Of a DNA stretch of 24,607 nucleotides, positions 1 through 24,607 are shown in pieces. This stretch comes from a virus (lineage: Duplodnaviria; Caudoviricetes), in IMG/VR virus record IMGVR_UViG_3300047274_000348, positions 1 through 24,607 of that record; one strand, given 5' to 3'. The notes beneath the pieces are model-generated. The model saw nothing but the letters and a program-made list of their open reading frames with translations, was not told the DNA's origin and made no database searches. Both the position numbers and the translations under genes were made by a program. How positions within the stretch are numbered: position 1 is the first letter of the stretch; the number at the start of each line of letters is the position of its first letter.

Positions 1-2
1 AC

Positions 3-914
3 CCCATCAACCCCACCGAAGAGCAAATCCTCTCCTCGGCCGCCTGGGGCACCTCTGGCGCTGGCTATCTGACCCCTCAGAAGTCGACCGCCGACGAGCA
101 AATCATGACGATCCTGCACCGTGGCTTTGCCTACGCCGCAGACGATCTCAGCAAGCTCGGCTCGGGCGCCGACCCCCTGGCCCACGTCCGCAACCAGCTG
201 ACCGCCGCCATCAACAAGCTCAAGACCACCACCCTGAAGAACCAGCTCCTGGGTCTTTTCGGCGGCATCTCGGCTGCTGGTGTGATTGGCGCCAACCAAC
301 TGGACGCCTCCTACGCCGGCGTCCCCGGCTCGGTCACCGAGACCAACTACCTGAACGTGGCCAACATCGTCAAGGCCAAAGCCAAGCTCGGTGAGCGCGG
401 CGACGAGCTTGACGCCATCGCCATGCACTCGAACGTTGCCTTCTACCTGCAGCAAGTCGGGATGCTGACCTTCAGCACCTCGGCCCTGTCGGCAGCCGGC
501 TCGATCGTCTGGGGCGGCGGCGGTGTGGGCGTTACCCAACCCGAAGTTGCCACCTTCGCCGGTCTGCGCGTCGTCATCGACGACCAGCTGACCTACCTGA
601 CCGGCGGTACTGCCACCCACGCGGTTAAGTACCCCGTCTACCTGTTCAAGTCCGGCGTGATCTCCGAGGGCATCCAGCAGGACCTGCGCCTCGCCGCCGA
701 CCGCAACATCCTCTCCATGCAGGATGTCGTCGCAGTGGACTACCACTACGGCTACCACGTCACTGGCACCAAGTATTCCAACGCCACTGACAACCCGACC
801 AACGCCGCCCTTGCGACCACCGGCAACTGGGGCCTGGTCTACAGCACCACCAAGATGGTGCCCATCGTGCGCCTGCTGGTCAACACCCCGCTGGACACCT
901 CCGCTTACGCCTGA
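3..914 (+). CDS. Major capsid protein, 5' truncated by the window edge
   Basis: Frame is open from base 3 (PINPTEEQILSS...) into the 105..914 ORF. Capsid-like motifs (LGERGDELDAIAMHS, FAGLRVVIDD, ADRNIL..QD), very strong C-ending codon bias, followed by a terminator and head-tail genes. Confidence 0.85.
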   Translation, partial: PINPTEEQILSSAAWGTSGAGYLTPQKSTADEQIMTILHRGFAYAADDLSKLGSGADPLAHVRNQLTAAINKLKTTTLKNQLLGLFGGISAAGVIGANQLDASYAGVPGSVTETNYLNVANIVKAKAKLGERGDELDAIAMHSNVAFYLQQVGMLTFSTSALSAAGSIVWGGGGVGVTQPEVATFAGLRVVIDDQLTYLTGGTATHAVKYPVYLFKSGVISEGIQQDLRLAADRNILSMQDVVAVDYHYGYHVTGTKYSNATDNPTNAALATTGNWGLVYSTTKMVPIVRLLVNTPLDTSAYA

Positions 915-933
915 TCTCCAGGCACATAAGCAA

Positions 934-957
934 GGCCCCCAACCGGGGGCCTTTTTT
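934..957 (+). terminator. Rho-independent terminator after the capsid gene
   Basis: GGCCCCC-AACC-GGGGGCC stem-loop followed by TTTTTT, 20 nt after the stop; the convergent ORF ends at 962. Confidence 0.9.
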
Positions 958-961
958 CATG

Positions 962-1228
962 TCACTCGATCCCCAACCGCATCTTCTCCTGCCTCTCGAA
1001 CACCTGCACCGAATCAATCGCCATCTTGTACGACTGCAGGATGAGCTGGTTCACCAGCACATACGAGACCTCCAGCTTCTCGCAAATCTCTGGCACATTC
1101 GCGCCCTCCTCACGCATGGCACGAATCTCCTTAACGACATTCGCCCACTCCCGCGGCTTCTTTGCATCCACCGCCTTAGCCGAAGCCGCGCTTACGCTGG
1201 ACTCCGAGGTCACTTTCCGAGTAGTCAT
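962..1228 (-). CDS. Small protein, possible helix-turn-helix DNA-binding protein (88 aa)
   Basis: MTTRKV...; segment EIRAMREEGANVPEICEKLEVSYVLVNQLI fits an HTH pattern. Start placed at the ATG at 1228 rather than 1282; G-ending codons as in the other - strand genes. Confidence 0.6.
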   Translation of the reverse strand: MTTRKVTSESSVSAASAKAVDAKKPREWANVVKEIRAMREEGANVPEICEKLEVSYVLVNQLILQSYKMAIDSVQVFERQEKMRLGIE

Positions 1229-1421
1229 GAAACAGGTCCGTCTATTCGTACTACAGGATAACCGCAGACGGTTCATCGACATCCCCTACGGCCAGCACAC
1301 CGAACTCCAAGCCGAACTCGAAATGTCTGGAGCCGAGGTTTATCACGCCACCGTGCTAAGTCAACCCAAGAAACAAAGAAAACTCACAACCGAGGCTAGA
1401 CTCAGACAAAGACTGTACTGA
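1227..1421 (+). CDS. Hypothetical protein (64 aa, basic C-terminus)
   Basis: MKQVRLFVLQDNRRRFIDIPYG...RQRLY; internal ATG of the 1026..1421 ORF; ends 2 nt before the next gene. Confidence 0.55.
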   Translation: MKQVRLFVLQDNRRRFIDIPYGQHTELQAELEMSGAEVYHATVLSQPKKQRKLTTEARLRQRLY

Positions 1422-1423
1422 CC

Positions 1424-1954
1424 GTGCCTGCCGCCATCGACGCAACCTTGTCTGGCGCCAACGCCAACTCGTACGTGACGCTCGCGGCTGCCAACGCCTA
1501 CTTCGAGACGGTCCCCGACTCCTCCACCTGGACCAACAAGACCGACGACCAAAAGAACCGCTCTCTTATCTCCGCCACCCGCTGGATCGACGGCCTGAGC
1601 TTCTACGGCGACCGCTGCACCACCACGCAAGCCCTGAAGTGGCCCCGCGAGGACTACACGGTCGACGGCATCGACCTCGCCTGCACCCTGATCCCGGACC
1701 CGATTAAAACTGCCACCTACGAGCTGGCCCGGGCCCTCGCCAACGACACCGACGCCATCACCGGCACCACCGGCACCACAGGCATCTACGACGAAGTCGA
1801 ACTCGGCGACCTCCGCGTCAAATACAACAAAACTTCACAAACCAGCGGCCTCATCAACAACGTCTTCGACGTCTACCCCTGGCTCCAGTCCTACCTCGGC
1901 CCCTACTGCATGGGCGGGGCCGCCAACTACGCCGTCCGTCTATTCCGAGGCTGA
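1424..1954 (+). CDS. Head-tail adaptor (DnaT-like phage family)
   Basis: ANSYVTLAAANAYF, LISATRWID, QALKWPR, IPDPIKTATYELA motifs; position after the capsid gene. Confidence 0.8.
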   Translation: MPAAIDATLSGANANSYVTLAAANAYFETVPDSSTWTNKTDDQKNRSLISATRWIDGLSFYGDRCTTTQALKWPREDYTVDGIDLACTLIPDPIKTATYELARALANDTDAITGTTGTTGIYDEVELGDLRVKYNKTSQTSGLINNVFDVYPWLQSYLGPYCMGGAANYAVRLFRG

Positions 1955-1955
1955 C

Positions 1956-2333
1956 ATGGGCCTGATCGACGACACCTTCGCCTCCATCCCCCCATCCCTC
2001 ATCGCGGACTGGGGCCAATCCATCACGTTCATCAAAACCGCCACCCCCCGCACCTACGACCCCACCACGGGCAACATCACTGGAGCCGACACCAACGTCA
2101 CCGCCAAAGGCCTGATCTCACCCATCAGCTCCCGCGAATCCGAGGGCCTGTACCAGTCCACCGACATCAAAATCATCATGAGCGCCAGCGAGCTTGGCAC
2201 GTACTACCCCACCGAGGCAGACCGCATCCAGTACACCCAAGCCGGCGTCACCCGCGAGGCCAAAATCATCAACATCACCAGCTACCGCGGCGACTCCCCC
2301 ATCCTTCACACCATCATTGCGAGGCCCCAGTAA
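1956..2333 (+). CDS. Head-closure / head-tail joining protein
   Basis: 125 aa beta-rich protein with WGQSITF..YDPTTG; synteny. Confidence 0.65.
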   Translation: MGLIDDTFASIPPSLIADWGQSITFIKTATPRTYDPTTGNITGADTNVTAKGLISPISSRESEGLYQSTDIKIIMSASELGTYYPTEADRIQYTQAGVTREAKIINITSYRGDSPILHTIIARPQ

Positions 2334-2926
2334 TGGCACGCAAGGGTTTTTGGAAAGGTGGTCTCAATATCCTGCAAGAGCTGGATCGCGTAGCCGCCAC
2401 TACGGTCTACAACGGCCCAAAACGCGTCGCCGAACGCCTCGTCCGTGAACTCCAGCAGGCCGGCCCCAACTGGAGCGGCCAGTTCTCCAACTCTTGGCAA
2501 ATCCAAACCCCGACCATCCTCAAAAAAGGCACCGGCCAGCCCGGCGAACCCGTATCCATAACCACTCCGGTCTTGACCGGCCTTCAAGTAACAAAAAGTT
2601 TCCTGACCAAAAACAGCGTCGTCTTCACAATCTCGAACTTCGCACCTCATGCCCTGGAAGCGATTGACGCCGTCCAACACGACCGCCAGTACTACGCCCG
2701 TCGTCTAACCCCAATCCCCACTACAGCCATCGGCCGCAAGAAACACGAACTGAGCGGCCCCCGCGCCCAAGTTTCTTACCGTGGCGCCATCGGAGGCGGC
2801 GGTTCTGGCGACAGCAACTCCAGTCGCACAGCCCCGCTCGACTGGTTCGCCACCTTTGCCAGCTCACAAATCGACCGCGCCGTAAAACTTGAGATGGACT
2901 CCGCCCTCAACAACCGCTTCACATGA
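2333..2926 (+). CDS. Neck / tail completion protein (HK97 gp10-like)
   Basis: GPNWSGQFSNSW motif and later ISNFAPHA; TAATG coupling to the upstream gene; synteny. Confidence 0.6.
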   Translation: MARKGFWKGGLNILQELDRVAATTVYNGPKRVAERLVRELQQAGPNWSGQFSNSWQIQTPTILKKGTGQPGEPVSITTPVLTGLQVTKSFLTKNSVVFTISNFAPHALEAIDAVQHDRQYYARRLTPIPTTAIGRKKHELSGPRAQVSYRGAIGGGGSGDSNSSRTAPLDWFATFASSQIDRAVKLEMDSALNNRFT

Positions 2927-3354
2927 ACTACCAAGCCATCCGCGCCGCGGTCGAAAACCCACTCCTAACCGCGTTCAGCGCACTGGTGCCCCCAGTCCCT
3001 GTCTACTTTGACAACATCACCGCCGCCCCCGCCAACACCACAACCGAACATGTAAAAGTCAACGTCACCTTCGGGCTAACCAACGAACCCATGCTCGTGG
3101 GCAGCATGGACAACGCCCGTGGCGCTGTTGTCATCCGCATCTTCACCGAAAAAGGCAAAGGTCCCGCCCGCAATCAAACGCTTATCACCACCGCAGTAAA
3201 CGCCCTCGAAACAATCAATAACACCGCAAAGCCTTCAACAGGCGTCTACTTCCGCGTCGGTGAGATAAACGGCCCCGCATTTTCCGCCACTGAAGATTCT
3301 CCTCTTTTCATGGGAAGAATCGACACCAGCTACGTCGCCACAGTTCTTTCCTAG
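2923..3354 (+). CDS. Tail terminator protein
   Basis: MNYQAIRAAVE, VYFDN, GAVVIRIFTEKGKG; immediately precedes the tail tube gene; ATGA overlap. Confidence 0.7.
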   Translation: MNYQAIRAAVENPLLTAFSALVPPVPVYFDNITAAPANTTTEHVKVNVTFGLTNEPMLVGSMDNARGAVVIRIFTEKGKGPARNQTLITTAVNALETINNTAKPSTGVYFRVGEINGPAFSATEDSPLFMGRIDTSYVATVLS

Positions 3355-3360
3355 AAACAC

Positions 3361-3402
3361 AGTACAGAAGACGCTAATCTGTACTAAGCCGGGCAGTGCC
3401 CG
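3361..3402. repeat. Two inverted repeats in the leader of the major tail gene
   Basis: AGTACAGA(3361-3368)/TCTGTACT(3378-3385) and CGGGCA-G-TGCCCG (3390-3402). Confidence 0.6.
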
Positions 3403-3432
3403 CCCCCACCACGACATTTACTGGTACGCCCC

Positions 3433-4203
3433 ATGGCCACCACCGTCCTGTCCGGCACGTCCGGCGCCCTCTACTACAAGCCCGCTGGAACCACCGGATC
3501 GTTCGGTGAATCCAACGTAACCACCGCCACCGACACCATCACAGTTCAGACTTTCCTGAACTTCAAGGTTGGCGACCCCGTTGTCTTCAGCGTGATCAAC
3601 AGCCAGACCGGGGGCTCCGGTAGCGGCACCCTCCCCGCCGGCCTCAGCGCTGCCACCACCTACTACGTCATCTCGTACACCGCCTCCACCGGTGCTCTGC
3701 AGGTCTCCGCAACTGCAGGTGGCGCCGCCGTCGACATCACCGACGATGGCACGGCCGTTGCCCCCAACGAGTTCCAGGTCGAGTACGCCGCTTTCGCCGT
3801 CGTCGGCCAAGTCCGCGACTGGAGTTTTGAAATCAGCCGCCAGGAAATCGACGTCACCACGATCGGCCAAACCCCCGGTCAATACGTCCCCTTCCGCAGC
3901 TACATCAGCGGCTTCGGCGACGGCACCGGCACCGCCACGGTCTACATGACCAACGAGGACGCCGCCCTGTCCAACCGCATGATCCAGGACGTGCTGCAGC
4001 GCCAGCAAACCGGCGCCGCCTTCAAGCTCTACACCGACCGCGTCTTCAGCGGCGGCACCCTGAGCGAAACCCTCAGCCGCTCGATCTCCTTCGACGCCGT
4101 GCTGACCTCGGCCAGCCTCAACATCAACCCCGACGACGCCCAATCGGTGACCGTCAACTTCCGCCCCGCCGGCACCCCCACCTTCGACTTCGCCCAGTCC
4201 TGA
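3433..4203 (+). CDS. Major tail tube protein with an inserted beta domain
   Basis: VGQVRDWSFEISRQEIDVTT..FRSYISG..GTGTATVY tube motif; extreme codon bias; followed by a terminator and chaperone genes. Confidence 0.85.
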   Translation: MATTVLSGTSGALYYKPAGTTGSFGESNVTTATDTITVQTFLNFKVGDPVVFSVINSQTGGSGSGTLPAGLSAATTYYVISYTASTGALQVSATAGGAAVDITDDGTAVAPNEFQVEYAAFAVVGQVRDWSFEISRQEIDVTTIGQTPGQYVPFRSYISGFGDGTGTATVYMTNEDAALSNRMIQDVLQRQQTGAAFKLYTDRVFSGGTLSETLSRSISFDAVLTSASLNINPDDAQSVTVNFRPAGTPTFDFAQS

Positions 4204-4226
4204 TCCACCACCTGGAACACCCCACG

Positions 4227-4249
4227 GCCCCGGGAAACCGGGGCTTTTT
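4227..4249 (+). terminator. Rho-independent terminator
   Basis: GCCCCGG-GAAA-CCGGGGC followed by TTTTT. Confidence 0.9.
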
Positions 4250-4292
4250 CGTGTCTATTGCGCTACAGTAAAAACATCCAACAGTCGCTTTT

Positions 4293-4634
4293 ATGCCTGT
4301 TCCAGTCCGCGCTATCGACCGCCTCCGCAAGGCCGCCAACCTTGAGCCCGTCAAAAAGTCCGTCGAACTCAGCGACGGCAGCACCTTCGAGATGTGGGTC
4401 ACCCCGCTGACCATGGCCGAGCGCGAACGTGCCCAAAAGCAGGCCAAGTCCGACGACGCCACCGCCTTCGCCCTCCAGCTTTTGATCACCAAAGCTCTCG
4501 ATAACTCGGGCACCAAGCTCTTCAGCCCGGGCGAGATCGACGTCCTCAAAAACGAGGTCAAGGACAAGGACCTCCAAGCCCTGATGCTGGCCATCATCAC
4601 CGACGACGCCGAGCCCATCGACCCAAAGAACTAA
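4293..4634 (+). CDS. Tail assembly chaperone (lambda gpG analogue)
   Basis: 113 aa ORF between the tail tube and tape measure genes, ending in slippery C CCA AAG. Confidence 0.8.
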   Translation: MPVPVRAIDRLRKAANLEPVKKSVELSDGSTFEMWVTPLTMAERERAQKQAKSDDATAFALQLLITKALDNSGTKLFSPGEIDVLKNEVKDKDLQALMLAIITDDAEPIDPKN

Positions 4635-4819
4635 GCACCGAACTCCGCAAGGACAACTGGCTCATGCTCCAGTTCGGAGTCGCCAAAGAGCTAGGCATGT
4701 CCCTCAGCGCAGTCCGGGCCACCATGACCGCCGAAGAACTGATCGGCTGGAGCGCCTACTTCCAGATCCTCAACGAGGACCAGCAAAAAGAGCTGGAAAA
4801 GGCCAAACGCCGCCGCTAA
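4622..4819 (+). CDS. -1 frame extension of the tail chaperone (gpGT analogue, fusion about 175 aa)
   Basis: Heptamer CCCAAAG at 4622-4628; the -1 frame reads ELSTELRKDNWLMLQFGVAKELGMSLSAVRATMTAEELIGWSAYF...RRR* to TAA 4817-4819. Absent from the ORF track. Confidence 0.8.
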   Translation, partial: PKELSTELRKDNWLMLQFGVAKELGMSLSAVRATMTAEELIGWSAYFQILNEDQQKELEKAKRRR

Positions 4820-4835
4820 CCCCGGCGGCCTTTTT
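4809..4835 (+). terminator. Probable terminator overlapping the GT stop codon
   Basis: GCCGCCG(4809-4815)/CGGCGGC(4823-4829) stem with TAA in the loop, then CTTTTT. Confidence 0.65.
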
Positions 4836-4873
4836 GTCGCGTAAACTGAAGTACCAGTCCACACGCCAACGCC

Positions 4874-7765
4874 GTGGCCTACAGAGCAGAAATCGAAATC
4901 GGCGTAAGGGGTACGGAAAAACTCCGCGATCTTCGAAACACTATCGAAGACCTAAGCAAGCGTATAAATAGACTAGACGACCTAGCCAATACTTTTAACG
5001 CACCAATACAAAGCGTAGCTAATTACACAAAAGCCGTAAATCAAGCTGCTGCTGCACTAAATAAAGCTGAACTTGGCTCACGAGACGAAACCGATGCTAT
5101 AAAAGCCCTTGCTCAAGCAATGGGCGAAGAAAACACAGTACGTCAACGCCGATTGTTTTTACTAGATACAGAGATAAAAAAACGTCAGGGATTACTACGG
5201 GCTGCTCCAGTGTCCGGCACCGTTGAACTAGGCCCCGGTGGCCCAGGTTTCAGCGGTGGTTTTTCTGCTAGTCAACGCCAGCAAGCAAACGAACAAGCTA
5301 TTTTACGCATCCGTCAAGAAGAAAATAAAATACGCAGGCAAAGTCTAGATATTGCTTCAAGAGAAGAACTATTTGAACTGCGTTTAGGGAAAATTTTAGA
5401 TAGAAATGCAAATGCTCTCAAACAACGAGAAAAAACAAGAGAAGCTACAAGTAACGCCATTATTGGTGGCGCCTTTCCGCTGCTTTTCGGTCAAGGCTTA
5501 GGCGCGTCTATCGGCGGCGGTGCTGGTGGTTTTGCCGGCGGTATGGCCGGCGGCCAATTTGGTTTTGGTTTGTCCCTTGTCGGCACAGCCCTAGGAAGTG
5601 TATTTGACCAAGCTATACAGTCTGCTAAAGACTTTTCTGTTTCTTTACGTGAAGGCGGCGACGCCGCAGGCTATCTCGAACAACAACTTGGGTATCTAGA
5701 CCCATCCATCAAAAAACAAATCCAGAATCTACAAGCATCCGGGCAAACAGCTAAGGCCGCGGAAGTAGCATTTAATGAGCTTGCTAGGCAAGTAGGGGTC
5801 GAAAATGCCACAGCGTTTAAGCAACTGGGCGATAACACATTTGTATTTACAACAGGTTTCCAACGACTCGTAACAACAATTATTGCTGGCGCGGCCCGTA
5901 TTGATGATGCACTGAAACCCATACGCGACCAGCGTTTGCTCCAAGGTCTAATCAGTGCGGTACCTGGAGTAAATGCTGCTACTTTAGTAAGGGGAGCAAC
6001 AGACTTTATCAGCGGTTTCGGTCAACAACCGGGCGCAGGCAACGATGCACAAACAAGCGCCGCAAGAGAAAGAACAGCCGAACTTACTAAAAGTAACGAT
6101 TTACTGCGCTTGCAGGTCCAACTAACTGCAGTAAACGCAAAAACAGACCTGGATCGCTACGTTACACTACAAAGACAAACAGCCCAAAAAGAATACGAAA
6201 ACGAACTAACAAAAATTAGTCTTCAGCTGAAAAAAGGCGAAGTAGACCTGGCGCAGAATGAACAACTCATACGAGCAGCAAACTTAAACCTGTCGATAAA
6301 ATTAGGTGAAATAGAACGCACCCGCACACAAGAATTGACCCGGCGAGCAGAAGAAGCACGCCAAGCCGCCGAACAAGCTGCCCAAAAAGAAATTCAAGCA
6401 AGAATTCAAATACTAAATTTACAGAGCCAAGTCCTTTCTGTGTTCGTCGAGCAAACACAAGCTCAGATTGCACGGGAAACTTTCCTTAAAGGCGAACTAG
6501 GCGGCCTCGAAGCCCAGCTCCAAGCACAAGACAAAATTGCTTTTGCGAAGGAGACAGCCCTGGAACGCGATCGCCAAGCTGCTTTGCTGGGCACAAAAAA
6601 TGCAGAAGAACAGAATCTAATCAATGCCGCGTACGCAAGACGTCTCAACCTGCTACAACAACAAAATGACTTGGAAGCAGCCCAGGCTGAACGTCGTAAA
6701 AATAGACTAAAACTCGAAGAGGAGTTAGCGGCTACCCAAAGACAACAAGACATCGAAGATAGTGTTGCATCTGTACGGCAGCAACAGCAAAAAGTATCTT
6801 TCGACATTGCTGGATTTACCAGCCCTGCCGATTTACTGCAACAAGAAAAACAGCTATTCGAACAACGCATACGCGCAAGAGAAACTCTTTTGCCACTAGA
6901 AAGAGAAATAACAAAACTTACCAAAGACATAAATTCTAGTTCTTTGGACGCAAACGCATTAAAAGCCAAACAAAATGACTTGGCTGCGCAGCAAGCAAAG
7001 CTCGTCCTTATGCAGCAAGAGCTTGGGCTGCTGGACCAACTGGAGCACCGGCAACTCCGCCTGCAACAATTCTTCGAGCGCTACGGCCAACTCATCCAAA
7101 CAGCCAGCGGAGAGATCGCCAACGCCGTTACTTTCGGCGTAGCAGAGATGGTACGCGGCACCAAGACAGCCGAACAGGTATTTGCCGACTTCCTAAACGC
7201 GATCGGCAACGCCCTGATCAGCGCTGCCCAACAGATGATCGCCACCTACATCGCAATCGGCATCGCCAAAATGTTCGCCGGCCTCAGCGGAGGTGGTAGC
7301 GCTAACACCGGCACATCTGTAGGCGGTTTGCCTGGCTCCAGTCTCCAAGGCGGTTTTGCTAATCCACTTGTTGGTCAGTATTCAACGCCACTTGCATTTG
7401 CCGACGGCGGCTTCGTTACAGGTCCTACCAACGCCGTGGTTGGCGAAGGCGGTGAATCCGAATACATCATCCCCGCCAGCAAGATGCGCTCCGCCATGAG
7501 CCGGTATGCTGCTGGCGCACGCGGCTCTGCAGTCATCCCGGCTGGCGACGACACCAGCAGCGGCGGCACCGCCACAATGGCACCAGCCGCCATCGACGTG
7601 CGCTACACCGTGGAACGCATCAACTCCGTTGATTACGTCACCGCCGACCAGTTCCGCGCTGGCATGGCCCAAGCCGCCCAGCAAGGCGCCACGCAAGGCG
7701 AACAGCGCACCCTTCGCCGCCTGCAGCAGTCCCGCGCCACTCGTAGCCGCCTCGGCATGAACTGA
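4874..7765 (+). CDS. Tail tape measure protein
   Basis: 963 aa, Ala/Gln/Leu-rich coiled coil, Gly-rich hydrophobic stretch (IIGGAFPLLFGQG), C-terminal FADGGFVTGPT..VGEGGESEYIIP motif. Confidence 0.92.
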   Translation: MAYRAEIEIGVRGTEKLRDLRNTIEDLSKRINRLDDLANTFNAPIQSVANYTKAVNQAAAALNKAELGSRDETDAIKALAQAMGEENTVRQRRLFLLDTEIKKRQGLLRAAPVSGTVELGPGGPGFSGGFSASQRQQANEQAILRIRQEENKIRRQSLDIASREELFELRLGKILDRNANALKQREKTREATSNAIIGGAFPLLFGQGLGASIGGGAGGFAGGMAGGQFGFGLSLVGTALGSVFDQAIQSAKDFSVSLREGGDAAGYLEQQLGYLDPSIKKQIQNLQASGQTAKAAEVAFNELARQVGVENATAFKQLGDNTFVFTTGFQRLVTTIIAGAARIDDALKPIRDQRLLQGLISAVPGVNAATLVRGATDFISGFGQQPGAGNDAQTSAARERTAELTKSNDLLRLQVQLTAVNAKTDLDRYVTLQRQTAQKEYENELTKISLQLKKGEVDLAQNEQLIRAANLNLSIKLGEIERTRTQELTRRAEEARQAAEQAAQKEIQARIQILNLQSQVLSVFVEQTQAQIARETFLKGELGGLEAQLQAQDKIAFAKETALERDRQAALLGTKNAEEQNLINAAYARRLNLLQQQNDLEAAQAERRKNRLKLEEELAATQRQQDIEDSVASVRQQQQKVSFDIAGFTSPADLLQQEKQLFEQRIRARETLLPLEREITKLTKDINSSSLDANALKAKQNDLAAQQAKLVLMQQELGLLDQLEHRQLRLQQFFERYGQLIQTASGEIANAVTFGVAEMVRGTKTAEQVFADFLNAIGNALISAAQQMIATYIAIGIAKMFAGLSGGGSANTGTSVGGLPGSSLQGGFANPLVGQYSTPLAFADGGFVTGPTNAVVGEGGESEYIIPASKMRSAMSRYAAGARGSAVIPAGDDTSSGGTATMAPAAIDVRYTVERINSVDYVTADQFRAGMAQAAQQGATQGEQRTLRRLQQSRATRSRLGMN

Positions 7766-8253
7766 TGGACACCAGCTTCAAGACCGAAATAGCCCTAGGT
7801 CACATGCTGACCGCCAAGCCTCGCACGGCTGGCGCCGCCCCGCTTTACTTCCAGAACTTCTGGATCAACGAAAACGTCGCCTACAACGGCAACACCCACG
7901 GCTTCCTGCCGTTTGGCTTCTCTGGCGTAACGGTCAATCGCAGCGGCGACAACCAGTCCACGCAGCTCGCCCTGCCCAACAACTCCCTCAGTCGTAGCTG
8001 GGCCTCCACGTTGGTCGATGGCAGTTGGGTGGTGCTGGTGGACATGCTGATGCTCAACCCCGACAACAAGGCCGACTACCGCGTGCTCAGCTCTTACGCA
8101 GGTCAAGTAGCTGGCGCCATCTGGAGCGACGCCGAACTCCGCTTGGAGATCTCTTCAGTCCTTGACGCAGTTGGTGGTGACGTGCCGAGACGCCGCATCA
8201 CTGAAGACGTGTTTGGCCCGCTGCCCACCACTGCACAGGTCCGCCTGAGCTGA
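7765..8253 (+). CDS. Minor tail protein (lambda gpL-like position)
   Basis: FLPFGFSG, LRLEISSVLDAV..DVPRR; TGATG-coupled to the tape measure gene. Confidence 0.6.
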   Translation: MDTSFKTEIALGHMLTAKPRTAGAAPLYFQNFWINENVAYNGNTHGFLPFGFSGVTVNRSGDNQSTQLALPNNSLSRSWASTLVDGSWVVLVDMLMLNPDNKADYRVLSSYAGQVAGAIWSDAELRLEISSVLDAVGGDVPRRRITEDVFGPLPTTAQVRLS

Positions 8254-8633
8254 TGTACGACCTGATCGGTCGCCCCTACCGCCTCGGCGCAGACGGCACC
8301 GACCCTGATGGCGCCATCGACTGCATCCACCTCGTCTACACAGCCCTCGACCGCCTCGGCATCGCCACCCCCGATTTCGACCCCTGCTGGTACGACGCCC
8401 CGCCTCGTCAAATCCTCAAGGCTATCCACGACTGGGGACGCCGCGTGCTAGATCCTTTGTATGATGGAGACGTGGTTCTCCTACCACACAAGAATTACGC
8501 TTTCGGGACAGTTTGGCAGGACGGCATCCTCTACATAACAGCCAGTCTGCAAGCGGCCACCTGGCACCCGCTTACGGCGTTTCCTGCACTCCGCTGCTAC
8601 CGCAGCAACTGCTCCCCTACGAGCGCCAACTAG
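8253..8633 (+). CDS. NlpC/P60-like tail protein (gpK-like)
   Basis: LIGRPYRLGADG...IDCIHLV N-terminal signature and DGDVVLL. Confidence 0.7.
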   Translation: MYDLIGRPYRLGADGTDPDGAIDCIHLVYTALDRLGIATPDFDPCWYDAPPRQILKAIHDWGRRVLDPLYDGDVVLLPHKNYAFGTVWQDGILYITASLQAATWHPLTAFPALRCYRSNCSPTSAN

Positions 8634-11600
8634 TCCAAGAGCTGGGCTGCACCGAACAAGAATATCTGGAGTTCAAGCAACGCATCGACTGGCTCAGCCG
8701 CGAACGTCCGGCGGAGTACGCCCATATTCCAGACATTGAGAACACAGGCGCGGAAATCATTGCCATTATCTCACTGGTTCTCGGCGTCGTTTCCCAAGGC
8801 CTTTCGCTGCTACTGGCGCCCAAGCCGCCATCGGCGCCCAAAGGGATTGAGAACCGGCAGCTCGACAGCATCGTCGGCCGCGATCGCTTCGCCCCAACAT
8901 ACGGCTTTCAGGCCAGCCAAGAACTAAGCCGCTACGGCGAAACGATTCCCATTGTCTTCACCAGGCAAAAATACGTCCAGCTCCCTCCTAGCCGCAGCGA
9001 CTTCTCCTACGTCGGTGGCATCATGGTCGCCCCCAAGCTGGTGTGGAGCCGCATGTACTCCCACGGCAGCTACCAGTCCGTCGACCTGGTCTTTCTGCTG
9101 GGACAGTCTCCTGTATCCAGAGGCCCATACGACACAGAAGCAGCCCGCAACGAAGACCGCGCTGGTATTTACATCGGCCAAGCCCCTCTTGATGCCCTCC
9201 AAGAATCCGACTTCCGGTGGTATTACTATTCCGGCGGTGAGCCAGTACCAAATAGCTCTGACTATCGACCAGCAACATTTGAGGGCAACAAAAATACAAC
9301 CGGGCAAAGCAGGCTTCTGGGACTCCATCGCCGCTATGGAGATTTCTGGATAGGCGAAGGCGAGCGCGAAAACGCATTTAGAAACCACACGTTTAGCGGC
9401 CTGGAAAGCACAGGGTTTAGCCATGCTTATTCCTTGACTAACCGCGCCGTTTTTGGCGTGTACAACGGCTTGCCGAACGGCACCCCTTACCGCCTTAACT
9501 GGGAAATCGTGCCCTATCCCGGCGCCTCCTCAGAACAGGCCGGTCAAACCCCAGTTGCCAAGCGCTTCCAGATCGCCGGCAACCCCAAAATGGCTGGCGT
9601 GGGACGTAACTATGCTCGCCAGTTCGGAATCGTCGAGCACATAAGAAACGGTCAGGTGACAACTGCACCAGGAGATCGAAGCCAAGGCTTAAAAGTAGAC
9701 ACGCAAGTAGGCGATCAAATCACGATCATCTACAACGAGGGGCGCGTCAGGGACGAGCTTTACTACGACAACAACAACCCCAACATTGTTGCAAACAAAA
9801 ACCGCAACACAGGCGATGGTTTTTTGTATGCCAACCCCGACGTTAATGCCGTGGACAACCGGCAGGTGCGCGACGCCATCCAAGCCGAACACGAACAGCA
9901 AGATGACTTACTAAAGATCGGCACCAAATGGATGATCGGTAACTGTATTTTTCAGGTTACCGCCAGAAATCCAGCCAATACAATATACGATCGCAGCGAC
10001 TTACAGCCTCGCACTGTTACTTTGGTGTGCAAAGAAGTCTTCGATGGGACAGTCGGGAAGGTCGGCGTGTGTCACCGTGGCTTCGTCAACACCGAAACCA
10101 ATCTCCCAGAAGGGCCAGACGGGGCAATCTATGACATCGGCCAAGCCTGGTTCCCAATCTGCAAAGCCGACATCGCATCGTTCCAAAATAGCCGTAGCTG
10201 TAACGTCACTGAAATAGGCATCAAAAGCAATGTCTGGAACAAACTAAACGGCATCTGCAATTTCAAATCAGTTCCCAACGTAACAAAACTACGGGATTAC
10301 GACGTTCAGAACATTGCACTAACCGCTGGAACAAACCAGTCATACATCCAGCGAGCCTCGTTCTTTGACGTCTACGTCAGGCCTGCCAACCAGTCATATG
10401 CTTTTAATCAGGGCTGGGAGAAACTAAATGACCATCCCTTTGCGGTGGTTGGATCAGCCCCGCAAGATCAGTTCAACTTTATCCGCATCGCCCACGGATT
10501 CGGGCAGTACGAGTTCAGACTGCGTCCTGTCACTTCAGGTGAAATCAATCAGATACGCAACGCCGACGGTTCCTACACAAAAGCAACCATCAACGGCATA
10601 ACCGTGGAAGGCCCTTGCTACCGACTCTATGTAGAAGGCGCTGTTCCTTATGCTGAAGGTCAGTACATTTCGCAAACAAAAACAACAAACTACGGGCTGT
10701 TTACGCTGTACATGATGGCAAAGCCCGCCAGCGTAAAAGAGCTGGCACTGGCGCCGGAAATGATCAGCAATCCCGTGTATCAAGGAGGGGCCTCAACATA
10801 CACCCCTCCCCCGTCGCGTGTCCGATTCCTCAAGGCAATAGCCTCAGATGCGTTGGACATAAACGCAAACGGATTTCGTATCAGCAACGGTATCGCTAAA
10901 GCCATCGACAAAGATCCCGATCCACGAGGAGCAGAACACAACACTTTCCATGGCACTCCAGTTATCACATACTTCCCCTTCAACGTTGGCGGCATTTACA
11001 CATTTTCCGAATCCGATAGCACCGCATTTCGCTACGACCAGGGTGGTCGTGTTGTGCGACTAAAGATGAAGCTGCGCTTGTACACCACGCCAGAAAACAT
11101 AACAGCTACAAACTTCCTGAGTCACTGGTGGGAAATTGTAGAGCCAGACAACATCGAAATTTTGCAGTTGACCGGCAGTTGGACTGGCAACGAAATCTTT
11201 GTCATTCGCAGCGTTCTGCGAAATCCCGCCATCACCATTGACTACTACTTCCAAATTGTCGCGCCAGTTCCCATCAGTTCTCCGCCCACTCTCGGTGGCG
11301 AAAGAACATTTGAAGGCAATGTAGGCATTGCCGAGGTATCACACTACGCAAATTTGATTTCGCGCAGTTGTGACAATGGTCCAGAGCATGAGATTGTCTA
11401 TATCAACGAAACCATTGCTCCTCGCAGCAACAGCCCAGCCACATACACGGGCTGCGCCATGGCGGGGCTCAAGCTCCGCAGCACAGCAGAACTGAACCAA
11501 CTGGAACAGCTTCACATTTACGCAAAGAACGGCATCAGCGTTACCAATCTGCGCCTGACCAGCAACGGCAACATTGTTGAAACCACTAGCTCTTCCAACA

Positions 11601-12602
11601 TTTTCACTGACCTCGCCTACTACTTACTCACCAACATCCAAACGGGAGCTGGCGAGCTGATCAGCTCCGACCTCATCGACAAGGCTCAGTTTGCCCGCAC
11701 GGCAATGTTCCTGGAGGCCAACTACTTGTATTACGACGACGTGATCGTCGAACCGCAAAACCTGCGCGAATTCCTGGCACGCATCAGCACTTCGCTGCTT
11801 TGCAACCTTGTCATGCGCGGCGGCAAGTTTTCAATCGAACCTGCCCTCCCCATCGACACCACACGCAACTACACGATCGGGCATCTTCACCGAAGGCAAC
11901 ATCATCGAGGACTCCTTCCAACTGGAATACGTCCAAGCTCAAGAGCGCCTGCCCATTCGTGCCATGGTGCGCTACCGCACCGAACTGCCCAACCGCTTCC
12001 CGCAAGAGCAAACAGCAGTCGTGTACTACACAGACCAGCCCAACGGCCCACTGGAGGAGTTCAACTTCACCCACATCACCAGCCGCTACCACGCCGAACT
12101 GTTCGCCAAGTACGCCCTGAGCGCCCGCCGTCACCGAACCCATGTGGTCAGCTTCCAGACGCTGCCCTACGGCCTTGGCCTAGCGCCCGGCGACTTCATC
12201 CGCGTGGTGACGCAAGCCAGCTACGTCCAGCCTGGTGCATCCGGCATCATCAAAGACAACGGCGCCATCATCACGCCAGCTCAGCTCACCAACGGCCAAA
12301 GCGTGCAGGTGTACTACTGGGACCGCAACGACAACGAGGTCAACGAAGACACGCTCGCCATCAGCATCGTTGACGGCCAGCCCAAAGCCAACAAACTGTT
12401 CGGCTCAATCTTTGCCATCAAAGACACAACAACGCGCTCGCTTGTCTACATGGTCGACTCCATCGACCTCGACGAAGAAGGCCTGGCACGCATCAGCGCC
12501 AGCTACTTCCCCATCGACGAAAACGGCTACAGCGTGGTCGCTAATGAACTCAAGCCTTCTTACAATGGATTCACGGTGGTAAGCGACCTGGCACCTGACT
12601 GA
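8513..12602 (+). CDS. Large tail tip / host-specificity protein (gpJ-like), frame broken at about 11880
   Basis: YGETIPIVF, PKLVWSRM, SNIFTDLAYYLLT motifs. Protein-like sequence in the 8513 frame stops at ...NYTI (11878) and resumes in the 11808 frame at GIFTEGNIIEDSF (11880) to 12602. Start (TTG 8513) is uncertain. Confidence 0.8.
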
Positions 12603-12979
12603 TGACCCTGCCAAACCTCCGACCATCGAGCCGCACTTTCAATCCGGGCGACTACCCGGTCAAGTTGTTTCGCACGCAAAGCGGCGCCGAATCCCGCATC
12701 CTCTACGGCAACAAGCGCGTCGGCGGCACGTTGGAACTGACCTACCAGAACATCAGCGACGCAGACGCCGACCTCTTCATCTCTAGCTACGACACCACCA
12801 AAGGCACCTTCTCCGCCTTCGACCTGCCCGACAACGCCAAAGCCGGCTGGACCGGCAACAGCTCTACTTTTGTACCACAATCAGGGCTGCGTTATCGTTA
12901 TGCAGAGCCCCCGGATATTGCCAGCGTCAAGCCCGGTCGTAGCACCGTAACCATCCGCCTGGTCGTGACCACATCATGA
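12602..12979 (+). CDS. Minor tail protein (distal-tail / gpM-like)
   Basis: PSSRTFNPG, LELTYQNI, GTFSAFDLP, YRYAEPP pattern; TGATG coupling. Confidence 0.6.
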   Translation: MTLPNLRPSSRTFNPGDYPVKLFRTQSGAESRILYGNKRVGGTLELTYQNISDADADLFISSYDTTKGTFSAFDLPDNAKAGWTGNSSTFVPQSGLRYRYAEPPDIASVKPGRSTVTIRLVVTTS

Positions 12980-13386
12980 GCAAGTACTACACCGGCAAAG
13001 ACGGCACCCTCAGCATCGCTGGCACCACGCAGGTGAAGGTGACTAACTGGTCCCTGCAGGCCGACCTCGAGATGCTGGAGACCACCACGCTGGGCGACGA
13101 CGACCGCAGCTACACGCCCGGCATCCGCTCATACAGCGGCTCGGCCACGCTTCTGTACTACGAAGACGACACCGCCCGCAACGACGCCGCCACCCAGGTC
13201 AAGCGCGTCATCAGCACTGGCGCCCCCAGCACTTCCCCCATCGCTTTCATCCTGGCGCTCGGCAGCAAGACCGTCACCCTCAACGCCTTCATCACCAGCG
13301 CCTCCTACGGCGCCAGCGTTGGCGAAGTGGTGAGCGCCCAGATCAGCTTCCAGGGTTCTGGTGCTGCAACAGGAGTGGCCATCTGA
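12976..13386 (+). CDS. Tail-tube-like structural protein
   Basis: YTGKDG..KVTNWSL..LETTTLGD..RSYTPG..SGSATL; aligns by eye with 3433..4203. Confidence 0.7.
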   Translation: MSKYYTGKDGTLSIAGTTQVKVTNWSLQADLEMLETTTLGDDDRSYTPGIRSYSGSATLLYYEDDTARNDAATQVKRVISTGAPSTSPIAFILALGSKTVTLNAFITSASYGASVGEVVSAQISFQGSGAATGVAI

Positions 13387-14270
13387 TGTCCACCTACCTT
13401 GGCGCTTACGGTCGCGTCGCCCTCCGCCGCAAAAGCGACGAAGGCGAAAAGACCTCTGTCGTCAACGCCAGCGACATCAACGTCAGCAGCCGCCGGTTCA
13501 GCTTCGACTTCGAGCCCGGCTTCCTGATCAGCGGCGATCAAATCGAAATCACCAGCACCAACGGCGTCGTCCTCGGCTTCGTTGGTACCGACGGCTGGGC
13601 CAACAACACCAAGCAAAGCAGCGGTAAGTGGTACGTCTTCGTTGACGACATGGGCGGCATCCGCCTGTACAACAACTTCGCCGCGTCCCTCGACGGCGAA
13701 CAAGCCTCGGCCATCACACTTGCCTCCATCGCTTCCGACATCCCCATCCGCGTCAAAGTCGAAAACGCCAGCACCCGTTTGCTTGGGGCAGTCACCTCCT
13801 ATGAGATCAACACCAACCGCGAGGCCATCGACGTTACGGCGCTGTCAGAAGAGTTCCGCAGCCAGTACAGCGGCTTAATGTCCGGCTCGGGCACCATCTC
13901 CTGCCACTGGGACTACCTCGACACCGTCGCAGAAAGCGGCAACTACCTGCTGCAGCTAATCCTCCGCACCGAAGTTGGCAGCGAATTTGACGCCGAACTG
14001 TTCGTCAAAACAGAAAACTATTCTCCAACTGGCCAACAAGACGAATTAAACGACAAAATCTATTACAGTATTAGTGCAATCATTACAAACGCAGCCGTTG
14101 CGTTCCAGCCTGGCTCGATTGTTGAAGTGACCGCCGACTTCATCACAACTGGCCCCATCCGTCTCCGCACGGGCGTGGGTCAGCTCGAATACTTGCTGCA
14201 GGAAAACGGCGATAGACTTGAGCTTGAGCAAGACGCCAGCTCGTACTTGGCCTTGGAGCAGGAGGACTAA
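13386..14270 (+). CDS. Tail-tube-like structural protein with an inserted domain
   Basis: LGAVTSYEINTNREAIDVTALSEEFRSQYSGLMSGSGTI; acidic C-terminal LLQENGDRLELE segment. Confidence 0.65.
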   Translation: MSTYLGAYGRVALRRKSDEGEKTSVVNASDINVSSRRFSFDFEPGFLISGDQIEITSTNGVVLGFVGTDGWANNTKQSSGKWYVFVDDMGGIRLYNNFAASLDGEQASAITLASIASDIPIRVKVENASTRLLGAVTSYEINTNREAIDVTALSEEFRSQYSGLMSGSGTISCHWDYLDTVAESGNYLLQLILRTEVGSEFDAELFVKTENYSPTGQQDELNDKIYYSISAIITNAAVAFQPGSIVEVTADFITTGPIRLRTGVGQLEYLLQENGDRLELEQDASSYLALEQED

Positions 14271-14273
14271 CCC

Positions 14274-16715
14274 TTGGCAGACCTCAAAATTACAGAGCTG
14301 CAGGCCCTCGCTGGTGCCAACCTCGCAGCCACGGACGAACTGGCCATCGCGGACATCAGCGCCAGCGAAACCAAGAAAATCACGGTCAGCGACCTCATCG
14401 CATACGGCGCCGACCTCATCTCGAACGCCGAGATCCCTAGCGCCAAGATCAGCTTTGCCGCTGGATCCATTGTCGAGGCATCGCTTGCCACTGGCTCTGT
14501 CACTGCCACCAAGATTGGCGCCGACGCTGTAACGGCCGCCAAACTCGGAGACCAAAGCACCTGCATCGTTGCCGCCAGCAAAGCTGCCCTCGATGCAGTC
14601 ACTGGCGACTTCATCGGTCAACTCGGCTTCACCACCGACACCGTCAAGATCTACCTTTGGCAGAACAGCACTTGGAACTCGGTTAAAGCTGCTGGCTCGA
14701 TCAACACGATCACGGCTGACACCAGCGGCATCGTCAACATCACCGTCAGCACCAGCGGCGACACCGCCACTGTTGGCACCAGCCTCGACAACACAGGCGC
14801 CGCCGGCCAATTCCTCGCAGGCCCGACTGGCTCTGCTGGAGCCGTCAGCTACCGCACCATCGCTGGCGCTGATCTCCCCACGGCCACCACGAGCGCGAAA
14901 GGCGGCGTCATCATCAATGGCGGCGGCCTGACAATGAGTGGCGACACCGCCGTCATCAACAACACCGTCACCCCTGTCACCGACTCCCTCCGCAAACTCA
15001 CCTACAACGCACAAGGCCTGATCACCGCCAGCACTGCTGTTGCTGGCTCCGATTTGCCTGTTGCCACCAGCGCCCTTACCGGCGCCGTTCGCCCCGGCAC
15101 TGGCCTCAGCGTTGACGGCAGCGGCGTCCTCAACCACTCCAACAGCGTTGCAGGCACCACGCAAAACGGCATCACCTTCGACGCCCAAGGCCACATCACC
15201 AATGCCACGGCGCTAGTTGCAGGCGACATTCCAGACCTTCCGGCCACCAAACTGACCAGCGGTTCGCTCGATATTGCCCGCATCACAAACAACACCGTCA
15301 CTGGCGCCAAGCTGGCAAATTACTCCATCACAAAAATCGGGGAAACGCAGCCCACGGCCGACATGATCGGCCAGTTCTTCTTCAATCCCCTCACCCGCGA
15401 CCTTTTCCTCTGGGACGGTAACGTCTTCCAGCCCATCGGCATCTCGGTGGGCGAAATCATCTTCGCTGGCACCTTCGACGCCTCCGCTGGAAGCGGCACT
15501 GGCCTGATCGCTACCGTCACCGCAGAAGGTACTGCCATCGGCCTGGTCGTCGGCCAGCCGCTACCTGCCGCCGCCACAGCCAACAACCGCTACTACTTGG
15601 TTGTTTCCGAGGCTGGCACGATCACCAGCGGCAACGCCCCGAATGTTGCCCTGGCACCGCCTGACATCGTCCTGTCGAACGGCAACGAGTGGACTGAGGT
15701 GGACGTTAGCCAGACGATCACCAGCGTCACCGCCAACCAAGTTAGCTACACGCCCAGCGGCGGCCTTGCTGCTGTCAACGTCCAGGCCGCCCTCGACGAG
15801 CTAGAAACAGAAAAGCTGGCCTTGGCCGGTGGCACGATGACCGGCGAGCTGCTGATCGGCAGCGCCGGCAGCTTTGCGTTTGAGGGCTCCACTGCCAACG
15901 CCTACGAAACCTACCTGACCGCCGCCGACCCGACCGCCGACCGGACTATCACCTTCCCGGACCAAAGCGGCAATGTCATCGTTAGCGGCAACGCCAGCAT
16001 CGTCAACGCGGACATCAACGCCAGCGCCGCCATCGCCTTCAGCAAGCTGGCCGCACTGACCAGCGCCAACATCCTCGTCGGCAACAGCAGCAACGTGGCC
16101 ACTTCCGTCGCCATGAGCGGCGATGTAACGATCAGCAACACTGGGGCAACCACCGTCGTTAGCGGCAGCACCAGCGTCGCCGGCAAGCTGCAACTCACCG
16201 ACAGCACCAGCAGCACCAGCACAACGACAGCCGCCACACCCAACGCGGTCAAGACCGCCTACGACCTGGCCAACGCAGCGCTGCCCAAGAGCGGTGGCAC
16301 GATGACCGGAGCGATCACGTTCGCTGCAGGACAAACGATCAGCGGCTATGCAGCACTGGCCACGGCGCAGTCGTTTACCGCCGCCCAGCGTGGCACCATC
16401 AGCGCCCTTGGCGCAGTCACGGCTGGAACCACCACGTTGGACTTCGCCACTGCCAACAACTTCAGCCTGAGCCTCCCCGCTGGCGGCACTGTGACACTGG
16501 CCACGCCCAGTAATATCACAGCCGGCCAAAGTGGCTGTATCGTCATCACACAGAACAGTGGCACTGCAGCTCTTGTGGCCTACTCCACTGCCTGGAAATG
16601 GAAAGGCGGCGCACCCTCAATGAGCACAACGCTCAGTAGCGTCAACGTCATCGCCTACTTTGTGGAATCCGCTAGCCGGATCACCGCCACCCTCCTCGAC
16701 AACACCGTCAACTAA
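14274..16715 (+). CDS. Tail fibre protein
   Basis: MADLKITEL start; Thr/Ala/Gly-rich; repeated DLPxAT and GGTMTG motifs; phage fibre repeat KLQLTDSTSSTSTTTAATPNAVKTAYDLAN. Confidence 0.85.
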   Translation: MADLKITELQALAGANLAATDELAIADISASETKKITVSDLIAYGADLISNAEIPSAKISFAAGSIVEASLATGSVTATKIGADAVTAAKLGDQSTCIVAASKAALDAVTGDFIGQLGFTTDTVKIYLWQNSTWNSVKAAGSINTITADTSGIVNITVSTSGDTATVGTSLDNTGAAGQFLAGPTGSAGAVSYRTIAGADLPTATTSAKGGVIINGGGLTMSGDTAVINNTVTPVTDSLRKLTYNAQGLITASTAVAGSDLPVATSALTGAVRPGTGLSVDGSGVLNHSNSVAGTTQNGITFDAQGHITNATALVAGDIPDLPATKLTSGSLDIARITNNTVTGAKLANYSITKIGETQPTADMIGQFFFNPLTRDLFLWDGNVFQPIGISVGEIIFAGTFDASAGSGTGLIATVTAEGTAIGLVVGQPLPAAATANNRYYLVVSEAGTITSGNAPNVALAPPDIVLSNGNEWTEVDVSQTITSVTANQVSYTPSGGLAAVNVQAALDELETEKLALAGGTMTGELLIGSAGSFAFEGSTANAYETYLTAADPTADRTITFPDQSGNVIVSGNASIVNADINASAAIAFSKLAALTSANILVGNSSNVATSVAMSGDVTISNTGATTVVSGSTSVAGKLQLTDSTSSTSTTTAATPNAVKTAYDLANAALPKSGGTMTGAITFAAGQTISGYAALATAQSFTAAQRGTISALGAVTAGTTTLDFATANNFSLSLPAGGTVTLATPSNITAGQSGCIVITQNSGTAALVAYSTAWKWKGGAPSMSTTLSSVNVIAYFVESASRITATLLDNTVN

Positions 16716-19189
16716 TGCTGGTACCAGGCTCGTCCACCCCGCTCCTGGCGCACAGCGCCGCTGCCGCTGCAACGGGCATCTCCAGGAGCCTGCGCTTCAA
16801 TAGTAGTGACAGTGCCTACTGTTCCAGAGTTCCCGCCTCTGCTGGCAACCGCAAGACCTGGACCTGGGCGGGGTGGGTGAAGCGGAGTGGGCTGGGTGGC
16901 CTCACCGATACATTGATGGATGCACGCACTGGGTCTAATGAGAGCCCCTTGTGTTTTAACGAGTCAGTAGAAAATACGCTTTCGCTGTACGAATACAACA
17001 GCTCATACATTTGGCAGCTAAGGACAACGCAGGTTTTTCGTGATCCTTCATCTTGGTATCACATCGTTGCGTCGGTTGACACAACGCAAGCCACGGCAGC
17101 CAACAGAGTAAGGTTATACGTAAACGGAACGCAGATCACCGCTTTTGCTGTAGCCAATTACCCAAGTCAAAATCACGATACTTTTTGGAACACAACAAAT
17201 CCACATGTTATTGGTCAAAAAGCTCTCCTTTCTGGGAGTTTTTATGACGGCTACCTCGCCGACATCTACTTCATCGACGGCCAAGCGCTGACCCCCAGCA
17301 GCTTCACCGAAACCGACGCCACCACCGGCCAGCTCATCCCGAAGGCGTATACCGGCAGCTACGGCACCAACGGCTGGCATCTGGAGTTCGCGGACAACAG
17401 CAGCAACACCGCGACCACACTAGGGAAGGACACTAGTGGCAACGGCAATAACTGGACGCCGAACAACCTGTCGGTCACCGCTGGTGCAGGAAACGACTCC
17501 CTCGTAGACGTTCCCACTAATGGGGCCCAGACAGATACGGGCGTTGGGGGTGAGGTGAGGGGCAATTATGCGACGCTGAATCCGCTGGAGAGTGCCAACA
17601 CGCTCTCAAACGGAAACCTTGATGTCACGTCTGGATCTGCAAGCTGGAAGATTTCGGCATCGACTATCTACGCGCAAACCGGGAAATGGTACTGCGAGTT
17701 TACCTTGAACGCCGTGCAGGGTTATCCGCAGATTGGTGTTTACGCTGCAGGATCTACTTTTGCAACGTCAGGTCTGATGGGAACATCATCGACTGGCTAC
17801 GCATATAACTCCTTCAACGGAAACAAAATTAACAACAACTCTAGCTCTGCTTACGGCAACTCTTGGACAACTGGCGACACAATCGGTATTGCATACGACC
17901 TCGACAATGGTGCGCTCTATTTTTCTAAAAACGGCACTTGGCAAAACTCAGGCGTGCCAACCAGCGGCGCATCAAAAACAGGCGCGGCGTTTTCGCTCCC
18001 TGCCGGTATCTTCTACACCGTAGCGATCAGTGCTTATGGGTCTGACGCTGGATCGTTCAACTTCGGCCAACGCCCCTTCGCCTACACGGCCCCCAGCGGC
18101 TTCAAGGCGCTCTGCACGGCAAACCTGCCCGCCCCATTAGTCACGAAGCCTAATACGGTCTTCGATACGGTTCTTTATACAGGCACAGGTAGCACGCAGA
18201 CGATCAGCAGCCTCCAGTTCAACCCAGATTTTCTGTGGATTAAAAACCGCGACACTGCCGGCTACAACCATCATTTAACTGATGTCGTTCGTGGCGTGAC
18301 TCAGCGACTCAGGTCAAACACCACTGGCGCTGAACTAACGACCACAGATCAAGTTACGGGCTACACATCAACAGGTTTCACGCTTGGCGCTGACAGTGCT
18401 GGCCCTGGTGACCTTGAATGTAACCAAAGCTCAAAGACATACGTCGCCTGGGCCTGGGACGCCGGAAGCTCCACCGACACCAACAACACAGCAGGCTCCA
18501 TCACTTCTCAGGTGAGGGCTAATACCAGTGCGGGGTTCTCCGTGCTCACCTATAGCGGTGCCAATGGTGGCACAGTCGGTCATGGTTTAGGAGTTGCACC
18601 GTCACTTGTCATCGTTAAATGCCGAAGCAATGCGGATGGGTGGGTGACGTACCACAAGGATCTTGGTCCTACTAATACTCTGCAGCTTCAATCTACCAAC
18701 GCAGTTCAAACGTCAGACACAACTGCATTCAATTCAACAGCACCATCTTCAACGCTTGTAACGCTCGGAAATAGCGGAAGAACTTGTGAATCTGGCCGCA
18801 CCTACGTCGCCTACTGCTTCGCCCCAGTAGTCGGGTACTCTAGCTTTGGCAGCTACACCGGCAACGGCAGCTCGGATGGCCCCTTTGTGTATACCGGGTT
18901 TAGGCCGAGGTGGGTGATGATCAAACATTACTCTGGAACAATTAGCGACCAAGTTAATGCATTGTGGATGATTGTGGATTCAGCGAGAAATACATACAAC
19001 GTTGTTAATTTAAGACTGCACGCAAATAGTTCGGCACAGGAAACTAATCTTGGAGAAACCATAATGGATTTTACTAGCAACGGATTCAAACTTCGTTGGA
19101 CGCCTTCCGACGTGGCAAATGCAAATGGCGGTAACTACATCTATGCCGCCTTTGCTGAGGCGCCCTTCAACTACGCCCGCGCCCGCTGA
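16715..19189 (+). CDS. Putative receptor-binding protein: LamG/ConA-like domain, SPRY-like domain and three C-terminal repeats
   Basis: SLRFNS..WTWAGWVKRS..WYHIV..RVRLYVNG (LamG-like); GKWYCEF..GDTIGIAYDLDNG.LYFSKNG (SPRY-like); three units beginning YTGTG/YSGAN/YTGNG and ending YVAWAW/YVAYCF/YIYAAF. Confidence 0.8.
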   Translation: MLVPGSSTPLLAHSAAAAATGISRSLRFNSSDSAYCSRVPASAGNRKTWTWAGWVKRSGLGGLTDTLMDARTGSNESPLCFNESVENTLSLYEYNSSYIWQLRTTQVFRDPSSWYHIVASVDTTQATAANRVRLYVNGTQITAFAVANYPSQNHDTFWNTTNPHVIGQKALLSGSFYDGYLADIYFIDGQALTPSSFTETDATTGQLIPKAYTGSYGTNGWHLEFADNSSNTATTLGKDTSGNGNNWTPNNLSVTAGAGNDSLVDVPTNGAQTDTGVGGEVRGNYATLNPLESANTLSNGNLDVTSGSASWKISASTIYAQTGKWYCEFTLNAVQGYPQIGVYAAGSTFATSGLMGTSSTGYAYNSFNGNKINNNSSSAYGNSWTTGDTIGIAYDLDNGALYFSKNGTWQNSGVPTSGASKTGAAFSLPAGIFYTVAISAYGSDAGSFNFGQRPFAYTAPSGFKALCTANLPAPLVTKPNTVFDTVLYTGTGSTQTISSLQFNPDFLWIKNRDTAGYNHHLTDVVRGVTQRLRSNTTGAELTTTDQVTGYTSTGFTLGADSAGPGDLECNQSSKTYVAWAWDAGSSTDTNNTAGSITSQVRANTSAGFSVLTYSGANGGTVGHGLGVAPSLVIVKCRSNADGWVTYHKDLGPTNTLQLQSTNAVQTSDTTAFNSTAPSSTLVTLGNSGRTCESGRTYVAYCFAPVVGYSSFGSYTGNGSSDGPFVYTGFRPRWVMIKHYSGTISDQVNALWMIVDSARNTYNVVNLRLHANSSAQETNLGETIMDFTSNGFKLRWTPSDVANANGGNYIYAAFAEAPFNYARAR

Positions 19190-19212
19190 CCACACTAGAG
19201 AACAAGACTTTT

Positions 19213-19446
19213 GTGGCAGTGAATACGATGCCTGACCTCTCCCCCGCCGCGCAGGCGGTGCTGGATGCTTCTTCAAACGCCCCGGTTGGGGATGGATGGA
19301 ACGCCGACCGACTAGCCATCGCCGCCGCCCTGCGAGCTGCTGCTCAATTCAACCCTGGCCCGTTCGTGCCTGAGTTGTTTGACGAGGGCTGGAAAGCTGC
19401 AATGACTGAACTGGAATATATAGCCGACCAGCTTGAAGCCCAGTAG
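19213..19446 (+). CDS. Hypothetical protein (LSPAAQAVLDA...IAAALRAAA type)
   Basis: Helical 72-77 aa ORF with an alternative ATG at 19228; its TAG stop lies within the 19444 site. Confidence 0.7.
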   Translation: MAVNTMPDLSPAAQAVLDASSNAPVGDGWNADRLAIAAALRAAAQFNPGPFVPELFDEGWKAAMTELEYIADQLEAQ

Positions 19447-19460
19447 TCATTCCAACTTCC

Positions 19461-19652
19461 ATGTCTAACGAAATTACCCTTCTTGATACCATCACCGAAG
19501 TTATCAGTAACGGTGACGACGCCCACCACTTCAGGGAAACTGCTCTAGAAGCTGTTTGCTACGCCGCTTCATGGCTGCGAAAGGAAGGTTTTTGGCAGGC
19601 AGCCGATGTGCTAATCACTGAAATCAACGGCGATTACCGTGATCTTGAGTAG
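19461..19652 (+). CDS. Hypothetical protein (63 aa)
   Basis: ATG 2 nt after the 19444 site; TAG stop within the 19650 site; AASWLRKEG..AADVL helical pattern. Confidence 0.65.
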   Translation: MSNEITLLDTITEVISNGDDAHHFRETALEAVCYAASWLRKEGFWQAADVLITEINGDYRDLE

Positions 19653-19661
19653 TCGCTTCCT

Positions 19662-19880
19662 CTACACGCCCTGCAGCTTGTCCACACTTTCCGAAAAGCG
19701 CCACATCGCGTCGGCATAACTGGCACCGATAGGCTCTGGTTGTGGCTCTGGTGTTTTGTATCCAGCTTGGTCGAGCACGGCACGGGCAAAGTCGAGCACG
19801 CCCTGATCGCTGAAGCAGATGTAATTGGTGAAGCAGTTTGCGTGCATGTACATAATTTCTTGGATCTCTTCGTCGGTCAT
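19662..19880 (-). CDS. Hypothetical protein (72 aa)
   Basis: MTDEEIQEIM...VLDFARAVL; start reassigned to the ATG at 19880; its stop is the CTA arm of the 19650 site. Confidence 0.6.
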   Translation of the reverse strand: MTDEEIQEIMYMHANCFTNYICFSDQGVLDFARAVLDQAGYKTPEPQPEPIGASYADAMWRFSESVDKLQGV

Positions 19881-19955
19881 GGTGCCGTGATTGCGTGGGA
19901 GGCTAGAGTGACAGAAGCCTTCCAGCGGTGTCAACTACTAGACGCCTGAACCACT

Positions 19956-20486
19956 GTGTTTCTTCTCGACGGCAAACCCCTGGCTCTGGACGTGCCTTTT
20001 AAGCACGCTGGCATTCAGTACCCCGCCAACTGGCTCAGGCTGAGCAGCCCGCAGGAGCGCAAGGCGATTGGCATCACGGAGGTGCCGGATCCTCAGCCAT
20101 ACGATCAGCGCTTCTACTGGGGCTACGACGCCGAGGGCAAACTGATCCCGAAGGACCACACGCAACTGGTCGAGCAGTGGATGCAGCAGACACGCACCAC
20201 CGCCAACACGCTGCTGGCCCCTACGGACTGGATCATCATCCGCGAGGCCGATAACGGCAAAACAGCCGACCCCGTCTTACGGACCTGGCGCGAAGAAATC
20301 CGCCTTGCCTCAGGCAGCAAAAACTACGAAATTCGCAACACCGCCGATACCGAGGCACTCGCGGCCTACATCACCAGCCCGGATTACTCCGCTTGGCCAT
20401 CTGATCCCTACGCACCGCAGCCCGCTGCCCCCCAAGGCGACGACACCGTGCTGTTTAGCAACAACAGCACCAGCAGCGGATTCTGA
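19956..20486 (+). CDS. Putative tail fibre assembly chaperone
   Basis: QYPANWL, YDQRFYW, LLAPTDWIIIRE...WREEIR motifs typical of fibre-associated chaperones; downstream of the fibre genes. Confidence 0.65.
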   Translation: MFLLDGKPLALDVPFKHAGIQYPANWLRLSSPQERKAIGITEVPDPQPYDQRFYWGYDAEGKLIPKDHTQLVEQWMQQTRTTANTLLAPTDWIIIREADNGKTADPVLRTWREEIRLASGSKNYEIRNTADTEALAAYITSPDYSAWPSDPYAPQPAAPQGDDTVLFSNNSTSSGF

Positions 20487-20623
20487 TGGCCGTCAAAGCC
20501 AAGACTGGCGCCGCCCGGATTGATCACCAACCCGGGCCACCCAAGACCACCAGCATCGGCTACGGCCAGAACAGCCGGCCCCGCCGCCGCGGCAAGAAAC
20601 CCCGCCGGGGCCAAGGCCGCTAG
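20486..20623 (+). CDS. Small basic protein (45 aa) ending RRGQGR
   Basis: Absent from the ORF track. TGATG-coupled: MAVKAKTGAARIDHQPGPPKTTSIGYGQNSRPRRRGKKPRRGQGR*. Confidence 0.75.
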   Translation: MAVKAKTGAARIDHQPGPPKTTSIGYGQNSRPRRRGKKPRRGQGR

Positions 20624-20632
20624 GCTATAACC

Positions 20633-20890
20633 ATGATCGAGATCCTCGCTGCTGTTGCTGGAGCCTCCATCAGCGTGGCCGCTATGGGCGCGATGGGTTT
20701 CAGTCGCCGCAGCGACGAAGCACGTGATGCCGTAATCCGCCTCACCGCTGCCGTGGAACACATCGCCACCCAACTCGAAGTGCTCCACAACGACATCAAA
20801 GAGGACCGCAAAGAAACTTTCGGCCGCCTCAACCGCGTCGAACAACGAGTCACCGTACTGGAATCCCGTCCCCCATCATGTCCTCAGTAA
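20633..20890 (+). CDS. Membrane-anchored coiled-coil protein (possible lysis accessory)
   Basis: Hydrophobic N-terminus of about 22 aa, then heptads (LEVLHNDIKE..RLNRVEQRVTVLE). Confidence 0.7.
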   Translation: MIEILAAVAGASISVAAMGAMGFSRRSDEARDAVIRLTAAVEHIATQLEVLHNDIKEDRKETFGRLNRVEQRVTVLESRPPSCPQ

Positions 20891-21066
20891 TCTCTACCGA
20901 AGACCTGGGCCAAAGTTTCCACATCGACACCATCCGCGGCGACGACGGCGGCATCTACTACCGCATCTGCACCCGCGGATCCTGTAGATATGTTGAAGAT
21001 TTGTGGATGGCCATGATGTACGCCGAATCCATGGGCTGGCTCCCCCCAAACCAGTCAACTCACTGA
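20878..21066 (+). CDS. Hypothetical protein (62 aa, YYRIC..GSCRYVED)
   Basis: Overlaps the upstream stop; typical codon usage. Confidence 0.6.
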   Translation: MSSVISTEDLGQSFHIDTIRGDDGGIYYRICTRGSCRYVEDLWMAMMYAESMGWLPPNQSTH

Positions 21067-21368
21067 CTCAACCACCACTGAATCGCATCCTCCACATGCG
21101 GCTCCCAGAACTCCTGCATCCGAAACCACGCTGACCATTCCGTGGAACTCTTCCGGGTGTTGCACGACAGGCAACACGCCACCAAATTCGATGGCACCGT
21201 CTCACCACCTTTCGACTTGGGACGCACGTGATCCAGCGTCCCCGACTTGCCAAGCGGCTCGCGGCAATACGCGCATTTGTAATCCCAGCCCTTCAATATC
21301 TGCTCTCGAAACCTGGCCTTAGCCTCGCGTTTACGAACAAACCCGTCTTGCTCGTCGATGTAATCCAC
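21060..21368 (-). CDS. HNH endonuclease
   Basis: CAYC...TLDHVRPKSKGG...NLVACCLSCNTRK. Confidence 0.92.
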   Translation of the reverse strand: MDYIDEQDGFVRKREAKARFREQILKGWDYKCAYCREPLGKSGTLDHVRPKSKGGETVPSNLVACCLSCNTRKSSTEWSAWFRMQEFWEPHVEDAIQWWLSQ

Positions 21369-21471
21369 ACCGCGCAGCAGCTACCCCAACGGTAGCGACA
21401 GAAACAGCGTTATTGCTAAAACGCTTGCCACCACAGTTAGACTTACACAGAAAAGTCCCCTACTACATCTC

Positions 21472-21612
21472 ATGGACTTCCTGTCGCATCCAGCCTTCTG
21501 GATCGTGGTCGCCGCCGCCTCCGAGCTGATTGCTCTGTCCCCCCTCAAGAGCAACAGCATCGTCCAACTTGTTTTCCAAATCCTTAACCTCCTCAAGGCA
21601 AAAAAGGGCTGA
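21472..21612 (+). CDS. Small membrane protein, holin candidate (46 aa)
   Basis: Absent from the ORF track. MDFLSHPAFWIVVAAASELIALSPLKSNSIVQLVFQILNLLKAKKG*; hydrophobic with a basic tail; upstream of the endolysin. Confidence 0.75.
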   Translation: MDFLSHPAFWIVVAAASELIALSPLKSNSIVQLVFQILNLLKAKKG

Positions 21613-21851
21613 TCCGCTTCGGCAAACCTGCCCTGGAGCGTGACCTCGAATCAGCCATCCGCAAATGGTGGTTCGAGCGCACGCTCCCAGCCAAGGTCGA
21701 CGCGGAAATCACCACCTGGCACAACAGCCAGCCCCCACCCACCGACTCTCCCACGACCATTGACCACCCCATAGATCCCGAGCTGCAGACCGGAGAGTCC
21801 CAGAAGCTCGGCGGCCCGATATCCATCCACGCCCCCTGGCGCCGTGACTAA
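21600..21851 (+). CDS. -1 frame extension of the 21472 gene (fusion about 126 aa)
   Basis: A AAA AAG at 21600-21606; -1 frame open from 21588 to TAA 21849-21851 with no ATG/GTG/TTG; downstream hairpin at 21615-21640. Confidence 0.7.
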   Translation, partial: KKGLIRFGKPALERDLESAIRKWWFERTLPAKVDAEITTWHNSQPPPTDSPTTIDHPIDPELQTGESQKLGGPISIHAPWRRD

Positions 21852-22965
21852 CCCCTCCTCCCTCCGTCTGCTGGATCTGTGCCGGTTTTACCGTGCCCTC
21901 CCCCACCAGATGGCCGCCCTGCAAGAACTGCAGGAAGCCATCTACAAATCCGACCCCAACATCCTCAGCCGCAACCAACCCTGGTTCAAAACCTGGAGCC
22001 AGAGCGGCAAAATCCTGGCCATCACCAACGACTGGAACGGCATCACCAAAGCCGCCCGCATCGCTGGCGCCAAATTTCCCGAACTGGTCGCCGCCCAATG
22101 GGCCCTGGAATCCGCCCACGGCACCAAAACATCGGGCCGCAACAACTTCTTCGGCCTCAAAGGCGAAGGCACCGCCACCAAAACCCAAGAATTCCTCAAC
22201 AACCAGTGGGTCACCATCACTGACTCCTTCATCGACTTCCCGGACATCCAGACCTGCGTCTGCTACCTCGTCGACCACTGGTACAAAGACTTCAAAACCT
22301 ACAAAGGCGTCAACAACGCCGCATCCCGCGAAGACGCCGCCCGGATGCTGCAAAAGCAGGGCTACGCCACTGACCCCACCTACCCCGAAAAGCTGATCAA
22401 ACTCATGGATCAGCACGCGGTCAAACCCGAAACCGCTGGCACCTGCACCCTCAAAGTCCCCTACGAGTACCAACTCGACAACAAAAGCGGCACCGGCTAC
22501 CGCGAGTGCTTCAGCTCCAGCTGCGCCATGGTCGCCCGCTACTGGGGCAAGATCGGCAACGACGACGCCTACAACGTCATCCGCCGCAAATACGGCGACA
22601 GCACAGACGTTTCCGCCCAACTCAGCGCCCTCCGCTCCCTGGGCCTAGCCGCCACCTTCATCCAAGACGCCACCGCCTCCACCCTGGAGGAACAACTCGA
22701 AAAAGGCCGCCCCACCCCAGTCGGCTGGCTCCACCGCGGTCCCGTCTCCGCCCCAAACGGCTCCGGCCACTGGAGCGTCGTCACCGGCTTCACCCCCACC
22801 CACTTCATCCACAACGACCCCAACGGCGAAGCCGACCTCGTAAAAGGTGGCTACGTGAGCAACAAAGGCGGCGCAAGCATCACATACTCCCGCAAGAACT
22901 GGCTCCCCCGCTGGCTCATCGACGGCCCCGACTCCGGCTGGCTCCTCCAAATCCACCCCGTCTGA
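21844..22965 (+). CDS. Endolysin: GH73 glucosaminidase plus C39-like cysteine peptidase
   Basis: AQWALES..NNFFGLKG..GYATDPTY (GH73); QLDN..ECFSSSCAM..GHWSVVTG..HNDP (C39-like Q/C/H/D). Confidence 0.85.
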   Translation: MTNPSSLRLLDLCRFYRALPHQMAALQELQEAIYKSDPNILSRNQPWFKTWSQSGKILAITNDWNGITKAARIAGAKFPELVAAQWALESAHGTKTSGRNNFFGLKGEGTATKTQEFLNNQWVTITDSFIDFPDIQTCVCYLVDHWYKDFKTYKGVNNAASREDAARMLQKQGYATDPTYPEKLIKLMDQHAVKPETAGTCTLKVPYEYQLDNKSGTGYRECFSSSCAMVARYWGKIGNDDAYNVIRRKYGDSTDVSAQLSALRSLGLAATFIQDATASTLEEQLEKGRPTPVGWLHRGPVSAPNGSGHWSVVTGFTPTHFIHNDPNGEADLVKGGYVSNKGGASITYSRKNWLPRWLIDGPDSGWLLQIHPV

Positions 22966-22966
22966 C

Positions 22967-23191
22967 ATGCACAACCCCCTCGAACCCCGCCTGGAGCACC
23001 AGCTCACACAGCACGCCCAGGAGCGCTACCTGGACCAACTCCACGCGGCCCGCAACATCGACGAACTCCACCAAGCCGCAAAACTCCTCAACCAGCTCTA
23101 CCACCTGGAACGCATCAAAACCGACTGGGCCATCCGCGAAGCCGCCAACAACCTGGCCGCTATCTGCGGCTACGACCGCGACTCCTGCTGA
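22967..23191 (+). CDS. Hypothetical helical protein (74 aa)
   Basis: ATG 1 nt after the endolysin stop; typical codon usage; last + strand gene. Confidence 0.7.
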   Translation: MHNPLEPRLEHQLTQHAQERYLDQLHAARNIDELHQAAKLLNQLYHLERIKTDWAIREAANNLAAICGYDRDSC

Positions 23192-23412
23192 CGCCTCTTC
23201 AGCATCGCCCGGGCATCCTTCTCCGCCCCATTCTTCGACCGCGCCAGCTCGGGCTTTTTAACCTGCCCGGGCAACAACACAAGACACCCCCGATACTTAC
23301 GTTCCGCGTAAGTACGGGCCTCCTCCCAGTTCTCCCCTGGCACCAACGTCCGCAGCGCCCCACGCCCCGGGAGCCACACCTCCACCTCAACCCACTGCTT
23401 AGTCTTCGACAT
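23170..23412 (-). CDS. Hypothetical protein (80 aa)
   Basis: Part of an overlapping - strand operon; G-ending codons. Confidence 0.65.
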   Translation of the reverse strand: MSKTKQWVEVEVWLPGRGALRTLVPGENWEEARTYAERKYRGCLVLLPGQVKKPELARSKNGAEKDARAMLKRRQQESRS

Positions 23413-23623
23413 TCCAGGACTTCGGATAGTCAGGCTCCTCTACGGCCTGCACGATCACTGGAACGCGAGTAACCTCCTCTACAAACCTGGCCGCCTTGAT
23501 GGTGCGCTCGTAGGTCGACCACGACCCAGCATCCTCACGCGCCTCAGTCAACAAAATTTTCCTCGTGTCGGGCTGCGCCGCCGCCACGTACTTGTCTCCA
23601 CACAAAATCACGTACCGCGTCAT
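23399..23623 (-). CDS. Hypothetical protein (74 aa)
   Basis: MTRYVILCGDKYV...; ATGA overlap with the upstream stop at 23620-23623. Confidence 0.65.
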   Translation of the reverse strand: MTRYVILCGDKYVAAAQPDTRKILLTEAREDAGSWSTYERTIKAARFVEEVTRVPVIVQAVEEPDYPKSWNVED

Positions 23624-23880
23624 GAATCTCCCTGTTGCTTGGAGCGTTGTCTGCCTTCTACTCGTCGTTTTACCGACTCTGCCCACATCGCATGATCCGC
23701 CGCCTCCGCCGCCTTGTAATCCGACGTCAGTGACATCTTCTCCAACGCCGCATAAATCATCTCCCTCATCAATGCCGTGGGTCTTTTGTTCTCCTTCTCA
23801 GCCAGCTTCACCACCAGCCCATAACGGTTGGGGTCTAAAAGCACTTGGCAATAGAATTTTGAACCGTGCTTAAGCGGCAT
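23620..23880 (-). CDS. Possible ribbon-helix-helix DNA-binding protein (86 aa)
   Basis: MPLKHGSKFYCQVLLDPNRYGLVVKLAEKENKRPTALMREMIYAAL: strand-helix-helix pattern; start reassigned to the ATG at 23880. Confidence 0.55.
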   Translation of the reverse strand: MPLKHGSKFYCQVLLDPNRYGLVVKLAEKENKRPTALMREMIYAALEKMSLTSDYKAAEAADHAMWAESVKRRVEGRQRSKQQGDS

Positions 23881-23897
23881 ACCCGTGCGGTCTACTC

Positions 23898-23912
23898 TGC
23901 TACATAGTAGCA
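23898..23912 (-). promoter_or_regulatory. Extended -10 (TGcTACTAT) inside a 15-bp palindrome
   Basis: TGCTAC-ATA-GTAGCA; the - strand hexamer TACTAT lies 23 nt upstream of the 23880 ATG. Confidence 0.5.
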
Positions 23913-24116
23913 CTACCAACGGGCTGGAGCGTCCACCTTCTTCTTCCACGCCTCCGACTGCGCTTGCCTAGCCGCCATCCGCTGTCTGGCACACCCCTTA
24001 CGCACATCGAAGGCCCACTCCAGGAACATGGCGGCCCGCTGCAGATCCGCCGTAGTGGCCTTGCGGATCGCAGCGTACAGCCGCTCCATGATGATCTGCC
24101 GCCCTGTCTTAGCCAT
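23913..24116 (-). CDS. Hypothetical protein (67 aa)
   Basis: MAKTGRQIIMERL...; overlaps the upstream gene stop. Confidence 0.65.
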   Translation of the reverse strand: MAKTGRQIIMERLYAAIRKATTADLQRAAMFLEWAFDVRKGCARQRMAARQAQSEAWKKKVDAPARW

Positions 24117-24285
24117 CATCCCACCCGGGTGCCAGCGCAATTCTGACCACAGTCTTACCCGGAAACAGCTCCTGTATCTGCTGGTGCGCTTGGAACGCAT
24201 CCTCCGCCTCCACCTTGTACTCATGGAGCGGACCCCCAATGCACCGCATTACCACCACATACCACCGCAACGGCTTGGGCCTCAT
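24109..24285 (-). CDS. Hypothetical protein (58 aa)
   Basis: MRPKPLRWYVV..VEAEDAFQA; ATGA overlap with the polymerase stop. Confidence 0.65.
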   Translation of the reverse strand: MRPKPLRWYVVVMRCIGGPLHEYKVEAEDAFQAHQQIQELFPGKTVVRIALAPGWDDG

Positions 24286-24605
24286 TTCGCCTCCAGCCAA
24301 GACTCCCCAACATGCGCCTCAGCCAGCGCTGGCACCACCCCAAGCCACTCCGCCTCAGCCTCCTCCATCGTCTTAGCCAACTGGAGCGCCCACCTCTCCG
24401 CCTGATCTTCCCGCACCAACAAGATCACCTCGTCGTGGACCACGCCAGCAAGCTGCACCACCTCGTCACTTTCCTTGCGTAGCAGCGGCCACAACTTCCC
24501 CAGCGTCCGCTTCAACACCGCCGCACCAGCCCCCTGAATTGGGGTGTTACAACGCGTGGTCAGCTTGTTGTGCTCACCCGGAAGAAACCGCCGCAACTGC
24601 GACTT
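24282..24605 (-). CDS. polA: DNA polymerase family A, C-terminal fragment
   Basis: NTPIQGAGA and motif C VVHDEV, ending VGESWLEAK; frame open to the window edge. Confidence 0.92.
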   Translation of the reverse strand, partial: KSQLRRFLPGEHNKLTTRCNTPIQGAGAAVLKRTLGKLWPLLRKESDEVVQLAGVVHDEVILLVREDQAERWALQLAKTMEEAEAEWLGVVPALAEAHVGESWLEAK

Positions 24606-24607
24606 AC

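Follow-up and report, generated by a model that had tools for sequence, protein, structure and literature searches.

What purpose, if any, a cluster of short inverted sites serves inside the putative host-recognition gene of a lake virus is the question raised by this locus. The window analysed here is the whole stretch of 24,607 nucleotides, and the initial annotation had read its 15-bp TAG-N9-CTA sites as a candidate system of site-directed diversification, each site recombining with its cognate on a related genome. The account favored by the evidence below, with a probability of about 0.6, places the sites in the linkers of a mosaic gene whose modules are likely reassorted by homologous recombination; the palindrome is most likely a passenger of those linkers rather than the target of a recombinase or nuclease.

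The gene occupies positions 16715-19189 of the + strand and encodes an 824-residue virion fibre-like protein, characterized through its open reading frame, Pfam, PHROGs and PDB profile comparisons, and an AlphaFold model (pLDDT 80.6). A LamG-like beta-sandwich (residues ~25-224) is followed by SPRY (~288-452) and DUF7483 (478-817) domains. The Pfam matches are to DUF7483 (5.4e-110) and SPRY (1e-12), and the PHROGs match is to phrog_19943 (2e-196). A tail-fibre gene precedes it, PHROG tail-fibre and virion-protein families are matched, and the folds are lectin-like; as judged from its sequence, this is a putative host-recognition gene of a lake cyanophage-like virus. The LamG-like/SPRY/DUF7483 family has members among phages of cyanobacteria, Pelagibacter, Roseobacter and Methylophilales, both freshwater and marine.

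Scanning of both strands finds exactly seven TAG-N9-CTA sites, all within 16804-19664 and none elsewhere in the window, just as first described. The whole-window expectation is 1.67, and seven or more sites were reached in one of 100 dinucleotide shuffles. When the spacer is varied from k=0 to k=20 across the window, k=9 alone stands out, with seven sites against 0-4 at each other length; the spacer is 9 nt with 3-bp arms, or 7 if the arms are taken as 4 bp. Six of the sites are in the fibre gene, where synonymous-codon shuffles gave a mean of 0.50 and a maximum of 4. None of 5000 such shuffles reached six, nor did any of 5000 codon permutations, and so the predicted enrichment at k=9 survives codon-preserving controls. 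Look-elsewhere tests matched the fibre gene in 1 of 400 shuffles for 64 inverted triplets and 21 spacers, and in 3 of 600 for all 4096 triplet pairs and 25 spacers. With the count restricted to the conserved blocks described below, and with block-specific codon usage, six sites stand against 0.31 expected (nominal p 9.4e-7). In the corresponding look-elsewhere test over 102,400 motif/spacer combinations, 0 of 700 shuffles matched; TAG-N9-CTA is the most extreme of the 102,400 trinucleotide-pair/spacer combinations, and this top-ranked pair is an inverted repeat as well. The peptide could hold a site at 16 positions in the fibre gene, of which six of the eight in conserved blocks are realized and none of the eight outside them. 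The excess is real, but it was probably inherited along with the linkers as a passenger; a chance origin of the six sites is uncomfortable to hold against the block-restricted figures. The one-mismatch copies that had been counted into the cluster carry no signal: matches with at most one mismatch number 59 against 52.1 expected and are distributed across the whole window.

Beyond the 3-bp arms, outward complementarity at the seven sites extends by 2, 3, 0, 2, 0, 0 and 1 bp, a sum of 8 that exceeds random positions (p 0.0135); the contexts listed for the sites reveal no common flanking consensus. Of the six sites in the gene, four have the T of the motif as the second base of a codon and two as the third. 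Among the codons that make up the sites, CTA, TTA, GTA, AGT and ACT have shares of 0.04, 0.01, 0.06, 0.04 and 0.12 of their own amino acid in the backbone genes. The claim that the sites are built from codons this phage avoids thus stands in comparison with backbone genes, but is weaker once two AT-richer tail genes are counted in. All four xTA codons in the conserved blocks are site arms, and 6 of the 18 in the whole fibre gene have NCT at +4, against ~1.3 expected.

Site S1 (TAGTGACAGTGCCTA, 16804-16818) encodes SSDSAY with its T at codon position 3, and 34 of 73 homologues have the identical 15-mer at that column; in the model S1 lies between strands one and two of the N-terminal sandwich. 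Sites S2 (TAGGGAAGGACACTA, 17421-17435; LGKDTS, T at codon position 2, 21/73 homologues) and S3 (TAGACGTTCCCACTA, 17505-17519; VDVPTN, T at codon position 2, 31/73 homologues) are both in the inter-domain stretch of residues 225-287, which is a low-confidence part of the AlphaFold model. The arms of S2 reach 6 bp in the window sequence, and only there is the arm hairpin better than in shuffles (z -3.6). In four lake metagenomes, summed contig depth peaks in the stretch that contains S3. Site S4 (TAGTCACGAAGCCTA, 18138-18152; LVTKPN, T at codon position 2, 18/73 homologues) marks the SPRY/DUF7483 junction, where the final strand of SPRY gives way to the first of DUF7483. Sites S5 (18828-18842) and S6 (18841-18855) overlap by 2 nt and have one CTAG in common; together they span 18828-18855 and encode VVGYSSFGSY (residues 705-714), and they are found in 15/73 and 11/73 homologues, respectively. 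A location near domain edges, as originally suggested, is confirmed for S1-S4 but not for S5 and S6, which are in strands inside DUF7483. The seventh site (19650-19664) had been grouped with those of the fibre gene. It lies outside that gene and is simply a pair of TAG stop codons that converge with 9 nt between them, its TAG being the stop of a + strand ORF (19461-19652) and its CTA the reverse-strand TAG stop of another (19662-19934).

Comparison with the 73 homologues divides the fibre gene into six blocks with a third-position identity of 0.6-0.83 and, between them, five modules at 0.2-0.35; amino-acid identity is 0.77 in the blocks and 0.42 in the modules. The blocks, or linkers, are 75-360 nt in length and were all delimited on the + strand from third-position identity. 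They are block 1 (16775-16890, with S1); block 2 (17225-17585, with S2 and S3), which takes in the last part of the LamG-like domain as well as the stretch between domains and is seen in metagenome depth and the model as well; blocks 3 (18035-18185, with S4) and 5 (18785-18935, with S5 and S6), both also evident in metagenome depth; block 4 (18455-18530), which has no site; and block 6 (19145-19209), defined in addition by comparison of relatives, which holds the gene end and a post-stop box, CCACACTAGAGAACAAGACT. The base after CCACACTAGAGAACAAGACT differs between relatives, and where it is A, in 4 of 15 among the relatives listed, the box is an exact site. The modules, likewise on the + strand, are V1 (16895-17254, residues 61-180), across which contigs join; V2 (17585-18064, residues 291-450, the SPRY core), recognized by identity profile, module comparison and metagenome contigs; V3 (18155-18454, residues 481-580); and V4 (18530-18799, residues 606-695) and V5 (18920-19144, residues 736-810), each from module comparison and metagenome contigs. 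The sites bracket groups of modules in the order S1-V1-S2, S3-V2-S4, S4-V3/V4-S5 and S6-V5-post-stop box.

The linkers are conserved even at synonymous positions, and all six sites are inside them. Where an amino acid is shared, its codon is shared as well in 65% of cases in the blocks (chance 43%) and in 39% at variable positions (chance 35%), and same-codon use is higher in blocks than in variable parts in 67 of 68 homologues. A rare codon is kept in 31 of 372 conserved block columns, and the arms hold just 4 of these 31. The modules between the linkers behave quite differently. Their identity matrices give Spearman coefficients of -0.08 to 0.12, that is, linkage equilibrium among the five, and in 13 of 990 pairs one module is at least 90% identical while another is at most 62% identical. 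Some genes agree at 92-100% in a single module and at ~50% in the remainder. The V3 module of the window is 92% identical at the nucleotide level to locus L001 only, and none of its remaining modules exceeds 57% identity to any locus; the median pairwise nucleotide identity of V1 is 0.48, yet it is 0.94-1.00 in some pairs. In four lake metagenomes the summed contig depth is 300-700 on blocks and 0-30 on modules (for block 1, 300-680 versus 0-7 in the adjoining module), and contigs join the same linkers across V1, V2, V4 and V5. The fibre gene and its neighbours are common to the window and the complete relative G002, and no head or tail genes are common to both at E<=1e-3. The fibre gene is a population-level mosaic, the five modules of which are reshuffled independently of one another among lake phages whose backbones are unrelated. 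To this extent the ordered domain swapping between related genomes proposed in the initial annotation is borne out, both by the linkage equilibrium and by the near-identical modules set among divergent ones.

Sequence comparison points to homologous recombination as the probable route of exchange. Ordinary homologous recombination, at any point of the conserved linkers, likely reassorts the modules among lake phages. Phage PD-(D/E)XK nucleases together with RusA or VRR-NUC could serve the purpose, and host RecA-type functions might do so too. Exchange end points were counted as 33 distinct free ends of shared module segments, with a break-point resolution within near-identical linkers of ~10-30 nt. 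Linkers contain 28 of the 33. Eight fall within 10 nt of a site, where 22% would be expected (p 0.44), and eight are in block 4, the linker that has no site; breakpoints had been expected to map to the sites, and they do not. In block 2 the end points range over 17286-17534. Some do touch sites (17520, 18151, 18838 and 18841), and many contigs end or branch at 17519-17523, directly 3' of S3; the lake-contig joints listed are 19-150 nt away from sites. SNP pairs 6-12 nt apart that span a site are in stronger LD (r2 of 0.28) than other pairs at that spacing (0.08); like the end points that touch sites and the branching at S3, this speaks against a mere passenger.

All six sites recur at identical columns in 11-34 of the 73 relatives, and this recurrence is confined to the six columns of the window, with 130 sites realized versus 8.8 expected. 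There is no excess at other permissible positions in homologue sets A (19 vs 33.4 expected), B (45 vs 52.1) and C (63 vs 58.1), nor is there one in deeper homologues. The sites are polymorphic: each has a frequency of 0.25-0.44, site alleles are frequently without one arm, and all six occur together in 2 of 48 genes. Homologues with identical site peptides often use other, common codons, and in set B none of 42 genes with the S2 peptide has the site. The motif is often destroyed where the peptide is kept, contrary to the conservation at synonymous positions that had been anticipated. The six sites may go back to a single ancestral set of linker alleles that are richer in AT ("A-type") and spread recently, and their coincidence in that ancestor would be without function. 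As the A-type alleles would be of single ancestral origin, recurrence of the sites in relatives would reflect common descent and not selection. Among A-type alleles, departures from the majority letter amount to 12.0% in the arms, 4.8% in the spacers and 9.3% in the flanks. The ranks of both-arm retention among control triplet pairs are 0.19, 0.62, 0.15, 0.23, 0.62 and 0.55 for the six sites, so that at S1, S3 and S4 the two arms are kept together at a higher rate than in most control pairs, which, with the outward extension of the arms, also counts against the passenger reading. Upstream flanks have no excess at k=9 (19 at k=9, 2-43 at other k), and the excess in downstream flanks comes down to a few conserved places present in repeated copies, including one within an HNH gene. 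In the relative G004, five of nine sites are outside the fibre locus.

Recombinase or integrase families were matched by none of 25 window ORFs with PHROGs and none of nine with Pfam. The 123 ORFs of the complete relatives G002 and G005 include no tyrosine or serine recombinase (Phage_integrase, Resolvase) either, and the search for a co-occurring enzyme of this kind came back empty. G002 has seven sites and G005 none, and their nuclease families (HNH, PD-(D/E)XK, RusA and VRR-NUC) are alike; each encodes PD-(D/E)XK nucleases plus a RusA or VRR-NUC junction resolvase. The core sites of tyrosine recombinases (loxP, FRT, att cores, dif) have inverted arms of ~9-13 bp and an overlap of 6-8 bp. 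The sites considered here are similar in having inverted arms and a short spacer that differs between sites and is conserved between genomes. They are unlike such cores in their arms of 3 bp (at most 6), in having no recombinase in the window, G002 or G005, and in junctions that are not focused on them; their spacer is longer than the overlap if read as 9 nt, but within its range if read as 7. The notion of cognate core sites is further weakened by the position of the sites inside linkers and not at the edges, and by arms that change more than the spacer does.

A broader proposal is that the sites are targets of a trans-acting nuclease or recombinase, of phage or host origin, with breaks or exchange in the linkers leading to in-register swapping and the spacer serving as an address. 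The strong excess confined to linkers, the inverted symmetry with some arm extension, the low variation of spacers within site alleles and the bracketing of module groups are what such an enzyme might leave behind, as are the end or branch points adjoining S3, S4 and S5/S6 and an indel cassette (below) that ends within right arms. This is nevertheless unlikely. The arms are without detectable purifying selection; the sites are polymorphic and one arm is often missing; the linker used for exchange between V3 and V4 is devoid of sites, and end points do not cluster where sites exist. Other positions, deeper homologues and upstream flanks have no excess, and the downstream excess reduces to repeated copies. 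G002 and G005 lack tyrosine and serine recombinases and have the same nuclease families despite seven sites in one and none in the other. Furthermore, six specified base pairs give little specificity, and more than half of the sites in G004 lie away from the fibre locus. Somewhat less probable again is a programmed cassette exchange for host recognition, in which the boxes would be address tags, an enzyme would read the 3-bp arms, and the 9-nt spacer, conserved and particular to each site, would keep exchange in register. If it were true that an enzyme reads the motif, this would be a new kind of targeted diversification.

Two other explanations dispense with recombination at the sites, and both are very improbable. 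The arms might be pairs of rare codons (xTA, with NCT four codons on) that slow translation at domain boundaries while beta-sandwiches fold, the palindrome being a by-product. The restriction of block xTA codons to the arms, the surplus of NCT at +4, the rarity of the arm codons in backbone genes and the position of S1-S4 at domain edges or in the inter-domain stretch all fit this idea, but it leaves unexplained the G or A that begins the next codon and makes TAG and CTA. No xTA codon is used by two of the six sites, whose codon phase differs from that of the rest, S5 and S6 are within a domain, and relatives with the same peptides use common codons, as S2 in set B illustrates. Slightly more doubtful still is the idea of operator-like boxes, unconnected with recombination, to which a dimeric DNA-binding protein (a regulator or nucleoid protein) would bind. 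The geometry fits, as the sites are inverted repeats of 15 bp, clustered at one locus, with half-sites separated by one turn of the helix, but they are located inside a late structural gene and in two codon phases. Arm conservation is not above background, the listed contexts lack a common flanking consensus, and the search for a candidate binder found none; the small ORFs nearby match no family. Homologous recombination in the linkers, with the palindrome carried along by descent, remains the preferred reading.

Shufflons and fibre invertases (Rci/sfx; Gin, Cin and Pin) invert segments within one genome by means of an adjacent recombinase, and the present locus is like them in that several short sites lie where an adhesin or fibre locus varies. 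A switch of this type was rejected: no inverted alternative segments are among the repeats listed for 16500-20100, no strand-changing joint is among the metagenome joints listed, and no invertase was found. That region has no long inverted repeats (the longest arms are 18 nt at 78%) and no direct repeats of more than 22 nt. Diversity-generating retroelements combine a reverse transcriptase with a template repeat and introduce adenine-directed point changes, as in Mtd-type receptor-binding proteins. The likeness here is a diversified phage receptor-binding gene, together with Mtd_N-domain proteins in relatives, adjoining the fibre gene in G005 and elsewhere in G002. A retroelement was also rejected, with no reverse transcriptase among the scanned window ORFs and the 123 ORFs of G002 and G005, no template repeat among the repeats listed for 16500-20100, and variation that takes the form of whole-module replacement.

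The closest parallel is found in the T-even adhesins, where gp38 has hypervariable segments between conserved motifs and exchanges occur within or near those motifs, according to Trojet et al. 2011 (PMC3157838), who cite Tetart et al. 1996 and 1998. As in gp37/gp38 described there, the fibre gene alternates between conserved and hypervariable parts, its segments are shuffled between phages and assort independently, and its exchanges are in or near conserved motifs. In contrast to gp37/gp38, the protein family here is unrelated (LamG-like/SPRY/DUF7483), the linkers are 75-360 nt long, conserved at synonymous positions and common to phages with unrelated head and tail genes, and one class of linker alleles has the statistically unexpected TAG-N9-CTA.

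Lake phages share this fibre gene as a common pool of five interchangeable modules, with linkers conserved to the codon. It offers a well-delimited case for studying the reshuffling of host range in nature, and natural joints for the engineering of chimeric fibres. It also carries a caution, in that a motif may pass codon-preserving shuffles and recur in relatives and yet show no sign of selection once the linkers' common descent is allowed for.

Downstream of the gene, relatives differ by a 454-nt indel cassette (19210-19663, + strand) with two small ORFs of 77 and 63 aa, delimited by joints from 19207/9 to 19662/8/9. Other lake phages have 4-5 letters at this position instead, and the cassette ends within right arms on both sides, at the 19196 site and at the 19650 site.

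The window carries the structural module of a siphovirus, in which Pfam and PHROGs matches identify the major head protein, adaptors, tail terminator, tape measure, tail proteins and a fibre gene with Phage_fiber_2 repeats; a LamG-like/SPRY/DUF7483 gene (the fibre-like gene, 16715-19189, plus strand), small ORFs and an endolysin follow in that order. The major head protein (3-914) is 45% identical to its counterpart in cyanophage S-2L, a phage known for its 2-aminoadenine DNA; no base-modification genes lie within the window, and the capsid likeness says nothing about the window's own DNA. Synechococcus phage S-CBS1 has an endolysin 58% identical to the window's. Freshwater and lake metagenomes contain DNA near-identical to the window, and a search of isolated phages for close DNA relatives yielded none, only two short matches. 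GC content dips to 0.45-0.47 in the tape-measure gene (5001-7000) and to 0.50-0.54 in the gene for a 1286-aa tail protein (9001-12000), compared with about 0.60 elsewhere, and these low-GC genes may also carry imported segments.

The AlphaFold model of the 824-aa fibre-like protein (pLDDT 80.6, pTM 0.83), together with PDB profile and Pfam matches, defines a LamG-like N-terminal sandwich with strands at residues 25-224, a SPRY domain (residues 324-452 from the matches, model strands 288-449) and DUF7483 (residues 478-817, model strands 483-817). Residues 225-287, the inter-domain stretch encoded at 17387-17575, are modelled with low confidence (pLDDT below 50 at 227-236 and 250-258); the DNA encoding them is nonetheless among the best conserved of the gene, and 17492-17521 is the peak of summed contig depth in four lakes (1000-2000). 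DUF7483 appears in no paper, and at the level of titles and abstracts neither the mosaic of this gene nor the motif discussed below is described.

Swapping of modules between related genomes, proposed in the initial annotation for this putative host-recognition gene, is shown by comparison with 80 IMG/VR loci that carry homologues at 42-70% identity. At third codon positions, six conserved blocks on the plus strand (16775-16890, 17225-17585, 18035-18185, 18455-18530, 18785-18935 and the gene end) have an identity to the window of 0.6-0.83; for the five intervening modules, V1 to V5, it is 0.2-0.35. Where the amino acid is the same, the codon is also the same at 65% of block positions (chance 43%) versus 39% of variable positions (chance 35%), and at certain columns of the blocks various rare codons show a conservation of about 90-97% each. 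Assortment of the modules is independent: Spearman correlations between their identity matrices range from -0.08 to 0.12, one pair of loci (L061 and L068) is 100% identical in V1 and V5 and about 50% in V2-V4, and the window is 92% identical to locus L001 in V3 and about 45-51% over the remainder. In the parts of the stretch that have contig cover, from which alone the depth and joint evidence is drawn, depth summed over four lake metagenomes is 300-700 in blocks and 0-30 in modules, and lake contigs connect these blocks through alternative forms of V1, V2, V4 and V5. The closest known system is that of T-even gp37 and gp38 (PMC3157838), in which conserved motifs accompany hypervariable segments and exchanges occur in or near the conserved motifs.

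One of the complete relatives, the lambda-like phage G002, has no head or tail genes in common with the window; the two do share the endolysin, the fibre gene and two further ORFs, of 90 aa (reverse strand) and 176 aa. The 90-aa ORF (19662-19934, minus strand) is 98.9% identical to that of G002 and the 176-aa ORF (19956-20486) 87%. Neither matches a known Pfam or PHROGs family; both travel along with the fibre gene. A family of G-rich direct repeats ending in GGGTGA and mostly encoding W-V is also present in the fibre-like gene (16866-16880, 17539-17553, 18633-18647, 18903-18917); two copies fall where conserved DNA yields to V1 or to V5, and a third precedes V2 by 20-30 nt.

The motif TAG-N9-CTA occurs exactly seven times, at 16804, 17421, 17505, 18138, 18828 and 18841 (S1 to S6) and at 19650 (S7), and nowhere else on either strand of the 24,607 bases, in agreement with what a by-eye scan of plus-strand TAGs had reported. 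By expectation the window would contain 1.67, and a count of 7 is reached in 1 of 100 shuffles; across spacers of 0-20, nine alone stands out, every other length giving 0-4. Six of the seven sites lie in the fibre-like gene. The seventh, initially assigned to the receptor-binding gene, is outside it and consists of two stop codons, its TAG ending ORF 19461-19652 and its CTA being the reverse-strand TAG of ORF 19662-19934. The one-mismatch copies also listed at first are at chance level and add no signal.

The excess within the fibre-like gene is real. It survives synonymous, codon-preserving shuffling of the gene (mean 0.50 sites, maximum 4; 0 of 5000 shuffles reach 6), and it is spread over two codon phases, with T at position 2 in four in-gene sites (xTA Gxx ... 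xCT Axx) and at position 3 in two. When 64 inverted triplets were combined with 21 spacers, a best p as small came up in 1 of 400 shuffles of this gene, as against 24, 62 and 72 of 400 for three further long genes in the window. TAG-N9-CTA comes top among 4096 triplet pairs combined with 25 spacers (p 1.2e-5; runner-up 1.1e-4), and 3 of 600 shuffles equal it. The peptide allows a site at 16 positions, of which 6 of 8 are realized in conserved blocks and 0 of 8 outside; within the blocks alone, using block codon usage, 6 sites compare with 0.31 expected (p 9.4e-7; 0 of 700 shuffles).

All six in-gene sites lie inside blocks, and they recur at the same columns, spacer included, in 34, 21, 31, 18, 15 and 11 of 73 homologues (S1 to S6). 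This recurrence at the same six columns accounts for the pooled homologue count of 162 at spacer nine versus 6-47 at other lengths. At other permissible positions no excess was found in the 73 homologues (19 realized, 33.4 expected), in 77 genes fetched with a cyanophage SS120-1 homologue (45 and 52.1) or in 76 genes, represented by 142 ORF pieces, that a pelagiphage HTVC121P homologue retrieved (63 and 58.1); at S2, of 42 genes in the SS120-1 set that encode the same peptide, none has the site. The sites are polymorphic: among 48 full-length genes each has a frequency of 25-44%, and all six are found together only in the window and locus L003. Among whole relatives, the fibre locus holds 7 of 7 sites in G002 and 5 of 6 in G003 (one counted 5 nt past the gene end), and the fibre gene holds 3 of 9 in G004, 1 of 2 in G001 and 0 of 1 in G005. 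Loci L167-L246, fetched with the HTVC121P homologue, contain 119 TAG-N8-CTA versus 2-76 at other spacers, probably reflecting one conserved place. A downstream surplus at spacer nine in relatives (27 versus 4-20) is made up of a small number of conserved places in repeated copies, one in an HNH gene and the others in a box just after the fibre gene stop that is conserved over its first 14 letters and variable at the following base. A box in the upstream gene of relatives is not maintained: of 10 loci, 4 have TAG..CTA there and 5 have CAG..CTA.

Tests of motif function came out negative or neutral. Site-less relatives use other codons for the same peptides, GC-richer and different at nearly every synonymous position. 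The site-bearing, AT-richer alleles (A-type) are mutually close, differing from their own majority at about 8-17% of third positions, so that descent probably explains the recurrence. Within A-type alleles, differences from the majority letter amount to 12.0% in arms, 4.8% in spacers and 9.3% in flanks. Arm loss is common (of the alleles at S2, 15 have both arms, 8 TAG only and 3 no arm; of those at S6, 11 keep both and 12 CTA only), and, ranked against control triplet pairs, both-arm retention at S1 to S6 stands at 0.19, 0.62, 0.15, 0.23, 0.62 and 0.55. Most losses are accounted for by two-base codon switches at S2, S5/S6 and S4: at 17432-17437 and 18839-18844 the serine codon after xCT is AGT/AGC in some alleles and TCT/TCG in others whose DNA is otherwise identical, and in S4 homologues AAT (Asn) alternates with TCC/TCG (Ser). 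Folded as DNA, only the arm hairpin of S2 beats its shuffles (z -3.6); the other five stretches do not. Direct-repeat likeness of S2 to the 19188 box (18/22 letters) and of S5 to S7 (14/17) is, by hand estimate, about chance in 3.6 kb.

The initial annotation explained the sites as tyrosine-recombinase-like cores, each recombining with its cognate on a related genome. Exchange end points do concentrate in blocks (28 of 33 distinct free ends of shared module segments), and only 8 of the 33 lie within 10 nt of a site (22% expected, p 0.44); block 4, which has no site, holds 8. End points or contig branch points that adjoin S3, S4 and S5/S6 are left unexplained, as is the higher linkage disequilibrium across sites than elsewhere. 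Linkage is a poor hotspot test here, r2 dropping to about 0.07 within 12-20 nt everywhere, a drop that saturation alone could produce. No window ORF scanned with Pfam or PHROGs matches a recombinase family, and Phage_integrase or Resolvase matches 0 of 123 ORFs of G002 (7 sites) and G005 (0 sites); the nucleases of both include HNH and PD-(D/E)XK, plus RusA or VRR-NUC. The small neighbouring ORFs, considered as candidate enzymes, have no Pfam or PHROG family and no atlas similarity above 0.88. By the arm, break-point and recombinase tests alike, site-specific exchange at TAG-N9-CTA is not supported. A low-GC origin of the A-type alleles does not account for the excess; by hand estimate, AT-rich codon usage lifts the expectation to only about 0.4. 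The size of the coincidence remains unexplained, as does the fact that three sites have arms longer than 3 bp (p 0.0135); to be weighed against this, about 250,000 windows were screened, so a gene-level family-wise chance of order 1 in 1000 or less is expected many times. Mtd_N-domain proteins, named for the N-terminus of the major tropism determinant, directly neighbour the fibre gene in G005 (L084:14293-16004) and occur elsewhere in G002 (L082:3281-3919); no reverse transcriptase was found among the ORFs scanned.

After the gene stands an indel cassette of 454 nt (19210-19663, plus strand) with two small ORFs of 77 and 63 aa that belong to no family. Both of its ends lie within right arms, those of the sites at 19196 and 19650, which is left unexplained; the left "site" at 19196 is the conserved 14-letter box plus the variable base. 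At the cassette position, contigs from four lake metagenomes have 4-5 letters only, and in loci L008 and L009 the post-stop box runs directly into the reverse-strand ORF.

Follow-up and report, generated by a model that had tools for sequence, protein, structure and literature searches.

The question raised by this locus is why the strand composition of a phage fibre-like gene switches at short conserved joints, the + strand running C-rich before them and G-rich after, and which process could have left such a pattern. The window, meaning the whole 24,607-nt stretch that was analysed, belongs to a contig that is 57% complete; a collection of genomes around it yielded 2 binned contigs and no information on hosts. 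A preliminary description proposed a strand-asymmetric process centred on short dyad sites, such as cutting followed by resection or repair synthesis in both directions, with conserved flanks as homology arms for variable interiors; taken as a whole it was largely confirmed, its observation and its interpretation each being borne out in part. The flips are read here as an inherited, mirror-image bias at silent positions of the joints, which has about an even chance of being the footprint of break-repair recombination at the joint edges.

Conserved joints and swapped blocks

The gene product is predicted, from the annotation of relatives, to help in host recognition. Its N-terminal domain has no Pfam match, and this domain is annotated in relatives as lectin/concanavalin A-like; it is followed by a SPRY domain (residues 324-452) and DUF7483 (residues 478-817).

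16715..19189, +, fibre-like virion gene, 824 aa (phrog_19943 virion structural, phrog_24898 tail fiber)
16796..16894, +, island 1, DNA-conserved joint; G/T edge 16853-16894
16895..17233, +, variable block V1, AT-rich; synonymous identity about 0.3
17234..17578, +, islands 2-3; C/A part from 17246, G/T edge 17525-17580
17590..18049, +, variable block V2 (SPRY interior); almost identical copies occur in three further lake runs
18050..18240, +, island 4; C/A part 18059-18100, G/T edge 18152-18240
18245..18425, +, variable block V3
18428..18550, +, island 5, without intact site; G/T edge 18506-18548
18551..18790, +, variable block V4
18791..18920, +, island 6; G/T edge 18872-18920
18930..19125, +, variable block V5
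19133..19195, +, terminal C-rich island

Among 74 homologues, five islands conserved at the DNA level are separated by AT-rich blocks saturated with synonymous change: synonymous identity ranges from 0.41 to 0.71 in the former and from 0.25 to 0.36 in the latter, and the low-identity blocks include site-less stretches that are conserved in protein (17045-17130, 18575). All 74 genes are collinear, the selection having taken intact forward ORFs only, and no noteworthy direct or inverted repeats were found between the islands.

Blocks are swapped one at a time among related phages: 23 of 25 pairs with common blocks have just one in common, and 2604 of 2701 gene pairs share none. Tract ends (44) are scattered across the islands, and linkage within them falls from r2 0.13 to 0.05 by 18 nt, with dips immediately right of 18152 and 18841. 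Summed contig depth, taken in three independent lake runs, reaches the hundreds in bins on islands against 0-21 in bins on blocks, and contigs of these runs link island to island through different letters; the tiling of the gene by the source run shows 0 differences. Single-block sharing, tract ends across the islands and a linkage decay of about 20 nt bear out the view of the conserved flanks as homology arms. The rare-variant spectrum of the islands leaves mutation and import indistinguishable.

Strand skew and its relation to the dyad sites

The joints carry in-frame dyads of the form TAG-N9-CTA, as follows.

16804..16818, TAG-N9-CTA site, frame +2
17421..17435, TAG-N9-CTA site, frame +1; no clear flip downstream
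17505..17519, TAG-N9-CTA site, frame +1; flip at most 10 nt away
18138..18152, TAG-N9-CTA site, frame +1; flip at most 10 nt away
18492..18506, degenerate site CAG-N9-CTT, frame +1; the 'decayed' site of the preliminary description
18828..18855, TAG-N9-CTA site (18828-18842) with overlapping second dyad (18841-18855)
19196..19210, terminal site TAG-N9-CTT; differing downstream pieces of relatives join at its right arm

The stretches first described by eye hold up when measured: GC skew is -0.27 to -0.46 in the C-rich ones (17250-17420, 18060-18137, 18800-18827, 19160-19195), +0.59 to +0.62 in the G-rich ones (16861-16889, 17521-17562, 18905-18919) and +0.33 at 18505-18535, and the mid-blocks are indeed AT-richer (GC 0.40-0.46, skew near 0). 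The most G-skewed 40-nt windows of the whole stretch lie at 16860 and 17533 (0.67; median -0.18). The + strand is C-rich genome-wide, in genes of either orientation, so that the C side partly reflects the background of this genome.

The flip persists at silent positions. With islands delimited by synonymous identity alone, blind to skew, fourfold sites of the window gene count 16 C and 2 G in the first 12 island codons and 11 C and 18 G in the last 12 (Fisher p=7e-4); per alignment column the counts are 25 C/3 G versus 10 C/25 G (p=1e-6), and skew rises in 5/5 islands. Fourfold skew across the islands goes from -0.59 to +0.29, where a model conditioned on the codon and the next two bases expects -0.23 and -0.43; amino-acid composition, which the preliminary description had allowed for, is therefore not the cause, as the fourfold, amino-acid- and context-conditioned tests all keep the flip. 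In regions delimited post hoc, fourfold sites are C.60 and G.13 in C-parts and G.47 and C.23 in G-edges, T in NNY codons is.22 versus.57, G in NNR codons is.40 versus.79, and consensus fourfold columns are nearly pure (C in 35/37 of C-parts, G in 12/13 of G-edges). C-parts, again as regions picked after inspection of the data, exceed the upstream gene of the same genome in C skew at 66/66 loci, and the G-edges are their mirror image in composition, both of which favour the two-sided, strand-asymmetric process first suspected. Each strand is thus G/T-rich for about 45 nt on entering a variable block and C/A-rich on leaving it. GC and TA skews correlate weakly, with r=0.24 over the gene and 0.17 (p=0.35) at third positions in islands. 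As the homologues share island ancestry, the independent n is about five islands plus five motif classes.

A flip centred on every site, as first described, was not confirmed. Measured from the CTA end, the change point is offset by +34 nt at site 16804, +8 at 17505, -10 at 18138 and +29 at 18828, and in island 5 it falls at 18506, placing the flip within 10 nt of the site in three islands and about 30 nt rightward in two. No change point follows site 17421, and island 2 adjoins an insertion point yet has no flip. Terminal sites show no G shift afterwards (33 site-preceded 176-aa genes, 13 recombinase 3' ends), and the terminal island ends C-rich although it adjoins a variable array; a G stretch generated by the site itself was accordingly rejected. 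The distance from flip to block border is 41, 50, 44 and 48 nt in four islands and 97 nt in one. A reach of 45 nt is short for resection and counts against the footprint reading. The supposed decayed site has some support: it corresponds to a word, [AC]AG-N9-CT[AT], in the frame of four intact sites, present by raw count in 40/74 genes and intact in one gene only.

Polarity also occurs apart from sites. It is kept in 20 site-less genes (G.38 C.29 versus C.60 G.15), it reappears in the 50 genes of a fibre family unrelated to this one (skew -0.5 to the left and +0.1 to the right), and four distant phages without site enrichment show it more weakly (keto versus amino at the ends of islands, p=0.004 and 0.0007), the AT-rich ones chiefly as T versus A. 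A comparison of skew to the left and right of the five site centres gives no significance for the window gene by itself (p=0.31-0.49) and a modest signal over 73 homologues (p=0.017-0.08). A site-centred component nevertheless exists, as seen in the three near flips at the right arm, in site-bearing alleles that are more G-shifted at 17421, 17505 and 18138, and in breakpoint enrichment. Of the 44 tract ends, two duplicates and the 10 located in island 5, which lacks an intact site, were set aside; among the 32 breakpoints left, 9 lie within sites against 2.8 expected (P=0.002), with enrichment at 18828 and 18138. The other 23 lie outside, in-site ones at 17421/17505 number 0/9, and some in-site ends separate site-less alleles or rest on a single spacer base, three mis-anchored rows being left out of that inspection. 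The G-edge is also stronger in site-rich genes (rho 0.58). Centring by cutting is supported only in part: it is favoured by the in-site breakpoints and this correlation, and opposed by the polarity of site-less genes and distant phages and by its absence after terminal sites.

Processes that could leave the skew

Exposed single strands are subject to an established deamination bias. The same bias is named in PMC8256042. In a break-repair footprint, DNA ends landing in a non-matching block would be resected 5' to 3' by a RecE-like exonuclease, and the exposed 3' tails would first be able to pair at the nearest joint edge, by RecT/Sak-type annealing or RecA. As pairing would begin there, the + strand would be single-stranded left of the block and the - strand right of it. 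C-to-T and A-to-G changes on the exposed strands, with GC kept high by conversion in the joints, would yield the mirror, and blocks too diverged for heteroduplex would drift AT-rich. TAG-N9-CTA marks the joints, where it probably contributes some events, and the polarity does not need it. Some relatives encode RecT-family and PD-(D/E)XK/DUF3799 proteins; in the contig itself, as far as its 57% completeness reaches, neither an exonuclease nor an annealing gene was recognised.

A tentative and rather improbable alternative is that a 284-aa arm-less tyrosine recombinase (PF00589), supplied for the most part in trans, makes nicks or strand exchanges at TAG-N9-CTA, after which branch migration or repair in both directions until heterology homogenises the arms and leaves a site-centred skew; this amounts to the model of the preliminary description with an enzyme added. 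The enzyme occurs in relatives at the position of an array behind the fibre gene, where others hold different cassettes.

19213..19934, three-small-ORF array (19213-19446 +, 19461-19652 +, 19662-19934 -)
19444 (TAG-N9-CTT) and 19650 (TAG-N9-CTA), array sites
19956..20486, +, conserved 176-aa gene closing the array; no G shift at 5' end

Sites far exceed synonymous shuffles in two unrelated fibre families (140 sites against 47 across the 74 homologues, 163 against 32 across the 50 unrelated genes), and 154 of the 163 share one frame. The stop codon of the PF00589 gene is the right arm, with TAG 9 nt before, in 17/23 junctions, and the same family stands behind unrelated fibre genes with 2-8 sites in Synechococcus phage S-LBS1 and in L187, L190, L191 and L192. 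The 5 genes next to a recombinase carry 3.4 sites, compared with 1.9 in 64 others (p=0.023), many intergenic cassette junctions lie at N9/CT (some being displaced by a few bases or lying to the left of the site), and the in-site breakpoints and the linkage dips point the same way. Against this, the enzyme is borne by a minority (14/80 intervals of relatives, 5/42 records, 3/20 near-complete relatives), is absent from this 57%-complete contig and is missing from one complete genome with 5 sites. Since every cassette joins at a site, its position also fits a passenger. Most breakpoints lie outside sites, as noted, and the polarity neither requires sites nor follows terminal ones. Extra domains in long homologues are inserted at about 17455-17490, between sites 17421 and 17505, and insertion at the sites themselves was rejected for those listed. 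A screen of 147 gene clusters against site number gave nothing convincing among the matches listed, where the recombinase stood at 7/34 versus 0/11 (p=0.17). Intergenic cassettes are G-richer at the start than at the end in only 6/10, site calling there being incomplete. No tRNA genes were found near the recombinase in 19 loci, and it has no NCBIfam model above cut-off and no solved relative.

It is unlikely that the polarity was selected rather than mutational, with G/T-rich 3' tails favouring the loading of RecA or of an annealing protein, or one-sided G/C keeping the arms unstructured, and such arms spreading by conversion. The near-pure consensus columns (post-hoc regions) would suit this, as would the RecA preference for TGG repeats stated in PMC3763553, and on the + strand the folding of the real arms is weaker than that of arms with redrawn G/C in 9/12 cases (1 tie, 2 stronger). 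However, the folding differences are mostly below 1.5 kcal/mol, with 8/12 on the - strand, and the AT-rich distant phages show T versus A. The G-edges share one 5-mer in 3/5 edges (2.9 expected) and no 6-mer, so that a Chi- or Shine-Dalgarno-like word beyond composition was rejected. Nor do G-edges pair preferentially with their own C-parts: cognate stems enclosing blocks are no stronger than non-cognate ones, except mildly G3-C4 (judged by the mean energy difference to 8 shuffles, over the first 40 genes of the 74), and register-anchored arm matches are not module-specific.

Slowing of the ribosome at domain starts by rare G-ending or Shine-Dalgarno-like codon runs is very improbable; G-edges do lie at the start of each variable domain, with AGG/AGA making up 61% of Arg there, but anti-SD pairing is no stronger than in synonymous redraws, minus-strand genes use G-ending codons throughout, and the C/A excess on the other side and the DNA-level conservation are left unaccounted for. 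An artefact, whether from amino-acid composition, effects of neighbouring bases, chance or misassembly, to which the non-significant site-centred test in the window gene and the few independent islands would lend themselves, is largely refuted and hardly credible given the conditioned fourfold tests, replication in a second gene family and the difference-free tiling by the source run.

Related systems and meaning

Module swapping at conserved joints is already known; a fixed strand polarity at such joints was not found in the literature searched. In the excerpted account of PMC3157838, T-even gp38/gp37 adhesins alternate conserved motifs with hypervariable segments and exchange in or near the motifs. 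Conserved/variable alternation in a receptor-binding-type gene and exchange in conserved segments are both found here, and the joints differ from that account in silent-site conservation beyond protein need, a shared dyad and mirror skew. The joints are GRINS-like and are not GRINS. As in GRINS, G+T versus C+A switches are abrupt, strongest at silent third positions and tied to recombinational homogenisation; unlike GRINS, the arms measure 40-150 nt, are single-copy in the contig, are homogenised between genomes and have a polarity fixed relative to the variable blocks. They fall short of GRINS in length, duplication and intensity: GRINS call for a duplicate of >500 bp, >80% identical, within one cluster or genome, and no off-diagonal self match was found in the window of this 57%-complete contig; on a further GRINS measure the window gene falls short, at 0.12 and 0.11.

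Some relatives resemble integrons and shufflons, as partly described in PMC8138268, in joining small-gene cassettes at a dyad beside an arm-less tyrosine recombinase; unlike in those descriptions, there are no attC-like hairpins (no cognate pairing at cassettes beyond the short arms), most genomes lack the recombinase, and most in-gene breakpoints lie outside sites. The PeSLs of T4-type phages, promoter-terminator units according to PMC2839356, are likewise short conserved intergenic elements where small genes shuffle, and differ as described there in that the present dyads also lie in frame inside fibre genes. In S-LBS1 (MG271909) a 63% identical recombinase lies right behind a low-GC tail-fibre gene of another family than the window gene; 3 TAG-N9-CTA sites lie inside that fibre gene and a further one precedes the recombinase (C12/G0 to the left of the sites, C8/G8 to the right). 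The enzyme is read in PMC6157547 as a lysogeny integrase, with no evidence of integration reported.

It would be a bold and rather doubtful reading that freshwater cyanophages share a population-wide fibre-shuffling system, in which a minority-borne arm-less tyrosine recombinase acts in trans on in-frame TAG-N9-CTA sites in unrelated fibre genes and arrays, and exchanges end by branch migration in the arms, leaving the mirror G/T versus C/A footprint. If true, it would offer a miniature, testable origin for GRINS-type skews. If the break-repair footprint is real, it would reveal which strand is exposed during phage gene shuffling, provide a single-genome marker for exchange joints and block borders, and bring the question of the origin of GRINS skews down to a system of 100 nt for which one relative, S-LBS1 on TCC793, is in culture.

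Window gene, sites and homologues

The window is a 24.6-kb linear virus record, estimated to be 57% complete, whose ORFs include capsid, tail, lysin and DNA polymerase-like genes. The host is probably cyanobacterial, since relatives of this virus carry a recombinase that, among cultured phages, is best matched in Synechococcus phage S-LBS1. The features needed here are as follows:

16715-19189 (+): window gene, 824 aa, SPRY and DUF7483; PHROGs virion structural/tail fibre
16796-16894, 17234-17578, 18050-18240, 18428-18550 and 18791-18920: internal islands of conserved DNA (1, 2-3, 4, 5 and 6; 5 has no intact site), separated by variable blocks
19133-19195: terminal island

Sites were taken as TAG-N9-CT(A/T) words, at which the coordinates of the preliminary description end. 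TAG-N9-CTA occurs seven times in the window, all within 16804-19650, against 1.5 expected window-wide; the window gene holds six, against 0.5 in synonymous shuffles. TAG is linked with CTA at all five sites, which shared descent would equally give. Homologues were pooled from three sets of loci: for the window gene the 80 best of 215, for the next conserved gene the 80 best of 241, and 21 motif loci. Among the 100 full-length ORFs obtained, 73 are distinct, and no pair of these, nor any of them paired with the window gene, reaches 90% identity.

The word also recurs upstream of a small HNH gene in relatives (L087, L095, L108, L139 and others), some 1.4 kb beyond a conserved 176-aa gene (23 matches in that 1-kb bin), and is degenerate in the window (21350-21480); it is possibly an operator or promoter element there. 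The large tail gene (8513-12602) appears as two reading frames that overlap, 8513-12373 and 11808-12602, which points either to an indel in the assembly or to a frameshift at about 11800-11900.

Skew polarity at silent positions

The C-to-G flips are a real feature of the window gene, and the C-rich and G-rich stretches named in the preliminary description were reproduced on recomputing. With islands delimited by synonymous identity alone, skew rises from the first 12 to the last 12 codons in all five internal islands (p=7e-4 in the window gene alone; p=1e-6 with one value per column). Pooled fourfold skew goes from -0.59 to +0.29, where codon and next two bases predict -0.23 and -0.43; the sign change thus holds at synonymous positions and beyond amino-acid composition, the two points on which the flips had been thought open to challenge. 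In regions chosen post hoc, the G/T-ending right edges (G-edges) and the C/A-ending left parts (C-parts) are approximately reverse complements in composition (G.47 C.23 vs C.60 G.13), and C-part skew is stronger than that of the same genome's upstream gene in 66/66 loci. Among 35 weak-background loci the values are -0.63 and -0.12, respectively. Twenty site-less genes keep the polarity, but more weakly.

Fourfold sites are C-rich on the + strand in genes of either orientation (-0.26 to -0.71 on + for six resident minus-strand genes, a reversed cassette ORF being the exception), so this is a strand effect. The skew is strong across the genome: plus genes have values of -0.4 to -0.8, and the + strand stays C-rich where genes lie on the minus strand. 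It exceeds that of most relatives, the window's upstream gene (-0.56) being the most negative of 66. The reversed ORF, 19662-19934, retains plus-gene codon skew (sense -0.28), unlike the resident minus-strand genes, which marks it as recently come from the opposite strand. Inside the tape-measure gene and the large tail gene (4950-7050 and 9150-11300) the sequence is likewise AT-richer with weak skew, and isolated G-rich 40-mers lie in that region at 5360, 8010, 9333 and 10022.

A second fibre family, without similarity to the window gene (50 genes from the best 80 of 241 loci), holds 163 sites against 32 in shuffles, with skew of -0.5 left of sites and +0.1 right. The sign changes in two of five motif classes (-0.75/+0.25 and -0.40/+0.57), namely where the DNA right of the site is conserved; the other three show weakening only. 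Four distant phages, drawn from 20 matches listed of 73 (hosts Methylophilales, Roseobacter, Prochlorococcus and unknown), have 0-3 sites, as for control spacings, and display keto/amino polarity (p=0.004 and 0.0007).

Arms, single blocks and the position of the flip

Islands have synonymous identities of 0.41-0.71, blocks of 0.25-0.36. Protein-conserved stretches distant from sites remain low, at 0.29-0.30 for 17045-17130 (amino-acid identity 0.53-0.62) and 0.30 near 18575 (0.72). Over 238 protein-conserved fourfold codons, synonymous identity is lower the farther a codon lies from a site (rho -0.38), and GC4 falls from ~0.7 to 0.43 at 200-260 nt, with a rise farther out owing to site-less island 5. 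Among 2701 gene pairs, 2604 have nothing in common and 25 have a block at >=90%, a single block in 23. In three separate studies (lake runs X5, X9 and X12), none of them the possible source of the window, summed contig depth is high on islands and drops to 0-21 within blocks. Contigs there link one island to the next across differing block letters; as depth sums over organisms, the pattern shows sharing only. Contigs of run X1, the possible source, tile the window gene with 0 differences. Within islands linkage is low throughout and dips modestly to the right of two sites. Long homologues (L061, L028, L006, L026, L051 and others) carry whole extra domains of 130-290 aa, some glycine-rich, at one spot between sites 17421 and 17505 (window equivalent 17455-17490).

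The gene has arms, exchanges single blocks and carries a two-sided polarity, and to this extent the preliminary reading stands; its centring of the flip on the sites is only partly supported. The site-centred skew test was weak. Measured against a site's CTA end, the change points fall at -10 to +34 nt; their distance to the right island border is 41-50 nt in four islands and 97 nt in island 4. Site 17421 has no change point after it, and no G shift was seen downstream of terminal sites. The more sites a gene has, the stronger its G-edge (rho 0.58; the genes are not independent). Breakpoint medians fall inside the 15-nt sites in 9/32 cases against 2.8 simulated under a null without heterology barriers (6/13 at 18828, 3/10 at 18138, 0/9 at 17421/17505), several of the nine hanging on one base or site-less alleles.

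Recombinase and proposed mechanism

Relatives encode a 284-aa PF00589 recombinase, in the cassette zone of 14/80 intervals. R144, K177, R240 and Y272 are invariant and the first His of HxxR is replaced by Tyr. That this enzyme drives the pattern is unlikely: the same family sits behind unrelated fibre genes that contain sites, in S-LBS1 as in further loci, and a TAG lies 9 nt ahead of its stop in 17/23 junctions, but it was found in only 5/42 long records searched (one a fragment) and 3/20 near-complete ones, and since every cassette joins at a site it may be a passenger. Its length would leave no space for an arm-binding domain; PMC8138268 gives 27 phages with simple recombinases against 410 with arm-bearing ones. 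In L062 (G012:C1:28739-28879) the gene is reduced to its last 47 codons, evidence of its gain and loss at this locus. The S-LBS1 tail-fibre gene (L227:8292-10939) has three in-frame TAG-N9-CTA, with one more lying ahead of the integrase, sites that the available portion of PMC6157547 does not mention. Many cassette arrays (L001, L003, L024, L047, L104, L170, L195) open with a common G-rich promoter-like 60-nt leader right after the terminal site.

In the literature searched, largely open-access papers, no account of this polarity in phage genes was found. The island skew resembles that of GRINS, but the window gene falls outside GRINS as delimited in PMC8256042. In working, the gene resembles gp38-type motif recombination as described in PMC3157838 (which cites Tetart 1996/1998).

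The reading as a recombination footprint has weak points in the short reach, the C-rich terminal island and the few independent islands. No specific word is common to the arms, and no cognate stems were found between them. RecT-family and PD-(D/E)XK genes are present in some relatives. Under the proposed mechanism, DNA ends inside a heterologous block would undergo resection and their 3' tails would pair first at the neighbouring joint edge, exposing the + strand left of the block and the - strand right of it. Deamination-type changes and GC-favouring conversion would then produce the mirror composition, and blocks unable to form heteroduplex would drift to GC4 ~0.4.
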